A stretch of 64,000 bases of DNA from Escherichia phage ES17. Below, in pieces: positions 1-64,000 of the stretch; within the stretch, counting starts at the first letter, position 1, and every line of letters begins with the position of its first letter. Location of the stretch: the sequence record NC_070984.1; one strand, given 5' to 3'. The notes beneath the pieces were generated by a model, which saw only the letters and a list, made by a program, of their open reading frames with translations, did not search any database and had not been told where the DNA came from. Both the position numbers and the translations under genes were made by a program.

Positions 1-92
1 TTACAAATGCCCCTGCTGAGATAAATTATCCTGCCAATTATGGGTTATATCTTGAAGTCATTGGCGTAGTTACAGGAGGAGGTGAGGTACGA

Positions 93-2135
93 GTGGTGCC
101 AGGGACAAACAATAATAACTACTACTCAGTTTTCTCTGTAAGCTGGACTGGAGGAGTTGGTTCCCGAGTATTTACAGTACGAGAAGAGCTGTCTTCCGCT
201 CGCCCTGTGACTATCTCTCAGGGTGGCACAGGGGCAACTACTGCAAGTGCTGCACGTACTAAACTTGGTTTAGGTTTGGTTTCCACTGAATCAATTGTAC
301 CTATTACCAAAGGTGGTACAGGAGCTACTTCATCAGAGAATGCTCGACTAGCTCTAGTTGCAGCTAAGAGTGGTGATAACTCTGATATCACCTCGATGAC
401 CAACAAGGTTACTTTCACACAATCTCCAGTAATTCCTGATGCTGTAGATGATAATGACGCGGTTGCTTTGAGACAGTTGCATACAAGTGAAGCAGATTTG
501 CTGGCAAGGCTGAAAAGTAGTAATGCAGGTGAAGGTGCATCCCTTATTACCTTTGAAAATGGTAATTCTGTTGAGAGTCTTTCCAGTAAAGATGGGGCTA
601 AAAACATTGGCAGTGGTGAGAGAAGTTTGCTTGTCCGTAACAACGACATTAAGCATTCAGGAGATTTCCCTACCTTACAAGCTGCGGTAAATGCATCGTT
701 ACCAAAAAACGACTTAATTGTTTCCCCCGGTGAATACAGTGAAGCGATTACTATTGGTAGTACACAGTTAAAGGGTGTTGGTGGAGCCACGGTACTGAAA
801 GCTCCGTCAAACTTTACAGACACTATTCAGGTTAAGGCATCTACGCCTCATTGGCAATTCCGCCATAGTGGTGGTTTTGCTATAGATGGTTCTGGGACAA
901 CCGGGGCTGTAGGTATTAGTTTTGACCCGACCGACCAATATGCTGGTCGTCACAACTTTAGTGACGTATACATCCATAACATTAACAAGGCCATTCAGAA
1001 ACCTTCCGGGAATATAGGTAATACATGGAAAGGCATTGGCGTGCAAGGTTGTGACTGGGGTTACTGGGCACAGTCTGCTTCTGAGATGCACTTAGGCTCT
1101 GACACCCTTCAGAACATGCACTTTGATGGTATTAGCACTTACTGTGTTTACTTGAACGCTACAACAGGAGAAGCGCCTGGTACATTCGGAGGTGGTGTAG
1201 GCGGCTGGTGGATTAAAGATAGTATTATGGAAGCCTCTGGCGGTGGTGGTATTTACCTCAAGAACAAGGATGGTGACTGCCCTACTGCCCCATGTGGTGT
1301 ATCCAATGTATGGATGGAAGCTATCGCTACTACTCCAGCTATTAATGTAGATGGTGTATCTCAGAAGCCTCGTGTCCTTAAACTTATTGATACCAGTATC
1401 TTCTTTGCAGAGTACACATACCTTAATAACGTAGAGCTTCAGAACTCCAACCTTGTTACTTATGGCTGCCGAGTAGATAATTCAGATGGCCACATGGATA
1501 TCTCTGTAGATGCCAACAGCAGTTTTGTGGCTGATCAATTGTACCTGAATGGTAGCTCCGGCAAAGATGTAATGGTACGTTCTGTAGCGGCTCAGACAGG
1601 CAAGATTGGGCAAAGCTGGACACCTAATATGAGTATGCGTGGATACCTGCCGGAAGGATACATCTATCGTGTACCTGGTAATAAGCTGGTAGTTAAACCC
1701 TTCGATGGAGGTACTGCTGAATTTAGTGGTACGGCAAGCAGCACTGGGAGTTTGCAGCCACAAGGCCAGTTATCTCAGAGCTGCATGTACTTCGAAATCC
1801 CTGGTGCTGCTGAGTATGAGCTTACTGGTGCTGCATTTCAGATAACTTCCGGTAACTGGTATGTATGGGGCATTAGCACTGAACTGGTACAGGGAACCCC
1901 TACAAACTTCCGCATCGGTGGAGATATCAATGTAGGTGAAGTATTTACTAAGGGGGGCCAGTGGGTGAGTACCTTTGGTGTAGCTCAGGCTAGTGCTTCC
2001 GGTTCAGTGAACCTGCGCCTAAGTACAGCCGGTACAGGCGGAGTAGTCCTACGCCTCGCTGATTACTTCGTAGCGGAGTTCACTACTCAGGCAGAGGCTA
2101 TGCGCTTCGCTAATAGTAGACGTGCCCTGCGTTAA
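93..2135 (+). CDS. Tail fibre / tailspike protein
   Basis: 680-aa ORF, GTG start after AGGAGGAGGTGAGG; N-terminal ISQGGTGATTASAARTKLGLG motif typical of phage tail fibres; frame is open back to window start so true N-terminus may lie upstream. Confidence 0.6.
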   Translation: MVPGTNNNNYYSVFSVSWTGGVGSRVFTVREELSSARPVTISQGGTGATTASAARTKLGLGLVSTESIVPITKGGTGATSSENARLALVAAKSGDNSDITSMTNKVTFTQSPVIPDAVDDNDAVALRQLHTSEADLLARLKSSNAGEGASLITFENGNSVESLSSKDGAKNIGSGERSLLVRNNDIKHSGDFPTLQAAVNASLPKNDLIVSPGEYSEAITIGSTQLKGVGGATVLKAPSNFTDTIQVKASTPHWQFRHSGGFAIDGSGTTGAVGISFDPTDQYAGRHNFSDVYIHNINKAIQKPSGNIGNTWKGIGVQGCDWGYWAQSASEMHLGSDTLQNMHFDGISTYCVYLNATTGEAPGTFGGGVGGWWIKDSIMEASGGGGIYLKNKDGDCPTAPCGVSNVWMEAIATTPAINVDGVSQKPRVLKLIDTSIFFAEYTYLNNVELQNSNLVTYGCRVDNSDGHMDISVDANSSFVADQLYLNGSSGKDVMVRSVAAQTGKIGQSWTPNMSMRGYLPEGYIYRVPGNKLVVKPFDGGTAEFSGTASSTGSLQPQGQLSQSCMYFEIPGAAEYELTGAAFQITSGNWYVWGISTELVQGTPTNFRIGGDINVGEVFTKGGQWVSTFGVAQASASGSVNLRLSTAGTGGVVLRLADYFVAEFTTQAEAMRFANSRRALR

Positions 2136-2159
2136 GAGTAATGACATTACTATAAGCAA

Positions 2160-2180
2160 AACCCCGCTTAGGCGGGGTTA
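2160..2180 (+). terminator. Stem-loop after tail fibre gene (CCCCGC-TTAG-GCGGGG)
   Basis: Perfect 6-bp GC stem 25 nt after stop; no clean U-run on plus strand, so weak as intrinsic terminator. Confidence 0.35.
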
Positions 2181-2361
2181 GCTTCCATAGGGTAGTTGTT
2201 TTCCCTGATGTAGTGGAATTTATCGGAGACAATGAGCTGGCTGCTTTGTTGCATTCTGATAAATAGTTCATAACTCCCCTTCGAGGCCTTTAGTAGTAAG
2301 TACCTTTAGTAAGTAATGAAACTAATATATCCCAAGAGGTTAATACATAGGAGACAGATAA

Positions 2362-2580
2362 ATGAAAATGATGAAACAAGCTGCATATGGTTTAATATGC
2401 TTAGGCGCAGGTGTTGTGGTATCCACCGCAGTTCCTGTAGGCGCAGTTCATCCATTAGTTACAGCACCTTCTCCAGTAGAGAAGCTTAGCTCTCAATGTA
2501 AACAGAGAACAATTCAAAATAACCTAGTTGTTATTTGTCCTGATGCTGAATCTAACGCTCTGAGAAAGATACTACCTTAA
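2362..2580 (+). CDS. Small membrane/secreted protein upstream of endolysin (possible lysis accessory)
   Basis: 72 aa, N-terminal hydrophobic segment GLICLGAGVVVSTAV; RBS GGAGACAGATAAATG. Confidence 0.4.
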   Translation: MKMMKQAAYGLICLGAGVVVSTAVPVGAVHPLVTAPSPVEKLSSQCKQRTIQNNLVVICPDAESNALRKILP

Positions 2581-2609
2581 TTTAAAGGGACCACAAAAGG
2601 AGGTTAGAA

Positions 2610-3101
2610 ATGGATAACGCCGCATTGCCACCTGTACAATTAAACTTAAGCCCAGCTGGAATGGAATTCATTATGAAGCATGAAGGTATGAGAACCAAGG
2701 CTTATAAAGATTCCGCAGGCATCTGGACGATATGTGTAGGGGCTACGCGCGATATGAATGGTTATCCGGTTAGACAAGGATTAACGTATTCTATAGAGGA
2801 TTGTCTAGCTCTGCTAGATAGAGACACACAAGACTCTGTTCGTGCTACTCAGAAGAACATAAAAGTTCCTTTACTAGTTCATGAGTTTGATGCACTCACT
2901 TCTTTCAATTTTAATGTTGGAAGTGGTGCTTTGAGCACATCTAAGTTAAGGAAGGTTATCAATGGAGATGTTAAAGGGGATATTTATTCCGAATTTCTTC
3001 GTTGGGATAAGATAACGGTCAAGGGAGTGAAGCAGAGAAGTCAGGGTCTTCATAACAGAAGGGTTGCAGAAGCTGATCTTTATACCGAAGGTAAATATTA
3101 A
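2610..3101 (+). CDS. Endolysin, GH24 (T4/lambda-type) lysozyme
   Basis: HEGMRTKAYKDSAGIWTICVGAT matches GH24 catalytic Glu / Asp / Thr region; RBS AAAGGAGG. Confidence 0.85.
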   Translation: MDNAALPPVQLNLSPAGMEFIMKHEGMRTKAYKDSAGIWTICVGATRDMNGYPVRQGLTYSIEDCLALLDRDTQDSVRATQKNIKVPLLVHEFDALTSFNFNVGSGALSTSKLRKVINGDVKGDIYSEFLRWDKITVKGVKQRSQGLHNRRVAEADLYTEGKY

Positions 3102-3113
3102 TGGAGGTGCCTC

Positions 3114-3917
3114 TTGGCTATTGAAACTAATGCGGTAGTAGTTACCGACTTAAACCCACTCTATCCTCGTGATAGAGATTATATCTATGAAGGTGCAGCC
3201 CAGCTGCGCCTAGTTAAGCAAGTATTACAGAACACATTCCCCAACTTAACTGAGCCTATGACTGTAAACTCTGACACACTAGCTGCTATCTCTGACAAGA
3301 TCTCTTTTGCTGGTGACTATATGGATGTTGGTGGTTTGATGATTAAGAATGGTACAGCAGGTACTGGTAATAACGACTTTACCACCAAAGCCCAAATGGA
3401 ATCTTTTATGCTCAACTGGATGCAGAATAAGATTTACAGGGTTGGGTCTTATTACATCACTGAGGAAGATATTAACCCGGGAGATTCTACATCTTTAGGG
3501 TTTGGTATCTGGACACAAGTTACTGGTGTTATCATGGGTGCTGGGGTTGTGACCCCTGATGGGACAGTCCCTAATGCTCAGCGTGTGGAGTTTACTGCTG
3601 GTGCTACAGGTGGTCGTGTTTACAACACAGTTAAGACAGAGAACCTGCCATTGACTACAATCTCTGGTTCAAGTTTTTCTCTTTCTAACTATACACACTC
3701 ACATACTACATCATTTGGACGTGGAGATGCAAGTGGACATAACAGCTCACCTAACTGGTATAATCCGGGGGTTAGTTATTCTGTTGCATCAAGTTCTGAT
3801 ACTCACACCCACACCATTACAGGTGATGCAACATTTGGCTATGATGATGTATCTCGTCAACCTATAAATACGTTACCACCCTTCCGTGCAGCATATATCT
3901 GGAGACGTATCAGTTAA
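3114..3917 (+). CDS. Putative tail fibre / structural protein
   Basis: 267 aa, TTG start, Gly/Ser/Thr-rich, sits in structural gene run. Confidence 0.4.
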   Translation: MAIETNAVVVTDLNPLYPRDRDYIYEGAAQLRLVKQVLQNTFPNLTEPMTVNSDTLAAISDKISFAGDYMDVGGLMIKNGTAGTGNNDFTTKAQMESFMLNWMQNKIYRVGSYYITEEDINPGDSTSLGFGIWTQVTGVIMGAGVVTPDGTVPNAQRVEFTAGATGGRVYNTVKTENLPLTTISGSSFSLSNYTHSHTTSFGRGDASGHNSSPNWYNPGVSYSVASSSDTHTHTITGDATFGYDDVSRQPINTLPPFRAAYIWRRIS

Positions 3918-3926
3918 GGAGGAAGT

Positions 3927-6884
3927 ATGGCTCTTTACCCAATAAAATCTTTGGGTGCGGTTGGTGTTATTGCCGACCAATCTCCTACAGATCTGGCTCC
4001 TAATGCATTTACTAATGCAATTAATGCTCGGTTTGTAGAACAGCGTGTGTTTAAGACGGGGGGCTCTGCCCCTCTTTCTTACGTTGAAAGTGATAAAGAA
4101 ATAAGACCATTATCATTCACTTCAATGCCTTTTGACTACTTCAGTGCTAACAATAGTTTCTTACTGGTAGGTACAGATAAGAGTATTTTTAGATTAAATA
4201 ATGAATCTATGGTTGATGTTAGTCGAAGAGTGGCTACAGTCACCAAAAAAGCAGTATCTTATGTCAAGATAAACCCCGTACTAACAGAGATCGTCCCTAA
4301 AGAAACATCTGTTATTATGAATCTTAATGAAAGCAAGGTTCTCGAGGTATCTCTTCTTCCAGAAGGTGTTGTTACTCCATCCCTTGTGTGGGAGGTTAGT
4401 AATCCCTCCTATGGTTCAATATTAGTTGACCCTGATGATAGTAAGAAAGCTACATTGAGTGTCTTATCTAATGAGGGTAGCTTTACTGTCACTGTCTCTA
4501 ATGAAGATGAATCTGTAACTACCAGTATCTCCGTAAAGGTTGTTGATTCTGATTCTGGTATCTTCCTTAACCGGGACTCTGTTCAACTTCGTAAAGGTGG
4601 AACAACCACACTTACAGCAACAACCAGCAAGACCCCACTAACGTGGACTTCTTCTAACCCGTCCATTATATCTGTGGCGCCTAATGGTGACACTACTACA
4701 GCAATATTAACCGCTCAAGGAGTAGGTAATGCACTGATAACAGTAAGCAATGGGTCTAAAACCTCGGAATGCTCTGTTAGTGTTATCAATCAGATTGACA
4801 GTATATCTTTAAGTCAAACAGATTTACAAATTAACCGTGGGACGTCATATGTCTTATACTCTAGTTTAATTCCATCAAATGCTGCAAATCAGAGAATAAC
4901 TTGGACTTCCTCTAACCCAAATATCGCCACTGTTTCGGGAACAGGTCTTCAAGGAACTGTCTCTGGGTTAACTGCTGGGTTTACAGTTATAACAGCAACT
5001 ACGGAAGAAGGTGAAAGGACCGCCACCTGTAACGTCAGGGTTGAGTTATCAAGTAGGGCCCTTTTTTCTGCTGCATCAGCTCCTTCTGAAGAACCTAGTT
5101 CTACGGATTCAGATATTGACACCTCATCTATGTCAGAGGGCAATGCTTTTTATGACTATTCTATGGTTGATGGTGTTGAAGCCTATTCTATAAATGAAGT
5201 CATGTCTAGGTCAACTCAGCTTGAATCCTTAACTCTTGACATTGTGGATACTGAAATTGATGTTGGAGATGAGTTAGTAATAACTGCAACGGCATTCCCT
5301 GAAGGGGAGTACCTTTATAATTGGGTGGTAGATCAGCCGGGGTATATATCCTCTACTTCCACTACCGACTCTTCCTTTACCTTAACTGCTATTAAGACTG
5401 GCAAAGTGAAGATAACCTGCACTGCTAGTCAAGTAGCTCGTAGAGACTATGAAGCATTTGAGAAGTATCCTTGGTATAATACGATTATCTCTAACTGCGC
5501 AGTATTCACTACTCACTACGAAACCCCTCAAGTAAAAGAGTTTGCCTCTGAGTATTTCACAGATCTTCCGGGGTGGGGTGAGCAGACAATAGTAGATGCT
5601 AATGGGAACCCTTCTGTTGTAAAATATAACTGGAAGTGCGAAAGGATTCGTGCATTTAATAATCGTCTATTTGCTCTTAATATGCGAGAGTCTAATGCAT
5701 CAGGAGTTACTACTCACTACCCTCTTCGACTTCGCTGGTCTAACTATGCTAATGAGAATAAGGCACCTACTTTATGGGATGATTTTGCTTATGATAGATA
5801 TGTGACTTCAGATTTAGCAGCAAATGTTGTAGGTCAAACTGAGGCTCTAGAAAATGGATATGCCGGATACATAGATTTAGCTGACTCAAACGGTAGCTTA
5901 GTCGAAATTCTTCCTCTTAAGGATTATCTATTTATCTATACGGAGTTTGAGACTTACATTGGATCCCCAACTAACAACACATATCAACCTCTAATGTTCA
6001 AGAAGCTCTTCAACGACTCTGGAATCTTAGCACCTGAGTGTGTAGTTGAAGTTGAGAGCGGACATTTCGTGGTCACTCAGAATGATGTTATTCTACACAA
6101 TGGTGCAACCAAGAAGTCTATTGCATCTAACAGGGTCAAGAATATGCTTATCAACGAAGTGTGTTTAGTAAACCCTTTGGCTACTAAAGTTCATCTTCAC
6201 CAAGACAAGAAGGAAGTGTGGATTCTTTATGTAGGACCCGGAGAACCTGCTGGGAGCTTTGCTTGTACGAAAGCCGCTGTATGGAACTATGAGTTTGATA
6301 CGTGGTCTTTCCGTACAATCCCATTCTCTCATTGTATTGGTTTAGTCGATCCTCCTACTTTAGAGAAAGGTCCTACTTGGGTTGATTTCCAAGAGTACAC
6401 TTGGGATGACCCTTCAATCAGTGAACTTGTGTGGAGAAAGGATTCTACTAACTTCCGTCAGAGAGTTACTGTAGTAGGTTCTTGGATGAAAGGTTTTTAC
6501 CAAGTGGACATAGGTCCTTATGACTACTCTTATGATAGGCTGAATGATATTGTTGTCAAAAAGCCCCTAGAGATGAGACTGGAAAGAACTGGTATAGATT
6601 TTGACAACGTAACTAATGAATGGAATCAAAAGCACATAAACCGATTCCGTCCACAAGTAACCGGGTCAGGTACGTACATATTCCAAGCTGGTGGTAGTCA
6701 GTATTCGGATCAAGAGGATAGGCATATTCATAGTGAAAAGTCTTATACAATTGGTGTGGACAGACATGTAGGTGTCCGACTGAACCATCCGTATCTATTC
6801 TATAATGTTATAGATAATGATGTTAACAGTAATGCAGCAATCAATGGTCTAACTATTGAGTTTGCTGTTGGCGGGCGAAGATAA
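3927..6884 (+). CDS. Large structural protein with bacterial Ig-like (Big_2-type) repeats
   Basis: 985 aa; three repeats of the LTWTSSNPSIISV...TAxGxG..ITV type between aa 130-360. Confidence 0.55.
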   Translation: MALYPIKSLGAVGVIADQSPTDLAPNAFTNAINARFVEQRVFKTGGSAPLSYVESDKEIRPLSFTSMPFDYFSANNSFLLVGTDKSIFRLNNESMVDVSRRVATVTKKAVSYVKINPVLTEIVPKETSVIMNLNESKVLEVSLLPEGVVTPSLVWEVSNPSYGSILVDPDDSKKATLSVLSNEGSFTVTVSNEDESVTTSISVKVVDSDSGIFLNRDSVQLRKGGTTTLTATTSKTPLTWTSSNPSIISVAPNGDTTTAILTAQGVGNALITVSNGSKTSECSVSVINQIDSISLSQTDLQINRGTSYVLYSSLIPSNAANQRITWTSSNPNIATVSGTGLQGTVSGLTAGFTVITATTEEGERTATCNVRVELSSRALFSAASAPSEEPSSTDSDIDTSSMSEGNAFYDYSMVDGVEAYSINEVMSRSTQLESLTLDIVDTEIDVGDELVITATAFPEGEYLYNWVVDQPGYISSTSTTDSSFTLTAIKTGKVKITCTASQVARRDYEAFEKYPWYNTIISNCAVFTTHYETPQVKEFASEYFTDLPGWGEQTIVDANGNPSVVKYNWKCERIRAFNNRLFALNMRESNASGVTTHYPLRLRWSNYANENKAPTLWDDFAYDRYVTSDLAANVVGQTEALENGYAGYIDLADSNGSLVEILPLKDYLFIYTEFETYIGSPTNNTYQPLMFKKLFNDSGILAPECVVEVESGHFVVTQNDVILHNGATKKSIASNRVKNMLINEVCLVNPLATKVHLHQDKKEVWILYVGPGEPAGSFACTKAAVWNYEFDTWSFRTIPFSHCIGLVDPPTLEKGPTWVDFQEYTWDDPSISELVWRKDSTNFRQRVTVVGSWMKGFYQVDIGPYDYSYDRLNDIVVKKPLEMRLERTGIDFDNVTNEWNQKHINRFRPQVTGSGTYIFQAGGSQYSDQEDRHIHSEKSYTIGVDRHVGVRLNHPYLFYNVIDNDVNSNAAINGLTIEFAVGGRR

Positions 6885-6890
6885 TACTAA

Positions 6891-6918
6891 GGGAGCTTCG
6901 TGCTCCCTTTTCTTGTTT
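6891..6918 (+). terminator. Intrinsic terminator
   Basis: GGGAGC-TTCG-TGCTCCC hairpin followed by TTTTCTTGTTT, 7 nt after stop of 3927-6884. Confidence 0.65.
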
Positions 6919-6934
6919 ATTATAAGGAGGGTCT

Positions 6935-7903
6935 ATGGGTGCTGGTGGCTTTCGTAAGAATACCGGAAGAAACAACACAACACAACCTTATAGTGTGGGC
7001 TTTCTAAACACCTCTGAGAGTGTAGAAACCAATAACGTTGCAATATATGATGAACTCCAGAACATTAGCACTGCAACCAATCAAATGTTCCAAGCTATAG
7101 ATGAAATCCACGAGGAGATTGATGTTCGTATTAAAGCTCTTCATGCTATGAATTTGCAATTCGATGAATTAGAGAACCGTGTTACAACAGAGATTGAGAC
7201 TGCCATTGCAGATATCATAACACAAATGGGTAATCTATCCACTGATGATATTTGGGATAACTCTGTTCAGCCTCCTGTTAAGTTAGATTCAACTATGTCT
7301 GGTATTAAGACTTCTATAGAAGGCAATACAGCATCTATTCAAACTGTCGAAGGCATTGTCAATGATCAAGGACAAGAGATTGCCCTTATTCAGTCTGATT
7401 TAACTAACGGGACAGGTAGTGCTTCTCAATATATGAAACTCACTGAATATGAAGCTACTTGGGGAGTAAATTCCACAGTAAATGGAAAGACAGCAGGAGT
7501 AAAACTGACAAATAATGGTTCTGTAAGCCAATTCCAAGTCACAGCTGATAAGTTTGTGGTATCTGATGGCACATCAGGAAGTACTCCCTTCAAGGTTGAG
7601 AATGGAAGGGCTGTTATGGAGTTTGCTGATATTACTAATGTCAATATTACAACAGCTCAAATAGCAACAGCTAGGATTGAATGGGCACAGATTGATAATG
7701 TTAGTATAACAAATGCACAAATCACAAGTCTCTCCGCTGATAAGATAACGGCTGGGTCTATGTCAGGGACTAATTGGCGTCTTACAGTTGGCGGTGACTT
7801 TGTTTTAGGTGGAACAGGTGGTGCACAATTATGGATGAATGGAAACAGAATAGATTTCTACGACGGAAGTGGTGCTCTAAGAATTAGAATAGGGAGTTGG
7901 TAA
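6935..7903 (+). CDS. Virion structural protein (tail-associated?)
   Basis: 322 aa ORF with RBS AAGGAGGG; no recognisable catalytic motif. Confidence 0.4.
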   Translation: MGAGGFRKNTGRNNTTQPYSVGFLNTSESVETNNVAIYDELQNISTATNQMFQAIDEIHEEIDVRIKALHAMNLQFDELENRVTTEIETAIADIITQMGNLSTDDIWDNSVQPPVKLDSTMSGIKTSIEGNTASIQTVEGIVNDQGQEIALIQSDLTNGTGSASQYMKLTEYEATWGVNSTVNGKTAGVKLTNNGSVSQFQVTADKFVVSDGTSGSTPFKVENGRAVMEFADITNVNITTAQIATARIEWAQIDNVSITNAQITSLSADKITAGSMSGTNWRLTVGGDFVLGGTGGAQLWMNGNRIDFYDGSGALRIRIGSW

Positions 7904-7904
7904 T

Positions 7905-8936
7905 ATGGCATATGGAATATGGACACAACCAGTAGGGCCGGGGCCAGCAACCCCCGCTCCCTTGTTTATTGATAGCGGAAGTACTTTCCCTCAGTTCAAG
8001 AATAGTATAAGAGGGAGCTTTAACTTTAATGGAGCTGGGAGATCTTTCCCTATTAGTGGATGGGATGGCAGTGGTCAGATAGTTATTGTTCCTACCGGTT
8101 CTTTATGCTGGCAATGGGAAGTCCCTCCTAACCTAGTTCCTGATGTTTATTGTGTGAATAATATCTATGTAGAAAACAACTCCTCTTTTAGAGTTACTCT
8201 GAATCAGAACCCCGGTAGTAATCCACTATTCGATTGTGGGTTCAACGTATATCAAATATGGCCTAGAGCGGATAGGAATTATGGAATTACCTTTTCTAAT
8301 ACAGCAGACTACTTCTCAATATCTGACAGTGGGGTCGTCGGTCAATGTATTTGGGCTTGGCAGGGGACCATAAACAATGCCCTTCAGATACCAAATATCG
8401 GTGGGTTCAATATGACCAATGCTGTTGTGTTTGCTAATTGGTCTGATGGAGGGGTAGGACTATCTTATACCTCTGATGACAGGGTTATTCGCGTCTATCA
8501 GAACAGACCCTATGTCAACGGAAACACTAATGAAGGAGGGTCTGTCTTTGCGAGGGTTGCCGTATTCTGTAACGGAGCTGGTGTTCCTGAGCATAATGGA
8601 GGTTTGAATATTTACTCTCCGGGTACCACACAATGTGTCTTCTCTACTAACAGAACACCTTTCACTGTGGATACTTTTATAGGATCAGGAGGTGGTAACA
8701 CGGGAATGTCATACCCCATGATACCTCTTACCTCTGGGATAGGTGCAATAAAAGGCCGAGGCAGTGGATGGAGATATCAGCAAATGAGATCTCACACAAT
8801 GAGTGGTTCTACGATAGGAACTGGCTATGGAAGGTATTTGTTTCAGTGGGATCAAAATTACGACCTAGGAGCTGATACTGTAGTTAATTTATCAGTCCCT
8901 GTAATAAATGCAGCTAAGGTTTTTGCTGGACTATAA
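7905..8936 (+). CDS. Virion structural protein
   Basis: 343 aa; start overlaps previous stop (TAATATG); Gly/Asn-rich. Confidence 0.4.
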   Translation: MAYGIWTQPVGPGPATPAPLFIDSGSTFPQFKNSIRGSFNFNGAGRSFPISGWDGSGQIVIVPTGSLCWQWEVPPNLVPDVYCVNNIYVENNSSFRVTLNQNPGSNPLFDCGFNVYQIWPRADRNYGITFSNTADYFSISDSGVVGQCIWAWQGTINNALQIPNIGGFNMTNAVVFANWSDGGVGLSYTSDDRVIRVYQNRPYVNGNTNEGGSVFARVAVFCNGAGVPEHNGGLNIYSPGTTQCVFSTNRTPFTVDTFIGSGGGNTGMSYPMIPLTSGIGAIKGRGSGWRYQQMRSHTMSGSTIGTGYGRYLFQWDQNYDLGADTVVNLSVPVINAAKVFAGL

Positions 8937-8948
8937 CAAGGAGATATT

Positions 8949-9731
8949 ATGGCAATTAAAATGGGTATTGAAGAACTAGACCCAATGGTTCAACAGGCTT
9001 CAAAGAAGTATGGGATTCCTGCTGCTTTGATTCATGCTGTAATCCAAAGAGAGTCTAGTGGTCGTCCTACAGTAGCTTCTGGAACTGGTCCTGTAGGTTT
9101 AATGCAAATCAGTAAAGGGTTGGCTAAAGACTACGGATATAAATTGGAAGATAGATTGGACCCAGCAAAGAATATTGATATGGGTGCTCGGTATATCAGA
9201 GACAACCTAAAAGCTTTTAACGGTGACGTCAAGAAAGCAATGGTTGGTTATTCAGAAGGTATCGGCGGAGCTAAGCAAATGTTCGCTGGTAAAAGAGGGT
9301 TTACTCCACAGGCTCTTGATTCAATGAACAATAAACACTTTCTTCCTTTCTATGGTGATGCAGCTTCTCAGATTGCTAACCCTATTGGAGCTTTGCAAGC
9401 TGTTCAACCAGTTAACCAGTTTAGTCCGGATACTCTTGATAGAGAGAAGGCTGCTCAAGCTCCGACTCAGGCAGAAATTGCTGCTTCTAAGACTGGTGCT
9501 TTAGGCGGCAATCCAGTAGAGTTTTACTCTGATGAAGCACAGGAAGGAGAAGATCAGAAGCCTCAACAGAACTTTGGTAATGCAGTATTAGGAGTAGCTG
9601 CTATGCTTGCTGGTAAACCTCCTACTTCTCAAACAGTTCAGAGGGCAAGTGCACCACATGCAGCAGGTTCTCAGTACAGTCCACAAACACAAGCAGTGCT
9701 CAGACGTTTGGCTAGCATTGGTGTGAAGTAA
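8949..9731 (+). CDS. Lytic transglycosylase (SLT domain) virion protein
   Basis: ALIHAVIQRESSGRPTVASGTGPVGLMQI matches the SLT catalytic E-S ... GLMQ motif. Confidence 0.8.
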   Translation: MAIKMGIEELDPMVQQASKKYGIPAALIHAVIQRESSGRPTVASGTGPVGLMQISKGLAKDYGYKLEDRLDPAKNIDMGARYIRDNLKAFNGDVKKAMVGYSEGIGGAKQMFAGKRGFTPQALDSMNNKHFLPFYGDAASQIANPIGALQAVQPVNQFSPDTLDREKAAQAPTQAEIAASKTGALGGNPVEFYSDEAQEGEDQKPQQNFGNAVLGVAAMLAGKPPTSQTVQRASAPHAAGSQYSPQTQAVLRRLASIGVK

Positions 9732-9750
9732 TAATCGTTAAGGAGGACTT

Positions 9751-10803
9751 ATGTCTTTATTTGGAAAATCAGCTTCTAGCAAAACCACAGTGGCTCCTTC
9801 CTCTCAGGTTGATGCCCTGCTGAAGCAGATTGTTGCTAATGCTCAGAATATGCAGAACAACGATCAGGGTTTTATTTCCCAACAGCTGGCTGGGTTCAAT
9901 GGCAACCAACAAGGTGCTCTGAATAACTTAGCAGCTTCCACAACTCAAAAACAATTGGCTAATATGTACACACCTCGTACACAGCAAGGATTGGACCAAC
10001 TAAATGCTCTTGCCCAACAGTATCAGAATATTGTTAATAGTGGTGGAGTGACGGCTGAAGGGGTTAATAACTTTAGTAAAGGTTTGAATAACTCAGCTCT
10101 TGCACAAGCTACTAGCAAAGCAGCTTCTAATGTCTCTCTTGGTAATGGCTCTGACTCTGGCTCTCTCCGTAGGGCTGCGGCTCAAGGGGCTGCTTTGAAT
10201 GGTGCTAACACTAACCTGTCTCGTACTATCAGTGGCAAGAATATGGGGATCAGTGCTCTTCAACAAGACCAAAACTTCCAGAGAGGCTTACTTGGTGCTC
10301 AGTCAGGGTTAGCTGGACAGAATCTCAATCTTGGTGCTCAAGGTGTTCAGGCAACTCAACAGGCTATTCAGAATCAGCTCATGGCTGGTAATTTACAACA
10401 GCAGCAAGCTCAGGCTCAAGCTGATATCAATTGGCAGAACGCTATTGGCTCTCAGCAGTATGGATGGAATCAGCTTAACAACCAGCTTAATGTACTAAAC
10501 AGTGTAAGTCCAATGGCTGGATACACAATTAAGAATGCTGCTCCGGGAGTTAATGTTGGACAGCAGCTCCTAGGTGCTGGTATCACTGGATTAGGTATTG
10601 CAGGTCGTATGGGTGCTTTCTCTCCTAATCAACAGACTCAGAATGCTTGGAGTTCCTATAACAACTCAGGTGGGCAATCTGGAATGGCTGGTCCTATGAT
10701 TGGGGGTTCTAATCTTTCTCAACAGAGAGGTCAGTCTAACTGGTTATCCACAGCAGGTAGTAATATCTTAGGTGGTGTCTTAGGGGCATTTGGAGCAAAC
10801 TAA
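9751..10803 (+). CDS. Gln/Asn/Gly-rich internal virion protein
   Basis: 350 aa, low complexity Q/N/G; N-terminus MSLFG...FNGNQQGALNNLAAS paralogous to next gene. Confidence 0.4.
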   Translation: MSLFGKSASSKTTVAPSSQVDALLKQIVANAQNMQNNDQGFISQQLAGFNGNQQGALNNLAASTTQKQLANMYTPRTQQGLDQLNALAQQYQNIVNSGGVTAEGVNNFSKGLNNSALAQATSKAASNVSLGNGSDSGSLRRAAAQGAALNGANTNLSRTISGKNMGISALQQDQNFQRGLLGAQSGLAGQNLNLGAQGVQATQQAIQNQLMAGNLQQQQAQAQADINWQNAIGSQQYGWNQLNNQLNVLNSVSPMAGYTIKNAAPGVNVGQQLLGAGITGLGIAGRMGAFSPNQQTQNAWSSYNNSGGQSGMAGPMIGGSNLSQQRGQSNWLSTAGSNILGGVLGAFGAN

Positions 10804-10815
10804 AGGAGAATATCT

Positions 10816-11784
10816 ATGTCACTTTTTGGTGGAGGCGGAAGTAAAACTACTTCCCAAATGATTCGTCCTGAATACATTCAACAGTATATTGACCAGCTTA
10901 ATAAGCAGATTGGTAATACCAGTTCAGGGGATTATGTTTATCGAGATAATGTAGGGTTTAATAATAACCAGACAGAGGCACTTAACAACTTAGCACAATC
11001 TGGTGCTCTAGGAACTCTCTCACAGCAGTATATGGATGCAGCAGGTCAAGGGTTAGGGTATCTAGATAATGCCTATAAAGGCTATCAGAGCCTCTCTGGA
11101 CAAGGTGGGATTACTGGAGAACAGATTGGTGCTCTCGCTGGTCAATTATATGATGATGACGCTGTGCAAGCAGCCATTACAGCTAATAATGAACAAGTTC
11201 AACAGAATCTAGCACGTAATGCTCTTCCTCAGTTAGCTCAGCAGTATGCTGGTCAGCAAGGTTCAGGTGCTCGTATGGCTAAATCTTTTGCCCAAGGTGA
11301 TGCTCTGAATCAGATGCAAGGGCAAGCAACAGATATTACCAACAGTGCCTATAACTCGGCTATTAGTCAAGCTGAAAGCATTCTCTCTGGTAATAGACAG
11401 AATCAGGCAGCTGCTCTCTCTGGTCTTTCTACTATTGGTTCTAACCTTTCTAACCTAGGTCAGCAGGGTGCTAATTTGTCTCAACAGCAAATGATGAATC
11501 AATGGAATGCAGGATTGCAGCAACAACAGCAACAACAGAATGAATATGATAATGCCTACCAGAATGCTCAGAACGCAGCTAATTGGGGATGGCAAGATAT
11601 CAACAACCAACTCGGTGCAGCAGGTGTACTTAACGGTGCTCTCGGACAAACTACAACCACTAAAACCTCTGGTGGCAAAGGTGGTTTCCTTGGTGGAGCT
11701 ATGAGTGGTTCAGCAGCAGGCTCTTCCTTTGGGCCTTGGGGTGCATTAGCTGGGGGTCTAATCGGTGGGTTGGCTAGTACTTAA
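10816..11784 (+). CDS. Gln/Asn/Gly-rich internal virion protein (paralog of 9751-10803)
   Basis: 322 aa; MSLFGGGGSKTT...FNNNQTEALNNLAQS mirrors the upstream gene. Confidence 0.4.
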   Translation: MSLFGGGGSKTTSQMIRPEYIQQYIDQLNKQIGNTSSGDYVYRDNVGFNNNQTEALNNLAQSGALGTLSQQYMDAAGQGLGYLDNAYKGYQSLSGQGGITGEQIGALAGQLYDDDAVQAAITANNEQVQQNLARNALPQLAQQYAGQQGSGARMAKSFAQGDALNQMQGQATDITNSAYNSAISQAESILSGNRQNQAAALSGLSTIGSNLSNLGQQGANLSQQQMMNQWNAGLQQQQQQQNEYDNAYQNAQNAANWGWQDINNQLGAAGVLNGALGQTTTTKTSGGKGGFLGGAMSGSAAGSSFGPWGALAGGLIGGLAST

Positions 11785-11797
11785 TTAGGAGATAAAT

Positions 11798-13447
11798 ATG
11801 CAACAGACAACTTACGCTCAGGTCAGAAGTCGTGACCCGAGAAATACTTTCTATGGTGTTAATCCGGGAGCGGCTTCGGCCTCTCCTTATATGGCTAGAC
11901 CCGTTCAGACAGCAGATATTTCTATGTATCAACGACCTGCTGTACCTGCTGGGTTATCTGCTCTTGTAGGTCAAACTTCAGTTGATTATCAGAATATGTT
12001 GAATCCTGTTCAGAGTAATGGTCTTCCTTCTGACATTCCGAATGATGTACAACCTCAATCACAACAGGCTGTAACTCTTCCTGAGTTTGAGAACCAAGAA
12101 ACCATGCAAGCTGCTGGACTTTCTCCTTCTGCTATTCCTCAAGAATCAGAACCTCTTCCGGTAACACCTCCTACTAAACCGCTAGAAGCTGGTCCTATGG
12201 AGTTTACTCCTTCTCAGGTAGAACAGGCACAAGGTGTGATTAACACTCTTGCTCAAGGACAAGACACTGGTGATGGAATGGCTGCTGCTACTCGTGCTAA
12301 AGATCAAGAGCGTGTTAACAACGATATCTTGCAAGTTGCGAAAGCTAAAGACCCTTCAGAAGCTTGGAACAAACTACAGAAAGAACCATTCTATCAGAAC
12401 TCTAGTTTCTATACAGGTTTGATGGGTGTAGGTCTTTCCATTATGTCAGGTAAGTCTCCTATTGAAGCTTTCCAGATTGGTCAGGGAATGGCTAATCAGG
12501 ATGAGACTAAGAAGCAACTGGAAGCTAACCGTGATGCCTTGATTGAACAAGGCTTCTCTCAAGACTCGATCGCAGCTGCTATTGCTAACGGAGACCCGTC
12601 TCTACTGAAGATGAGAGCTGTAGACCCTGCTCAGAAAGAAGCGCTGTATGCTGCTCGTGAAGAACGACAAAATGCTGAATGGGATAGACGTCAACAGATT
12701 CAAGAGCAAACTATGCGTGAGCGTGCTGATGAAACTCGTCGTGCCGCTGAAGAAAGAGCTAACATGAACTTTGAACGTCAGAAAGAGTTGATTGGTTATC
12801 GTGATAAGGTTAAGGCTGAACGTGCTGAACAAGCTGCTCAGAGTTTTAACTTTAACCCGAAAGAAGTTCGTCTTGCTCAGAATACAGCTGAAGGTACGGT
12901 TGCTAAGCAGTGGGCAGAGAAAGGTGGCCTGTTTAACCAGTCTAACAAAGACTTGGATTTGGCTGATAAAGCTGTTAAGGATAAAGACTATCAGACAGCT
13001 CGTTCTGCTTACATGCAGGCTATCATGAACTCTGCAAGAGCTGAAATCGGTGCTACTCGTTCTCTTACCGAAGAAGACTTAGGGCACTTTGCAGAAGACC
13101 CATCAATCTTCGTTCGTGTTGGCAACAAGTTTGCACTGAAATCTGGATGGCGTCCTACTGATTCTGCTCTTGCTTATGCTCGTAAGCAAGCTAACGTTGG
13201 TCACACCTCTGCAATGAAAGGTGTTGCTGATGCTAAGAGAGCTACGATTGAAGCTTACATCGGTTCTGGTATGGATAAGAAGAGAGCTACTGCATTGGTT
13301 AACCGTGCAATCCCTTCTGGTGGTTTCTATGACCCTCTAGGTGTTTTCTCTGAACAAGCAGAAGAAGCAGTTGGTGGTGCAGTAACCAATCCTAAGCTTA
13401 ATGGTGCTTTATCAGCTGTCGAAGACACTAGCTGGTTCACTCAATAA
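11798..13447 (+). CDS. Internal virion / ejection protein
   Basis: 549 aa, charged coiled-coil-like centre (EERQNAEWDRRQQIQEQTMRERADETRRAAEERANM). Confidence 0.4.
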   Translation: MQQTTYAQVRSRDPRNTFYGVNPGAASASPYMARPVQTADISMYQRPAVPAGLSALVGQTSVDYQNMLNPVQSNGLPSDIPNDVQPQSQQAVTLPEFENQETMQAAGLSPSAIPQESEPLPVTPPTKPLEAGPMEFTPSQVEQAQGVINTLAQGQDTGDGMAAATRAKDQERVNNDILQVAKAKDPSEAWNKLQKEPFYQNSSFYTGLMGVGLSIMSGKSPIEAFQIGQGMANQDETKKQLEANRDALIEQGFSQDSIAAAIANGDPSLLKMRAVDPAQKEALYAAREERQNAEWDRRQQIQEQTMRERADETRRAAEERANMNFERQKELIGYRDKVKAERAEQAAQSFNFNPKEVRLAQNTAEGTVAKQWAEKGGLFNQSNKDLDLADKAVKDKDYQTARSAYMQAIMNSARAEIGATRSLTEEDLGHFAEDPSIFVRVGNKFALKSGWRPTDSALAYARKQANVGHTSAMKGVADAKRATIEAYIGSGMDKKRATALVNRAIPSGGFYDPLGVFSEQAEEAVGGAVTNPKLNGALSAVEDTSWFTQ

Positions 13448-13463
13448 GACCTAAGTCCTGCCT

Positions 13464-13478
13464 TCTATAATGTATATA
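13464..13478 (+). promoter_or_regulatory. Candidate phage-sigma promoter motif TAATGTATA
   Basis: CTATAATGTATATAGG 40 nt upstream of ATG 13515; same 9-mer recurs at 23195-23203 (minus) and 23387-23395 (plus). Confidence 0.5.
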
Positions 13479-13514
13479 GGGGGTAGGACATTTTTATTTA
13501 TAAAAGGAGACGTT

Positions 13515-16500
13515 ATGGCTAACATTAAACCGTGGGAAGAAGCTTCCAAAGCTCCTGCGTATCTGAATGCCTCTCCGGAGCAACAAGCTCAAATGAGAGA
13601 ACAATATAAGGCAGCAGGTGGCTCTATTCCTGAGGAACAACCAGTAGCACAACCACAACAAGAAGAACGTGGTGCTATAGGTGAGTTTGCTCAAGGTGTG
13701 TCAAATGCTCTTCAATCTGGTGGTGCAAATATTGCAGCTAGTGCTGCTAAAGGTATTGGTGGTTTAGTTGAGATTGGTGAGAATCTAGCTGGAGCACAAA
13801 CTAGTTATGGTAAGCGTATCCAAGAGAACTCTCAGAATCTTCTGAAAGAACGTATGGATAAGATTGAGGATGGGATTGGTAAAACTGTCGGTCAGTATGC
13901 TGGCGTTGCTGGTGATATCGGTTTGACAGTTGCTAACCCATTGGCTGCTGCTGCTATCATCGCAGGTCGTGAGACAGGTCGTGCATATGCAGACCAAACC
14001 CCTGAAGAGGGAGAAGATAAGTCTATTCTAGATGCAGCCTTAGTTGGTGGTGCTAACTATGCGGCTCAGAGAATCCTTCCGGGTGCTGTCGGTACAGCTG
14101 AGTCCACACTTGGACGTATTGGTCAGAACGTTGCTAGTAACGCAGTGGCTGGTGCTAAAGGTGGCGCTCTTGTGGGTGCTGCTGAAGCTCAGAACAAGCA
14201 TGGAGATGATACAACCTTTGCTAATGTATTAGAGGGTGCTATCGAAGAAGGTGCTATGGGTGCTGCATTCGGTGGTGCAGTTGGTGGAGTTCATGGTTTG
14301 ATTAGCCGTCCAGATTCTGCTGTCTTCAAGAATACTCCAGAGTATGCGAAGACTGATATTGCTGCTGATGATGAACTAATTCGTAGTGCTAAGAATATTG
14401 ATGAACTGAAAGAAGCTTACTCTAAAGCTGAAACTGCTAACGCTGCTTCTGCTCTGAATCTTCTGGATGAGAATGGATTCCGTATTACAGATGCTGTTGC
14501 TGTGGATTCTCCTGCTGCTCAGCGTATTCTTAATACTGACCAAGCTCGTGCTGAGAAAGCTGCTTCTGTTCAGAAAGAACATTCCAACATTCCGGGCCTT
14601 AATCCTTTAGCTTCTCCTGCTAAGACTCGTGGTAAAGCATTTGCTGATAATGAGCACAACCAGAAGCAGGCTGTTGCTATGAAGGATGCAATGGCTGACT
14701 ACACCAAAGACAACACGAAAGCTCTTACAGATGTTCTAGATAACCTAGACCGTGAATTAACTTCTCTCCGAGCTTCTGGTGATTTTACTGGTAGTCCGAT
14801 TGATATTAAGAATCGTACACAAGCTGACCGTGATTTCATTGATGCTTACAAGACTTTCTACAATGAAGCAAATCGATTCAAAGCTCGTGAAGGTGAAGAT
14901 TTTAATAACTTTGTAGAGAAAGCTACTGAACTACAGAAGATGGCTGATAATGTTTCTCCAGAGATGAAGAAAGCTATCGGTGGGTTGAAGAAACTGAAAG
15001 GTATGCCTGAAGGTTTTAATCCTATTCAAGATGCTTATACTCTGAACAATACAGCTAAATTCATGAGCAACCAAGATCGTGGTTGGACTTCCTTGACTGA
15101 TGATGGATTCCGTGAAGCTTCTTCACCTAGTCTGGTAATGAACACTCTTGGTGCTGCTAAGTATGCTCTGAATCGCTTCTCTTCTCAGCGTGCTCGTTCT
15201 CAACGTGTTAAGCAACAAGAATCTAACAGTGAAGCTATCCGCTCTCTTGCTCGTGGTGATTTGGAAGTTGCTCGTGCTAAATCTACTGCTGATGAAGCTC
15301 GTGCTAAGATGGAAGAAGAACCAGTTGTTGATGACATTAAATTTAAGACGCAAAATGACGTAGAAACCGAACCGGTTCGGGAGCCTTCTTCTAGTACTGT
15401 GACGGAAGAAAATCTTCCTTCTTCTACTCCTCAAGAGACTCCTCTTACAGCTCGTGATTTAGTTGCGCAAAGACGCGCTATCCGTCAGGCTGAACAGCGT
15501 CGCGCTGAAGAAGAGGCATTGGCTGCTCAAGAAGCTCCGGTCGAACAGGCTCCACAGGCTGAACCTCTCCCTGCTCGTAACCCTCTAGAGGAGCGTCGTG
15601 CAATGGAACAGCAACGTGCTCAAGAAGAGGCCGCACAGGCTCCAGAACCTACCGTAGAGGAACCAACAGTCAAAGCTGAGCCATTACCTGCCCGTGCTCC
15701 TAAAGCTCCTAAGGAAGCTGTACAGGACGTTAAACCGGCAAGTGGTGTAGAACGTTTAGCTGCTATGTCTAGTGCTGCTCGTCAGGCTACTAAAGATCGT
15801 GCAGAACGCTTTGCTCGTTCTCTGTACTCTAAGGCTGCTAAAGCTAAAGCTACTGCTGAAAACTTCTTGGCTTATAAAGGTGATCCTAAGGAACTGATGC
15901 GTCGTATTCGTCAGGAAGATAATGCTATCAACACTGAACGTCATGAAGAAATGGCTCGTAACCAGTTGGCTTCTCAGCAAGGTATTGCTACTGCTAAGAA
16001 CAACACTGTACGAACTAATTTTGCTGAATGGGTTAAGGAACGTGGTCTGCCAGAAGACATTGCTACTAAGGCATTACGTGCTGAAGAGAAAGGTTTAGGT
16101 GGGAACGTAACTAACTTGGATAGTCTGAAACGTCGTGCTGAAAGGTTGTATCAGAAGCAGCGTGAAGATGAGTTTGATAGACTGTACCAACAAGCTCTAG
16201 AAGAGAATAAAGCTTTCGATAACAAGAATGCTCCTAAGCTGGTTGACCAGAAGAAAGAGCTTCAGTCTGAGATTGATACTTTGATTGATGCAGAACCTTT
16301 ACGTCCTGCTCAGAAAGACGCTATGCGTAAATTGATGAATGACTTTGTAGATGGAAAGTTTAAATCTTCAGAGAAGGCTGGTAGGGAAGAGGCTTTGGAA
16401 GTTGGTCAGATGAAGGATATTTGGGATGGGTTTATTAACACCTATAACAGAGAAGTGAATGCCTTCAACAAAGCTAACAAGAACTCTCAGTACGAAGCTG

Positions 16501-17936
16501 CTGCTAAGCATTTACAGGCTCGTGAAGAACGTCTTGCTACACTCAGGAAAAAGGCTCAGGCTCGTTCGGATGCTAAAGCTGCTGTTGAGAATGAACGTAA
16601 AACTCTAGAGGCTATTGCAGCTCAGAAGAGTGAGATTGAGAAGATGATGGAAGGTTTACCTAAACCTGTTCGTGAGGCTCAGGAATCTCGTACACTGAAA
16701 CAGTTGGCTGCTCACCACGATAAGAACTCTCCAGTTCCTCCAGAGAAGTTCCGTAGTTATATTGAACGTATTCACAACGCCGAGTCAGATTACCTTGATC
16801 GTCAGCGCCGTTTGACTGATGCAGAGGAAGATGCTCGTCAGGCTAAGTGGAACAAGATGTATGAACAAGCGGAAGAGATGAACCGTAAGTTTGATGTGGA
16901 CAAGAGAGTTAAGCGCAGTGAAGAGCTTAAAGCGGCCCAAGAGCGTGAGAATGACCTTATGGCAGTACAACGTCAACGTGATGACATTCATCGCCGCCTG
17001 ATGCGTACTATGGAAGATAAGGGCATATCTAGAGAGGATGCTGAAGCATTTGCTGGTTCCTATATGGATAACCGTTATGCACTTCTTGAGAAGCCTATGA
17101 CTCCTACTGAACATCAGAATGCTCGTTCTCGTATCGAAGCTGATGTTGAGAAGTTTGCTAAGAAGTACGAATCAATGACTCCTATCGAGAAAGAGATTGT
17201 TAAGGTTACTGGAGATACTGAAGGTAAGCTTGATAACTTGGATGCGGATACTAGGAAGGCTATTGAGGAGGCTCAGAAGGTTGACTCTGATATTAAGAAA
17301 CTGCAAGAGGAAGAGTTGGAGATGGAGAAGATTCGTTCTGCTCTGCCTGATGATGAAAGATCTCAAGCAAATTCTGATATCTTGGAAAGCATTAAACAAC
17401 AGGAAGAGGTCTTTGCTGATAAAGTAGAGAAAGCTTTCTTGAGTGGGAAGAGCTTGGATGAGTTGGCTAGTGTGGCTGAAGTTTTAGACAGGGTTCATGG
17501 TGCAGATAAGGCTGGTAACAACCGTCGCTTTGTACGTGCATTGCAGACTGCTGCTGAAAACAAGAAGAAGTATGGTGATAATCCAGTAGCTTGGTTTAGT
17601 GCTGATGATTACTCTGCCATTGCTAAACTTGGTGCTTCTTCCGCAGGTGGTAACAAATCCAGAGCACTGGAGAAGATCTTTGGTTCTACAGCTGAACAGG
17701 CTAAGAGTAAGTTGCTTGGTAGGGATGATGTAGCGAAGATGAGACGTGTGATTGAAGATAACCCTGATATTAAGATTCCTTCTTACAAGACAACGAATCG
17801 TACTGAGTACTTGCAGTTCTTGGAGAAGTTTAATGACGAAGGGAAGCCTAAGATTAAACGTGGCTCATTGTCAGAGAAGCTTGAACGCAGTAAGCGTCAA
17901 TCGAGACTCCGTGTAAGAGTTCGACCTAAGGAGTGA
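13515..17936 (+). CDS. Large (1473 aa) Ala/Glu/Lys-rich virion protein (internal core / ejection protein candidate)
   Basis: ATG 13515 with RBS AAAAGGAGACGTT; track ORF start 13470 overlaps the promoter motif and is rejected; long charged helical regions. Confidence 0.5.
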   Translation: MANIKPWEEASKAPAYLNASPEQQAQMREQYKAAGGSIPEEQPVAQPQQEERGAIGEFAQGVSNALQSGGANIAASAAKGIGGLVEIGENLAGAQTSYGKRIQENSQNLLKERMDKIEDGIGKTVGQYAGVAGDIGLTVANPLAAAAIIAGRETGRAYADQTPEEGEDKSILDAALVGGANYAAQRILPGAVGTAESTLGRIGQNVASNAVAGAKGGALVGAAEAQNKHGDDTTFANVLEGAIEEGAMGAAFGGAVGGVHGLISRPDSAVFKNTPEYAKTDIAADDELIRSAKNIDELKEAYSKAETANAASALNLLDENGFRITDAVAVDSPAAQRILNTDQARAEKAASVQKEHSNIPGLNPLASPAKTRGKAFADNEHNQKQAVAMKDAMADYTKDNTKALTDVLDNLDRELTSLRASGDFTGSPIDIKNRTQADRDFIDAYKTFYNEANRFKAREGEDFNNFVEKATELQKMADNVSPEMKKAIGGLKKLKGMPEGFNPIQDAYTLNNTAKFMSNQDRGWTSLTDDGFREASSPSLVMNTLGAAKYALNRFSSQRARSQRVKQQESNSEAIRSLARGDLEVARAKSTADEARAKMEEEPVVDDIKFKTQNDVETEPVREPSSSTVTEENLPSSTPQETPLTARDLVAQRRAIRQAEQRRAEEEALAAQEAPVEQAPQAEPLPARNPLEERRAMEQQRAQEEAAQAPEPTVEEPTVKAEPLPARAPKAPKEAVQDVKPASGVERLAAMSSAARQATKDRAERFARSLYSKAAKAKATAENFLAYKGDPKELMRRIRQEDNAINTERHEEMARNQLASQQGIATAKNNTVRTNFAEWVKERGLPEDIATKALRAEEKGLGGNVTNLDSLKRRAERLYQKQREDEFDRLYQQALEENKAFDNKNAPKLVDQKKELQSEIDTLIDAEPLRPAQKDAMRKLMNDFVDGKFKSSEKAGREEALEVGQMKDIWDGFINTYNREVNAFNKANKNSQYEAAAKHLQAREERLATLRKKAQARSDAKAAVENERKTLEAIAAQKSEIEKMMEGLPKPVREAQESRTLKQLAAHHDKNSPVPPEKFRSYIERIHNAESDYLDRQRRLTDAEEDARQAKWNKMYEQAEEMNRKFDVDKRVKRSEELKAAQERENDLMAVQRQRDDIHRRLMRTMEDKGISREDAEAFAGSYMDNRYALLEKPMTPTEHQNARSRIEADVEKFAKKYESMTPIEKEIVKVTGDTEGKLDNLDADTRKAIEEAQKVDSDIKKLQEEELEMEKIRSALPDDERSQANSDILESIKQQEEVFADKVEKAFLSGKSLDELASVAEVLDRVHGADKAGNNRRFVRALQTAAENKKKYGDNPVAWFSADDYSAIAKLGASSAGGNKSRALEKIFGSTAEQAKSKLLGRDDVAKMRRVIEDNPDIKIPSYKTTNRTEYLQFLEKFNDEGKPKIKRGSLSEKLERSKRQSRLRVRVRPKE

Positions 17937-17943
17937 TAAAAGA

Positions 17944-17980
17944 AAAGCCCCAACCGAAAGGAAGGGGCTTTATTTGTTTC
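17944..17980. terminator. Bidirectional intrinsic terminator at convergence of plus and minus transcription
   Basis: GCCCC ... GGGGC stem flanked by A-run upstream and TTTATTTGTTT downstream. Confidence 0.7.
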
Positions 17981-18125
17981 TAAGTTTTAAAAACCATCAA
18001 ATTCGTCATACATCCCAATTCTCTTCAGAAGTCTGGATGTTCATCTTCAAAGCATCCTGAGATGCCTCCGTAGAACCAATCTGATTTATTGCCAAGAATG
18101 ACAACTTCTTCATTCATATACCCTC

Positions 18126-18287
18126 CTAGATTGTGTTTATAAAATTAGTAAGTTTCTCTTCACTTTCATCAAAAGCTTTTCCAGCTGCTTCCATCTCCCA
18201 AGTATCGGCATTGTCAATAAAGCTCTGAGCTTCTAATAGGTCGTGGATTAAGTCGAAGAGTTTATTTTTATCTGCTTGTGTGATCAT
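18126..18287 (-). CDS. Small acidic protein (53 aa), not in ORF track
   Basis: ATG 18287 preceded by AGGA RBS; MITQADKNKLFDLIHDLLEAQSF... Confidence 0.3.
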   Translation of the reverse strand: MITQADKNKLFDLIHDLLEAQSFIDNADTWEMEAAGKAFDESEEKLTNFINTI

Positions 18288-18295
18288 GTCAGTTC

Positions 18296-18523
18296 CTAGA
18301 TTAAATCGTAATACTGAATAATGTCAGAGAGTTTGAACTCTCGAATCTCATCTTTCTCTACATCTATCGCTGTCATAATCCAACAAGGTTTGCCACCGTT
18401 ATGAAAACGGGAGCTAGCAACGGAGGTTCGGAGTGGAATAACGGACCGGTCAGCAACCTCGCCTCTCCAATTGCGATAGCGAAAGCGAAGCACTTGTTGC
18501 GTAGATTTTTGACCATCACTCAT
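18296..18523 (-). CDS. Hypothetical protein
   Basis: ATG 18523 overlaps stop of HNH gene (ATGA); track ORF extended to 18664 is probably too long. Confidence 0.35.
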   Translation of the reverse strand: MSDGQKSTQQVLRFRYRNWRGEVADRSVIPLRTSVASSRFHNGGKPCWIMTAIDVEKDEIREFKLSDIIQYYDLI

Positions 18524-18917
18524 TTCCTTTTTTGAATTGTTTTCTTGCATCATTCTCTTCTTTTGTTTTAATCTTATGACAAGGGTCTTTACACAGAACC
18601 TGAAAACCTTCTTTCTCACACAGAGCACGAGAGATGATCTCATCCCAAGTGGCTTCATGGTCAAGAGGAACTATAGGCTCTATGTGGTCAATAGCCATAT
18701 CCTTTACAGGGTGGTCAGAACCACACATGGCACACTTAAAGTGCATTGCCAGTCTACCTGTCTTTGGATTAATCTTCTGCTCTGTCTTGGCGTCTGCTAG
18801 TGCATCGAACATGGGCTTCCACTTTCTAGTCAGAGAACGAATCCCTGACTTGATAAAAGAATTGTAACGAGCTTCAGTCCACATTCCAGAGCATCTAGTC
18901 TTCTCAGCCTTCGCCAT
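18516..18917 (-). CDS. HNH endonuclease
   Basis: CAMCGSDH ... DHIEPIVPLDH ... CKDPCHKIK zinc-liganded HNH motif. Confidence 0.75.
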   Translation of the reverse strand: MAKAEKTRCSGMWTEARYNSFIKSGIRSLTRKWKPMFDALADAKTEQKINPKTGRLAMHFKCAMCGSDHPVKDMAIDHIEPIVPLDHEATWDEIISRALCEKEGFQVLCKDPCHKIKTKEENDARKQFKKGNE

Positions 18918-19108
18918 AACCTACACTCATATCATCTTCTTCCCATACACGTTTATCTACTCGGTGTGATACTTTTTCACGTTTTTCTTTAATATAGCGG
19001 TTGCCTAATTCGTGGCTATATTTAATACGCTGCTCTTTACGAGATTCACGGTTGGAGGAGTTTTCATCATATGAACGATAATCAAATTTACCCATTATAA
19101 TATCCTTA

Positions 19109-19927
19109 TTACCAAGATTTATCTAACCATGTCCAGTCGAACAGGTCTTCCGGAGTCTGACCAACAAAGAGCAGCCGAGCATTCTCAAGCATCTTCTCTT
19201 CATCTTCAGTATCGAACTTCTTATAATATTCCATTCGTACTATATGATACATGGTCCATCTATCTGTAACACCAGCCAACAGACTAGCTGCTGCTTTCTT
19301 CCCTATTCCTTGACGTCGAAGCTGAAGCTTACCACCCCACATAACCTCTTTACGTTCCCCACATCCGGGGATGTTATCCGTACCATCTCCAATCAACATT
19401 TGATAGAAGAAGTTTTGCCATGAAACTAAATCAGATACGTAATGAGGAGGGACTTCTTTCTGTCTTTCTCCACAAGCCCAGCGATAATGCCATCCGGGAG
19501 TTATCAACAAATCCTTGTCTCTAGTACAGATGATAGTATTCTTATCCCTACGTTGCCTTTCAGCTAGTGCATCATCAGCCTCTCTCCCAAAGACCTCAAT
19601 GTATTCGTACTTGGCTTTAATGTAATCACCAACGTTTTGCCAGTGAAAAGGTCTTTCTCCGGGAGGTCTGTTTGCCTTGTAGTCTTGTTGCTTAGCAACA
19701 TCGAAACGGAAGTTACCGCCTTCGCTGAAGTAGAATACAACCTTACTACAACCCGAGCGAGCTATAATTGTATCAATCTTGTACTGAAGTCGTTCAATCA
19801 TGAAATTGTAATCAACTGGAACACGTCCTGTGTCAAGGAAGGGATGCTCCTGAGTAAGAGCACCCACTTCATACCGAAGAACGTCAGCGTCCACTATAGC
19901 AACTTCAGGGAGCTTAACTTCTTCCAT
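19109..19927 (-). CDS. 5'-3' exonuclease / flap endonuclease (T7 gp6 / PolI 5'-nuclease family)
   Basis: GREADDALAE and LIGDGTDNIPG motifs; start placed at ATG 19927 (AGGA RBS) rather than track start 19951. Confidence 0.8.
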   Translation of the reverse strand: MEEVKLPEVAIVDADVLRYEVGALTQEHPFLDTGRVPVDYNFMIERLQYKIDTIIARSGCSKVVFYFSEGGNFRFDVAKQQDYKANRPPGERPFHWQNVGDYIKAKYEYIEVFGREADDALAERQRRDKNTIICTRDKDLLITPGWHYRWACGERQKEVPPHYVSDLVSWQNFFYQMLIGDGTDNIPGCGERKEVMWGGKLQLRRQGIGKKAAASLLAGVTDRWTMYHIVRMEYYKKFDTEDEEKMLENARLLFVGQTPEDLFDWTWLDKSW

Positions 19928-20803
19928 AAATATCATCCTGAGCTTGAGCAATAATCCAATCTAGGTCTGATACTGCTGATTCAATAGTTGAGTCATTAAA
20001 CAGTAGATATGTTTTTCTCTGTTCGCCTTCAATATACGAGCGAGAATCTCTATCAAAAGAACAACCATCTCTAAGAACTTGGACAACTTGGACATTGAAA
20101 TTCTTTTCTAGTTCTCGTACCTCTGCATCAAAGCCTCCGTCAGTGAAAACAATAATGTCGTCCTGACCCAGCCCTTCTTGTTTGATGCTCTCTACAGCAA
20201 GATTCCCCATATGGTTGTTGCCAAACATAGGTTTTAAGAAGTCTTCACTTGTAGAAATCATCAAATCTCTTACAGACTTCCCTCCCCATTCTGGTCTAGG
20301 CTTTTCTTTCCATTCACGATCTTCATAGAGTGCTAGAAAGTTTTCTAGAGGCATACCCAATGCAGCAGCAGCTACATTATACATCGGCTCCTTGAAAGAC
20401 TTGGTTGAATATCCATGATGGTATGAGTGTGCATTTACCCAAGCACTAGCTATCGTATCTTTACCACAACCCGGAGGCCCATTAAGAATTACCACTAAAG
20501 GTTTATATTGGGAGCATTCCACCATATTAGTCAGTGCTGGATTGCCTTGAGATTCCATTTCTAATTGCTCCGTGTGGTCATGTGAGTAGTCTACTGGAGA
20601 AGTTTTGTTACCAGTAACTTTAGGTAAAATCGCTCTAGTTGTTTCTACGTATTTACCGCCATCAATATTGATTTGAAACTCTACAAGCTCATTCTGTAAC
20701 TCATATCCTGATAAGTTGGATAGCTCCTCCAACTCATCTCTGACGAAATTTAAATGTTTGATTTTAATTGCAAGAGCTTTCTTTAAAACTTTTACCTCTT
20801 CAT

Positions 20804-20813
<10 letters not shown>
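19914..20813 (-). CDS. P-loop kinase, dNMP-kinase-like, with N-terminal extension
   Basis: Walker A ILNGPPGCGKDT resembles T4 gene 1 dNMP kinase GxxxSGKDT. Confidence 0.5.
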
Positions 20814-22097
<1,284 letters not shown>

Positions 22098-22340
22098 AAT
22101 GCATCTCTTTATAAATAGTTTCCGTGTTCTTCTTCCAGTTAGATAAACCGGTAAGAACCCTCTGAGCAACTTCATCAGCTGCCCTACTTCTTTCAATCTC
22201 TAACTCTTGCTGGTGCTTCTCTTTGTCCAGATTACTGCTGTCTGTTTGGTACTCGTTAAACTTCATACCACCAAAGAATACAAGAGCTGAGAAAATGATA
22301 AACCCTATATTATCACTTAATGTACTTTGCATACTGTCTC

Positions 22341-22367
22341 CAACGAAAAAGCCACCCGAAGGTGGCT
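22341..22367 (-). terminator. Intrinsic terminator (UUCG-tetraloop hairpin)
   Basis: Minus-sense AGCCACCUUCGGGUGGCU followed by UUUUUCG, 20 nt after stop of SSB gene. Confidence 0.75.
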
Positions 22368-22388
22368 AAGCTATAACAAGGAGAGTTA

Positions 22389-23135
22389 TCAGAAAGGCGA
22401 ATCGTTATCATCTTCATAAGTAGAAGCAGGCTCTTTATCAATCGTAGGAATTGAAGGAGTAGCTTCTTTCTGTTCTGTTTCAGAAGCACGAGTAATTTCA
22501 CGACCAGCCAGAGGCATGTTCTTAGCGTCATTAGCTTGAGTAAGCAGATTGCGCTGGAACGGGAACATCAGTTGATAAGATGCTACGTTCTCGTCGGTTT
22601 CAGCATACGGTTCGAAGAATACCAGAGGACTACGAGCTTCACCAACTGCTGCACGATATTTAGTTGGGATTGGAGAAATGGTCTTGATGGAGTTTTTAAC
22701 TTCACCAGCTTTGTTAGTGTAAGAGTTAACCAGAATGTTAACAGGCTGACCTAACAGAACATCCTTGAACCAAGACAGATCACCTTTCAGTGCTTGAATA
22801 CTTGGGTCAACCATCTTGCAAAGATCAAGAATACCAGAGTTCTTAGCTCGTGGGTTTACATCATAGCTCTTGAACTGGCAAGCCGGACGTGGTTCTAATG
22901 CCTTACCATCGGAATCTTTACCAGTAGCATCAACACCAATCAGCTCGAAAGCTAAATCCATACGGAAAGCCGGATTCTTAGGAGTTACTGCTTTGGTCTT
23001 CGGGTCAATCCAAGGGTCACGATTGTGAACACCCAAACCTACTACACGAACGATACGTGCTTCGTATTCACCATCAGGGATTACATCGTAGTTGGATTTA
23101 CGGGAAGAAGTTGCGATAGTTGGAATCATAGACAT
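22389..23135 (-). CDS. ssDNA-binding protein (T7 gp2.5-like)
   Basis: 248 aa with acidic C-terminal tail ending YEDDNDSPF; own promoter motif upstream and terminator downstream. Confidence 0.5.
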   Translation of the reverse strand: MSMIPTIATSSRKSNYDVIPDGEYEARIVRVVGLGVHNRDPWIDPKTKAVTPKNPAFRMDLAFELIGVDATGKDSDGKALEPRPACQFKSYDVNPRAKNSGILDLCKMVDPSIQALKGDLSWFKDVLLGQPVNILVNSYTNKAGEVKNSIKTISPIPTKYRAAVGEARSPLVFFEPYAETDENVASYQLMFPFQRNLLTQANDAKNMPLAGREITRASETEQKEATPSIPTIDKEPASTYEDDNDSPF

Positions 23136-23194
23136 AGTGTAATTTCCTTATTTAATTTGAAAGATTGTTGCTCTCTTTGAGCGGTTATGTATAA

Positions 23195-23203
23195 TATACA
23201 TTA
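23195..23203 (-). promoter_or_regulatory. TAATGTATA promoter motif upstream of SSB gene
   Basis: Minus-sense ATGTAATGTATATTATAC about 60 nt upstream of ATG 23135. Confidence 0.5.
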
Positions 23204-23386
23204 CATATATAGTGTAGGAACTACCGGAAGGTAGTAGGTTTTGTCCAAACAAAAGTCTCTTTAGAATTATTTGTTGGAGATTGTCTCTTATAAACCCGAG
23301 ACTGCCTAGCAGTTACATAAGCTCTAGCTTTTTCTGTAGCTGCATACTTATGGTTAAATTTCATGGTAGTATATCTCTAAGTGCTA

Positions 23387-23395
23387 TAATGTATA
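23387..23395 (+). promoter_or_regulatory. Orphan plus-strand TAATGTATA motif with no plus-strand gene downstream
   Basis: GCTATAATGTATATAAG; faces an AT-rich, repeat-containing 300-bp non-coding stretch. Confidence 0.35.
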
Positions 23396-23827
23396 TAAGT
23401 TATAGCTGATAAAGTTATTGCACGGGACTGACGACGATAAGGCGCAGACGACAATCTCTCATAAGTTTGTAAGAAATTGAGAGACTACCGGAAGGGCAGG
23501 AGCCACCTGCGAGATAAAAATAGAGAATTAAGGAATCCTTGATTTAGGTTGTAGGGACTCCTAGGGACTTTGATTCTCTATTTAAAAGAATATTAATTAC
23601 TTATTACCTAAATAATTAACTAACTTACTTAAACCAAATTCAATAAGAATAGATAAAAAGATTATTCCTAAGAAAGCTAAAAAGTAAAGGATATAAGTTA
23701 CCATTCAAGTAAACCTTTAAAGTTAGATTTTTCTACTATCCTCTGATAACGAAGATTAGAATCAGCTTGTTTCTTTAACATCTCATTATATTGATCTCTG
23801 ATAGAGTCTTTATGTACTACAGGTTCT

Positions 23828-24331
23828 TTAAATAACGAGATCTTGTTCTTTTCTTCTTTCATCAAAGACCTTCCTAATCTCTTGCAGAGAAACAGCTTTA
23901 TAGTTAATTTGCTCCATTGATGTACAGAAATATCTCCAATCATCAATTACGTGGTTATGAGTATGAGCATAAATATTAAACTTCCCTCTCATCTCATCAG
24001 TGTGAATAGGAATATGAGTTACCCAAAACTCTTTATATTTATAATCACCAGAGATTCTACGGAAGACTTTCATCATATCAGGGAGAAGTTCTAACCTGTC
24101 ATGGTTCCCTAAGACTAGATGCTTCTCTCCTCTTACTTCAGCGATGATATCAAGGGCATACTTTTCAAACACCCAATCACCGGTAAAGAAGATTTTATCA
24201 CGTTTAGTTACATGATCAAATGCAGCTAGGATTGCTTTGTCATGTTCTTCGATGGTTTTAAATTGCTTACGAAAACTACAGATGTTGCGATGGCCTAAGT
24301 GACCATCCCCTGCAAAATAAACTTCAGCCAT
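23828..24331 (-). CDS. Calcineurin-like metallophosphatase
   Basis: GDGHLGH ... GDWVF ... GNHD ... HTH motif series. Confidence 0.7.
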   Translation of the reverse strand: MAEVYFAGDGHLGHRNICSFRKQFKTIEEHDKAILAAFDHVTKRDKIFFTGDWVFEKYALDIIAEVRGEKHLVLGNHDRLELLPDMMKVFRRISGDYKYKEFWVTHIPIHTDEMRGKFNIYAHTHNHVIDDWRYFCTSMEQINYKAVSLQEIRKVFDERRKEQDLVI

Positions 24332-24340
24332 AAAGACCTC

Positions 24341-24556
24341 TTAGATAGTACACCCATCACAAGTTAAGTCACCTAGCAGGGACAGGGAAAGTAATCTGGA
24401 TTGCTCATCGCTGTATAGTTGATCAATCTCTTCTTTAAGTTTTGCCAACTCCATAAAGTTAATGAGCTGACCATGTTCGAGGCAGTATGTTTTTAGTACG
24501 AACAAAACTTCAGCGTTGGTTGAGTCTTCACTTGAGTATTTATCAATGTATTCCAT
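24341..24556 (-). CDS. Hypothetical protein
   Basis: 71 aa track ORF, co-oriented, tight spacing. Confidence 0.3.
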   Translation of the reverse strand: MEYIDKYSSEDSTNAEVLFVLKTYCLEHGQLINFMELAKLKEEIDQLYSDEQSRLLSLSLLGDLTCDGCTI

Positions 24557-24558
24557 TT

Positions 24559-24780
24559 TTATGCCACATCTCCTTGTTTGTTGTTAATAATATCCAGTGC
24601 TGTATAAGCTTTACCTGTTCCTAAGTATTCCAAAACTGGAGGACTCTTCTTTTCTTCAGCGACTACATAAGGTGTGATCTTCCCTTTCAGTACAGCCTGA
24701 GATGCTTTAGCACTGTCTTCAGAGGTATGAATAGTAGTAAGCCCTTTCTTTCCAATTCTATAAGTGTGAACCCAAATCAT
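24559..24780 (-). CDS. Hypothetical protein
   Basis: 73 aa track ORF, co-oriented. Confidence 0.3.
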   Translation of the reverse strand: MIWVHTYRIGKKGLTTIHTSEDSAKASQAVLKGKITPYVVAEEKKSPPVLEYLGTGKAYTALDIINNKQGDVA

Positions 24781-24940
24781 TCTTCTTCCTCATATTCCCA
24801 ATTTCTTTCATAATATCCAGAGTTATAGTTTAGGGCGCACTTCTCGGCCTCTTCTATGTCGTCGGTGTTTAGGATATTCACCCACCCTCCAGCTTCATCA
24901 AAACCTTCTTCTTCCTCGTTAATCCATACACTATATTTCT

Positions 24941-25333
24941 TCATCGAATCACCAAAGGCTCTTCAGAGTACACAGGAGCGGCTATTTCTACAGGAGGTGC
25001 TGCCCTAAGGTCATTAAGTCTTACGCCCTTCAGCATACCGTCTAGGTGGTCCTTTTTGGGGATTCCAACAGGGAAGTCATCAATCCAGATATCGACGAAG
25101 AAGCCTAACTGTCGACACACCTCATCCTTCTGCACACCATTACAAAAGATGACAGGGATTTGCAGGGTCTCTGCATCATAGAGGATATCCACGTTATCAT
25201 AACCATTAGGCTCTGAGAAACGGAAAGTCACGAATCTTACATCATGTCCATACCCTTTCATCAATCCTATCACATCTCTCCACAGTCGTCTGTCTGCTGT
25301 GTAAGTGTCATCATAATCTAAACCAATATTCAT
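24941..25333 (-). CDS. HAD-superfamily phosphatase (nucleotidase-like)
   Basis: N-terminal MNIGLDYDDT (DxDxT motif I) and C-terminal WIDD; start moved to ATG 25333 because the terminator hairpin abuts the track TTG start. Confidence 0.5.
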   Translation of the reverse strand: MNIGLDYDDTYTADRRLWRDVIGLMKGYGHDVRFVTFRFSEPNGYDNVDILYDAETLQIPVIFCNGVQKDEVCRQLGFFVDIWIDDFPVGIPKKDHLDGMLKGVRLNDLRAAPPVEIAAPVYSEEPLVIR

Positions 25334-25349
25334 GTCAAACCCTTTAGAC

Positions 25350-25373
25350 AAGAAAAGCCGCCCGAAGGCAGCT
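25350..25373 (-). terminator. Intrinsic terminator (UUCG-type hairpin)
   Basis: Minus-sense AGCUGCCUUCGGGCGGCU + UUUUCUUGUCU. Confidence 0.6.
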
Positions 25374-25565
25374 TCTTATTTAACTGTTCACTTTAGCTTC
25401 AAGTGTTTCGTTTTCAATACTCAAGTCAATCACTACACCAGTAAGCTCAACGACTGCTTGGCGAAGGGCATCTTTACCCATAGAGTGTACTTGAGATAAG
25501 AAGAAAGCTTTACCTTCTTCAGTGGATAGGGTTTCTTTTAATTCAGAAGCAGTCATTGATATTCC

Positions 25566-25760
25566 TTATGTTATGTTATAAATTCGCATGATTGTACCAC
25601 CGGTTAGTTCAATTTCGGCAATCTTCTCATCTCGTTCTAAATCTGTATACACTAGCACATTCTCAAATACACCTGTTGCGTCAGTATAAAGGATGTTATA
25701 CTTCGGAGGTGGCTTACGGTAGATACCTTCCATCACTCTTTCTCCTCTCGTTCTTTCCAC
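25566..25760 (-). CDS. Hypothetical protein
   Basis: 64 aa track ORF. Confidence 0.3.
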   Translation of the reverse strand: MERTRGERVMEGIYRKPPPKYNILYTDATGVFENVLVYTDLERDEKIAEIELTGGTIMRIYNIT

Positions 25761-25916
25761 AGTTCAGCAAGTTCTAAATAAAACTCAGCTTCATCAGGAC
25801 GTCCTTGTTCATTACAGATGGCGCTCTGACGATAACACCAATCCGATGGCATCTCTTCCACTTCAATCTCCTTGTTACGAACCAATCAATAAGAATAGTT
25901 CATTCATCTTATTTAT

Positions 25917-26108
25917 TCACTCTACCAATGCAGGTACTTCTATCCTTTTAACTGTGAATGACTTGTTTGGAAACTTTCGAACTAGCTCTGCTGCTTTGGT
26001 TATTGCTAAGTTCTCTGTCTCAAAGATACACAGTTGACCATTTAATGCTACGAGAGTGGAGCCACCACTGTAGATGGCCCAAGATTGATAATAACCACGA
26101 ACACTCAT
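25917..26108 (-). CDS. Hypothetical protein
   Basis: 63 aa track ORF immediately downstream of polymerase gene. Confidence 0.3.
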   Translation of the reverse strand: MSVRGYYQSWAIYSGGSTLVALNGQLCIFETENLAITKAAELVRKFPNKSFTVKRIEVPALVE

Positions 26109-26116
26109 AACTCACC

Positions 26117-27961
26117 TTAGTGCGTATGCATCCAGTTAAGTCCAATCTGACAATCAGAGGCCAGAGGACATTCCATATTCAAATACTCACCAGCCTTCTT
26201 AACACAAAGCTCGGTGTGCTCTTTGAGTTTCTGTACATCGTTACGATTAACTGAGAACTGGCCCTCGTCGTGCATATCAATTACCTTAGCACAACGAACT
26301 CCATCCTTCTCAATCCACTTGTTAAGGAACATCATAGCGTATTTCATAACAACAGCACCAGCACATTGCAGGAGAGTGTTAAGTGCTTTATGAACCATAA
26401 CTTTACCAGTGGCATCTCGTCTCATTGTAATCTTACGACCATCAACACCAATCAAGTATCCTTGAGCAGCTTTCTCTGTCATACGATCAATGAGGATTGC
26501 AATACATGGGTTCTCTGCCAAGAAACGTGCTCGCATCACTGAACCTTCGTCAGCCCCACCACCTACAATTGAGCCAAGCTTAGCGTCGCCAGCACCGTAG
26601 TTGAATGCATAGATAAACGTTTTAGCATTGTCACGAGTAGGAAGACCAGCAAGTTTCTGGTTGTGGGAGTGGATATCACCTTCAAGGAGAATATCACGAT
26701 ACATAATAGCAGAAGCTAAACCACGTTCTGCCAGAGCTTTCTTAGCTGGGTTGTTCTCTTCAATTGCCTCAGCAAGCATATCCCTACACTCTTTAATGAG
26801 GTAGTGAGCGAGCATACGAAGTTCAAGTCCAGAACCATCATACCCTAAGAATACTTCTTTACCAGCGGGTATGTAATATTTGTAAGCACCTATAGGTTTA
26901 TCTTTCTTCCCCGGCTTACCTTTCTCGTAAATTACGTTAGTACCTTTTCGTATATAACAACCATCAGGAACAACGTTAGTAATAACGAAAGGACGAGAGT
27001 GATCACTGTCTGAGTTATAGTCAGACTCAAACAAACTGCGACACTCGTGACCAAACAGACCACGGGAGGGAATATTAACCACGATACGATGTTTGAATCG
27101 AAAAGTCGGCGTAGCGCAGCTGTTAGCTTCTGCCGAAAGTTTACCATCTTCGCGTTCCTTTGCTATGAGTCCACTGATAAGACCTAGCCTGTGAGCCGCT
27201 ACAACGCGTCTCTTAAGCAAACTTCCGACACTCCCTAGCTCACCCCCTAACCCTTCTTCAAGAGTCTCCTCGAGGTTTGTAGGAGCTGTAGGCCACTTGT
27301 TTGATGTGGCTAGTGCTTTCTTAATCTCATCAAACGTTACAGGATTACGGCGATTAGGGTTCAACCCCAAACCAAATACGTAAGCCTTCATGTAATTCTT
27401 AGTCTTAAACCTGAAATGCTTTTCTAAGAACTTCTTAATATCAGCGTCAACCATCTCGGCTGTCTGCTTCTGCTTAGCATTGCCTCGCATCCAAGCAGTA
27501 TACCATGCTTGGTACGTTCCATACTTTCTCATATCTTTCTTGATTTCGAAAGTATTCCAAGGCTTCTTAGATACGTTAAACTCTGGAGGAAGAAAGCCTT
27601 CATCCATAAGAGCTTCTTTAACTCGTGCATCTTTCGATGGGTCAAAGTCTACGTATTCGACACAGGTGAAAGCTCCACCAATATCTTCTCTCTTCAGCCC
27701 AACCCTATCACAATAGGCTTGAGGCCACTTCTGCAAAGCTCCAGACTTCTTAAACGGCTTCATATAAGTAGAGCCATCTAATCTCATCTTAGGTAAGAGA
27801 GGAATCAACTCTCTGTCAATATTAACAATAATCTCTTTAAGGAGGTGAACATACCACCGAGCATTTCTTCGGTTGAAACTCACTCCGTGCTTTGCTTGCT
27901 TAGAGATTATATCAGCGACAGTCATCTCTGTCAAAAATGGAAGAGCGTCCGGGTTGCTCAC
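26117..27961 (-). CDS. DNA polymerase, family A, T7 gp5-like polymerase domain (no exonuclease domain)
   Basis: Motif A FLGYDGSGLELRMLAHYL, motif B PTRDNAKTFIYAFNYGAGDAKLG, motif C VIDMHDEGQF; near-identical spacing to T7 gp5 C-terminal half. Confidence 0.85.
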   Translation of the reverse strand: MSNPDALPFLTEMTVADIISKQAKHGVSFNRRNARWYVHLLKEIIVNIDRELIPLLPKMRLDGSTYMKPFKKSGALQKWPQAYCDRVGLKREDIGGAFTCVEYVDFDPSKDARVKEALMDEGFLPPEFNVSKKPWNTFEIKKDMRKYGTYQAWYTAWMRGNAKQKQTAEMVDADIKKFLEKHFRFKTKNYMKAYVFGLGLNPNRRNPVTFDEIKKALATSNKWPTAPTNLEETLEEGLGGELGSVGSLLKRRVVAAHRLGLISGLIAKEREDGKLSAEANSCATPTFRFKHRIVVNIPSRGLFGHECRSLFESDYNSDSDHSRPFVITNVVPDGCYIRKGTNVIYEKGKPGKKDKPIGAYKYYIPAGKEVFLGYDGSGLELRMLAHYLIKECRDMLAEAIEENNPAKKALAERGLASAIMYRDILLEGDIHSHNQKLAGLPTRDNAKTFIYAFNYGAGDAKLGSIVGGGADEGSVMRARFLAENPCIAILIDRMTEKAAQGYLIGVDGRKITMRRDATGKVMVHKALNTLLQCAGAVVMKYAMMFLNKWIEKDGVRCAKVIDMHDEGQFSVNRNDVQKLKEHTELCVKKAGEYLNMECPLASDCQIGLNWMHTH

Positions 27962-27977
27962 TTTATACTCCTTTAAA

Positions 27978-28391
27978 TTATTGGTAAAGTAAATCTGTAA
28001 ATGCTTGGTTATCTTCTACTACATCCAAGGATGTGGAATCAACAGCATATGTTCTCATTGCTGCATTTGTTTGTGCCCAAGTAGATTGAGAATAAGAAGA
28101 CCTAACTTCACGAGGCTGTTCTCGTACCAGATGAGCCACAACCCTCTGATTAGCAACTTCTTCTCTTTCTCTAATAGCTCTCTGAATGTAGGCCAGCTTC
28201 ATACCCCAAGCTTCTTCAAACTCTTGAGGGTGTTTATCGCTGATAACCACATACTGACGTTCAGGAATACCAGAGCGAATCTCTGATAATAATTCATGGA
28301 ACAAATCTAGTTCATGTTCAGTGAGATTCATTTCGATATCATCCCACTTGAGAACTAAGAAACGGTTTTGGTGTCTAGCTGGTAATGGCAT
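27978..28391 (-). CDS. Hypothetical protein
   Basis: 137 aa track ORF. Confidence 0.35.
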   Translation of the reverse strand: MPLPARHQNRFLVLKWDDIEMNLTEHELDLFHELLSEIRSGIPERQYVVISDKHPQEFEEAWGMKLAYIQRAIREREEVANQRVVAHLVREQPREVRSSYSQSTWAQTNAAMRTYAVDSTSLDVVEDNQAFTDLLYQ

Positions 28392-28554
28392 CCTACTCCA
28401 CCTCTACTTCAATGTAAGTTCTCTCACCGACGTCATCTTTTAAGACCCATGACTTGGCATCTTCTTCAGACTTAAAAGCTTTCACAACGCTGTAACCACC
28501 TTCCCATTCATCACCGAACCAGCGCTGTCCTACGTAAATGTATTCTTTCATTAC

Positions 28555-28839
28555 TCAACCTTTTGGGAGTGGCATCAAAAATTCCATAGCAGATTTAATC
28601 TCATTATTGATTCGTGAATCACGATAAGAGATAAACTTACCTTTGCTATCACGTAACATCACATGGGTTCTGGCTGTTTTGTGAGGGAGCAATGTGATAC
28701 TAGTTGGAATAGCATCAATCCCTACAGCGTATTTGTCAATAGTCTTACTTTCAGCCAACAGATAAGACCAAGTACGCGGTTTCTGCTCCGGGCGGTTAGG
28801 GTATGTGTCCCGAATTTGAACCATAGCTAACTTATTCAT
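28555..28839 (-). CDS. Hypothetical protein, tandem paralog A
   Basis: 94 aa; KTARTHVMLRDSKGKFISYRD...LMPLPKG parallels next gene. Confidence 0.4.
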   Translation of the reverse strand: MNKLAMVQIRDTYPNRPEQKPRTWSYLLAESKTIDKYAVGIDAIPTSITLLPHKTARTHVMLRDSKGKFISYRDSRINNEIKSAMEFLMPLPKG

Positions 28840-28840
28840 A

Positions 28841-29095
28841 TTAAACTCCTTTAGGGAATGGGATGAGATTTTCTACTGCAACACGGAAAGATTTTTCTAC
28901 GTTCTTATTCTTATAAGAGATAAATTTTCCATCAGCTCCTCGAAGGAGTACGTTAGTGCGAGCTGTATTTGGGTTTTGTTGAATCATAGAACGAATGATG
29001 TTCTCTGAACCTCTATGCTTATTGGTGAATTTCCAACTGATAGTTTTACCGGTACGAGTTACATCAATGATATTTACGATTTTTACAATAGACAT
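28841..29095 (-). CDS. Hypothetical protein, tandem paralog B
   Basis: 84 aa; NTARTNVLLRGADGKFISYKN...LIPFPKGV. Confidence 0.4.
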   Translation of the reverse strand: MSIVKIVNIIDVTRTGKTISWKFTNKHRGSENIIRSMIQQNPNTARTNVLLRGADGKFISYKNKNVEKSFRVAVENLIPFPKGV

Positions 29096-29138
29096 ATTTA
29101 TTACCTAAGAAGTTTAATTTGGTTTATATAAAAGAAAA

Positions 29139-29159
29139 GGCCACCTGATTAGGCAGCCT
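29139..29159 (-). terminator. Intrinsic terminator (G-U containing stem)
   Basis: Minus-sense GGCUGCC-UAAUCAG-GGUGGCC + UUUUCUUUU after stop at 29165. Confidence 0.5.
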
Positions 29160-29164
29160 TTGTT

Positions 29165-29458
29165 CTAGAGACGAAGCCAAGTTTGATAGTCAGCTTCAGT
29201 GTAATGGTTGTTTCGAGAGTTGTTTTTCATTTCCTTGAGAGTAGCTCTCAGGTCAATGTTATGCTCTCTCCTTGTTCTATTCGGGTCTGTATCTTCTAAT
29301 AGATGGGAGTGATCACTACAAGAGTAGTGCTTATAGTGGTCCCTGTATCCTCTACTTGGAGAATACTTGGTCATTAAAGTTGCAACTCTTTTTACACCCT
29401 CTGCTTTACAGAATTTACAATAAGTGTGAATTGTACATCTTTTTGTTTCTGCTGACAC
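29165..29458 (-). CDS. Cys/His-rich small protein (zinc-binding)
   Basis: CTIHTYCKFCKA ... HYKHYSCSDHSH. Confidence 0.35.
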   Translation of the reverse strand: MSAETKRCTIHTYCKFCKAEGVKRVATLMTKYSPSRGYRDHYKHYSCSDHSHLLEDTDPNRTRREHNIDLRATLKEMKNNSRNNHYTEADYQTWLRL

Positions 29459-29468
29459 TATAACCTCT

Positions 29469-29783
29469 TTATGAGCTTAAAGCTCCTTTGCGTGCTCCAG
29501 CTGCTTTTCCAGCTCGATCACCACTTTTGCCGCCGTTTGAACGGTTTGAGCTGACTGATTCAACACGTAAGTTGCTTGACGCATTAGAGCCTCCAGACTT
29601 GACAGCTCGTTTGTGTCCAACGTCTTTACCTCTGACAGCAGCTTTTCCATCGCGCTTTTCAACGATGCGACGTGCACGGTGGCGCTGAGCATCTCCGCTC
29701 TTGCTCCCAATTCCCGTTTCACCGCGCTTGATCGCAGTCCTTCTTTCTTGTGCATAGTCTCTTTTTCCTACATGATCTGCCAT
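29469..29783 (-). CDS. Highly basic Arg/Lys/Gly-rich protein
   Basis: Strong RBS CAGGAGAAATCTA-ATG; alternative-frame ORF 29477-29755 lacks RBS. Confidence 0.4.
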   Translation of the reverse strand: MADHVGKRDYAQERRTAIKRGETGIGSKSGDAQRHRARRIVEKRDGKAAVRGKDVGHKRAVKSGGSNASSNLRVESVSSNRSNGGKSGDRAGKAAGARKGALSS

Positions 29784-30112
29784 TAGATTTCTCCTGATTC
29801 TCTTTGATTAAAGGTGTGGATGGCGTGGCAATTAGCACACAATATCCTGCACTTCCTCATCTCTTCTTTTACTTGAGATAAAGATCTGGTGTGCCCTTTG
29901 GAGAGTTCGAATGACTTAGTTAATGGATTTAAATGATCAAACTGAAGAGCAGATGCGTGGCCCTTAAAGCCACACTCAGAGCATCCATAGAATGTTTTAA
30001 CTCTACGGATAAAAGCTAGTTGCCTAACTCTTCTTTTCTCGTTATCTGCCTTTCTCTTATCTCTATTTCCTGGGTCGGCCCATCTACACGAGTCATTGCA
30101 AAACCTCTGCAT
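29783..30112 (-). CDS. HNH endonuclease
   Basis: CSECGFKGH ... FDHLNP ... CANCH motif. Confidence 0.7.
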   Translation of the reverse strand: MQRFCNDSCRWADPGNRDKRKADNEKRRVRQLAFIRRVKTFYGCSECGFKGHASALQFDHLNPLTKSFELSKGHTRSLSQVKEEMRKCRILCANCHAIHTFNQRESGEI

Positions 30113-30200
30113 TATATACTTCGTTACAAATGGTACCTTACAGGTTTCACATTCCTTGTGGTATGTTGCTATTTGGACCCCCTTGTGTGAACTATAAGAA

Positions 30201-30650
30201 TCAACTCTCTTCTAGTATAATCCTGTACATTGCTTCCTGAGCATCTTTCATATCTACATATGGACCAAGCACCTCACTATCTTTTCTGATGAACCAATCA
30301 CCTTCTTTGAATATCAGAGATACGTGAACATCTTTATTATTTGCTTTGACTGCTCGCCCCCATGCTGGGTTATGTCGGGATAAATTATCAATATGACAAT
30401 TATCAGTGCGCCCATCCAGATGGTGTAAATAAGATTGAGGCCACTGGCCTGTCTCTTTATACCATACGGCTTTCTTCAATTCAACAATGCCACATGGTAG
30501 TCCTATGTATAGGATATTAGGCTGTAAGCTAAAATTATACCACTTAGATGTGAAAGGGATTAGAGGTTCCCTTTTGGTGAAAAACATCGGCCCCTCTCGA
30601 ATGTATTCTAGACTATCTATACACTTCAAAATCTTTTCACTATAAAGCAT
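30201..30650 (-). CDS. HNH-family homing endonuclease-like protein
   Basis: HHLDGRTDNCHIDNL fits the HH.DG...N....NL HNH pattern. Confidence 0.5.
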   Translation of the reverse strand: MLYSEKILKCIDSLEYIREGPMFFTKREPLIPFTSKWYNFSLQPNILYIGLPCGIVELKKAVWYKETGQWPQSYLHHLDGRTDNCHIDNLSRHNPAWGRAVKANNKDVHVSLIFKEGDWFIRKDSEVLGPYVDMKDAQEAMYRIILEES

Positions 30651-31390
30651 TAACTGTTTACCTTTTCCATAGCTTTAACAATAGCTTTACAGAAACCAGA
30701 ACGAACAATGTCATCCGATTCGCCGTCTACAATCTCAGCGAACTCATACAGATCATGTTCATCAATAAAGTTAGTAGCCCAAGTAAGACCGCTCTCACGA
30801 CCACGCATATCATGCTGGTTAGTATCACCCATGCAGAACAGCTGAGAGGTTTCTCCCAATCGAGTCATGATTGAGAAGGCTTCATCTTTAGTGGTGTTCT
30901 GGAACTCATCAACAATAACAATAGCATCATTGAAAGAACGACCACGGAGATATTCCAGAGGTACGAACTCGATGTTACTGTTACCGAGCTGGCATTCATA
31001 GAACCCCTTACCATATCGCTGAGTAATAACATCAATGATAGGCATCAGGTAAGGTTCAAACTTCTCACGCATTCCTCCCGGAAGTAACCCAAGAGAGTTG
31101 CCCATGCCGACAGAAGGGCGACTCAGAATGATCTTCTGAATCTTACCGCTCTTCAGTGCATCAATAACTGTGGAAGTGATTACAAAGGTCTTACCACAGC
31201 CCGCAGGAGCGTCTGTGAACACAACTTGTTTAGTCTTAATAGCATTGAGTAGCTCAGACTGAAACTGGTTCTGAGGGACTACAGGCTTTGCTAAAACCAC
31301 CTCTTCATACTCTCGCTTACCTTTACGAGTAACAAGTGCTTCCCGACGAAGGTCTTTCCGTGATTCTTTCCGTGATTGACGACGACTCAT
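30650..31390 (-). CDS. phoH: PhoH-like ATPase
   Basis: Walker A FTDAPAGCGKTFV, Walker B VIVDEFQN. Confidence 0.8.
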   Translation of the reverse strand: MSRRQSRKESRKDLRREALVTRKGKREYEEVVLAKPVVPQNQFQSELLNAIKTKQVVFTDAPAGCGKTFVITSTVIDALKSGKIQKIILSRPSVGMGNSLGLLPGGMREKFEPYLMPIIDVITQRYGKGFYECQLGNSNIEFVPLEYLRGRSFNDAIVIVDEFQNTTKDEAFSIMTRLGETSQLFCMGDTNQHDMRGRESGLTWATNFIDEHDLYEFAEIVDGESDDIVRSGFCKAIVKAMEKVNS

Positions 31391-31572
31391 TTACGCTCTC
31401 CAATTTCTTCGTAATGACACTCAGTAGTTAAGCAGTCTTTACAGATTGCTGTATAAACCCTGACGTTAGTAAATCGTTTGTTCTCCCCTTTGGTTGGAGA
31501 GCCTTTGGCAAGCTCTCTGATAACCTTGTTACTTAAATGAAGGTTTGTTCCTTCACATTTAGAGCACTTCAT
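31387..31572 (-). CDS. Zinc-ribbon mini-protein
   Basis: CSKCEG ... CKDCLTTECH four-Cys arrangement. Confidence 0.4.
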   Translation of the reverse strand: MKCSKCEGTNLHLSNKVIRELAKGSPTKGENKRFTNVRVYTAICKDCLTTECHYEEIGERK

Positions 31573-31888
31573 GGTTCATATCTTTATGAATCCTGTAAAC
31601 AGCTGTCGCCATACAAGCAACAGCCTCGTTGTGTGGGAGGTGCATCCCTGTAGAACCATCCCAATCTTTGAACTCATTGTCAAAGACTCCGGTAGGCTCT
31701 GGATATAGAGCTTGCAGCTCCACTAGATCATTAGCAACTTGTTGCCATTTATCATCAGACCAGATAGGGTCATCCAACCAGTAATACAAATAGGAATGGA
31801 TGATCAATTGCTTTCTATGCCGATTGATTACTTCAGCGGGACTTATCTCACTTCCATTTGAAGTCCTAAATGTATTACTGTCAATCAT
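31559..31888 (-). CDS. Stand-alone protein resembling NAD-dependent DNA ligase domain Ia
   Basis: HSYLYYWLDDPIWSDDKWQQVANDLVELQALYPE vs LigA [34 protein letters not shown] (from memory). Confidence 0.35.
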   Translation of the reverse strand: MIDSNTFRTSNGSEISPAEVINRHRKQLIIHSYLYYWLDDPIWSDDKWQQVANDLVELQALYPEPTGVFDNEFKDWDGSTGMHLPHNEAVACMATAVYRIHKDMNHEVL

Positions 31889-32139
31889 TTCACAACCTTA
31901 AATTTGAATGTTGTTGGGTGATAATAATGCAACCTATTGATAGTGTGCTTTGTTTCGAGATATATCCTGCAAGAGTGGCACATGACATGGGTCAGACCAG
32001 TTACAGGGTTAGGTTTGAAGTTGGCGACAGGCTTCTCTTTCTTACAGAAGCTACAGACTTTCTTTTCCATCTTTTCTCCAGTGGTCAACGAATTGCTGAA
32101 ACACCTTATGGTCGAATGTGAAACCACGAGCAATCCCAC
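31885..32139 (-). CDS. Zinc-finger mini-protein
   Basis: CSFCKKEKP ... CHSCRIY; true start probably internal Met (about 32070). Confidence 0.35.
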   Translation of the reverse strand: MGLLVVSHSTIRCFSNSLTTGEKMEKKVCSFCKKEKPVANFKPNPVTGLTHVMCHSCRIYLETKHTINRLHYYHPTTFKFKVVK

Positions 32140-32300
32140 ACTCTACGAAAGTAGAAGGCATATAGTCTACATCATCTTTAGATGTATGACCATAAACTTG
32201 AATAAGCTTTTTAATCTTATCCTTCTCTCTTCGAGGAAGCATCCTAAATGCCTCCTGAATATCTGTAATATGTTTGATTTTCATCAGAAAGCCTCTGATA

Positions 32301-32957
32301 TTAACTCTCCAAAGTTTTCTTCAGAGCTGCCCATGAGATTGGGTAGAGCTTAGCCATCTCTTCATCTACGGATTTAGCAAACACTCGAACTTCATATTGA
32401 GCGTGAGATGAGAGTCGCTGACGACACAACTCAAACCAGCCATACAAAGAACCAGTCCACACCCACTCAGTGATCATCCCCTGAGGAAGAACAAATCGAG
32501 CTTGCTCTGGTGCAATAAATTCAATCAACTTGTCATATGTTGCTAGAGAAGCTTCATATGCATCGTTAATTAACATTAATGCTTCAGCTCGCTCTCCGTC
32601 GATGAGTTGAATCCCTGAACCTGCATGGAGGTCCGAAGGTCTCGCAAAAATCTCTTTAGGGATGAAGACTTCAACTGCTCCATCTTTATACCGCCGGGAC
32701 ATTTCGTTCCACGAGAATCCAACCTGATGCTTGCCCAACTGTCTCGCAATTGCGATAGGTGCTTTGCATCGGAAACTGACTTGCGGGTGTCGGAATGGAG
32801 TACAGTGTTTTTCCCGTGCAAGGAAGTTGATAAGTTTTGTGTCTCTCTCATTTAAGTCACCTTCTCGAACAACACCGAAAGATACTCTAGCTGCATTGAC
32901 TACAGATTTGTCACTACCCATTGCTTCAATCAGTGTTGCTTGTAGTTGTTCGTTCAA
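32301..32957 (-). CDS. thyX: Flavin-dependent thymidylate synthase ThyX family, with altered RHR motif
   Basis: TPFRH..SFRCKAPIAIARQ ... SWNEMSRRY and EQARFVLPQG...AQYEVRV are ThyX-like; canonical RHR is KHQ here. Confidence 0.75.
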   Translation of the reverse strand: MNEQLQATLIEAMGSDKSVVNAARVSFGVVREGDLNERDTKLINFLAREKHCTPFRHPQVSFRCKAPIAIARQLGKHQVGFSWNEMSRRYKDGAVEVFIPKEIFARPSDLHAGSGIQLIDGERAEALMLINDAYEASLATYDKLIEFIAPEQARFVLPQGMITEWVWTGSLYGWFELCRQRLSSHAQYEVRVFAKSVDEEMAKLYPISWAALKKTLES

Positions 32958-33396
32958 TTAAAAGTTCCTTTTTTCGATTCATGTAAACTTGATGAGCTTC
33001 TTCGGCAGTTCCATACATACCTAGATGTATATCTACTTTATCAATACAAATAACAGCCCTATATCTAATAGTCCCTGATTTATATTTGACAACCTTAACA
33101 CCTTGAAGCCCTGTTTCCTTGTTTGATACCCTAGCCCCGAACTGGTTGTGGCAGTTTGTCGAGGTGTCCACCAATCTCAAGTTCTGTATTGAGTTGTTCT
33201 TCTTATTTCTATCGATATGGTCTATCTGAGAAGAAGGCCACTCTCCATAGTAAAAGAACCATGCCACTTTATGAGCTTTGTGTACTTTCCCTTTAAACCG
33301 CAGGGTTATGTACTTACTTCGAGTTCCTCCTAATTTCTTACCTTTTCGAAAGAACTCTCCAGTCTCAGGGATATACTCTAAATCATCGATTAACAT
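32926..33396 (-). CDS. HNH homing endonuclease with AP2-like DNA-binding domain
   Basis: QIDHIDRNKKNNSIQNL (HNH) plus YRAVICIDKVDIHLGMYGTAEEA (AP2-like). Confidence 0.75.
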   Translation of the reverse strand: MLIDDLEYIPETGEFFRKGKKLGGTRSKYITLRFKGKVHKAHKVAWFFYYGEWPSSQIDHIDRNKKNNSIQNLRLVDTSTNCHNQFGARVSNKETGLQGVKVVKYKSGTIRYRAVICIDKVDIHLGMYGTAEEAHQVYMNRKKELLIERTTTSNTD

Positions 33397-33661
33397 TCAG
33401 AGCTGTATCTAAAAATGCTTTCAGGTTTGCTTCAGTCTGCATACCAGAGAGGCTGTAGTGTGCACCACTGTTACGGTCAGGCACAACGAAAGCAGGGATA
33501 CTTCGTACACCATACTTAACAGCTTGTTCACGACCATCACCTTCAAGGATGTTAATCTCTTCCACTTCTACATCAAACTCCTTAACAACCTTCTCAAAGG
33601 TAGGAGCCATTGCTTTACATGGAGCACACTGATCACTATAAAACTTAATTACTTTAGGCAT
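33383..33661 (-). CDS. Thioredoxin-like protein
   Basis: 92 aa with SDQCAPCK redox motif in thioredoxin-fold position. Confidence 0.7.
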   Translation of the reverse strand: MPKVIKFYSDQCAPCKAMAPTFEKVVKEFDVEVEEINILEGDGREQAVKYGVRSIPAFVVPDRNSGAHYSLSGMQTEANLKAFLDTALNVNR

Positions 33662-33669
33662 GTAAATCC

Positions 33670-33849
33670 TTATGCAGTCAGGAGGTGAAGCAGGAATGGG
33701 ATAACAACAGCTACGATAACCATGATAGTTGATGCTGTTTGAATCTCACCTTTCTTATCAGGAGTTTCTTCAATAAGCTTACCAGAAGCCCAATAAATAC
33801 CACCACCAATAAAGATAGCCCAAATACCCCATACGATTGCTGATAACAT
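33670..33849 (-). CDS. Small two-TM membrane protein (59 aa), not in ORF track
   Basis: MLSAIVWGIWAIFIGGGIYWAS...MVIVAVVIPFLLHLL; RBS AAGGA. Confidence 0.35.
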   Translation of the reverse strand: MLSAIVWGIWAIFIGGGIYWASGKLIEETPDKKGEIQTASTIMVIVAVVIPFLLHLLTA

Positions 33850-33910
33850 ATATCTATATCCTTATAAATAAGTTCGCCCCACCTCGGGTTAGGAGACAGG
33901 GCGGAGGTTT

Positions 33911-34522
33911 TTAGTAAGACACGTCACCACTTGAATGGGACATGTTGCTCTTGACGAAGTAGCAATACTTGCCAAGACCTTCATTAATTTCTTGAAGCAT
34001 ACTCTGATCGACAGGGTAGGTGGCTAAATCACCATCAAACTCATCCATCTTCTCAATAATACACATCAAGGTCATGCACATATCAGAGAGCATACCGTCC
34101 ATGTCTAGATCAGCGTTACCCTCTGAGAACCAAGCATGAGAGAGGTAGTTAGCTGCTGTAGCATCCACTTTAACACAGTGGTAACGCATACGTTCAGCAA
34201 TACGATCTCCTACCTGTCGTGCGTAATCTTCCAGCTCATCAAACATACCATGAACACCCTGAAATCCTGCACCAGAGACGTTCCAGTGGTAGTTTTTAGC
34301 TTTGATATGCAAGAGTTCCATGTTAGCTTGTAAGCAGCTCAGGATGTGTTCTAGGCTGTTTGCACTAATCATGCCTTGCATTGTTTCAAGGCGAGAGATT
34401 GAAAGCTCAGACCGGTCTAACATACTATAACTGTCACGACCAATCTCAGGTAAATCAAAGACATTCTTATGCATTTGGGTTTTCTCCATCAAGTTCAACT
34501 GAATTAGCAACATTACGTGCAA
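33911..34522 (-). CDS. Dps / ferritin-like protein
   Basis: KNYHWNVSGAGFQGVHGMFDELEDYARQVGDRIAERM matches the Dps ferroxidase-site helix pattern. Confidence 0.65.
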   Translation of the reverse strand: MHVMLLIQLNLMEKTQMHKNVFDLPEIGRDSYSMLDRSELSISRLETMQGMISANSLEHILSCLQANMELLHIKAKNYHWNVSGAGFQGVHGMFDELEDYARQVGDRIAERMRYHCVKVDATAANYLSHAWFSEGNADLDMDGMLSDMCMTLMCIIEKMDEFDGDLATYPVDQSMLQEINEGLGKYCYFVKSNMSHSSGDVSY

Positions 34523-34796
34523 TATTATCCATTACCTGCTGGGTAATTACGATGCAGTTCTGTGGATCTACTGACTTAGAACGCCCCATTTCAGGGTCAT
34601 ACACCTTAACTCGCTTAGCAGTTGAACCTGTAACCTGAAGAACCTTCAACAGATATCCCTGATTACCGATAGACCAAGCAACAACATCACGATTCTTGAT
34701 AAAGCGACCAAGCATATCACGATGATAAAACTGTTGCATCACCTTGGATTTTGTAATCTCTTCAGTGGGCGGGGCCACTTTACTCAAATCTAACAT
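34467..34796 (-). CDS. Hypothetical protein
   Basis: 109 aa track ORF; near-match promoter motif AAATGTATA about 45 nt upstream. Confidence 0.35.
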   Translation of the reverse strand: MLDLSKVAPPTEEITKSKVMQQFYHRDMLGRFIKNRDVVAWSIGNQGYLLKVLQVTGSTAKRVKVYDPEMGRSKSVDPQNCIVITQQVMDNIARNVANSVELDGENPNA

Positions 34797-34868
34797 AACT
34801 CTCTCCTGTAAAATACAAATTCTTATTGTACTCTATATACATTTGAGAGTTACCATATCTACTACCAA

Positions 34869-35078
34869 TCAGTAGTAAATTACTTTAGACATAAAAGAAC
34901 CAGTGTTAGGGTCTTCATGCCAGCGATGTATGTCAGCGCTTTTTACTATTGTGCCCAGAGTCTTCAACTGTTTCTTAGCAATACGAGCCTCTTTGCGAGT
35001 GTCAAACAATTTGATGCTATCTTTTCTCATGTGTTGCTCAAGATCCCAAACAACATGAATAGCCCACATCTTTTTCAT
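34869..35078 (-). CDS. Hypothetical protein, tandem paralog
   Basis: 69 aa; shares length and ...ARxxKK...HxxxE...G...VxY pattern with next gene. Confidence 0.35.
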   Translation of the reverse strand: MKKMWAIHVVWDLEQHMRKDSIKLFDTRKEARIAKKQLKTLGTIVKSADIHRWHEDPNTGSFMSKVIYY

Positions 35079-35287
35079 TAGTAATGCACCTTTCCGCTGA
35101 TATAAACACGACCAGAAGAATACTCCTTGGCCTTATGAATACTGATGCTCTTAGTTAAGTCTACATTGAACATAGACTTTTTAAAATCTCGAGCTTGTTG
35201 GCGAGTGGGTAGTGCAGTCATAGTCATGCCACCTGATGCCCACTTAATCTTTGCTAACCAAAATTGTCTCATAGTGATTGGTCTCAT
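35078..35287 (-). CDS. Hypothetical protein, tandem paralog
   Basis: 69 aa; stop/start overlap with previous gene. Confidence 0.35.
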   Translation of the reverse strand: MRPITMRQFWLAKIKWASGGMTMTALPTRQQARDFKKSMFNVDLTKSISIHKAKEYSSGRVYISGKVHY

Positions 35288-35328
35288 TTTACTAAACTCT
35301 TTAAATATTATTACTATGGATTATAACA

Positions 35329-35550
35329 TTAGGTCTCGATAAGGCGACTAGTATCATAACCGACATACGGAGATATTAGATTATTCTCAGGAGCAGTCCC
35401 TCGACAAGCAATAACAATATCATATTTCCCAGAGCCGTGAACTTCGTGGAAGATTTCAACTGCCTTATCTTTTTCAGTGGAGAATTGTATCGGATACACT
35501 TCACCTCTTTTGTAGGGGACTATAACATAAAGATCTACTGTTTTATGCAT
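35329..35550 (-). CDS. Hypothetical protein
   Basis: 73 aa track ORF. Confidence 0.3.
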   Translation of the reverse strand: MHKTVDLYVIVPYKRGEVYPIQFSTEKDKAVEIFHEVHGSGKYDIVIACRGTAPENNLISPYVGYDTSRLIET

Positions 35551-35754
35551 ACCTCACTGCTCCATTTCACTATCGTTTGACCAAACTAGGCTGTGATGTT
35601 TGAATTCACCTTTCAGCTCCTTAGTATGATTACTGTCAAGTTGGGTTTGTTTAACAATCAACCCCACATCAAATTCTGATACAGACTTCTCTCCTTCTTC
35701 TAAGTTGTTGTTATAAACACTTCACAGAAGCTCGGTCATTTTTTCATTAGTCAT

Positions 35755-36264
35755 CTATCTTTCATCCACATTAAAGGATAGGTGAAGCCTACTTCTCATA
35801 GACTTCGCTAGGAGTTTTGCCTCTTCAAGAGTTTTCACTCCATATACAGACTCACGTTTACCATCTTTTTGAATAGATACACAGAATGTCCCGCCCTTCT
35901 CTTGGTAGACATTCTTAACTCCTAGTTTGTTATCAACCCTTGTCTTAGCATTCTGACTGTTCTCAGAGTGATAGCACTTTCTCAGGTTAGTTTCTTCTAG
36001 GTTTTCTCTGTTACCATCGGCATGATCTATTTGATATTCATCCGATAAATCCTCACCAGTATAAAGAACAAAAAGAATCCTATGATTGTGGACATGAACT
36101 CCTCCTAAGGGAATTTGATAATATCCATCTTTTGTGAGCTTGCCAGCAGGTTTACCTACTATATCATTAGCAAACTTACTAGGCTTCCTTTTCCAAGAAA
36201 GCCCTGAAGGTGATGACATGTCTATGTTAAAGAGATCAACTACTTCATCATAGCATATCAGCAT
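35755..36264 (-). CDS. HNH homing endonuclease with AP2-like domain
   Basis: YQIDHADGNRENLEETNL HNH motif; start placed at internal Met to avoid 128-nt overlap with dcd. Confidence 0.7.
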   Translation of the reverse strand: MLICYDEVVDLFNIDMSSPSGLSWKRKPSKFANDIVGKPAGKLTKDGYYQIPLGGVHVHNHRILFVLYTGEDLSDEYQIDHADGNRENLEETNLRKCYHSENSQNAKTRVDNKLGVKNVYQEKGGTFCVSIQKDGKRESVYGVKTLEEAKLLAKSMRSRLHLSFNVDER

Positions 36265-36802
36265 GATTTGTTCCACCAAAAGCTTTTGTTGGCCCTTGTT
36301 GGTTATTATATGAACCTTTCGTTGCGTAGCTGTCCTCTTCGGATGAAGAGTGTTTAAAGAATTCCATTTGACCAATACGCATTCCCGGTTTGATCAGCAG
36401 AGAGTGATGCTGTAGAACATTCTTGAATTCCATAGTTAACTGGCTACCATGCCAACCGCCGTCAGCATGACCAGCGTGCATGTGCTCTAAGAAACAACGA
36501 CCAACAGTGGACCGTAGCATGAAATCGCAGCTAATATTATCTGGCAGATTGAATGTCTCCATTGTATGAGCCAAGAAACACTCACCCGGTTTGATCACTA
36601 ACCCTTCCTCTGGAATCATAACCTCATTGAAGTTAGGAGATTCTTTAGCAGAGATATCAACAACCCCGTTAGCTGCACCTTCCATTAGAACGCGATCTCC
36701 AATACGAACATCAATGCTGGAGGAATTAACAGCTGAGTGTGGTGCATCAATAACACCATCATCAATTAATTTATGTAACTCTGGACTTCCTAGTAAACTC
36801 AT
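36248..36802 (-). CDS. dcd: dCTP deaminase (dUTPase superfamily)
   Basis: 184 aa; SSIDVRIGD ... GHADGGWHGSQLTMEF ... GMRIGQMEF matches Dcd pattern. Confidence 0.7.
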   Translation of the reverse strand: MSLLGSPELHKLIDDGVIDAPHSAVNSSSIDVRIGDRVLMEGAANGVVDISAKESPNFNEVMIPEEGLVIKPGECFLAHTMETFNLPDNISCDFMLRSTVGRCFLEHMHAGHADGGWHGSQLTMEFKNVLQHHSLLIKPGMRIGQMEFFKHSSSEEDSYATKGSYNNQQGPTKAFGGTNHADML

Positions 36803-36811
36803 TCTTATTCC

Positions 36812-38182
36812 TTAGTTATTTGTTTCCATGTCAAAAGAGATTCCACGACCCGCTTCATCGGCAAACCGAACTGTACGGGTTTGAGGTTCTAATACTTCAG
36901 GGTTGTTAGCAATAAAGCGATCAGCGAGACTATCTCCCAAATCTTGTTCCATACCTTCATCAGTCCAGATAACACGAGAAGGGGCGTTGATATCACCAAC
37001 AGCGAAACCCTGACCAGAGAACTGACGTGCGCTAACAGTTAAGCCGTTTGGTCGACCACGAGAGGGTCTAGCCATCCATCGCTCCATAGAATCACTTGTA
37101 ATACCAAGAGCTTCTTCAAAAGATGTTCTACGAGTAGGGCTTTCTCTTCGTGACTCTTGTGCTCGACGCATTGCAGGGGCTACAAACACCCCTTCAATTG
37201 CATTGTGTCGGTTAGGTTCCTCTTCTCGACCAAGCAGATCACCACCCGTGTTAGTCGTTAAATTTGTCAACCCCTCAGACCAATACGCATGAATCTGACC
37301 AGAACCGTGAAGACTAGACATAATCTGAATCTCTTCATAAGGGATTCCAAAGAATCGACTCATGTCTCGGTTAACACAATATAGAGCACTTGTTGTATCT
37401 TCAATAAGAGAAACCTGACCTAATCCATTGACTAGATGACTAACTGGCTGAGGTGTGGGAAGATATCGAGTTTGGGCCATGTATTGATGCGCAACTGCTG
37501 GAGAGGAAAATCTCAACACTTGTGAGTTAGGCCACTTCTTGTGAACATACCTGATTTCACGACTAGAGACAACCACTGGACAAGGGGAAGTCATAGCCAA
37601 ATATCCGTGAGAAGTCATGAATAAGTTGTCAAGAGTCATCGCACCACGGCACATCATAGGAAAATTATCCAATACCTCTTCAATAGAAGTAGGATAATTA
37701 AACATGAATTGGATACGAACCCCATTCCACTGAAACTCAATAATATCAGTGAATGTTAATTGAGAACCCCCAGCATAGGATTCGTTTGTAGCTTCAGCAA
37801 GAAGTGATGCATATTCAATATCTTGTGACTCTAGCCATTCCTTCACATTACTTTCAATCTCCCGTCCAAGCTCTTGCCAACGATCAGTTGGGATGAAAGT
37901 GTTTTGAGTTCTTGGTGTTTGTCCTCTGACAATAAAGATATCAATGTCATGTGGAGCTATGTTATTAAGGACAGCATCACGAACAGCCCCACCAGTAATG
38001 ATGGGACAGATACCATCTGGAATCAAGTTGTTGTTAATCAACTGTTCAATGAAGTGACGACCAACAGTGATATCAGGTTGTTGAGCAACCTTATCTTCAA
38101 TTTGGTTAATCGGGATAACAATCATTTTACATTTTCCAATATAATGAAGGTGGGTCGTAAGGGTCAAATCCCGTGAGTTCAC
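36812..38182 (-). CDS. Class II nucleotidyltransferase (CCA-adding / poly(A) polymerase head-domain family)
   Basis: [23 protein letters not shown] = GGxVRD ... DxD motif; start likely internal near 38125. Confidence 0.55.
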
Positions 38183-38684
38183 ACAAGAAAAGATAAACCT
38201 TAACAGTTAAGTTAACGTCCTGTTCACAATAAGTAAACATATCTTCAGTGAAAGCATCCCATGCTTCCTCTTGCTCACCATAATCGCCCTTAAGTTCTCC
38301 TAAGAACTCACCCCACTGCTTCAAACCATGACCCCTTGGGCCACGTCTAGGGTCGCCTTTCGGATACTCAGGACTGTCACCAATACGGTCAGGTTTAAGA
38401 TATCGACTAAGACATAAAGTGTCGAAGACGTTAAAACGATAGTTAATCAGATTGGGATACATCTTCTTCAGAGCACAAAGGTCGAAGTCAATAATATTGT
38501 GACCCACCAGTACATCTGCTTCTGTAAGTTTACGAATCCCATCTTCAATTTGGTGAGGCCGATAGCCCCACCTTTCACCAGTTTCAACATCGAAGATATA
38601 AATACACCATACTTTAGTTATGTCATCGTACAGTGCATTACTCTCGATATCGAATGCAAACACTTTCTTCTTTTTCTTTACCAC
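38127..38684 (-). CDS. 3'-5' exonuclease domain protein, T7 gp5 N-terminal homolog
   Basis: [37 protein letters not shown] parallel T7 DNAP exo motifs SDIEANAL / HNGHKYD / DTLVLSRL / YNVQDVVVT. Confidence 0.8.
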
Positions 38685-40468
38685 GGTGAAGCTCCATCTG
38701 CTTGGTTGACGAGAGAAGCTGCATCCTCTCCGTTAGTTAAAACGAATGGATTATCTTCATCAACTTCAAAGTCTTCCCTTTCTACAAGTCTCCCGGTTTC
38801 ACTGATATACTTAGTATAGCAGACACCTGTCTGACCGTAGTTACGTTCTTTCAGTAATCGAATGACTGAGAGGTTCTTAGCTAAGCCATCAGCTTGCTTG
38901 TCACGCTCAAAGCCAATGATACACTGACACCAACGCATAAGAGAACGAGAGCCAGTGAACTGCACTTCACGTACCTGTCCACCTTCTTCATGAGGAGCAC
39001 CACCTGCCGGAGCATTAAGGTGAGATAGCACGAAAGCGGTAAAGTCTAATTCTTTGCACATACCAGCAAGCTCGGAAGCAATCTTACTGATTTCAGTGTT
39101 AATCTCTGAAGGTGTTAAATGGGACACCAGAGCGGTAATGTTATCAAGGATGATGAACTTACACTGGTTTTCAACTACCCAGAAACGGATACACTGTTTA
39201 ATGTCTTCCCATTCATTCTGTCCGAAGTTGTCATACAAGAAGAATTTGTCTGCATAACGAAGTGCTTCATTACGCAAATCCTCCTCATCATATTCAACAT
39301 CAGGTCGGTGGAAAGGAATTGATGCCGACTTACCAGCAATGTTCTTAACAGACATGCCTACCTTCTCTTCCAAGAAGAAGCCACCTCCATTAAAACCATG
39401 TTCTAAGCACAGATGAGCAACCAGCTCATGAGCAATGAGTGTTTTACCACTCCCTACTCCACCACCAATTGCTACCACCTCTCCCCATCGAATACCGAAG
39501 GTCATCTCATTCAGAGTCTTCCACGGATATGGGATACCCCACTCCGCTTTCTTCAGAGCATCATCAAGGCAATCAAAGATTGTTACAGCACCAGCAGGAG
39601 ATTCCCGCTTTGCTGAGTACTTGAGAATGTTGAATAACTCTTGACCACGACCAGACAGAAGCATGTCATTCGCATCCTTAATCTCTTTCTCCACACCGTT
39701 GTATGGGAAAGTTCCTTTAGGAATACGAGCAAACTTAACATGAGGGAATAAAGAACGACCTTTTGTTAAAGCTATCTCACCTGCATCATCGTTGTCCATG
39801 CAGAGCACAACCTCCTCAAAACCATTTACGAAGTCTCGATTACGAGACAACACAGAAGAGATTGAACCTGCACCGAACGGTAAAGAAACACATGCTGGTT
39901 TGATGTTTGTTGCATTTGTAAAAGCTGTAAGGACATGGAAACCTGACATACAGGATAGCGGGTCTTCAAAAATGAACAGCTTCTTGTTGTACACATCTCC
40001 ACGTTGAGCTTGTGCCATACCAAACAAATCTGCTTCTTTCACACTGCCGACGTAATAGAACTTCTTACTATCTAGCAGCTTAACCTCATAACCAACGATG
40101 TTTCCATCACGTTCACGAGGAAAGAAGTAGCTGTCTGGTGTCTGACCATCAGTTTGACTGAGACCAATACGACACTCAAACCGCTCTGATACAGCTTTAG
40201 GGATTAAACGGCGAGTGAGTTCACCCTGAGGAAGCTCTAAGCAATCATCTAAGACTTCTCTCAACTCTTCAGGGGATAACTCTTTCTTCTCGTTTGGAGT
40301 AGGTGTAGTGCCCTTTTCGAACACTTCGTAATTCCCACAACGGTTACAACTTCCCCACTCCTCACCAGTCTCTTCGTTACGGAAGAGAATCATGTGGTTG
40401 TGGGTTTTATCACGACCATGAGAGATACATTCCTTACAACCTGTGTCTCCCAAAATGATCTTTGACAT
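38678..40468 (-). CDS. Primase-helicase (T7 gp4-like)
   Basis: N-terminal zinc ribbon CKECISHG...CNRCG, TOPRIM region, helicase Walker [10 protein letters not shown]. Confidence 0.85.
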
Positions 40469-40494
40469 GCTCTTCCTCCTTGGAATCCTTGAGC

Positions 40495-40698
40495 TTAGTA
40501 GAACGAACGAATTTCATCCCACACTTGTTCCTGTTCTTTCCTATAAAAAGAAAGTTGGGTCTTGAACATCTCCACTGATGATTCAAAGTTTTTGGTTTGT
40601 GCAGCTTCAACGAAACGTTCATGTCGGTTGATTTTGCACCGTAGCATTAAATACTTGGCTTCAAGTCTCCGAAGAGCCTGCCTTTTCTCAAGATTCAC
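40495..40698 (-). CDS. Hypothetical protein
   Basis: 67 aa track ORF. Confidence 0.3.
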   Translation of the reverse strand: MNLEKRQALRRLEAKYLMLRCKINRHERFVEAAQTKNFESSVEMFKTQLSFYRKEQEQVWDEIRSFY

Positions 40699-41107
40699 TT
40701 TTCAGATACTCTGACCAGTCGCCAGATTCAACCAGAATATCTTGTTCTTCGTCGATATGATAAATCCAAGCGATAACAGTTTCACCTGAGTCCATCTTAA
40801 CAGCAATCTGAGTACGCTGATAGAAGCTGTCTTCAGGGCTACGTTTGTTGTAACCTTCCAGACGGTCATACGGACCTTCCAGACCTGCTTTGTCAGTAGC
40901 AAACACTTCTACACGAACAGGCTTATTGTTATTGCTGTGTGCGAGAGAGATGCTCGGGAAGTAGGAACCACCGTAACGGAACAGATCGAAGTTGTCTTCA
41001 GTCCAACCTTCACCAATTGACTTAGCACCAGCTCGGTCATTAACTAAATAGTTAGCTTGACCACGACGAAGAGAACCATAAGTTGCTACGTAAATTACTT
41101 CTGACAT
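40688..41107 (-). CDS. Gamma-glutamyl cyclotransferase-like (AIG2/GGCT fold) protein
   Basis: YVATYGSLRRGQANY N-terminal signature plus ...YDRLEGY...YQRTQIAV...VIAWIYH. Confidence 0.65.
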   Translation of the reverse strand: MSEVIYVATYGSLRRGQANYLVNDRAGAKSIGEGWTEDNFDLFRYGGSYFPSISLAHSNNNKPVRVEVFATDKAGLEGPYDRLEGYNKRSPEDSFYQRTQIAVKMDSGETVIAWIYHIDEEQDILVESGDWSEYLKSES

Positions 41108-41176
41108 TATCTATACCTTTGTTGGTTTGTTTAGTTTATCCGAACTAGCCTCATCTTTCGAAGAGGCTAAAGCAGA

Positions 41177-41362
41177 TTACTCTGTAATAAAGATTTTGAT
41201 TACACCGCAGATTGCTGCACTTTCAAACACTGCAACAGCTTCACTTCCTTGAAAGAAGGCCACTTTGCCATCAGAGAAGTTAAACATGTCAGCATCGAGG
41301 TCCATTGCTCGCATCTCACCAGCTGCATTGGTATCTTTAAACAGAACTTTATACTTATTCAC
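41177..41362 (-). CDS. Hypothetical protein
   Basis: 61 aa track ORF. Confidence 0.3.
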   Translation of the reverse strand: MNKYKVLFKDTNAAGEMRAMDLDADMFNFSDGKVAFFQGSEAVAVFESAAICGVIKIFITE

Positions 41363-41607
41363 AGATATGTTACTCCCTTGTCTTGTTGTGCTTCAGTGAT
41401 GATACGCTCTACACATTCCATAGAGTACTTATCACCACGTTTTAGGAAAGTTACAATTGCAGAGAATTGATTACCAATCATTCGCTGATTAGTAATACCC
41501 AACTCCTCACACAATTTACGCAACTCTTTACGAGAGCCTACAATAAGAGGCTCTTTTTGTTCCATCATTCCATTTTGTACTAGATCTTCCAATGAAAACA
41601 TATCCAT
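41359..41607 (-). CDS. Hypothetical protein
   Basis: 82 aa track ORF. Confidence 0.3.
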   Translation of the reverse strand: MDMFSLEDLVQNGMMEQKEPLIVGSRKELRKLCEELGITNQRMIGNQFSAIVTFLKRGDKYSMECVERIITEAQQDKGVTYL

Positions 41608-41613
41608 ATATCC

Positions 41614-42816
41614 TTAGTAGTTTACAACAGTGCCATCATTCAGGGTAAGGTTATTAATCTGCAACACACGACCAAGCTGACGATCACTAATTGGTGCGTT
41701 CCATCCAGAGCGGTAGAAGTTACGACCACAGAAGAACAAGATCACATTACTTGCTACAGTTGAACCATTTTCAGGATGCTTGATGTTAGCGATATAATAA
41801 CCACGACGCAGATTACGACGGGTTACAGGGTTGATCTCTAACCCTTGCTCTTCAACCTGCATTATTTCAGGGACAGGCTCCGAAGACTCTTCAACAACTG
41901 GCTCGGAGCTTTCCGCTGATAGTGCGTAATCCTCATCACCTGCTGGTGAAAATGTTTCTTCCACTTCTTCCACGGGAAGTTCGTATGCAACACGGTAGTC
42001 AGGCTCAACACCAGAGAAGCTCTTAACAAACTCAACGATGTTGTGAGTGTAGGTTTCCAGAGTTGTGCCAGTCAGGCCCGGAGCTGTATTAACTTCCAGA
42101 ACCCAAGCGTTAGTACCTTTGCTAATCAGGTCAACAGCACCGAAGTTCAAACCCAGAGCAGATACAGCTTTGTGAGCTTGAATCAGAACTTGATCAGGAG
42201 GCGCTTCAGTGAAGGAGTTAGAATAAACCCAACCAGTATGATGGTTACGAATATCTTCACGATAGCTTTCCAGTTCACGATAACCATTACGACGAATCTT
42301 CTTCTGAACGTAAGTGATAACACCTTCGAACACATGAACACGCCATTCACGACGTGGGCCTTGGATGCCTTTGGTGTACAGAGGAGCATCCGCAACACCT
42401 TCTCGCGGAAGACGAACAGTGATCCCCTCACCAGAGTGACCAGTCAAGGTTGCACGTTCATAAACAATTTCATTCCGGTTCCAGTTCTGAGCTACTTCAC
42501 GATCTACGGTGTATTCAACAGTTTTGACTTCAGCTAAACGCAGTGCGTTAAATGCTGCAACTTTGTTAGCGGCTCGGTTCAAGGCAACCACAGAGTTCAA
42601 TACAGTTGCACCGCCAAAGAAAGAATCATTATATCGACGGTTTCCGTAGTTGACAACAATATCACCAACTCGAGAACGATAACGAGAACCCTCTGATACC
42701 AGAGACATTACGTTAGCATTTAGTCGAAGTTCCTGAATCTTAGTGTTAATTGCAGAAGTAAGTTCACGAACTGAATCAGAAGGGCCATAAGGAAGAACAC
42801 GGATACGAGTAGTCAT
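41614..42816 (-). CDS. ATP-grasp enzyme
   Basis: C-terminal AVDLISKGTNAWVLEVNTAPGLTG matches ATP-grasp E-x-N Mg/ATP-binding motif. Confidence 0.6.
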   Translation of the reverse strand: MTTRIRVLPYGPSDSVRELTSAINTKIQELRLNANVMSLVSEGSRYRSRVGDIVVNYGNRRYNDSFFGGATVLNSVVALNRAANKVAAFNALRLAEVKTVEYTVDREVAQNWNRNEIVYERATLTGHSGEGITVRLPREGVADAPLYTKGIQGPRREWRVHVFEGVITYVQKKIRRNGYRELESYREDIRNHHTGWVYSNSFTEAPPDQVLIQAHKAVSALGLNFGAVDLISKGTNAWVLEVNTAPGLTGTTLETYTHNIVEFVKSFSGVEPDYRVAYELPVEEVEETFSPAGDEDYALSAESSEPVVEESSEPVPEIMQVEEQGLEINPVTRRNLRRGYYIANIKHPENGSTVASNVILFFCGRNFYRSGWNAPISDRQLGRVLQINNLTLNDGTVVNY

Positions 42817-42818
42817 TG

Positions 42819-43043
42819 TTAGATACCTTTAAGTTTAAGAATTTCGTTACGAGTTTTTTGAATCTGAGCTTCAATTTCGAAGTAGTCATTGAACGCATCG
42901 TTCTCTACTTCATCGGATGGTGCATCAATCAGACCGAAAGCGAACGGATACAGCTTTCGCTGCTCCGTTACCAATTCGATATGAACTCCTATGTAATACT
43001 GTAGGAGAGTAATCTTCGGTTTCTTAGGAACCAGATTTGACAT
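42819..43043 (-). CDS. Hypothetical protein
   Basis: 74 aa track ORF inside operon. Confidence 0.3.
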   Translation of the reverse strand: MSNLVPKKPKITLLQYYIGVHIELVTEQRKLYPFAFGLIDAPSDEVENDAFNDYFEIEAQIQKTRNEILKLKGI

Positions 43044-43257
43044 GAGGTTCTACCTTAATGCCTTTGATTTTTACATAATCAGCAAGCACGTTGTTGATCA
43101 CCGTTGGGAAAGGAACCTCAACCTGTGTTTCAAGTACTTGACCAATACCAGCTTGCATCCACTTCTGGATTGCACGAAGGTTATCACATCCTGTGCTCGT
43201 CATCGGGATACGTCGAGTAGTTACAACGTTATCCAGCATCATCTTACGAATTTCCAT
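43024..43257 (-). CDS. Hypothetical protein
   Basis: 77 aa track ORF inside operon. Confidence 0.3.
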   Translation of the reverse strand: MEIRKMMLDNVVTTRRIPMTSTGCDNLRAIQKWMQAGIGQVLETQVEVPFPTVINNVLADYVKIKGIKVEPHVKSGS

Positions 43258-43259
43258 AC

Positions 43260-45290
43260 TTAACCTCTATTCAATGAACATTTAGGAGAATTACAATAAA
43301 CTTGATTCATAGAACCAAGCGTACAACTTTCAGCATCGCGCCACGGAATCTGCTTAAAACACTCTGAGCAGTATCCGAGGGTTGACCACATTGCTTTGGT
43401 GAAGTCAGTGCTTCGGTTTCCGTCGAAGCTGACGACAGTTTTGCGGAGAGCTGTTCGTGATTCAGGAAACACACCTGCTTTCTCAGCAGGTTCCTCCTTT
43501 TTTGGCTTAGTTGAGATTGCAAAAATACTGTTGCTACGTTTCTCAACATAAGCATCAACAACATCCTCCAGAGTGATGCCTGTCTGTTTCGCTGAGGAAG
43601 GTAATACAGTCATACGACCGATCATATCTTCAGTTACACGTAAAGCGAATTCAGGACGACGGGCGTTTGTTGTATCTGTTGCTTTAATCCAGACATAACC
43701 ATCTTTGATCGTAGCATTAGACACTTTCTTCTTTACTTCTACAGCGCAGACTTTACAGATATCTTCACCACGAAGACGACTAAGTTCATCATCGAACTCA
43801 TTCTCTGTTTTAACTTCACCGCAGATTTCACAAACACCAATAGGAGTTTCCTCCTCTTCTTCCTCTTTAGGTTTAGTCAAACCTTCCAGACATTCAGGAT
43901 GCCAATAGCACTGATATGCGAAGACTGCTTTAGGTGCATCCTTCCAATCAATGTGCTTATCACAACCACCACAATCACCATGAGAGTGCGCTTCCCAGAA
44001 TTTACGAGTGATAGTAACACCATTCTTGTTGACGAAACTATCATTCATATCAAAAGGGATATCATCATCGAAGTCAGCAGTAGTTGACTCAGGCTCCTTT
44101 TTCTCCAGAGATGGGTCAACAAAACGACCTGCTGTGATCACTAAACGGACCATAGCATTGACTTCGGAGATGCAGGATACTGTCCCACGGTAAACAATTT
44201 TAGGGTCTTTCAGGGCATCCTGATAAGCCTTAATGTCTACGTTATGAACATCACCTTCGATATACTCTTGAGATTTCTCATCGTAGATATAACCAATCAT
44301 CTTACCACGAGAAGGAACAGCACCGGCAGTTGCATAAGGAACAAACTCATGCGGAGTGATTTCCACAGTCATATCGCGGCGAATATCAATGTTTCGATCG
44401 CTTGCGATTTTGTTTTGACTTACCACTGCGTTTCTTCGACGAACGTCTGCCGCTGTCACACCCGGCTTCGTGTCGTAAGGATTGCTTGTACTGCTTTTTG
44501 AGGAACTTTGATAGTTGCTTTGGCTGTAATTGTTCGAGTAGTAATTGCCCCAACGATTGACTACCGTAAAAACCGGAAGCTCGTGGGCGACCTCTTCAAC
44601 CAGTGTCATGCTGTTATTAGACATGTCAAAGATATACTCTGTACCAACTTTACACTCAAAATGCTCATCAATACGGTTCTTGTGAGACTTCGAACGCTTC
44701 AGAATCCACATCAGCATATCTTCTTCAGAAGCGCCAAACCAATCTCTGTTACAACGTGCGAGATGGAAAGGACGCTCTTCGTTACGAATGATATGAAGGC
44801 GGTTATCAGAAGCATCATGCCAGATTAAGGTGAAAGCACCATCCAGCTTTTGAATAGTCTCTGCTGCACCAATAGTGTTAATAGAGTGGCAGATGTTCTC
44901 ACTATCTACCTCGAAGTTTTTACTGTCAGGTAACAGGTCTTGGTCCATCAAGGTTCCATTATGAACCAGAGTGATGTTACCATGTTGGAAAGGATGGGCG
45001 TTCTTGGCGTTAACTGCACCTTTCGTTGCATGACGGCTGTGACCAACAATCCATGAAGGTGCTACAGTGTAAGCTGTTTCACCAGTGGTGTGCTTCTTGT
45101 ACTCATCTTGTAGGATGAATGCGAAAGAAGGAAGAGCTTCTTTATAAGTGAAGACTTCCTTAGTACTTTTACGCTGACCAAAGATACCGGAGGAATGTTG
45201 TCCTCGGAATACTCCAGCATAAAAGAGTTGGTTAAATACGTCTAAATCAGTGCTTGACAGATTACCGCCAGCTAATACGATGCCACAAAT
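43260..45290 (-). CDS. Class-II (Ntn) glutamine amidotransferase domain fused to Cys-rich C-terminal region; apparent ATT initiation
   Basis: Frame open 113 codons upstream of track start; begins ATT-TGT: (I)CGIVLAGG, VFRGQHSSGIFG, VGHSRHATKG..NAHPF, LVHNGTL are GAT-II hallmarks; C-terminus has 4 CxxC pairs. Confidence 0.75.
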   Translation of the reverse strand: MCGIVLAGGNLSSTDLDVFNQLFYAGVFRGQHSSGIFGQRKSTKEVFTYKEALPSFAFILQDEYKKHTTGETAYTVAPSWIVGHSRHATKGAVNAKNAHPFQHGNITLVHNGTLMDQDLLPDSKNFEVDSENICHSINTIGAAETIQKLDGAFTLIWHDASDNRLHIIRNEERPFHLARCNRDWFGASEEDMLMWILKRSKSHKNRIDEHFECKVGTEYIFDMSNNSMTLVEEVAHELPVFTVVNRWGNYYSNNYSQSNYQSSSKSSTSNPYDTKPGVTAADVRRRNAVVSQNKIASDRNIDIRRDMTVEITPHEFVPYATAGAVPSRGKMIGYIYDEKSQEYIEGDVHNVDIKAYQDALKDPKIVYRGTVSCISEVNAMVRLVITAGRFVDPSLEKKEPESTTADFDDDIPFDMNDSFVNKNGVTITRKFWEAHSHGDCGGCDKHIDWKDAPKAVFAYQCYWHPECLEGLTKPKEEEEEETPIGVCEICGEVKTENEFDDELSRLRGEDICKVCAVEVKKKVSNATIKDGYVWIKATDTTNARRPEFALRVTEDMIGRMTVLPSSAKQTGITLEDVVDAYVEKRSNSIFAISTKPKKEEPAEKAGVFPESRTALRKTVVSFDGNRSTDFTKAMWSTLGYCSECFKQIPWRDAESCTLGSMNQVYCNSPKCSLNRG

Positions 45291-45293
45291 TTT

Positions 45294-45323
45294 CTAATCC
45301 ACCTGAAGGGTAAACCCTTTCAT
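45294..45323 (-). other. 9-codon upstream mini-ORF (MKGFTLQVD) ending 3 nt before GAT-II ATT codon
   Basis: ATG 45323 with AAAGG RBS; in-frame TAG at 45294-45296, then AAA, then ATT-TGT. Confidence 0.35.
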
Positions 45324-45369
45324 CTAATTAACCTTTAAATTGTGCCCCTTTATCAGAGGCACCCATTGA

Positions 45370-46473
45370 TTACAGCGCTTGCTCTAACTGATTTTCCAGA
45401 TGGTCTGGAATGTACCCTGTGATATTGCTATCACTGTGACCTGACTCACGTAGTAAGTCAAAAATAGCACGGATACGCTGTTCTGGAGCGTGTCTTACTT
45501 GAGATAGGTCTGCTGTACGAAGCATAACCAAAATCTCTTGGTACAAGTTGTTAGCGTTCCCTCGGACATACCCAAGGAAGCCATAGAAGTCTGACATAAG
45601 ACGTAAGTCAACAAGAGCCTCTCCGTTGGAGTTGGTTCGACGTAAACGAATACGACCAGACTGTTCTACTTCATGAGAACGGCAATACAAAACATCACGG
45701 GCCATACAATATCCTGAATGCAAATCAGATTCATCCAGATTGTAATCCAGAGGAAGGTAAGGAAGCATTGGGGCAAATCGTACAGTATTTAAGTGCTCAA
45801 TAAACTGATCATTGCTCATATCTGCGTTATCTAAAGCCAGCTTCTTCAACATCAAGAAGCGGTTAACCAGATTGAGAAGTTGACCACGTTTCCACTTAGG
45901 CTCACTGATACGGAACTCAATTGAACCGTATTGGGCAAGTGGCAGAAGGTTCAGAGATGTATATTTATCCCATGAACGAACCAGACGGTTGAAGAATTCT
46001 TCACCATCGTAGTTAAATGCGTCAGAGGCATTCATTACCTGTGCTTGTACCACTGCAAACGCAGGGCAGAAATTGCTACGGTAACGATGGTAGCCTGAAC
46101 ACTTGAACAGCATCTTTTCATAGAAGGTCCAAGCAAGGATGGTCTTCTTGAGGATATTACTATCAGCATCCCTCATATCCATATGAACGTGAGTAGAGCA
46201 ACGCCAAGTCCCCTCGGCGTGCGATTCAGCTACTGCTTCACTCAGGTTGTTGATAGCGTCTAACAACTCCTGTCCGTTGTAAGGTCGTGAACATACCATT
46301 TCACAACCGTTACGCAGGGAACCATCCTCTGTGCAATCCCACATATCTGCTTCGATATGTTCAGAACCTTCGAGTTCAAGTTCAATACCGACACCGCACT
46401 GAAGTGCAATTGAACTATGCGCCTCAGTTAAACGACCTTCTCGATATCCAAAAGTTTGCGCTACAGTTGTCAT
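45370..46473 (-). CDS. Glutamine-synthetase/GCS2-like amidoligase (carboxylate-amine ligase)
   Basis: GIELELEG, EDGSLRNGCE, THVHMD, GSIEFR motif series. Confidence 0.5.
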   Translation of the reverse strand: MTTVAQTFGYREGRLTEAHSSIALQCGVGIELELEGSEHIEADMWDCTEDGSLRNGCEMVCSRPYNGQELLDAINNLSEAVAESHAEGTWRCSTHVHMDMRDADSNILKKTILAWTFYEKMLFKCSGYHRYRSNFCPAFAVVQAQVMNASDAFNYDGEEFFNRLVRSWDKYTSLNLLPLAQYGSIEFRISEPKWKRGQLLNLVNRFLMLKKLALDNADMSNDQFIEHLNTVRFAPMLPYLPLDYNLDESDLHSGYCMARDVLYCRSHEVEQSGRIRLRRTNSNGEALVDLRLMSDFYGFLGYVRGNANNLYQEILVMLRTADLSQVRHAPEQRIRAIFDLLRESGHSDSNITGYIPDHLENQLEQAL

Positions 46474-47087
46474 AACGAATCCACCAACGTAATATTATAA
46501 TTGCTAAGGTTTTCAGAGATGTGATGAAAATGCTCCAGAAGTCGCATCGGTTGTTGACCATAAGAGTCACGAGGTGCTTCCAGATCTACCTGACCTACCA
46601 GTGCACCTTTATAATGCACTTTACCATCTGTAGGATTGATGTAAATATAACGAGTAACCAATCCATCAAATTCAGGATTGAACAGACTGTAAACCATTTC
46701 ACCAGAGATCGAACGACCAATTCCAGGAGCGTTTCGAATCTTGTTACCCATCAAACCCTTCGCTCTCTGACGAACAGGGTTGATATGAGTCCAGCTTACA
46801 GTGTTACCGTTATGGAACAGATAACCAACATCAGGTGATTCAAGAATCAAGGTTGGGTCGAACACTGGAATATTCATCGTAGTGTTTCGGAGATTCCCAT
46901 GCTCGTTCTTGTACCACTGCTCTACAACAAAATACAGAGCCTGTTCTGCTTCATGCGAGAAGTCATCGCTGCGGAAGTTACCGCTCTGCTCAACACCAAT
47001 CACAAAACACGGAAGGTTGATATTGCCTGCTCGTTTAGCAATCCATGTACCATTATAGTAATGAGAAAAATCAGCTACTAAGCTCAC
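46470..47087 (-). CDS. Hypothetical protein in amidoligase operon
   Basis: 205 aa; start overlaps upstream stop. Confidence 0.35.
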   Translation of the reverse strand: MSLVADFSHYYNGTWIAKRAGNINLPCFVIGVEQSGNFRSDDFSHEAEQALYFVVEQWYKNEHGNLRNTTMNIPVFDPTLILESPDVGYLFHNGNTVSWTHINPVRQRAKGLMGNKIRNAPGIGRSISGEMVYSLFNPEFDGLVTRYIYINPTDGKVHYKGALVGQVDLEAPRDSYGQQPMRLLEHFHHISENLSNYNITLVDSL

Positions 47088-47096
47088 GATAACCTC

Positions 47097-47903
47097 TTAT
47101 GCTACCTGAAGGAGTTTGATCTGCTGGTCAGCTTCTTTAACGTTGTTCCCGTTAATGATTTCATGAAGCTTCTCAATCGGAAGGCGAGAGTGCAATGCCA
47201 TCAGGGTGGACATATCACACTGCTGAACAACCTTGTCAACCTGATCGTAAACAAACTTACGGTTTTCACGATCACTAATCCAGAAGTTAGACAGAGAACG
47301 GTATTCAATACCATAGTCTTTATAACGGATTGCAGATGCTTTACCGTAGAGTTCTTTACGGCGAGTATCTTTGTCCATAATTACTGCTGGGAGAGACAGG
47401 AAGTAGTCACACAACACACCCAGCATCATCTGAGTTTGCAGAGTGATATCCAAAGCACCAACTACGCCAAGATGTACGTGACCACCGGCAGTACGAAGTC
47501 CCTTATTCTGAGAAGTCGGGGATGGGTTTTTCTGACCAGTGAAGGCGTTGAAATCAGGAGTGCACCCGAAGATGAACGCTGATTCATTAAAGGTCTTCAT
47601 TTCTTCTTCGGTGAAGATGTGAGAGCTAACACCCGGAGCTGTTTCCATGTCCAGTTTGTTCAGGACATTATTGGTAAGATCGATACCACGTTGCATGTTA
47701 TCGTTAAACGCTTCAAAACCGCTCTGTGGGTCGATATCAAACTCAGCCAGTACGTTGTCCTCTTGAAGACGAACATCTTTAGCCAGAGTGATCTTATCGT
47801 CCTTAGAACAGCCTAATAGACCAGCTACAGAGGTGATGATACCATTACTGGTACGAACGAACATTTCAGGGTCAGAGCCGATAAGGAATTTGCGCTTAGT
47901 CAT
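47097..47903 (-). CDS. Second GS-like amidoligase (COOH-NH2 ligase type)
   Basis: IGSDPEMF, AEFDIDP, TAGGHVHLG, GIEYRS motif series. Confidence 0.45.
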   Translation of the reverse strand: MTKRKFLIGSDPEMFVRTSNGIITSVAGLLGCSKDDKITLAKDVRLQEDNVLAEFDIDPQSGFEAFNDNMQRGIDLTNNVLNKLDMETAPGVSSHIFTEEEMKTFNESAFIFGCTPDFNAFTGQKNPSPTSQNKGLRTAGGHVHLGVVGALDITLQTQMMLGVLCDYFLSLPAVIMDKDTRRKELYGKASAIRYKDYGIEYRSLSNFWISDRENRKFVYDQVDKVVQQCDMSTLMALHSRLPIEKLHEIINGNNVKEADQQIKLLQVA

Positions 47904-48867
47904 TGTAATACTCCACTAGTTCAGAAAAGAGAGATGAGATTGTGTTACCAACTTCTTCAGGAGTAAGACCGGAATCTTCTCCAGTTCTTTGAATCAGTCG
48001 GGCTATAAAGTTTTGTACTGTAATGTTTCCCAACTTGTCGTCTATGGTTTCACGTTTATGACCATGACAAGTGGACCAGAGTCTTAGCCACTCTGACATT
48101 GTTGCATATTCAGCTGGGTCTTGATCTTTAGCAAGAGCAAATCTTCGTAAGGTCTCTGGGTTATGGTTACGAACATAGCCGTTCTCATTGTAACCAACAC
48201 CAAAAGGGTTTTGAACCCATACTTGATTCGTGTATTCATCAGAGTCTACAACCAAAGGAAGGAATGCTGATGCTGGCATATTGTAGTTAATAACAATAGA
48301 TGTGCTCTCACTGCTCCCATTGGATCTTCCTTGTTGAGTCCACCCTCCAAAGAAGTCACGACCCAACCCAGCTAACACTAGAGCGATGCCGATGCGTTTA
48401 CGCTTCAGCCACTCTTCCCTGTCTTCAATTCCTTCTGCTAGGAAATCCATTCCACGATACTGCCCTTCCAGAATGCTACGGAAGAGCATAAGTCCTGTGA
48501 AGATCTGATCTGCTGGATGCTCACGAAGGTTGACAGCAACACTATTCGCTGAAGTGATCGTAAATACGTCACGATAGCAAGACATGGAGTTCATAATGTC
48601 TGCTGTTTCAACTAAGTTCTTTTCGATATCAGATGTAACATGACCGTGAAAAGAGTGAGTCCAGTAATTCAACATCTCCAGTTGCAAGTTGATATCACGG
48701 TTGAAGCTACGATAGCGCCCTTCTTCCGTGATAACTTCACCATTAATGTCATTTACCCACTGGCCTTGCATGTGGTTGTGGATACCGAAGCACCCACGAC
48801 CTAAGAACTTCTGTTCCCCTAAATCCTGTTGAAGATTCAGAGGTACGATCGTTGTGGAGATTGACAT
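47896..48867 (-). CDS. Hypothetical protein in amidoligase operon
   Basis: 323 aa, overlaps neighbours by 8 nt. Confidence 0.35.
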   Translation of the reverse strand: MSISTTIVPLNLQQDLGEQKFLGRGCFGIHNHMQGQWVNDINGEVITEEGRYRSFNRDINLQLEMLNYWTHSFHGHVTSDIEKNLVETADIMNSMSCYRDVFTITSANSVAVNLREHPADQIFTGLMLFRSILEGQYRGMDFLAEGIEDREEWLKRKRIGIALVLAGLGRDFFGGWTQQGRSNGSSESTSIVINYNMPASAFLPLVVDSDEYTNQVWVQNPFGVGYNENGYVRNHNPETLRRFALAKDQDPAEYATMSEWLRLWSTCHGHKRETIDDKLGNITVQNFIARLIQRTGEDSGLTPEEVGNTISSLFSELVEYYND

Positions 48868-48877
48868 AACTAACCTT

Positions 48878-50077
48878 TTATTTTCCTAAAAATAATCCGC
48901 TCATAACACCATCCCACTCAGAGGATGGAATCACTGAATACTCCGAACTTTGGTCCAGAGTCCCACTACTAAATCGCTGAATAATGTTGTAGATGTTGAA
49001 CAGGTCTTTAGCCTCGGCACGAATGCCGTAGATTAACCTGTTAGCTGTTCTCTCATTTTTAGACACGCGACGGGTAAAGTTAATCAGAAGGTTGTCACAT
49101 TTCAGGATTTCCGATTCACTCTCTACTAAGTCGGGGTGCATCACCGGCAAGAACATCGAGTTATTAACTCGTAATTCTGCTGTTTCATCATTCTCATAAT
49201 GAATCCACTTAAAATCTTCATCACGGAAATGACCGCATCCATCCCTATACGACTGTTGACGCCAAGGCACTTGAAATGCTTCAGCATATTTATCAGCCAT
49301 ACCAACTGTAAACAGTGACGCTGGGAAGATACAAGCATCCCAATCATTACCGACCAGAGTTGCTTTCGTTTCGCCCAAGAGGTTGGTGTAGGTGCTAACC
49401 ATTCGTGAGTAAACGTAAGCCTGAAGGATTGTCCAGCCTTCAACCAACCATTTATGAAGGAAGGTTTCCACTTGGCTCTCTTCATCTTCACAATAGAAGG
49501 TTCGGTCTAACATCAAATAGAACAGACAACGATCAGCAGGGATATTCTCAGTTGCTACCCCCATAAAACCTTTATCGTGCCAGCGTAAACAGGAGGGACG
49601 ATCTTTGTCCACAAATGCTTCCATAGCTTCCAGTACAGCACGAGGTGTGGTTCGATGCTCAGGGTTTTTGTCGTTCCAACGTTCGATGTTGTTCTTAGGT
49701 GGCGTGTCTTCATCTTCATACGAACACCAACTTAAAGCTTCAGCTACATGCTTTTCATCACGCCAACGTCTAAAACCTAACATCTTCATATGAGTTCCAG
49801 AGTTCCAGATATGCTTGATTTTACACATATCCATCTCTCGGCTTAACAGGAACTCTTCCCCATCAGCACTACGAACGTTAGCTTCTTCATGCCACACTCG
49901 AACGTGCATATTCCATCCATGAGTTGCCTCATACATGTTAGGGTCGAAGTAGTCATCGTACTCTTCATCGTCTTCATCAACGCCACCGTTATAGTTGCGA
50001 AGCTGAAGGAACCCATAACAAGGAGGGTTGACTGTTAAAACATTACCTTCAGTATCTTCTAATGTTACTGGAAACAT
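48878..50077 (-). CDS. Hypothetical protein in amidoligase operon
   Basis: 399 aa track ORF. Confidence 0.35.
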   Translation of the reverse strand: MFPVTLEDTEGNVLTVNPPCYGFLQLRNYNGGVDEDDEEYDDYFDPNMYEATHGWNMHVRVWHEEANVRSADGEEFLLSREMDMCKIKHIWNSGTHMKMLGFRRWRDEKHVAEALSWCSYEDEDTPPKNNIERWNDKNPEHRTTPRAVLEAMEAFVDKDRPSCLRWHDKGFMGVATENIPADRCLFYLMLDRTFYCEDEESQVETFLHKWLVEGWTILQAYVYSRMVSTYTNLLGETKATLVGNDWDACIFPASLFTVGMADKYAEAFQVPWRQQSYRDGCGHFRDEDFKWIHYENDETAELRVNNSMFLPVMHPDLVESESEILKCDNLLINFTRRVSKNERTANRLIYGIRAEAKDLFNIYNIIQRFSSGTLDQSSEYSVIPSSEWDGVMSGLFLGK

Positions 50078-50088
50078 TATACCAACCT

Positions 50089-50451
50089 CTATTGGTTTTT
50101 AATCAACTCAATCGACTTACGAATATAAAGAATATCTCGGAAGTTTCGATAGTTGTTCATAAATTGATGCTTCTGGAACTCAGCTTCTTCCAGAGCTTTC
50201 TTTGCTTCTGCGTAGTTTTTACGGGCAAGATGTACAACCCGCTCCGGTAACACGTTTGCACGATGGATTAGATACTTATGAGCTTTCATGTTACTTTGCT
50301 CACGAGCAATCTTACCTTTAGCAACCTTGATACCATTTGCAATCCAAGCAAGTTCTTGCTCAAGCTCTTCGTTGGACATACCACCGAGGTTTGATGCAAC
50401 CTTGTTCAGAGTTTCAATATTAACGTTGCCCTTGATGGGACGTGTATTCAT
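50089..50451 (-). CDS. Hypothetical protein
   Basis: 120 aa, Lys/Glu-rich helical. Confidence 0.35.
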   Translation of the reverse strand: MNTRPIKGNVNIETLNKVASNLGGMSNEELEQELAWIANGIKVAKGKIAREQSNMKAHKYLIHRANVLPERVVHLARKNYAEAKKALEEAEFQKHQFMNNYRNFRDILYIRKSIELIKNQ

Positions 50452-50453
50452 AC

Positions 50454-50606
50454 TTACTCCTGTTGTTTACACTCGTCAATAACCCACTGATAAGTGGATT
50501 GCCCAGAAAAGAAACACTGAATAAATCCAGATGTTCTCTGCGTTACCAGTGCTAGTGCACAAATCACTACCGCTGCTGCTAGCAGTTTTAAATCTAATTT
50601 AGACAT
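50454..50606 (-). CDS. Small signal-peptide protein (50 aa), not in ORF track
   Basis: RBS GAGAGGAAAT-ATG; MSKLDLKLLAAAVVICALALV...; stop 3 nt before next ATG. Confidence 0.35.
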   Translation of the reverse strand: MSKLDLKLLAAAVVICALALVTQRTSGFIQCFFSGQSTYQWVIDECKQQE

Positions 50607-50625
50607 ATTTCCTCTCGTTGAATTT

Positions 50626-50650
50626 AAAAAAGGACTCTCCGAAAAGAGTC
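50626..50650 (-). terminator. Intrinsic terminator
   Basis: Minus-sense GACUCU-UUUCGG-AGAGUC + CUUUUUU. Confidence 0.6.
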
Positions 50651-50715
50651 AAGCTTTAAATACAAAAAGATATTACCCAATATCTGTGGATAACCTGCTC
50701 TTAAAATATCTATCC

Positions 50716-50833
50716 GACGGATGTTCGAGGAATGTTCCTCTCCCTAGCATCGGCCCCATACGGGAAATATATTAAGATTAGGTTAGTTGAGTCAGAATAA
50801 CTCACATAGCCCTCCGAAGAAGGCTATAGGCGT
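50716..50833. repeat. Conserved intergenic element, copy 1
   Basis: Shares GGATGTTCGAG ... CTCTCCCTAGC ... CATA ... ATTAA ... CTCACATAGCCCT ... GGCTATA with copy at 55697-55806. Confidence 0.6.
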
Positions 50834-50841
50834 TACTACAA

Positions 50842-51057
50842 CTAAAAATCACTTGATTTTACAAAATCATCACTAAGGATTTCGTCAATTTCTTTGTTAG
50901 TCAAGTCTTTCCTGAACCAACAACAAGGTACATCCACCCATTGACCAGAGTTGTTTTCTACAGAGCATCTATTGCCTGTCTTACTCTTGCACTTATAGGT
51001 CTTACCTTTGTCTAGACGGTAGTGTATTCTGTAAACGATCGACACAAGTGTTATCAT
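50842..51057 (-). CDS. Cys-rich small protein
   Basis: CKSKTGNRCS ... VPCCW. Confidence 0.35.
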   Translation of the reverse strand: MITLVSIVYRIHYRLDKGKTYKCKSKTGNRCSVENNSGQWVDVPCCWFRKDLTNKEIDEILSDDFVKSSDF

Positions 51058-51290
51058 TACTCGCCTTTCTTAGCACGATCTTTGGCAGTTTTGCCAGTGC
51101 GGATGCGATGAGAAACGTTAACCAGAGTGCCACCATCAACTACGGTAACGCTCTTGTTTTTAGCCAGATCGAACACAGTTTTCTCTGTGCCACCCAAGCG
51201 AATTTGCTTAGGTTCGCTGAAGGTTTGGGTTGATTTGGATTGGAACTGGAACGGTTGACGGATTGCATCAATTGCACTTACTTTAGACAT
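51057..51290 (-). CDS. Hypothetical protein
   Basis: 77 aa; upstream leader holds GGGAATTCCC palindrome. Confidence 0.35.
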   Translation of the reverse strand: MSKVSAIDAIRQPFQFQSKSTQTFSEPKQIRLGGTEKTVFDLAKNKSVTVVDGGTLVNVSHRIRTGKTAKDRAKKGE

Positions 51291-51362
51291 AGGGGAAATT
51301 CCTTAAAAAGTCATGGCTGCGTAGAGGGAATTCCCTACGCAAATTGGGCCGCCCACAGAGAG

Positions 51363-51380
51363 GCGTCATAGTACTAAAAG
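51363..51380. repeat. 18-nt conserved motif GCGTCATAGTACTAAAAG, copy 1
   Basis: Identical 18-mer at 57853-57870; both followed in minus sense by a hairpin and U-run. Confidence 0.6.
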
Positions 51381-51523
51381 GAGGAGAGAAGAGGGCTTAT
51401 TTAGCTACCTTTTTCTGTCCGTTTACAAACCAGATAATTGAACCGTCAGGCTGGCGTTGACCGAAGCCTTTCTGGTTGATCATATCATCATAAGAATATG
51501 CTTTTGTTTTCACTTACTTACCC

Positions 51524-51775
51524 TTACATCGGAGTTAAGATGATCTCTGCTTTGGCAAACTTCTCGCCAACTTCAAGAGTGTCAGAAACAGGACGAGGTT
51601 CGCCTGTACCTAAATTAACTGCTCTGCGATATCCACCAGATAGAGGCATCATCAAATAAATGACCTGACTGTCATCATCTTTTAAAGTAAAGATGTCAGC
51701 GGTTGACAGATCTTTAACAAAGAGTTTCTTTTTTTCTTTGTTGTGAACCTTAATATGTATCGTGCTCATTCTCAC
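51524..51775 (-). CDS. Small-protein paralog family member 1
   Basis: 83 aa; family pattern MK...L..L..G.VF...[YW][IL]K...VNL..G. Confidence 0.45.
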   Translation of the reverse strand: MRMSTIHIKVHNKEKKKLFVKDLSTADIFTLKDDDSQVIYLMMPLSGGYRRAVNLGTGEPRPVSDTLEVGEKFAKAEIILTPM

Positions 51776-52017
51776 TCCTGAACCACAGACATACGAATCA
51801 TTTCTACCTGATCATCAAGACCTTTAACAGATAGTACACCTGTGGATAGATTCACTACAGGAACCCAGCCACTGGCTATACGGATGTTACCAGAAGCATT
51901 TTCAACCCTCATATAATACTGAGGAGAGGCACTTCCGTGCTGAACCATGAAGGGGTTTCCGGGAATGATTGTTTCCAATCGAACCGTATTATCCTTTTTC
52001 TTTGGGATGATTTTCAT
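51772..52017 (-). CDS. Small-protein paralog family member 2
   Basis: 81 aa; MKIIPKKKDNTVRLETIIPGNPF...VVNLSTG. Confidence 0.45.
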   Translation of the reverse strand: MKIIPKKKDNTVRLETIIPGNPFMVQHGSASPQYYMRVENASGNIRIASGWVPVVNLSTGVLSVKGLDDQVEMIRMSVVQE

Positions 52018-52265
52018 TATGTATTATCCACCAAAAGTTCTGCCGACACAGGAATAACTCGACAATAAATAGAAGGTGCTGTTACATTGCCATCAGACAG
52101 ACGAAGAGTGATTGATCTGTCAGAGTTGATAGTAACGTTTGGACTTGCAGACACAGACCCTTTGACATACAGGGTTGCATTGTCAGGAAACTTAAACACA
52201 GCTCCGCTGGGAAGTGAGTTGAGGTCAACTGTAGTCACTTCTTCTTTCTTGTGAGTAATCTTCAT
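52017..52265 (-). CDS. Small-protein paralog family member 3
   Basis: Start at internal MKITHKKEEVTTVDLNSLPSGAVF; track N-terminal extension overlaps next gene. Confidence 0.45.
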   Translation of the reverse strand: MKITHKKEEVTTVDLNSLPSGAVFKFPDNATLYVKGSVSASPNVTINSDRSITLRLSDGNVTAPSIYCRVIPVSAELLVDNT

Positions 52266-52266
52266 A

Positions 52267-52497
52267 TTATTTACCCTGAATAATAAGTTTAGATTCGAAC
52301 AGATCAACAGTATTGGACAAAGGGACAGGAAAGAAAATATCTTTAGGGTTCCGAACACACATTGCAGAATGCTCCCCTGTTTTTATCCAGAATTTAGGGA
52401 CTACATCGTCACCAGTAAAACGAAAAACATCTCCATTCTCCAAGTCAGAGAAAGTCTTGGAGGGTGTTTTGCTTTTTGGTACTAGCTCAAAATTCAT
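52267..52497 (-). CDS. Small-protein paralog family member 4
   Basis: 76 aa; FSDLENGDVFRF...KFWIKTGEH. Confidence 0.45.
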   Translation of the reverse strand: MNFELVPKSKTPSKTFSDLENGDVFRFTGDDVVPKFWIKTGEHSAMCVRNPKDIFFPVPLSNTVDLFESKLIIQGK

Positions 52498-52505
52498 CTT
52501 GATTC

Positions 52506-52817
52506 CTATTTAAGTTTGAGGCTAATGTTAAGGTGCATACATGCTCTGTTCTGTACAGCAGCATAACTTCTACCGAGCATGTCAGCCATTCTCTGAATAG
52601 ACATGAACCCAGCATTACGGATAAGGAACTGGTCCTCTTCTTCAGACCATTTAACTCGGATTGAAGCTCTTGATATGCCGAATTTAGTGCAAGCTGTGTT
52701 AACAGCATTCTCCGTTACATTCATAATCTGAGCTACTTCTTGAACCGAGTACTCTTTGATTAGTCTCCGAAGATTTTCAATCTGCATCGGAGTCCATATA
52801 GTTCTTCGTGCTTTCAT
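52506..52817 (-). CDS. Tandem helix-turn-helix DNA-binding protein (putative early regulator)
   Basis: Two repeats W-x-E-x-L...S.QE.A.....AV: WTPMQIENLRRLIKEYSVQEVAQIM and WSEEEDQFLIRNAGFMSIQRMADML. Confidence 0.4.
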   Translation of the reverse strand: MKARRTIWTPMQIENLRRLIKEYSVQEVAQIMNVTENAVNTACTKFGISRASIRVKWSEEEDQFLIRNAGFMSIQRMADMLGRSYAAVQNRACMHLNISLKLK

Positions 52818-53299
52818 ACATCCTCCAATTAATTGTTAAAACTATCAGGGGAGAACACTAGCTCTGGGCCACGCTGTAGATATCGGCCTACCTTCCACAG
52901 CTAATCAGCTAATATACTCCCCTAATAGTTTATGAATAGGGGGAGGGGACGAATCCTCCCTTATCCTATTAGTTAATATTGCATGTAAGATCTAACAATC
53001 GGTTGCCTTTGTAGGAATAAGCGTAAAGCCAATCCAGCACTAAACTCCCGCCCCCTTAGTGGGCTGGGTTATTAAAGGGTAACGCCCTTATGGGCTAGTT
53101 ACATGAATGTTAGTTTGATAGGAGATCTGAAGTCCTATCTCAAAGGACTCTCGTAAGAATCCTTCACGATATTACTTATTCATCTCTCGTCGGCTATCTC
53201 TCCAAGCCAACCAAGTGTAGGTTTTCAGTTCTTCAAAGTCTTCTGGAGAGAATAGATACTCTTTGAAGGTATCACCAAACCACTTTAAAAATTCTTTAG

Positions 53300-53560
53300 T
53301 CATGAGTCCTCATACTTTTTGTTAGGAAGGATGAAATCCCAAAGAGCAGCCCATACTGCGAGAGATATAAACAGTACAGCAATGATAGGCCATAGGAAAA
53401 CCATGGCTGCTATCTTTGCAAGGTCTGCTTCACCCCTCCAGTTTCTAAAGCATTCATCACCTTTAACATCTATAACCTTAATAAGTACTCCTGATAACAC
53501 CATACCTATCAGGTAGGTTATTAACATACTAACAAGACTGATCACAAGGCTGATCTCCAC
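53300..53560 (-). CDS. Two-TM small membrane protein
   Basis: 86 aa; ISLVISLVSMLITYLIGMVLSGVLI and LWPIIAVLFISLAVWAALW. Confidence 0.4.
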   Translation of the reverse strand: MEISLVISLVSMLITYLIGMVLSGVLIKVIDVKGDECFRNWRGEADLAKIAAMVFLWPIIAVLFISLAVWAALWDFILPNKKYEDS

Positions 53561-53702
53561 ATGTTTTACAGATCACTGGTGAGTAACTACAGGCAGGATA
53601 TACTGACACCCCATCAAACGTCTCACATCCACAATCAGGACATGTACCGTTGGATTCCATGTCATCATCGTCATCTACTTCACCGCCACCAAAACAACTC
53701 AT
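53529..53702 (-). CDS. Cys-rich zinc-ribbon mini-protein (57 aa), not in ORF track
   Basis: MSCFGGGEVDDDDDMESNGTCPDCGCETFDG...CKTCGDQPCDQSC. Confidence 0.35.
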   Translation of the reverse strand: MSCFGGGEVDDDDDMESNGTCPDCGCETFDGVSVYPACSYSPVICKTCGDQPCDQSC

Positions 53703-53711
53703 ACAGACTCC

Positions 53712-53933
53712 CTAATAAACTAAACCTACAGCCTTTGCATCAGGTTGAGGGACTACCTTTGCGCTAGGGCGATAACCATCCACTGAACCGTTCCAAAGAT
53801 TGACACAGGTGATATATCCATCGTCTATGATGTCTGTTTTAATCCAGAAGTGTTTATCATGACCAAAAATACTTCCGTTTGGCAGCGTGGACAGCTCAAC
53901 GGTTTTAAGGGACTGCTTAGAGTCTAGTTTCAT
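53712..53933 (-). CDS. Small-protein paralog family member 5
   Basis: 73 aa; LSTLPNGSIFGHDKHFWIKTD...CVNLWNG. Confidence 0.45.
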   Translation of the reverse strand: MKLDSKQSLKTVELSTLPNGSIFGHDKHFWIKTDIIDDGYITCVNLWNGSVDGYRPSAKVVPQPDAKAVGLVY

Positions 53934-53940
53934 AATAACC

Positions 53941-54189
53941 TCAATTATCGTAGCATGTATTCCAATACATGTAGTTAACGTACGTTCTCGGTTTGATTCC
54001 GTACATGATGAAGTGAGTCTTCTTAATCCTTTCCTTCAGCGTGTAATAAAGGCCATCACTGAAGTTACCAATCTTTACTTGGAAGCGTAAGGAGCGAGCA
54101 TCCATTCGAAGCATAGAGATTAACTGTACTCTACTACCCCCAGCCATCTCTTCAAGAAGCTTCTTTGTATTCCAATAATGAGCTGCCAT
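53941..54189 (-). CDS. Hypothetical protein
   Basis: 82 aa track ORF. Confidence 0.3.
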   Translation of the reverse strand: MAAHYWNTKKLLEEMAGGSRVQLISMLRMDARSLRFQVKIGNFSDGLYYTLKERIKKTHFIMYGIKPRTYVNYMYWNTCYDN

Positions 54190-54190
54190 A

Positions 54191-54472
54191 TTACCACTCC
54201 TTACCGGTTGTTGTTACAGAGCCACCACACCACTGCGCATCGGATAAGGTTTTAGTCTCCTCATCTACTGCTGCACCATTCAGACATGAGATACCATTGT
54301 AACGCATATCAATTTCACCAGAAGGAACCTTCTCACCTTTATGCCAGCGAGAAACACAAACACCTTCCACTGCTACTGCACACCATCCATCAGGACGGCT
54401 CTGTACGCAGCCTGTAAGGGCCACACAGACAAGGAAGATACAGATTAAGGATATTACACCACCCCAACTCAT
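54191..54472 (-). CDS. Cys-rich lipoprotein (candidate superinfection-exclusion / receptor-blocking protein)
   Basis: Signal peptide with lipobox ALTGC, five further Cys in 70-aa mature part. Confidence 0.5.
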   Translation of the reverse strand: MSWGGVISLICIFLVCVALTGCVQSRPDGWCAVAVEGVCVSRWHKGEKVPSGEIDMRYNGISCLNGAAVDEETKTLSDAQWCGGSVTTTGKEW

Positions 54473-54491
54473 GGCTACCTCCTATTTGATT

Positions 54492-54568
54492 TGGCGCACC
54501 CTACAGGATTCGAACCTGTAACCGACGGATTAGAAATCCGATGTTCTGTCCAATTGAACTAAGGGCGC
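54492..54568 (-). tRNA. tRNA-Arg(UCU): tRNA-Arg (anticodon UCU), CCA encoded
   Basis: Manual cloverleaf: acceptor GCGCCCU/AGGGUGC (one G-U), D stem GUUC/GAAC, anticodon loop UUUCUAA, T arm ACAGG-UUCGAAU-CCUGU, discriminator G + CCA. Confidence 0.85.
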
Positions 54569-54748
54569 GGAATTATTTAGATCATATCTCGCTTGGTGAT
54601 ATGACCACATGTTTTGCACTGCATGATATAGCGTACACCTTTATGTTTCGTACCACCATAATCATCAGTGATCTTTAGTGTATACTTCTCAAGAATTACC
54701 CAATCATGCAGATGGAATAGACGTTTAAACCACTTGAACATAATAACC

Positions 54749-55000
54749 TCAAGCGCAAGCAGGGAGAGTGATGATTTTATACTTGCCTTCAAACTCTCCA
54801 AATAAACCCAAGAATGTAGGACTGTAAGTACCAGTACAAACAAACTCATCAAACAATGCGTTATAACTAGGCTTGATCTTCCAAGCCCATACATAACCCA
54901 TCTTGTCAATTGCAATGTAACGAGTGTTCAGAGGAACAGTCATCATTATACCATCAACTTCGATCACTTTAGTGATTGGTGCAGCTTGGAAGTTTTTCAT
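54749..55000 (-). CDS. Hypothetical protein
   Basis: 83 aa; ATG overlaps stop of upstream mini-gene (ATGA). Confidence 0.35.
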   Translation of the reverse strand: MKNFQAAPITKVIEVDGIMMTVPLNTRYIAIDKMGYVWAWKIKPSYNALFDEFVCTGTYSPTFLGLFGEFEGKYKIITLPACA

Positions 55001-55173
55001 ACTTTACCTTTGATAAAAATGTCATTACCACAGACACAGCATGAACGAACAACAGTAGCGCCACGCTGAACGATACGGACCTCTTCCTTAACCAGATTAA
55101 CACGAGCACCACAGCAAGGAGAGTTGACATAAGAGTAACCAGCTTGTGTATTCTTGATTGTTTGCTTAGACAT
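54997..55173 (-). CDS. Cys-rich mini-protein (58 aa), not in ORF track
   Basis: MSKQTIKNTQAGYSYVNSPCCGARVN...SCCVCGND. Confidence 0.35.
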   Translation of the reverse strand: MSKQTIKNTQAGYSYVNSPCCGARVNLVKEEVRIVQRGATVVRSCCVCGNDIFIKGKV

Positions 55174-55272
55174 TTGAGCTTCCTCTTGTTAGTTTAGGTA
55201 AACCACCCCAATCACTGCTGCACTCATTCATGTGGAATGCAGATGGGAAAAGTAATTAAAGGTGATTTACCT

Positions 55273-55301
55273 AAAACAACAAAGGCCACCCGAAGGCAGC
55301 C
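55273..55301 (-). terminator. Intrinsic terminator (UUCG-type hairpin)
   Basis: Minus-sense GGCUGCC-UUCG-GGUGGCC (G-U pairs) + UUUGUUGUUUU. Confidence 0.6.
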
Positions 55302-55310
55302 TTTTATTTA

Positions 55311-55451
55311 TTAACTGTTATACGTCCAACCACCTTGCTTGTTACGGATGGCTGACATTGCATGAATCCAAAAGCCTTCCAGTTTCAGAGCACCATTAGC
55401 TACTGCATCCATACGTTCAGGGCGGTTCATACGTTTGGTTGATACTTTCAT
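55311..55451 (-). CDS. Small basic protein (46 aa), not in ORF track
   Basis: MKVSTKRMNRPERMDAVANGALKLEGFWIHAMSAIRNKQGGWTYNS. Confidence 0.3.
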   Translation of the reverse strand: MKVSTKRMNRPERMDAVANGALKLEGFWIHAMSAIRNKQGGWTYNS

Positions 55452-55696
55452 ACCTATCTCTCTTTGTTAGTGGAGGCATTATTGCCAGTTGATATAAGGG
55501 ATAGCCCTAGTCAGTAGACTAATCCTGACCGCGTACTCATTGCCGACCTTCTCTGCCTAAGAGTTCAGGTTCTAGAGCTATCTCTTATTCCAACTGGTGA
55601 AGACTCCCTACCCCTAGGAAGTCTCCTGAATCCCAAACTAATACGTACCCCTACATATCAGAAAGTCTTTCGAAAATTAACAGGTTTTAGTCTAGC

Positions 55697-55806
55697 ACCG
55701 GATGTTCGAGCAAGCTCTCCCTAGCGGTGTGGCATATGCCTGAATTAATAAGTTAATGAGGAACACCCTCACATAGCCCTCTGATAAACACAAGGGCTAT
55801 AAGTCG
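55697..55806. repeat. Conserved intergenic element, copy 2
   Basis: See copy 1 at 50716-50833; includes inverted repeat ATAGCCC ... GGGCTAT. Confidence 0.6.
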
Positions 55807-55809
55807 ATG

Positions 55810-56028
55810 TTACTTTTGAGTCAAACACAGATCGGGACGTGGCATAACAGTGGTTGATAGACCGAAGACTTCAACATAACCGCTGCTCAAGTTAGCAGCC
55901 TTACGCAAACCGTCAGAGGTCTTATCTTCTAGCATCAGCCAGAAACGTTTATCGTAAGAGAAAACATCACCGCCCTTAACATCTTCTGCATTTGCATATT
56001 TAGGATAATCAACTACTTTAATTTCCAT
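55810..56028 (-). CDS. Small-protein paralog family member 6
   Basis: 72 aa; AEDVKGGDVFSYDKRFWLMLED...AANLSSG. Confidence 0.45.
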   Translation of the reverse strand: MEIKVVDYPKYANAEDVKGGDVFSYDKRFWLMLEDKTSDGLRKAANLSSGYVEVFGLSTTVMPRPDLCLTQK

Positions 56029-56286
56029 TCACTTACCTTTATTAGTAATTACTGCATCTGGGATAAGGATTACAGGAAGATTTGAATTAAGCTTCATAAC
56101 CTGATTAGTTCTTAAACCAAGCACAACTGTTCCAGAATCTTTCCTGTTCGACTCGGTTACGTGTGGAGTGAATAAACTAACAACCAAATAGTGATCGACG
56201 CATGTAGATTTAACTTGGAATACATCTCCAAGCTTTAAATCACCCACTGTAAGATCTGGGTCTTTCATCTCAAGATCAATCTTCAT
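56029..56286 (-). CDS. Small-protein paralog family member 7
   Basis: 85 aa; VGDLKLGDVFQVKS...VVLGLRTNQV. Confidence 0.4.
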   Translation of the reverse strand: MKIDLEMKDPDLTVGDLKLGDVFQVKSTCVDHYLVVSLFTPHVTESNRKDSGTVVLGLRTNQVMKLNSNLPVILIPDAVITNKGK

Positions 56287-56512
56287 CTTTAGCCTCTATG
56301 TTGGTTATGTGAAGATCACTACGTACTTGGCAGACTTCATCCCGTTTAAAAGGCATGAGCTTTCCAGTTACCACATCAACACAGTTGACATAATTGTCTG
56401 CGTACAATGTGTCGGTTCTGATGTAAAGGGATTCTTTACGCTCAAACAGAACCCCCGGCTTCATGTTATTTAAGCGAAGCATTGTACGATCGGATTTAAT
56501 ATTAACTTTCAT
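56276..56512 (-). CDS. Small-protein paralog family member 8
   Basis: 78 aa; LNNMKPGVLFERKESLYIRTD...CVDVVTG. Confidence 0.45.
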   Translation of the reverse strand: MKVNIKSDRTMLRLNNMKPGVLFERKESLYIRTDTLYADNYVNCVDVVTGKLMPFKRDEVCQVRSDLHITNIEAKDED

Positions 56513-56514
56513 CT

Positions 56515-56772
56515 TTAATCCACCTTATTGGTAAGTCGAGCATTATCAACTACCTGAACAACAGTATCTTTTCTCAACATTGTTATTCTATCCGAAGTGA
56601 GATCTACTACTACTCTTTCGTCAGGCTTCCAACTAGCTGAATAAACGGTTGAGGAATCTAGCTTTACTGTAAGATATATTTTATTTTTAGGTGGAACAGT
56701 TTCAAAAACACTCCCCACCTTCAGGTCTTTCAGTTGCTTGACTACAGGGGCTGTATTAATATCATGCTTCAT
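56515..56772 (-). CDS. Small-protein paralog family member 9
   Basis: Start at internal MKHDINTAPVVKQLKDLKVGSVFETV. Confidence 0.4.
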   Translation of the reverse strand: MKHDINTAPVVKQLKDLKVGSVFETVPPKNKIYLTVKLDSSTVYSASWKPDERVVVDLTSDRITMLRKDTVVQVVDNARLTNKVD

Positions 56773-57058
56773 TGTTAATCTCCTGCTGTTTAGCAATAGC
56801 CACTCGCAAGTCTTCATTAGCACGAGCAAGGCGTAACACTTCGTGGTTGAGGTTCTGAAGACGCTTGTTTCTGTCCTCTACTTGCATAATAAGATCGTTA
56901 AGTGTTACTTTAACTTTCTCATTATACATCTCATCCACTCGAACTAGGGATTTATACATTCTTTCCCAGCTTGCTGCTTTGTTTCTGAGAACAATAAATC
57001 CTAGAACACTGATAGTTAAACAGCTTACAAAAAGGAATTTATATACTTCTAAAGTCAT
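56762..57058 (-). CDS. Type II membrane protein with coiled coil
   Basis: N-terminal TM FLFVSCLTISVLGFIVL then heptad-rich helix. Confidence 0.4.
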   Translation of the reverse strand: MTLEVYKFLFVSCLTISVLGFIVLRNKAASWERMYKSLVRVDEMYNEKVKVTLNDLIMQVEDRNKRLQNLNHEVLRLARANEDLRVAIAKQQEINNEA

Positions 57059-57257
57059 ATTATTTACCCTTTATCAGAGATTAAAAGTAATATTATTTAA
57101 GTAAGTTATATTTAGTAAACTTATTTTCTAAGAAATTTTCAAAGGGTCTATATACAGAGCATTACCCATAGTCCCAGAATACTACCATCTTTTTCAATAA
57201 ATTTACTAAGTGGTTGGTTTATAAAGGAATTTAGTTTGTCAAATCTGGCACTAGTGA

Positions 57258-57647
57258 TTATTCCCTAGAGCTGTTATCGAACACTAAATCACCACAATAC
57301 ATAGGATTGGCATACCATTTTGGCACCCCTTCGCTCTTACTCTGAAAGTAAGTCCCACTATACAGCGGAACATAATTCTTCTTAAGGGCACGTTTAGCTA
57401 GCCGCTCGCTTTCTCCAATGGCTTGCTTAGTCATCGGATTTTTATCACGAATCAGCTTTACATAACGCTTATAAGGTTTCTCCTGTTTTAATAGTACCGG
57501 AATCCACTCAAACTGGTTCTTTTGTCTTATCACCTGTTCAGCGGTCAGTTTTCGTTGGGCCATTCTATTTATCACGGTATCCGCAACTAACGCCTTACAT
57601 GCGGTTGGCTGATTCCCTGCCTCATAATAAATAGTCAATGTCAACAT
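57258..57647 (-). CDS. SleB/CwlJ-type cell-wall hydrolase domain protein
   Basis: IYYEAGNQPTACKALVADTVINRM resembles the Hydrolase_2 N-terminal motif (from memory). Confidence 0.45.
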   Translation of the reverse strand: MLTLTIYYEAGNQPTACKALVADTVINRMAQRKLTAEQVIRQKNQFEWIPVLLKQEKPYKRYVKLIRDKNPMTKQAIGESERLAKRALKKNYVPLYSGTYFQSKSEGVPKWYANPMYCGDLVFDNSSRE

Positions 57648-57694
57648 TAGCTGTGCCGTTGTTATCAGAACTTGATACCTCCTGTTTTACGGGC

Positions 57695-57722
57695 ATAAAA
57701 AAGCCCCAGCCGTAGCCGGGGC
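57695..57722 (-). terminator. Intrinsic terminator (UACG tetraloop)
   Basis: Minus-sense GCCCCGGC-UACG-GCUGGGGC + UUUUUU. Confidence 0.75.
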
Positions 57723-57784
57723 AAACCTGAAAGCAACACATGACCGTTGCTATAAATACACTCGCAAATGCACTTACAGCAACG

Positions 57785-57807
57785 CAAAAAGCCGCTCAAA
57801 GGCGGCT
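57785..57807 (-). terminator. Intrinsic terminator
   Basis: Minus-sense AGCCGC-CUUUGA-GCGGCU + UUUUUGCG. Confidence 0.65.
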
Positions 57808-57852
57808 ATGCGGAAGCTTCAAATGGGGAGAGGGCACGACGCTACAGAAAGA

Positions 57853-57870
57853 GCGTCATAGTACTAAAAG
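57853..57870. repeat. 18-nt conserved motif GCGTCATAGTACTAAAAG, copy 2
   Basis: Sits between stop of 57888-58331 and two tandem terminators. Confidence 0.6.
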
Positions 57871-57887
57871 AGGGGGCTATATTCCTA

Positions 57888-58331
57888 CTACTTAACCCTT
57901 GCCTCTTTGATGGGGTCAATGTATTTTTCAACGCCCCACTTGTGTTTACTATCTGCGTAGAAAACATCAGGTGCACATTGGCTTGTTTTAGGGAAGGCTT
58001 GCGGGTCTTTCGTGCTCCCCTTAAACTTCTGTTTACCTCGAGTGCGACCATTACAGAAGATTTCTAACTTCTTCTCTTCTTCTGTTTTAGCTCCCCCGCT
58101 CTGTAACAAAGAACGTTTATGATCAGCCAACAACAACGCATCAGCCCGATGGACACGATGGCCTACACGCTTTGCCACACTGGAAGGAACATGGGATTCA
58201 GCCTCAGCCTTTGCAGCACGACGTTTTAAACTACGCTTACTAACGTGATTAGTTGCCTTCGGTTTCTCTTTCTCTAGTTCAGAGATAGCAAAACAACGAC
58301 CGCCCTTCATGCTGATTTTAGATTTAGCCAC
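57888..58331 (-). CDS. Basic hypothetical protein
   Basis: 147 aa, Lys/Arg-rich; higher GC than neighbours. Confidence 0.35.
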   Translation of the reverse strand: MAKSKISMKGGRCFAISELEKEKPKATNHVSKRSLKRRAAKAEAESHVPSSVAKRVGHRVHRADALLLADHKRSLLQSGGAKTEEEKKLEIFCNGRTRGKQKFKGSTKDPQAFPKTSQCAPDVFYADSKHKWGVEKYIDPIKEARVK

Positions 58332-58400
58332 AATCTTATTCCTTTCAGTGATAAGTTATATCGGGCAAGCCCATCAAGGCGATAGGCTTGAACAAATAAC

Positions 58401-58610
58401 TTAATCAAGTAAACTAAACGATTTCCAACTACGTAGAAGGATTGTACCGTCATCCATAGTTACACATAATTTTAGTAGTTTCTTATTGGCACTACTCACC
58501 GTTGTAATTCGTCCGGTTGTACATTTACCTTTATTGCTATAAAGATATACAACACGACGGCCTAACAAGCGGGAAGGTGCTTTCTTAAACTCTGAAATGT
58601 TAGTGATCAT
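58401..58610 (-). CDS. Hypothetical protein
   Basis: 69 aa track ORF. Confidence 0.3.
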   Translation of the reverse strand: MITNISEFKKAPSRLLGRRVVYLYSNKGKCTTGRITTVSSANKKLLKLCVTMDDGTILLRSWKSFSLLD

Positions 58611-58831
58611 GATGCTTGATACCTTTGAATGTGTTCAATACGGGTTGATTGAGCAAATGACGCTTTAACAGCCATTTTCCTAACTTCTTCTTTACGCTGG
58701 TTAGTGTGTACAGTATCCCAATGATTGTTATCACGTTGGCGCTGTAATATCTTACTACATTTGCGATGGTTTCCCGTGCTGCGATGTTTCTCACAAATAG
58801 GACACTTGCCAAAATTACTACTGAATATCAT
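58607..58831 (-). CDS. Cys/His-rich small protein
   Basis: GKCPICEKHRSTGNHRKC; overlapping alternative frame 58600-58812 not chosen. Confidence 0.3.
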   Translation of the reverse strand: MIFSSNFGKCPICEKHRSTGNHRKCSKILQRQRDNNHWDTVHTNQRKEEVRKMAVKASFAQSTRIEHIQRYQAS

Positions 58832-59055
58832 TTTCTCAATCCCAGCTTTCTTAAGATACGGCCTAACGTTGTTTCTTGCGTGATAATATAACTGATCGCT
58901 TCACGTTCCAGCGTTTCAATCTTCATTGGCGACGGATACCATTCACCGGTAATAACACATTTACATTCAACGCCATACTTTTTAGATAGTCGGTAATGTT
59001 GACCGTTGACAAGATTCCTATAGATCGTGGTATGTGTAATTAACATGATCGTCAC
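58828..59055 (-). CDS. Hypothetical protein
   Basis: 75 aa track ORF. Confidence 0.3.
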   Translation of the reverse strand: MTIMLITHTTIYRNLVNGQHYRLSKKYGVECKCVITGEWYPSPMKIETLEREAISYIITQETTLGRILRKLGLRK

Positions 59056-59100
59056 CTTTAATTAGATTCTTTGATTAATGCACTGAATCAATGCACTGAT

Positions 59101-59133
59101 AAAAGAAAAGGCGCTACCCGTTAAGATAGCGCC
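59101..59133 (-). terminator. Intrinsic terminator
   Basis: Minus-sense GGCGCUA ... UAGCGCC stem + UUUUCUUUU after stop at 59158. Confidence 0.7.
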
Positions 59134-59157
59134 TTATGTTTATTTAAATTGTATTAC

Positions 59158-60066
59158 TTATGCCGCTTGACGTGCCGCCATAATTTCAGCCGCTTTACGC
59201 AATACTTCTTCCTCTTCTGCTTTCGCCGCTTGTTCGCTACGGGTAGCAACCGTTGAAGAGATACGACCGCGCAGACTTTCTAACTTCTCCTGCATAGCTG
59301 CAACAGTCTTTTCCATTTCATCAGCGTATGAATCGAGTGATTCTAATTCCTTGCTTGATGCGTTCATCAGATAATCATCCGAGATCGCTACCGTCGAGGC
59401 CGTGATTTTCTTGATGAGTGAATCAAAGGACTTTTTAACCTTCCCAACTTCTTCACTCAGGGCGATAGTGTTATCGCTGGTTGCGCCGTTGCGCTCATCA
59501 GCCAGTAATTTGGCTTCAATACGGATTGCATTCAAGCGTTCAACCAAAGCATAAATATCCTGATTAAAATCTTCCTTGTTTTTCGCCGGAATTTGCAGGT
59601 GTGCCGCCACGTTGTCATTGCAACCTTTGTAGAAGTTAGGATTATCCACTTCAATTGCACGACCTAATGCAAAGTTTTCGAAAGCATTTGACCAGCGAGC
59701 GCGGTTTTGTTCCATTTTGGTTTTAATTTGCGCTTCTTTCGCATCTTCTTTAGCTTTCGCCTCACCTTCCAGATTAATCCACTTTTTACGACCATTTGCC
59801 GCATCGGTGTTAAACTTGATAGGAGTTAAGAAAGTAATTGCGGTAGCGATAACATCCATATCACGGAAACGTTCAGTTAACAGGAAGTCAACCGCCGCCT
59901 GCAATACATCTAACTTCTTACCGTTGCTACGAAAGTGCTGCAAATGCCCTAACAGGAAGTTAGAAACATCTTGTTTGATCGCCGCGTTATTACTGCGAAT
60001 GTTGTTAGCCAGAGCATTAAAACCGGATTCGTTAACCAGAGTAAAGATTTTAGCCATAATATTCAC
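59158..60066 (-). CDS. First early-operon protein (302 aa, helical / coiled coil)
   Basis: RBS AAAGGTGAATATT-ATG; first gene downstream of promoter/boxA cluster; no recognisable enzymatic motif. Confidence 0.45.
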   Translation of the reverse strand: MNIMAKIFTLVNESGFNALANNIRSNNAAIKQDVSNFLLGHLQHFRSNGKKLDVLQAAVDFLLTERFRDMDVIATAITFLTPIKFNTDAANGRKKWINLEGEAKAKEDAKEAQIKTKMEQNRARWSNAFENFALGRAIEVDNPNFYKGCNDNVAAHLQIPAKNKEDFNQDIYALVERLNAIRIEAKLLADERNGATSDNTIALSEEVGKVKKSFDSLIKKITASTVAISDDYLMNASSKELESLDSYADEMEKTVAAMQEKLESLRGRISSTVATRSEQAAKAEEEEVLRKAAEIMAARQAA

Positions 60067-60880
60067 CTTTCAATTGTAAGGGCGCTATTGCCCCGCTCTC
60101 TATGAGCTTGTTTAAGTCACTATTAACTTAACTATAACCACTCGTTGTTAAGTAGTTATAGGTAAGCGGGGCGGTCTTATCAGGAGTTAACCTTGCCGCC
60201 CCCTTATCCGTGATGTTTCATCTGGTATCTTTAATTAGTCGCTATAAACGAAGCCGACCTGATAGCGATGATCAATCATCACAATAAGGCTATGCGTCCG
60301 ACTCTATTTAATTACATTGCTGTAACCGTCGGCAATATCGTCTACTTTGTTTTCGCTCCCGCTTATCCTTTTGTATCAGCTCTCTATCGCTAGTCATCGC
60401 CCACTACGGGATACTATTGCGAAAGAGTCACTAACCGCCTAATATTCCGGCGTTTTATATCTTTCAGCAGGTTTACTACATAACCCGGCTATGTACTTTC
60501 ATCCTATGATGAATCTCAAGCCGTTCACATCGTAAACGTTCGCATTAAACCTTATTGTTAAATAGCAATTTGCCACTTTTTAACCACTCCCCGCCGCTCT
60601 CAATTGAGCGTTAATTCGTCGGACTTGCCTACCCTGATTAACTTCTTTCACTGTAGCACCGTGTTAGCAATGACCGCCGCTACCCTTAACCGTGGGCGAT
60701 TAGCTCAAGTCTTTGCGTGTACTCAATGAATCCGTTTATCAATGGTGACGTTTCCAGTAAGGGAATGTAAAACTGTTTACCCTGATAATTTAGGGAGTTT
60801 TACGCCGTTTTATCTGGTATGCTTTCCGATGGTTATTATCATCAAGCATATTCAACCGATATAGGAGAATGTTTAAATTA

Positions 60881-60890
60881 TTAAAGAGCG
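60881..60890 (-). promoter_or_regulatory. boxA-like element A (transcript CCGCUCUUUAAUAAUUUA)
   Basis: Matches rrn boxA UGCUCUUUAACAAUUUA at 15/17; preceded in transcript by hairpin AGUGUG-AGAAAG-CACACU. Confidence 0.55.
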
Positions 60891-60980
60891 GTAAATCTAT
60901 CAGTGTGCTTTCTCACACTATGCAACTGTTAGCCGTTGTTACGCTTTTCACTGAAGCGATGATTTGCTTAGTGAGTGCTC

Positions 60981-61009
60981 ATTATGAATCATGTTGTTTT
61001 CGCTGTCAA
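60981..61009 (-). promoter_or_regulatory. Sigma70-like early promoter P2
   Basis: Minus-sense TTGACA - 17 nt - CATAAT. Confidence 0.55.
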
Positions 61010-61114
61010 CCGCTTTTTAATCTTTTTTCGTCGTTCCCGCTATTGGGAGGATATATCAATCAGCTTTGTTTGATTGAAGATTAAGCGGTGAGGCTTAACT
61101 TATGATTCATATTG

Positions 61115-61124
61115 TTAAAGAGCG
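61115..61124 (-). promoter_or_regulatory. boxA-like element B (transcript CGCUCUUUAACAAU)
   Basis: 13-nt identity with rrn boxA core GCTCTTTAACAAT. Confidence 0.55.
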
Positions 61125-61391
61125 TTTTTAGCCTTTTATAGTGTCTGCTAATCACTGCATCATTGAAGGCTTACTGATTCATTAACAGGACGCCTAACCC
61201 TGAACTACTCGCTGCACTATGTGCCACCTTTCCCGCGATACGTTGATTTGGGAACTTGTTAGCGGTGTATCTGCTAACTTGTGGTTAGTATGGACTACTT
61301 TAACCACGTTTGCAACTCTTTTTATCATCTTCTTTTAATTCCTTTCCCTTATCTCGCGTGAATCTATGCGAAAGGGCAAGATGATAAGTTT

Positions 61392-61401
61392 TTAAAGAGC
61401 G
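61392..61401 (-). promoter_or_regulatory. boxA-like element C (transcript CCGCUCUUUAAAAACUUAUCA)
   Basis: About 30 nt downstream of P1; preceded by GUCA-GCGA-UGAC hairpin. Confidence 0.5.
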
Positions 61402-61431
61402 GGATTTTTTAAGTCATCGCTGACTATGCTC

Positions 61432-61460
61432 ACTATATGTCAGGCTGTTTTCGGTGTCAA
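61432..61460 (-). promoter_or_regulatory. Sigma70-like early promoter P1
   Basis: Minus-sense TTGACA - 17 nt - TATAGT. Confidence 0.6.
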
Positions 61461-61499
61461 TACTCTTTTTGAGAATATTTTCACTTTCTAGCCTGATTT

Positions 61500-61509
61500 T
61501 TAAAGAGCG
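61500..61509 (-). promoter_or_regulatory. boxA-like element D (transcript CCGCUCUUUAAAAAUCAG)
   Basis: Immediately preceded by boxB-like hairpin GGCAA-GAAA-UUGCC; about 45 nt downstream of P3. Confidence 0.55.
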
Positions 61510-61556
61510 GGGCAATTTCTTGCCTTGTATGTTTTACATCGTACCCGATGAAATGA

Positions 61557-61584
61557 AGTATACGCTAATCAGATGAGGTTGCAA
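61557..61584 (-). promoter_or_regulatory. Sigma70-like early promoter P3
   Basis: Minus-sense TTGCAA - 16 nt - TATACT. Confidence 0.5.
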
Positions 61585-61843
61585 TAGGGTAAAGCAAATT
61601 ATTTTAAACTTTTTCACTATAGGAAGGTAAAAGAGCAGGCGCACGCGATACATCATAGAAAATGGCTTGTAAAGCGATATTTAGCGGCCTAAAACGCATC
61701 ACAACGAGCTAAAAGGGAGTAAGGCATACAATCACCTCATAAAAGAGAAAAGCCTCACTAGGAGGCTTACAGGAAGGATTAGAGAATCAGATAAATTATG
61801 ACCATAGGCATGACTACGGCACAATACAGGAGAAAGATTAAGC

Positions 61844-62215
61844 CTATGGATTTACACATTGACCGTTACCGGATGCCATTTCATTCATGGACTCATCAAA
61901 GAGCGTCAACGATGAGCGCATCAAGTGATCTACCGTGATTTGCTTACCAGTGGTTTCATTTACCAGTTGAATAGTTTTATCGTATGATTGTACATGTTCG
62001 AAATCATTCACATGTAAAATAATAACTTTAGGTGACTTTTTACCAGTTTCGTAATTCTCTACGAGATAGGTACACTGTAAACCGTCAACCGTATCAGGGG
62101 AGAATGTTGCAGCCTTTACACTACCCATATCCGATAGCAGGACACCTAACAGGAGAACAACCAGAAAGAAGCCTACAACCGTTTTAACGACGAATTTAAT
62201 AAACCACATAGCCAA
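61844..62215 (-). CDS. Membrane-anchored small protein
   Basis: 123 aa; N-terminal TM VVGFFLVVLLLGVLL. Confidence 0.4.
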   Translation of the reverse strand: MAMWFIKFVVKTVVGFFLVVLLLGVLLSDMGSVKAATFSPDTVDGLQCTYLVENYETGKKSPKVIILHVNDFEHVQSYDKTIQLVNETTGKQITVDHLMRSSLTLFDESMNEMASGNGQCVNP

Positions 62216-62402
62216 TCAACCTTTAATAATGAGATTAAGCACATCGAGAGCGGCAACAATCAGTAAGTAATTTAAAGAAATGAAGCCCACGACAAACAAA
62301 AACAAAAACAGCACATCCAGACCTTAGAAAACGTAAGAATACAGCATATCAGTAATGAACAGCAGGAAGGTCGCACCAAACAAGCAACGCCAAAAATAAT
62401 CA

Positions 62403-62678
62403 CTATTCATCGTTGCTATTCTCGCCAAAAAATGCTACGCTAATCTGTTCCACTTCTTCCAGCGACAGGAGAATCCCGCGTTGGGCTAAATACTTCCCAA
62501 CGGTTATATAATCTTGCACTAAACAGACAATAGGAAAGCGTATATTTTGAATCTCACCTTTGGAAAGAAAAGACAAATATCCAACGTCGATTGATTCATC
62601 AAAGGACAATGTAACGCCACCGTAATTATGCGTATCAATTAACGCAATAGTTTCATTTCCCATTGGTATCATCCCCAA
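62403..62678 (-). CDS. Hypothetical protein
   Basis: 91 aa track ORF. Confidence 0.35.
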   Translation of the reverse strand: MGMIPMGNETIALIDTHNYGGVTLSFDESIDVGYLSFLSKGEIQNIRFPIVCLVQDYITVGKYLAQRGILLSLEEVEQISVAFFGENSNDE

Positions 62679-62919
62679 TCAGACCATGATTAAGCAGGTT
62701 AGCCAGCGACAAATCACCGTCAATATAGATTGATCTGAAATCATCGCGGGTAATTTCGAAATCAGCAAAGGCTAGCCAATCTTTAAGAGGCTGATATTCC
62801 ATCCTGCAAAAAGTGATAACAGGCAAGATTATCTGACCATCAAGTGTATTAAACAGGATAGAGCTTCCACCAACAAAACAAGAAAAGCCATTAGATAACT
62901 TAATTTCTTTGATAGCCAT
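62653..62919 (-). CDS. Hypothetical protein
   Basis: 88 aa track ORF, 26-nt overlap with next. Confidence 0.35.
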   Translation of the reverse strand: MAIKEIKLSNGFSCFVGGSSILFNTLDGQIILPVITFCRMEYQPLKDWLAFADFEITRDDFRSIYIDGDLSLANLLNHGLIGDDTNGK

Positions 62920-62944
62920 TTTTACACTCCCAAAATAGGTTATT

Positions 62945-63436
62945 TTACTTACTAGCCTTAATGCAGTTGGCTAAATTAACGTGAACGGTATAAACAGCGT
63001 TATCAGCGTTATTGTAAATAGTCGTGGCGATCATCGACTCATTGATCGGGCCATAGCTCACAAGATTAGTAACGGCTTTAACGTCTTCATAACGTCGTAC
63101 AGTGCCATAAGTAACCATATCCGCATCGTTATCGGTACGCTTAAGCACTAAATCACTGTTAGGATGATTGTCTAGTGTCTTAGACTGAAAGAGAACGCCA
63201 TCATTAGTAACGTTGCTAAATTTCATCTTTAGCACGATATTATTGCTGTCACTATCCGCACCGTTGCAAATCATCCAACCCTTATTGATGGAACTAGAGA
63301 AGACACTAGCCGCATCAGTTGCAGGAGCAGGACTAGCGATAGCCTTATCAGAAAGAGATGTGACCAGTGCACTAACACCAATCGCTGCAACTAGTGCATA
63401 ACTTGCCAGATTAACTACCTGCATTGCTTTAGCCAT
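62945..63436 (-). CDS. Secreted protein with signal peptide
   Basis: 163 aa; MAKAMQVVNLASYALVAAIGVSALVTSLS; RBS AAGGAATAACGAA; sigma70-like promoter 39 nt upstream. Confidence 0.45.
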   Translation of the reverse strand: MAKAMQVVNLASYALVAAIGVSALVTSLSDKAIASPAPATDAASVFSSSINKGWMICNGADSDSNNIVLKMKFSNVTNDGVLFQSKTLDNHPNSDLVLKRTDNDADMVTYGTVRRYEDVKAVTNLVSYGPINESMIATTIYNNADNAVYTVHVNLANCIKASK

Positions 63437-63474
63437 TTCGTTATTCCTTAGATAAATTCAACCAACTATCGACA

Positions 63475-63502
63475 ACTATATAATAAAGGAAAAGACTGTC
63501 AA
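63475..63502 (-). promoter_or_regulatory. Sigma70-like promoter
   Basis: Minus-sense TTGACA - 16 nt - TATAGT. Confidence 0.55.
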
Positions 63503-63598
63503 ACGTTTATTTTCTAACTTTCCTATAACTTACTGAAAACTAAAGGAATTTAATTTACTAAACTTTCCATACTCAGAGAATCAGCTTACTTCTTATTG

Positions 63599-63715
63599 TT
63601 ACTTTATAACACTAATCCTACGGGTGTTACGCTGGCGCTACGGGTAGCAGACCAACAGACCAGGACAAACGGGGATACAACAACCGCAGGGCAGACCACG
63701 GGGAAACATAGCCAG
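63599..63715. repeat. GC-rich direct-repeat cluster in AT-rich non-coding DNA
   Basis: CTACGGGT x2 (13 nt apart), AGACCA x3, ACGGGGA x2 within 110 bp. Confidence 0.5.
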
Positions 63716-64000
63716 ATAGTGCGGTAATAATATACCACTTAAATAATTAGTTAACTATTAATAGCATTACTCAAACATCAAAGACCATTCGCTACGCTCA
63801 TGTACGCTGAAAAAGAAAGTAATAAAAGAAACAATTAAAAGAAACATAATCTTTCCACTTAATTAATACATACATCATTATTGCACTCATAATCATTACT
63901 ATTGAAACTATTTACAATCAAACTATGGGGGATGTGGGCTATTGCTTATGGGTATTATTAGCCTATTCATAGTGCCTTAATCTAATCATTATACAGTGCT

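Follow-up and report, generated by a model that had tools for sequence, protein, structure and literature searches.

A kuravirus lipoprotein homologous to Rtp45 is a candidate superinfection-exclusion factor acting on LptD

We analysed a small lipoprotein gene in a window of 64,000 nucleotides from Escherichia phage ES17 (sequence record NC_070984.1). Judged by sequence comparison, its product is a full-length homologue of Rtp45, a lipoprotein of phage Rtp whose complex with LptDE has been solved, and we consider it probable (roughly 60%) that it acts, as a factor of the Rtp45 type, on LptD to exclude superinfecting phages. The gene, the lipoprotein nature of its product, the Pfam family and the mechanism of that family were already on record. 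New are the placement, by homology, of the kuravirus lipoprotein in the LptD-blocking class and the recognition of a candidate partner, an orthologue of gp19 of phage SU10. Our literature search found no paper linking Kuravirus or Gordonclarkvirinae with LptD; the BASEL-2 paper mentions LptD for Dhillonvirus only, and a review of kuraviruses mentions neither the receptor nor the lipoprotein.

The lipoprotein gene and its locus

The window derives from a phiEco32-like kuravirus (Gordonclarkvirinae). Between 53000 and 56000 it shares 94% identity with phiEco32 across 96% of the length, and 109 phage records match this region. The lipoprotein gene lies on the minus strand at 54191..54472, from an ATG start codon through the stop codon, and encodes a precursor of 93 amino acids, the orthologue of phiEco32 gp106, which has been annotated as 'putative phage lipoprotein' since 2008. 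The sole tRNA detected in the window by ARAGORN, a tRNA-Arg with anticodon TCT, lies at 54492..54568. Both features are on the minus strand, so that the gene starts 19 nt after the tRNA on the transcribed strand, directly downstream of it as the initial annotation had stated. The 19-nt spacer contains a Shine-Dalgarno sequence (AGGAGG, 54478..54483, minus strand) 5 nt before the ATG.

The ORF is under purifying selection, with 8 synonymous changes and 1 non-synonymous change relative to phiEco32 gp106 (dN/dS 0.034). It was the only ORF of the window to pass a strict filter for a lipobox and a hydrophobic stretch, and its product matched Pfam PF24052 ('Phage lipoprotein family') over profile positions 1-80 of 80 with 124.6 bits (cut-off 27; E 1.5e-36). 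Based on the PF24052 score, the unique passage through the lipobox filter and the dN/dS value, we do not regard the ORF as a product of chance.

The N-terminal part of the precursor reads MSWGGVISLICIFLVCVALTGC/VQS..., the slash standing before the Val at position +2. A signal peptide (residues 1-21) is followed by a mature protein of 72 amino acids (residues 22-93; 54194-54409, minus strand). The lipobox L-T-G-C named in the initial annotation is present at residues 19-22 (54407..54418, minus strand), with Cys22 as the predicted acylated N-terminus of the mature protein. The same annotation had counted five additional Cys; the actual number besides the lipid-bearing Cys22 is six, out of seven in total (positions 11, 16, 22, 31, 39, 63 and 82), the cleaved signal peptide accounting for two of the six and the mature protein for four. 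The residue at +2 is Val, i.e. non-Asp, which by the established +2 sorting rule of E. coli predicts Lol-dependent sorting to the outer membrane. The n-region of the signal peptide (MSWGG...) is devoid of Lys and Arg, unlike that of the siphovirus homologues described below.

In phiEco32, the leftward cluster of small genes without known function constitutes the early class (PMC8948821). The lipoprotein gene is located in the corresponding leftward cluster, in keeping with the early-region location named in the initial annotation, and early expression may be inferred from this position together with the phiEco32 data. We detected no sigma-70-like or terminator-like site between the lipoprotein gene and either the tRNA or the upstream ORF; the sigma-70 scan returned fewer sites than were found in shuffled sequences. 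The 2 kb upstream likewise showed no middle/late promoter of the gp36 type on the strand of the gene. As no promoter-like or terminator-like site separates the tRNA from the gene, co-transcription of the two on an early leftward transcript is plausible. Their association nonetheless looks incidental, given that the three Arg codons of the gene are CGT, CGC and CGT, with no AGA codon among them, and that tRNA and gene are not neighbours in a distant SU10-like relative.

A small, Cys-containing lipoprotein could also be an o-spanin or another lysis lipoprotein, a role that we consider to have a negligible probability. The window has its own overlapping spanin pair elsewhere, at 21837-22332, composed of an i-spanin (21982-22332) and an o-spanin (21837-22097) on the minus strand, and phiEco32 has been catalogued with a two-component spanin (PMC6139136). 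The neighbours of the lipoprotein gene are small early ORFs and the tRNA, with no adjacent i-spanin gene, and both the location in the early cluster and the homology to Rtp45 argue against a function in lysis.

Homology to Rtp45

To define the family, the lipoprotein was searched by tblastn against 50,697 phage records, 385 of which contained relatives. Approximately 100 of these records are kuravirus-like (60-99% identity). The other relatives (31-61% identity) belong to small siphoviruses, namely Drexlerviridae, including Klebsiella phages of the genus Webervirus, and Dhillonvirus. The nearest non-kuravirus relatives, of the lipoprotein as well as of the gp19 orthologue, are Webervirus proteins. 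In most of the siphovirus relatives the lipoprotein gene lies directly upstream of a gene encoding approximately 310-320 amino acids, beside the gene for a J-like central tail fibre. The matches include AugustePiccard (Bas01) and Oekolampad (Bas18), both of which use LptD, the essential LPS translocon, as terminal receptor (PMC8594841). The lipoprotein had no match in NCBIfam or PADLOC, and in PHROGs it matched an unnamed family only.

Structures have been solved for LptDE in complex with the receptor-binding protein (RBP) of Oekolampad and for LptDE in complex with Rtp45 (bioRxiv 10.1101/2025.07.07.663478). Rtp45 is bound on the periplasmic side of LptD, its Cys30-Cys38 disulphide was seen experimentally, and its long hairpin protrudes up the LptD lumen and displaces extracellular loop 4 (EL4) outward by up to 20 Å, a state incompatible with RBP binding (bioRxiv 10.1101/2025.07.07.663478). 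Rtp45 is classed as a superinfection-exclusion lipoprotein, the exclusion phenotype being cited here at second hand.

The relationship of the window lipoprotein to Rtp45 was recovered by several methods. A phmmer search against all PDB sequences returned 9rps_D (Rtp45, PDB 9RPS chain D) with E 7.7e-16; by blastp, the lipoprotein is 43% identical to Rtp45 (E 5e-20) and, over the full length, 33% identical to SE_Oeko of Oekolampad (E 2e-15); and hhalign aligned a family profile restricted to the mature part with Rtp45 at a probability of 99.9%. Family alignments with 13 and with 94 members show Cys31, Cys39, Gly52 and Gly60 to be invariant, and Gly21, Cys22, Asp55, Arg57 and the C-terminal Glu92-Trp93 to be nearly so. 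Cys31 and Cys39 correspond to the Cys30-Cys38 disulphide pair of Rtp45, and a C-terminal KEW motif is common to the two proteins. The mature core (residues 22-61) shares 23 of 40 residues with Rtp45, and conservation is highest in residues 37-61 (15 of 25 identical), the segment that we infer to be the lumen-inserting hairpin.

The AF2 model of the lipoprotein (pLDDT 85) gave 9rps_D as the top PDB match in Foldseek (E 1e-3, probability 1.00; TM 0.77 normalised to the target and 0.46 normalised to the query). This match lends moderate support to an Rtp45-like fold, as the authors of the structures report that predicted models of Rtp45-type proteins are unreliable (bioRxiv 10.1101/2025.07.07.663478). 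Specific to the kuraviruses is an insert of 23 residues (62-84) that carries the extra Cys pair Cys63/Cys82. As these two residues face each other in a long beta-hairpin of the AF2 model, a second disulphide between them is likely.

The functional idea of the initial annotation, that the lipoprotein resembles the outer-membrane lipoproteins by which phages block their own receptor, thus gains support from the homology to Rtp45, although blocking of the phage's own receptor would depend on kuraviruses using LptD via gp19. T5 Llp, which the annotation had named as an example, is not a relative. Membership of the T5 Llp family or of the T1/phi80 Cor family, with inactivation of FhuA, would fit the similar size, the lipobox, the Cys residues and the early expression, and one homologue in GenBank carries the label 'Cor superinfection exclusion protein'. 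Yet blastp of the lipoprotein found no match to T5 Llp or T1 Cor at E<=100. Llp scored 9.8 bits with the family HMM (E 0.13) and reached a probability of 0.1% in the hhalign comparison restricted to the mature part; the corresponding values for Cor were 16 bits (E 0.0014) and 0.4%. When T1 Cor was compared with the Rtp45 family by blastp, the sole match was a stretch of 20 residues in the signal peptide of Rtp45. In the structural search, no Llp chain was present among the best 50 PDB matches, and all ranks below the first had E>0.2. A homologue of T5 pb5 was absent from the window by tblastn at E<=1, and T1 gp31 and gp32, the membrane proteins of the Cor cassette, yielded by tblastn only a spurious match (0.14). 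With the sequence, profile and structure searches as well as the absent pb5, gp31 and gp32 all against it, membership in either family is very improbable.

A candidate receptor-binding partner, predicted to be mounted on the tail needle

As the lipoprotein gene travels with an RBP gene in siphoviruses, the window was searched with the RBPs Rtp44 and RBP_Oeko. Both matched, almost end to end, the ORF at 7905..8936 on the plus strand (E 5e-10 and 1.6e-9, respectively), which encodes the 343-aa orthologue of SU10 gp19 (hereafter gp19). This protein matches Pfam PF20051 (DUF6453) with 87.1 bits (cut-off 25; E 1.8e-24), the family to which Pfam also assigns Rtp44 and RBP_Oeko. Already as a single sequence it matched PDB 9rpt_C, RBP_Oeko on open LptDE, with E 1e-9, and a profile built from kuravirus gp19 sequences alone did so with E 9.5e-20. 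For the AF2 model of gp19 (pLDDT 87, pTM 0.88), 9rpt_C was the sole significant PDB match in Foldseek (E 5e-13, TM 0.80). According to a large receptor screen, four unrelated RBP families occur at the RBP locus, each specific for FhuA, BtuB, LptD or YncD, and the DUF6453 family is the LptD-specific one among them.

Directly upstream of gp19 lies the gene for the tail needle (6935..7903, plus strand; 322 aa), the orthologue of SU10 gp18, which contains a Phage_Tail_Tip domain (E 3.9e-23). The J-like fibres of T1, Rtp, AHS24, Bas01 and ISF002 align with the needle through their last approximately 250 residues (E 6e-8 to 3e-5). Separate RBPs of siphoviruses are thought to be attached non-covalently to the J-like protein (PMC8594841), and the J-like part of the needle may serve as the dock for the DUF6453 protein. 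SU10 gp19 is annotated as a 'membrane protein'. The structural paper on SU10 assigns gp16 to the short fibre, gp17 to the nozzle, gp18 to the tail needle and gp20-24 to the ejection proteins, and mentions gp19 neither in the text nor in the supplement. From its sequence relationships and those of the needle, gp19 would be a virion component mounted on the tail needle. The window thus encodes homologues of the whole trio that specifies LptD in small siphoviruses, namely the J-type tip, the DUF6453 RBP and the lipoprotein of the Rtp45 type.

The identity of gp19 is 17-28% to siphovirus DUF6453 members and 17-24% to verified LptD binders. The LptD-specific RBP family has been defined by >30% identity (bioRxiv 10.64898/2026.04.02.716166), and gp19 lies below this value; it is thus a distant member, to which LptD specificity is not simply transferable. 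Given this low identity and the variable binding loops of the DUF6453 family, the specificity of gp19 may differ. The lipoprotein and gp19 could have diverged towards another outer-membrane protein or another state of the Lpt machinery. The low identity of gp19 to verified binders would fit such a shift, as would the insert with its Cys pair, restricted to the kuravirus clade, and the finding that the nearest non-kuravirus relatives occur in Klebsiella phages of the genus Webervirus. We nevertheless consider a changed target rather improbable: the putative hairpin segment (residues 37-61) is the best conserved part of the lipoprotein (60% identity), verified LptD RBPs are only 33-39% identical to each other and yet retain the same specificity, and the phage shares its host, E. 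coli, with Rtp and Oekolampad.

The linkage between lipoprotein and DUF6453 genes was counted in 35 IMG/VR loci carrying the lipoprotein. A DUF6453 gene was adjacent in 28, lying immediately downstream on the same strand in 26 and on the opposite strand in two. It was found approximately 9 kb away in three Webervirus loci and approximately 46 kb away in two kuravirus loci, and the remaining two loci showed no DUF6453 gene within the flank. In the Webervirus phage FZ10 the lipoprotein gene lies among replication genes, a layout that provides a precedent for unlinked lipoprotein and RBP genes. A distant SU10-like phage of approximately 100 kb (about 45% identity) has kept the gene order fibre, nozzle, needle, DUF6453 protein and transglycosylase, and its early arm begins with the lipoprotein gene. 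Salmonella phage 7-11, which is distantly related to phiEco32, has neither the needle/DUF6453 pair nor a homologue of the lipoprotein, and the FhuA phage T1 has neither a lipoprotein homologue nor a DUF6453 protein. Among kuraviruses, two tblastn tables gave no clear signal of co-variation between lipoprotein and gp19 alleles; relative to the window, the lipoprotein of isolate 1-6bf is 98% identical and gp19 of isolate 1-6af, a related isolate, 70% identical.

These data bear on the question whether the lipoprotein might block LptD against competing siphoviruses only, with the kuravirus itself entering via glycans and gp19 having another role or target. Infection by kuraviruses has been described as O-antigen dependent, with LPS as the presumed ligand of their short fibres and with a loss of O-antigen in resistant mutants (PMC11990801). 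Purely heterotypic exclusion would agree with this, and further with gp19 being unreported in the SU10 virion, with its identity of about 22% to LptD binders and with the lack of obvious co-variation between blocker and gp19 alleles. On the other hand, needle, DUF6453 protein and lipoprotein have been retained jointly in the relative of about 45% identity, the DUF6453 pair and the lipoprotein are jointly missing in phage 7-11, and the lipoprotein almost always occurs with a DUF6453 gene across the 35 loci, as fits a cognate pair. We therefore regard exclusion of competitors alone as unlikely.

The linkage is also informative with respect to a function as host-takeover effector that would inhibit or modify the export of LPS and O-antigen via LptDE, with phage exclusion as a by-product. 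The hairpin of Rtp45 protrudes through the LptD lumen, the gene lies among early genes thought to serve host takeover, and the phage depends on O-antigen. Rtp45 is, however, not known to affect LPS export, cells co-overexpressing Rtp45 and LptDE were viable enough for purification of the complex, and the tight genomic coupling to the RBP family points to receptor masking rather than takeover. A takeover function is, in our estimate, quite improbable.

Proposed mechanism and comparison with known systems

The reading that we favour, exclusion of superinfecting phages through LptD, would proceed as follows. The gene would be transcribed together with the early leftward genes, and its product would undergo export and acylation at Cys22 before being sorted to the outer membrane, where it would reside in the inner leaflet. 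Its disulphide-stapled beta-hairpin core would then bind LptDE on the periplasmic side or in the lumen, and binding would displace extracellular loops of LptD (EL4 in the Rtp45 structure). RBPs of the DUF6453 type could then no longer dock, which would apply to the phage's own gp19 and to the RBPs of LptD-dependent small siphoviruses. Superinfecting phages would thereby be kept out of the infected cell, and after lysis the progeny would be spared wasteful adsorption to debris. The 23-residue insert with its extra Cys pair and the signal peptide devoid of basic residues weigh against this reading, as do the low identity of gp19 to verified LptD binders and the missing co-variation signal between the two genes.

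Whether LptD is also the terminal receptor of the kuraviruses themselves, used via gp19 on the tail needle, is a proposition to which the sequence relationships give about even odds. Use of LptD by a podovirus has a precedent in Pseudomonas phage DEV. LptD is essential, and such a receptor would be missed by transposon screens and in the selection of resistant mutants; in the largest receptor screen, all O16-dependent phages were left unassigned and the essential lptD was not scorable. Equally balanced, in our view, is the more inclusive proposition that kuraviruses carry a complete siphovirus LptD module, with the blocker in the early and the RBP in the late region, and that the lipoprotein would be a homotypic exclusion factor. 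The two genes lie approximately 46 kb apart in kuraviruses, whereas they are adjacent in most siphoviruses.

Kuraviruses are in therapeutic use. If the proposed assignment is true, a whole podovirus subfamily would enter its hosts via a protein that is both essential and highly conserved, receptor modules would move between siphoviruses and podoviruses, and RBP and blocker genes could be genomically uncoupled. Cells infected with a kuravirus or expressing the lipoprotein gene would be expected to be resistant to LptD-dependent siphoviruses, which is relevant to the design of phage cocktails. Kuraviruses, which are common phages of E. coli, have a broad plating host range and a marked resistance to restriction-modification systems (PMC11990801). 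The lipoprotein and gp19 together make the question of their terminal receptor experimentally tractable.

Among known systems, the closest counterparts of the window lipoprotein are Rtp45, SE_Oeko (Oekolampad bas18_0026) and AugustePiccard bas01_0029. Shared with these are the PF24052 family, the lipobox, the disulphide pair, the central segment, the KEW motif and E. coli as the host, as well as the occurrence in the same genome of a J-type tip together with an RBP of the DUF6453 family. The window lipoprotein differs by its length (93 aa versus 73-77 aa for the Rtp45 relatives), which is due to the 23-residue insert with the second Cys pair, and by being encoded in the early region of a podovirus, approximately 46 kb from the RBP gene, whereas the Rtp45 relatives are encoded directly upstream of it. 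With regard to the siphovirus LptD module of Drexlerviridae, Dhillonvirus and Queuovirinae, the window genome has homologues of all three components, but the J-like part is here a podovirus tail needle of 322 aa and the genes are split between the late and the early region.

The likeness to T5 Llp would be functional: like Llp, the window lipoprotein is proposed to be a small, early outer-membrane lipoprotein that acts from the periplasmic face on a receptor and prevents RBP binding on the outside. Llp targets FhuA, while the likely target of the window lipoprotein is LptD, and the mechanism published for the Rtp45 type is a physical displacement of loops and not long-range allostery. Moreover, unlike Llp, the window lipoprotein is encoded by a gene that is not adjacent to that of the RBP. 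The Cor proteins of T1, phi80, N15 and HK022 belong to the functional class proposed here for the window lipoprotein, that of a superinfection-exclusion lipoprotein forming part of an RBP module, but Cor goes with FhuA-specific phages and is unrelated to the window lipoprotein beyond the signal peptide.

Early region around the lipoprotein gene

The region of the lipoprotein gene is flanked by two small Cys-rich ORFs, both on the minus strand (53529-53702 and 54997-55173). The product of one is 57 aa long, containing 10 Cys and an acidic run (DDDDD); that of the other is 58 aa long and has a CC...CCVC motif resembling a zinc ribbon. Neither of the two had a match in Pfam. Among the terminator-like hairpins of the region, the strongest (55281-55304, minus strand) has a 10-bp GC-rich stem with a T-rich tail behind it. 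It is located approximately 0.7 kb upstream of the tRNA-Arg gene on the transcribed strand, and may mark the boundary of an early transcription unit in which the lipoprotein gene and the tRNA are grouped with three small ORFs.

Between positions 51772 and 56757, the minus strand further carries a set of eight short early ORFs, with products of 72-85 aa, that look like paralogues (51772-52017, ~52020-52268, 52267-52497, 53712-53933, 55810-56028, 56029-56286, 56276-56512 and ~56518-56757). All eight share the pattern MKI..K....v.L.dL..G.vF.....(F/Y)(W/Y)(I/L)k ... v.L..G.v, with an invariant Gly and Phe, and identity to the first ORF of the set (51772-52017) is 18-24%. No Pfam match was obtained for the three that were scanned.

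Probable middle/late promoters and spanin candidates

The promoter element recognized by the phiEco32 gp36 holoenzyme, TAATGTATA, occurs in three exact copies, at 13468-13476 (plus strand), 23195-23203 (minus strand) and 23387-23395 (plus strand). With up to one mismatch allowed, 12 matches were detected in the window compared to a mean of 22 in shuffled sequences; because such matches are thus fewer than in the shuffles, the three exact copies are probably the real middle/late promoters. Directly upstream of a sigma-factor-like ORF (21193-21837) are two mutually overlapping spanin candidates (together 21837-22332, minus strand): an i-spanin candidate (21982-22332, 116 aa) whose N-terminus carries a transmembrane segment and, in a different frame, an o-spanin candidate of 86 aa (21837-22097), for which Pfam returned no match.

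Related phages and their database names

The nearest relatives outside the kuraviruses of both the lipoprotein and the DUF6453 receptor-binding protein are Webervirus proteins. In Webervirus, as in Klebsiella phage FZ10 (locus L008, 4495-4722), the Rtp45-type lipoprotein gene lies between a VRR-NUC gene and a Dam methylase gene, approximately 9-10 kb from the DUF6453 gene (NC_049840, 28942-29841); receptor-binding protein and proposed blocker are therefore uncoupled there too, as in kuraviruses. The needle-DUF6453 pair and the lipoprotein were also found, at ~45% identity, in ENA contig NODE_71_length_100570, a ~100-kb SU10-like phage with an SU10_portal match (Pfam) and at least 10 tRNA genes, which appears to be a kuravirus relative with a larger genome.

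GenBank labels are inconsistent for both families. Lipoprotein homologues are named 'transcriptional regulator' (Ptacy1479), 'PDDEXK-like family protein' (F20, Domnhall) or 'Cor superinfection exclusion protein' (vB_Ec-G8), and DUF6453 homologues 'membrane protein' or 'exonuclease' (EcK-vB). In NC_005859, even T5 Llp carries the name 'Cor'.

Signal peptide of the lipoprotein

The n-region of the lipoprotein signal peptide (54410-54472, minus strand), MSWGG, contains neither Lys nor Arg, a feature conserved in all kuravirus homologues, whereas the siphovirus homologues carry the usual Lys. The kuravirus lipoprotein may differ from its siphovirus counterparts in the efficiency or route of export.

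Follow-up and report, generated by a model that had tools for sequence, protein, structure and literature searches.

Promoter-coupled rrn-type boxA motifs precede a conserved, structured ~820-nt leader RNA in the early region of Escherichia phage ES17

The 64,000-nucleotide stretch of DNA analysed here (the window) is from Escherichia phage ES17 (NC_070984.1), a Kuravirus of the phiEco32/Kuravirus group, and is 100% identical to phage myPSH2311. The promoters, boxA copies, hairpins, terminators, leader and leader-proximal gene described below all lie on its minus (gene) strand, and are most easily followed from the right. A far-right early promoter, TTGACA-16-TATAGT (63475..63502), gives a leader of only ~32 nt before the ATG at 63436. 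The genes that it serves form an upstream unit that ends at a terminator-like hairpin, AAGCCTCCTAGTGAGGCTT followed by a T-run (61750..61768); a terminator is annotated at this place in SU10, 4E8 and SU7. Beyond it lie a cluster of promoters and boxA copies, an ORF-free leader of ~820 nt (60058..60877) and the first gene past the leader, which encodes a 299-aa homologue of phiEco32 gp124 (59158..60057) with its likely ATG at 60057 and an SD sequence, AAAGGTGA, at 60069-60062. Neither this homologue nor its neighbours gave an informative Pfam or PHROG match. Directly after the gene there is a strong intrinsic terminator with a 12-bp stem and a T-run (59108..59135), annotated also in 4E8 and SU7, and the sole tRNA in the window, tRNA-Arg (54492-54568), is located far downstream.

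The 10-mer CGCTCTTTAA occurs exactly four times in the window, within 629 bp and always on the gene strand, in agreement with the first-pass annotation, which had reported four minus-strand copies. All four match GYTCTTTAANA, the published gamma-proteobacterial boxA consensus (PMC5725501), for which 0.52 matches are expected in the window, and four matches were reached in 0 of 100 shuffles. Copies D (10-mer 61500-61509, element 61498..61509) and C (10-mer 61392-61401, element 61390..61401) both read CGCTCTTTAAAA, copy B (10-mer 61115-61124, element 61113..61124) reads CGCTCTTTAACA(AT), and copy A (10-mer 60881-60890, element 60879..60890) reads CGCTCTTTAATA(ATTTA). The surroundings described as otherwise non-coding are indeed so with respect to gene-strand ORFs of at least 45 aa, although three ORFs of 33-44 aa overlap the promoters and boxA copies.

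Comparison with the real E. coli leader and spacer boxA elements identifies the phage copies as rrn type. When read alongside the E. coli rrn leader (TGCTCTTTAACAATTTATCA), copy B (CGCTCTTTAACAAT) is identical to the leader boxA over GCTCTTTAACAAT; the sequence of copy A is CGCTCTTTAATAATTTA. The boxA of the E. coli 16S-23S spacer (GCTCTTTAAAAATC) is the closer parallel for copies C and D, GCTCTTTAAAAA[C/T], and copy D corresponds to it over 14 nt with no difference. At positions 8-9, all four copies read GCTCTTTAA, which is the rrn type (GCUCUUUA) and not the lambda type (GCUCUUA); lambda-type boxA differs at positions 8 and 9 and is bound more weakly (PMC3177189). A GU-rich boxC (UGUGUGGG) a few nt past boxA, where E. 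coli has ...CAGACAATCTGTGTGGGCAC, follows none of the four phage copies. In partition-function folding, the mean unpaired probability of the motif was in slight excess over that of random 11-mers (0.56 vs 0.48, p = 0.003), and its 5' GCUC was often predicted to be paired.

Each boxA copy has a predicted promoter 24-165 nt upstream, the start sites in ES17 being predictions. The three sigma70-like promoters of the first-pass annotation were all recovered by the promoter scan: TTGACA-17-TATAGT (11/12; 61432..61460), whose predicted start is ~24 nt upstream of copy C, TTGACA-17-CATAAT (11/12; 60981..61009), ~84 nt upstream of copy A, and the promoter-like TTGCAA-16-TATACT (9/12; 61557..61584), ~42 nt upstream of copy D. 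The first two are strong sigma70 promoters with A-rich upstream elements and are the homologues of the published SU10 early promoters at 73996 and 73511, respectively; the promoter cluster itself is already published, for SU10, as being "like phiEco32". Copy B is preceded by a weak promoter-like site, TTGCAA-17-CATACT (61287..61315), ~165 nt away. The Bas93 homologue of this site is a strong TTGACA-17-CATACT (10/12) with boxA at +13, and six other relatives have a similarly placed TTGACA-16-TAGAAT promoter, with boxA at +17 in five of them. The far-right early promoter, which feeds a translated gene directly, has a leader without boxA.

Small hairpins precede most boxA copies, with a mean MFE of -5.9 vs -4.2 kcal/mol over 42 contexts (Mann-Whitney p = 8e-6). 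In ES17, the hairpin GGCAA-GAAA-UUGCC (61511..61524; -6.8 kcal/mol) has a GNRA loop and ends 1 nt before boxA D, and that upstream of boxA C, (A)GUCA-GCGA-UGAC(U) (61412..61425), also has a GNRA loop and appears in phiEco32 and 4E8 as a covarying UUCA/UGAA version. The hairpin before boxA A (60901..60920) pairs UAGUGUG with CACACUG around the loop AGAAAG, and shows compensatory changes across relatives, three of its six pairs having changed on both sides. The earlier suggestion that every copy has a hairpin in the boxB-boxA order of rrn leaders can therefore be retained for copies D, C and A, but the hairpin upstream of copy B is weak (-2.9 kcal/mol) and boxC is absent.

Fifteen phages from three genera were compared over the equivalent gap. 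All 64 consensus boxA matches are on the gene strand and none is on the other, and copy A with its surroundings is invariant in 15 of 15 phages. Across 48 distinct contexts the motif is invariant while the upstream flanks are unrelated, and positions that lie outside the search pattern are also rrn-like, with A at +11 in 47 and T at +12 in 39 of the 48. The upstream flanks have been replaced many times, with the motif and its 3' flank kept, and the promoter-boxA leader cassettes are mutually non-homologous. A boxA is found 13-150 nt past the predicted start for 43 of 44 near-consensus sigma70 promoters (10/12 or better) in the gaps of the compared phages. Some copies are only 13-17 nt from the start, which leaves no room for a hairpin, and in some relatives one copy has no evident promoter to itself. 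Gaps of the Suseptimavirus type have a boxA ~55 nt ahead of the RBS of an ORF of 66 aa. In Salmonella phage 7-11, a distant relative, boxA is absent from the early (right) end.

The promoter-then-boxA design also recurs in uncultivated viral contigs, in one of 180 kb ahead of a 24-tRNA cluster and in others ahead of non-coding repeats; for two uncultivated contigs, L031 and L052, isolate relatives were not found. About 20 of the 51 IMG/VR matches with paired boxA motifs are tandem-repeat arrays and not boxA biology, and over these contigs as a whole the enrichment of promoters near boxA pairs was not significant.

What follows the boxA copies is a conserved, highly structured RNA. The leader is as conserved as the adjacent gene, and the promoter region is mosaic. 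Its fold is multi-domain with long-range helices and has standard pairs in 98.3% of pair cells; 82 pairs have changed on both sides, compared with 5-14 in slid controls, and there are 381 G-U cells as against 28 A-C cells, an excess which indicates that the fold belongs to the transcribed strand. The best complement to boxA A within the leader, AUAGAGAGCGG (60093..60103), is predicted to form a closing helix resembling a leader-trailer helix, and covariation support for this particular helix was not found. The presence of a conserved, structured and untranslated RNA after the boxA copies is the most telling context of the locus and had been missed by the first-pass annotation. Structured RNAs as large as ~820 nt are rare.

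Searches with Rfam 15 returned no match at E<=1 over 58-64 kb, and at E<=10 over 60.0-61.7 kb only chance-level matches of the snoRNA type. The leader RNA is so far restricted to Gordonclarkvirinae, and homologues of gp124 were found in the same 96 phage records only. In IMG/VR, a protein-guided search and a core-motif scan turned up Kuravirus-like contigs only, four further pattern matches being due to chance. In the accessible literature on phiEco32, Kuravirus and Gordonclarkvirinae, which does not include the primary phiEco32 papers (PMC3275717, PMC2587145), boxA and a non-coding RNA both go unmentioned.

Several other identities for this DNA were considered and set aside. The GC skew merely tracks gene orientation and does not mark the leader as a replication origin; GGA is not enriched as it would be in a CsrB-like sponge (10 vs 15.8 expected); a small ORF after copy A that had seemed conserved has, by inspection, lost its start codon in TH42 and Bas88; and the prophage sRNA svsR is unrelated. 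The leader is G-rich and not C-rich (G>C) and has few rut-like windows, and Rho sensitivity is therefore not evident from its composition.

The first-pass count of ten or more intrinsic terminators further down this strand has loose support: the scan lists 17 minus-strand terminator-like sites in the 44-60 kb interval, but no more than about five of them carry conviction (59135, 57807, 57722, 55304 and 50650).

From the observed identity in sequence, the strand, the conservation, the coupling to promoters and the structure of the RNA, we think it probable that all four motifs serve as rrn-type sites at which NusB-S10 is loaded, and that these would guard long untranslated early transcripts from termination and perhaps aid their folding. 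Transcription from the tandem early promoters would be started by the host sigma70 RNA polymerase, and the nascent RNA would expose cGCUCUUUAAnAAU within 13-150 nt, usually right after a small hairpin. We infer that NusB-S10 binds boxA and, together with NusA, NusG, SuhB and possibly S4, turns the polymerase into a complex of the rrn kind, resistant to termination and active as an RNA chaperone. The purpose would be to carry transcription across 0.9-1.5 kb of untranslated RNA, a stretch that includes the ~820-nt structured leader, and on through the gp124-homologue gene and possibly the downstream terminators. Untranslated RNA without such protection would tend to be truncated by Rho, and the complex may also assist the co-transcriptional folding of a large RNA, as it does for rRNA.

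The original proposal was that early transcripts recruit host Nus factors for termination-resistant transcription. Its core, that the motifs act like rrn-type boxA RNA elements on early sigma70 transcripts, has strong comparative support in the perfect consensus match, the strand bias (64/64), the persistence of the motif amid the turnover of its flanks, the coupling to promoters and the absence of boxA from the promoter that feeds a translated gene. Read-through of intrinsic terminators, on which the proposal laid stress, is its less certain part. Since the boxA copies stand ahead of ~820 nt of untranslated RNA, protection from Rho and help with RNA folding, as in rRNA and CRISPR arrays, are no less likely roles than passage through intrinsic terminators. 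In CRISPR loci, boxA shields long untranslated transcripts from Rho (PMC7665894, Stringer et al. 2020). In vitro, termination of both the Rho-dependent and the intrinsic kind is suppressed by an rrn complex, which leaves room for read-through at intrinsic sites (PMC6614801). On the other hand, Baniulyte et al. (2017, PMC5725501) note that Rho can be held off at rRNA loci without a strict need for Nus factors, and that boxA is also able to favour termination or to repress translation.

It is conceivable, although we consider it unlikely, that hairpin and boxA together form nut-like sites for a phage-encoded antiterminator analogous to lambda N, in which case boxA would be insufficient by itself and an early phage protein would be needed. 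Among phages, the lambdoid ones are the classical case of boxA use; here, most copies have a small hairpin in front of them, and two of these hairpins have GNRA loops similar to the folded loop of lambda boxB. However, the order hairpin then boxA is the reverse of that in lambda nut, and both stems and loops vary so widely between copies and lineages that recognition of all the hairpins by one peptide is improbable; copies at 13-17 nt from the start have no space for a hairpin at all. The boxA is, moreover, of the high-affinity rrn type, which works without N. As for the claim that the phage manages without an N-like protein, an admittedly crude scan of the early region gave no small Arg-rich ORF.

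The copies might instead act as decoys, with abundant early RNAs, each carrying one to four boxA elements, titrating NusB-S10 (and SuhB) and so starving host rRNA transcription and aiding shut-off. That there are several copies per transcript, more than action in cis strictly needs, would fit this idea, as would their high-affinity rrn type, the strong promoters with UP-like elements that drive them, and the copy lacking an obvious promoter in some relatives. Yet nearly every copy is directly past its own promoter, as loading in cis predicts, boxA is absent at the promoter that feeds a translated gene, and internal copies are known in rrn operons too (spacer boxA). As the main explanation a decoy function appears improbable to us; it could coexist with loading in cis.

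A negative role is a further and rather remote alternative: on the model of suhB or hisG, boxA with its bound Nus factors would block the translation of an ORF further down or favour termination by Rho, and thereby attenuate or time early expression. boxA does repress suhB, an effect that survives inserts as long as 100 nt, and the Suseptimavirus-type boxA is ~55 nt upstream of the RBS of the 66-aa ORF. In the window, however, every copy is more than ~100 nt away from any credible start codon, with ~820 nt between copy A and the gene that follows, and repressors placed behind every strong early promoter would seem counter-productive. It is equally doubtful that the motif works as DNA, either as the site of a host or phage protein or as the junction at which mosaic promoter cassettes recombine, its resemblance to boxA then being coincidental. 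The copies do mark mosaic junctions, where upstream flanks are swapped and the motif with its 3' flank is kept, but all copies are on one strand (64:0), their spacing from the promoter ranges between 13 and 150 nt, and the motif matches perfectly the consensus of an RNA element, extending into the AAU that follows in rrn operons; a recombination junction would need no such exact sequence. A functionless chance repeat or relic of segmental duplication, suggested by the clearly duplicated and shuffled promoter modules (e.g. GCTCTTTAAAAATCAGGCTAGAAAGTGA in two copies of NJ01 and Bas93), is effectively refuted by the shuffles (0/100 reach four matches), the strand bias and a motif that stays invariant in 48 contexts from three genera while its flanks diverge.

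boxA/Nus antitermination is textbook knowledge for rRNA operons and for lambdoid phages with their own N protein. If NusB-S10 is indeed loaded at the motifs described here, a phage that is virulent and carries a sigma factor of its own would be taking over the rRNA transcription machinery independently of N, by placing the host's high-affinity rrn boxA behind its early promoters; the position of the copies ahead of a 0.8-kb folded non-coding RNA itself suggests that the phage borrows this machinery. The authors of the phage 7-11 study noted that the antitermination strategy "remains to be defined" (PMC8948821), and the boxA elements are a concrete candidate for that strategy in the Kuravirus group. 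The analysis has also exposed a conserved, structured RNA of ~820 nt which is apparently undescribed in the accessible literature and in Rfam.

Going further, and tentatively, the early region of the Kuravirus group may mimic an rRNA operon. Tandem sigma70 promoters and rrn-type boxA would load the host antitermination and chaperone complex in order to make and fold a new class of abundant ~820-nt RNA, which would be no mere 5'UTR and might have a function of its own in host take-over, in anti-defence or as an RNP with gp124. boxA past sigma70 promoters and before long untranslated RNA might then be a general phage strategy, as hinted at by the 24-tRNA cluster and the non-coding repeats of the uncultivated contigs. 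According to published reports, phages of the Kuravirus group are abundant and in therapeutic use but little studied, and they show high resistance to those defence systems that were tried. With the BASEL isolates Bas86-94, which form plaques on E. coli K-12, experiments with nusB, nusE or suhB mutants, with bicyclomycin and with boxA point mutants have become directly feasible.

GOLLD, ROOL and OLE are large structured non-coding RNAs of bacteria and phages. Like them, the leader is several hundred nt long, multi-domain, rich in covariation and carried by phages, but it matches no Rfam family and differs in being an early coliphage leader situated directly upstream of a gene.

Among the known boxA systems, the suhB 5'UTR has an element that is likewise defined by GYTCTTTAANA (PMC5725501). 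The boxA of suhB and related genes is repressive and lies within ~50 nt of the start codon, whereas the copies in the window are far from any start; only the Suseptimavirus-type module resembles the suhB layout. The boxA of CRISPR arrays in Salmonella and across many phyla (PMC7665894) comes early in a transcript that is untranslated and of unusual length, which it protects from Rho, and we propose a like logic for the phage; but it is a single copy in a cellular locus with an experimentally established role, while the phage has several copies with a function that we deduce. The lambda nutL and nutR sites share with ES17 a boxA in a phage early transcript, a C at position 1 and a nearby stem-loop, recruitment of NusB-S10 being putative in ES17. 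Lambda boxA is, however, of the weaker CGCUCUUA type and needs N on a boxB located downstream of it, whereas in ES17 an rrn-type boxA comes after a hairpin that varies from copy to copy, and the crude scan found no N-like protein; ES17, unlike lambda, is virulent and carries a sigma factor of its own.

With respect to the rRNA operons of E. coli, the differences are that the elements belong to a virulent phage rather than to a cellular operon, that position 1 is C where rrn has U, that boxC is missing, and that boxA is present in as many as four or five copies, every one of them linked to a separate promoter. The phage RNA is not an rRNA (it has no Rfam match) and is followed by a protein gene, and the role of Nus factors is predicted in the phage. 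Nevertheless, the two share the common core GCUCUUUAA(C/A)AAU, the position of boxA past tandem sigma70 promoters that are strong and have A-rich elements upstream, the presence of a hairpin before boxA, and extra internal copies such as the spacer boxA. In both cases, boxA stands ahead of a long, untranslated and highly structured RNA, and the predicted closing helix of the phage leader, which would join the leader to the 3' end of the RNA, recalls the leader-trailer helices of rRNA.

The boxA array lies between the minus-strand homologues of phiEco32 genes 125 and 124, in a gap of ~1.8 kb that has no annotated genes and that by homology is the early, sigma70-transcribed region. This region is matched by 96 phage records, all from Kuravirus-like podoviruses of E. 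coli or Shigella (subfamily Gordonclarkvirinae, prototype phiEco32), and is 100% identical in Escherichia phages myPSH2311 and myPSH1131. Two very small early proteins, of 123 aa (61847-62215, minus strand) and 88 aa (62656-62919, minus strand), fall into PHROG families labelled 'terminase' and 'polymerase'. These names, which have been copied into several GenBank records and have no Pfam support for either protein, look like propagated mis-annotations.

Consistent with the first-pass annotation, which had claimed four copies of a 10-mer, the 64 kb contain exactly four occurrences of CGCTCTTTAA, all on the minus strand and over a span of 629 bp (copies A, 60881-60890; B, 61115-61124; C, 61392-61401; and D, 61500-61509). 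All four match GYTCTTTAANA, the gamma-proteobacterial boxA consensus derived by Baniulyte et al. (PMC5725501); 0.52 matches would be expected, and none of 100 shuffles reached four. Our standard of comparison was a real E. coli rrn operon, leader plus 16S-23S spacer. The rrn leader reads TGCTCTTTAACAATTTATCA, followed by boxC (GTGTGGG), and is resembled by copies B and A, while the spacer boxA, TTTGCTCTTTAAAAATCTGG, is resembled by copies C and D, the latter identical to it over 14 nt. None of the copies has the lambda-type UUA, a weaker binder of NusB-S10 (PMC3177189); all have the rrn-type UUUA. No boxC follows any of the four window copies, and the predicted accessibility of the motif is barely above background. 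Sequence and comparative evidence both back the earlier reading of the copies as rrn-type boxA, and their assignment as such on early transcripts is well supported. We also note that the 3' flank of copy D (GCTCTTTAAAAATCAGGCTAGAAAGTGAAAAT; 61498-61467, minus strand) takes part in a 26/32 alignment to the E. coli spacer boxA and its 3' flank (positions 4069-4099 of the rrn sequence used), a likeness that is not statistically significant outside the core (E = 0.45, small database).

The gap was compared in 14 relatives from Kuravirus, Nieuwekanaalvirus and Suseptimavirus, which carry three to five consensus copies each. The gene strand carries all 64 boxA instances in the gaps, the opposite strand none; the instances represent 48 distinct sequence contexts with unrelated upstream flanks, and positions outside the search pattern agree with rrn boxA (C at -1, A at +11 in 47/48, T at +12 in 39/48). 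A simple scan of the gene strand of the gaps, with a cut-off of at least 10/12, gave 44 promoter sites, 43 of which have a boxA 13-150 nt past the predicted start, and the promoter-to-boxA leader cassettes share no mutual homology. Some relatives have an extra boxA without an obvious promoter of its own, as is likewise true of the rrn spacer boxA; TH34 has one such additional copy. Suseptimavirus-type gaps carry an extra module (3598-3940 in SU7 and 3990-4300 in TH34, both minus strand) consisting of a weak promoter (TTGCAA-17-TATATT), a hairpin, boxA, a ~55-nt spacer, an RBS and a 66-aa ORF (SU7 gp104). The early end of the distant Salmonella phage 7-11 is without boxA.

The three sigma70 promoters named earlier were all found again by the promoter scan, and three of the four boxB-like hairpins proposed with them are convincing; the fourth, before copy B, is weak. 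Since the SU10 paper reports three sigma70 promoters in the homologous spacer, and its S2 table includes homologues of window promoters 61460 and 61009, the promoter cluster is not new. The phiEco32, Kuravirus and Gordonclarkvirinae literature examined, the primary phiEco32 descriptions aside, mentions no boxA, Nus factors or non-coding RNA here, and neither the boxA array nor the structured leader RNA seems to have been described before. The other early promoter of the window (63502-63475) has no boxA and leads into a start codon ~32 nt on; boxA thus occurs where the transcript is untranslated. The longer promoter-to-boxA cassettes contain a recurring small hairpin around GAUUAGCA, then (G)UAAAAGGCU, with covarying stems (GGUGA/UCACG, GAUGA/UCAUG); examples lie at ~61128-61157 in the window, ~3770-3830 in comparison sequence L001 and ~3640-3680 in TH34, all on the minus strand. 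Separately, a long inverted repeat 3' of copy C (61310-61390, minus strand; cttatcatcttgccctttc ... gggaaagg ... aagatgataa) lies just before a weak promoter at 61315, and on the plus strand forms a hairpin followed by TTTTT.

Between copy A and the gp124-homologue start lie ~820 nt (60058-60877, minus strand) with no gene-strand ORF of at least 30 aa. The gene starts at ATG 60057 (MAKIF), as annotated in relatives, with a proper Shine-Dalgarno sequence, AAAGGTGA, upstream; a mechanical ORF call had placed the start at GTG 60066 (MNIMAKIF). The leader is near-constant in length among relatives and 75-94% identical in nucleotide sequence, against 76-95% for the adjacent gene and just 60-92% for the upstream promoter region. 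RNAalifold predicts 237-270 pairs, with standard pairs in 98.3% of cells. Both-side changes affect 82 pairs and the covariation score is 0.265; in controls with the partners shifted by 1-3 columns these values are 5-14 and 0.03-0.07, and none of 500 shuffles reached the observed values. G-U cells outnumber A-C cells (381 versus 28) in the gene sense, with the reverse in the mirror image, so the transcribed strand is the one that folds, as expected of an RNA and not of a DNA cruciform. No Rfam family matches the leader, an IMG/VR scan with its core motif found it solely in Kuravirus-like contigs, and it is known so far only from Gordonclarkvirinae. We found no description elsewhere of this large, conserved RNA with its multi-domain structure. 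Base composition gives no clear sign of Rho sensitivity: the leader is rich in G and contains few rut-like windows. Inside it, at 60556-60566 (minus strand), GCTATTTAACA(AT) differs from boxA by an A in place of C4; it is invariant in 15/15 phages and placed in predicted helices 19 and 20. As C4A is the boxA null mutation of Baniulyte et al. (PMC5725501), this site probably does not function as a boxA.

Within the leader, copy A finds its best complement in AUAGAGAGCGG (60103-60093, minus strand), ~25 nt upstream of the Shine-Dalgarno sequence. Their duplex has a predicted energy of -16.4 kcal/mol versus -11.4 +/- 1.5 for shuffled sequences, 0.3% of which equal it, and RNAalifold closes the whole RNA with this helix, much as the leader-trailer helix does in rRNA. 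The helix shows no covariation because both sides are invariant; it also faces competition from a local hairpin, and NJ01 and Bas93 have a weaker match. We regard this closing helix as possible, and as an open lead.

Untranslated RNA is subject to termination by Rho; long untranslated CRISPR transcripts are shielded from it by boxA-Nus complexes (PMC7665894). In vitro, the rrn complex with SuhB suppresses both Rho-dependent and intrinsic termination (PMC6614801); the complex is also considered an RNA chaperone, and negative action of boxA has been documented as well (Baniulyte et al., PMC5725501). From this biology and the rRNA-operon-like layout, we infer that the copies would load NusB-S10 and further Nus factors onto the complexes that transcribe the early region, so that the leader RNA and gp124 could be synthesised completely. 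Downstream of gp124 lies a strong terminator (59135-59108), with about four more convincing ones further on, and few strong sigma70 promoters are found beyond, so some read-through may be needed as well, as the first-pass annotation proposed; this is less secure than Nus loading for the leader and gp124.

An IMG/VR scan for two consensus boxA copies 90-120 nt apart returned 51 stretches, about 20 of them irrelevant tandem-repeat arrays. One uncultivated contig (L031, 9380-9640, plus strand) has three tandem promoters, each with a boxA within about 5-20 nt, then non-coding repeats; a second (L052, 5850-6040, minus strand) carries the promoter-boxA unit twice, once with a GUCA-GAGA-UGAC hairpin; in a third, of 180 kb (L072, 10190-10461, plus strand), a cluster of 24 tRNA genes contains a 12/12 promoter with two boxA copies after it; and L038 has the same order of sigma70 promoter, then boxA. 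None of these four has isolate relatives, and over all paired-boxA contigs the association with promoters is not significant. They hint, as a lead rather than a result, that phages more widely may place boxA in front of untranslated RNA units.

As in an rRNA operon, strong promoters with A-rich upstream elements stand in tandem, and after them come a hairpin, boxA and a long, structured, untranslated RNA. From its sequence, the phage array would be a new variant of boxA/Nus antitermination, of unproven function, which differs from known systems in having several promoter-coupled copies in a virulent phage, in showing no N protein or boxC, and in standing ahead of a large non-coding RNA.
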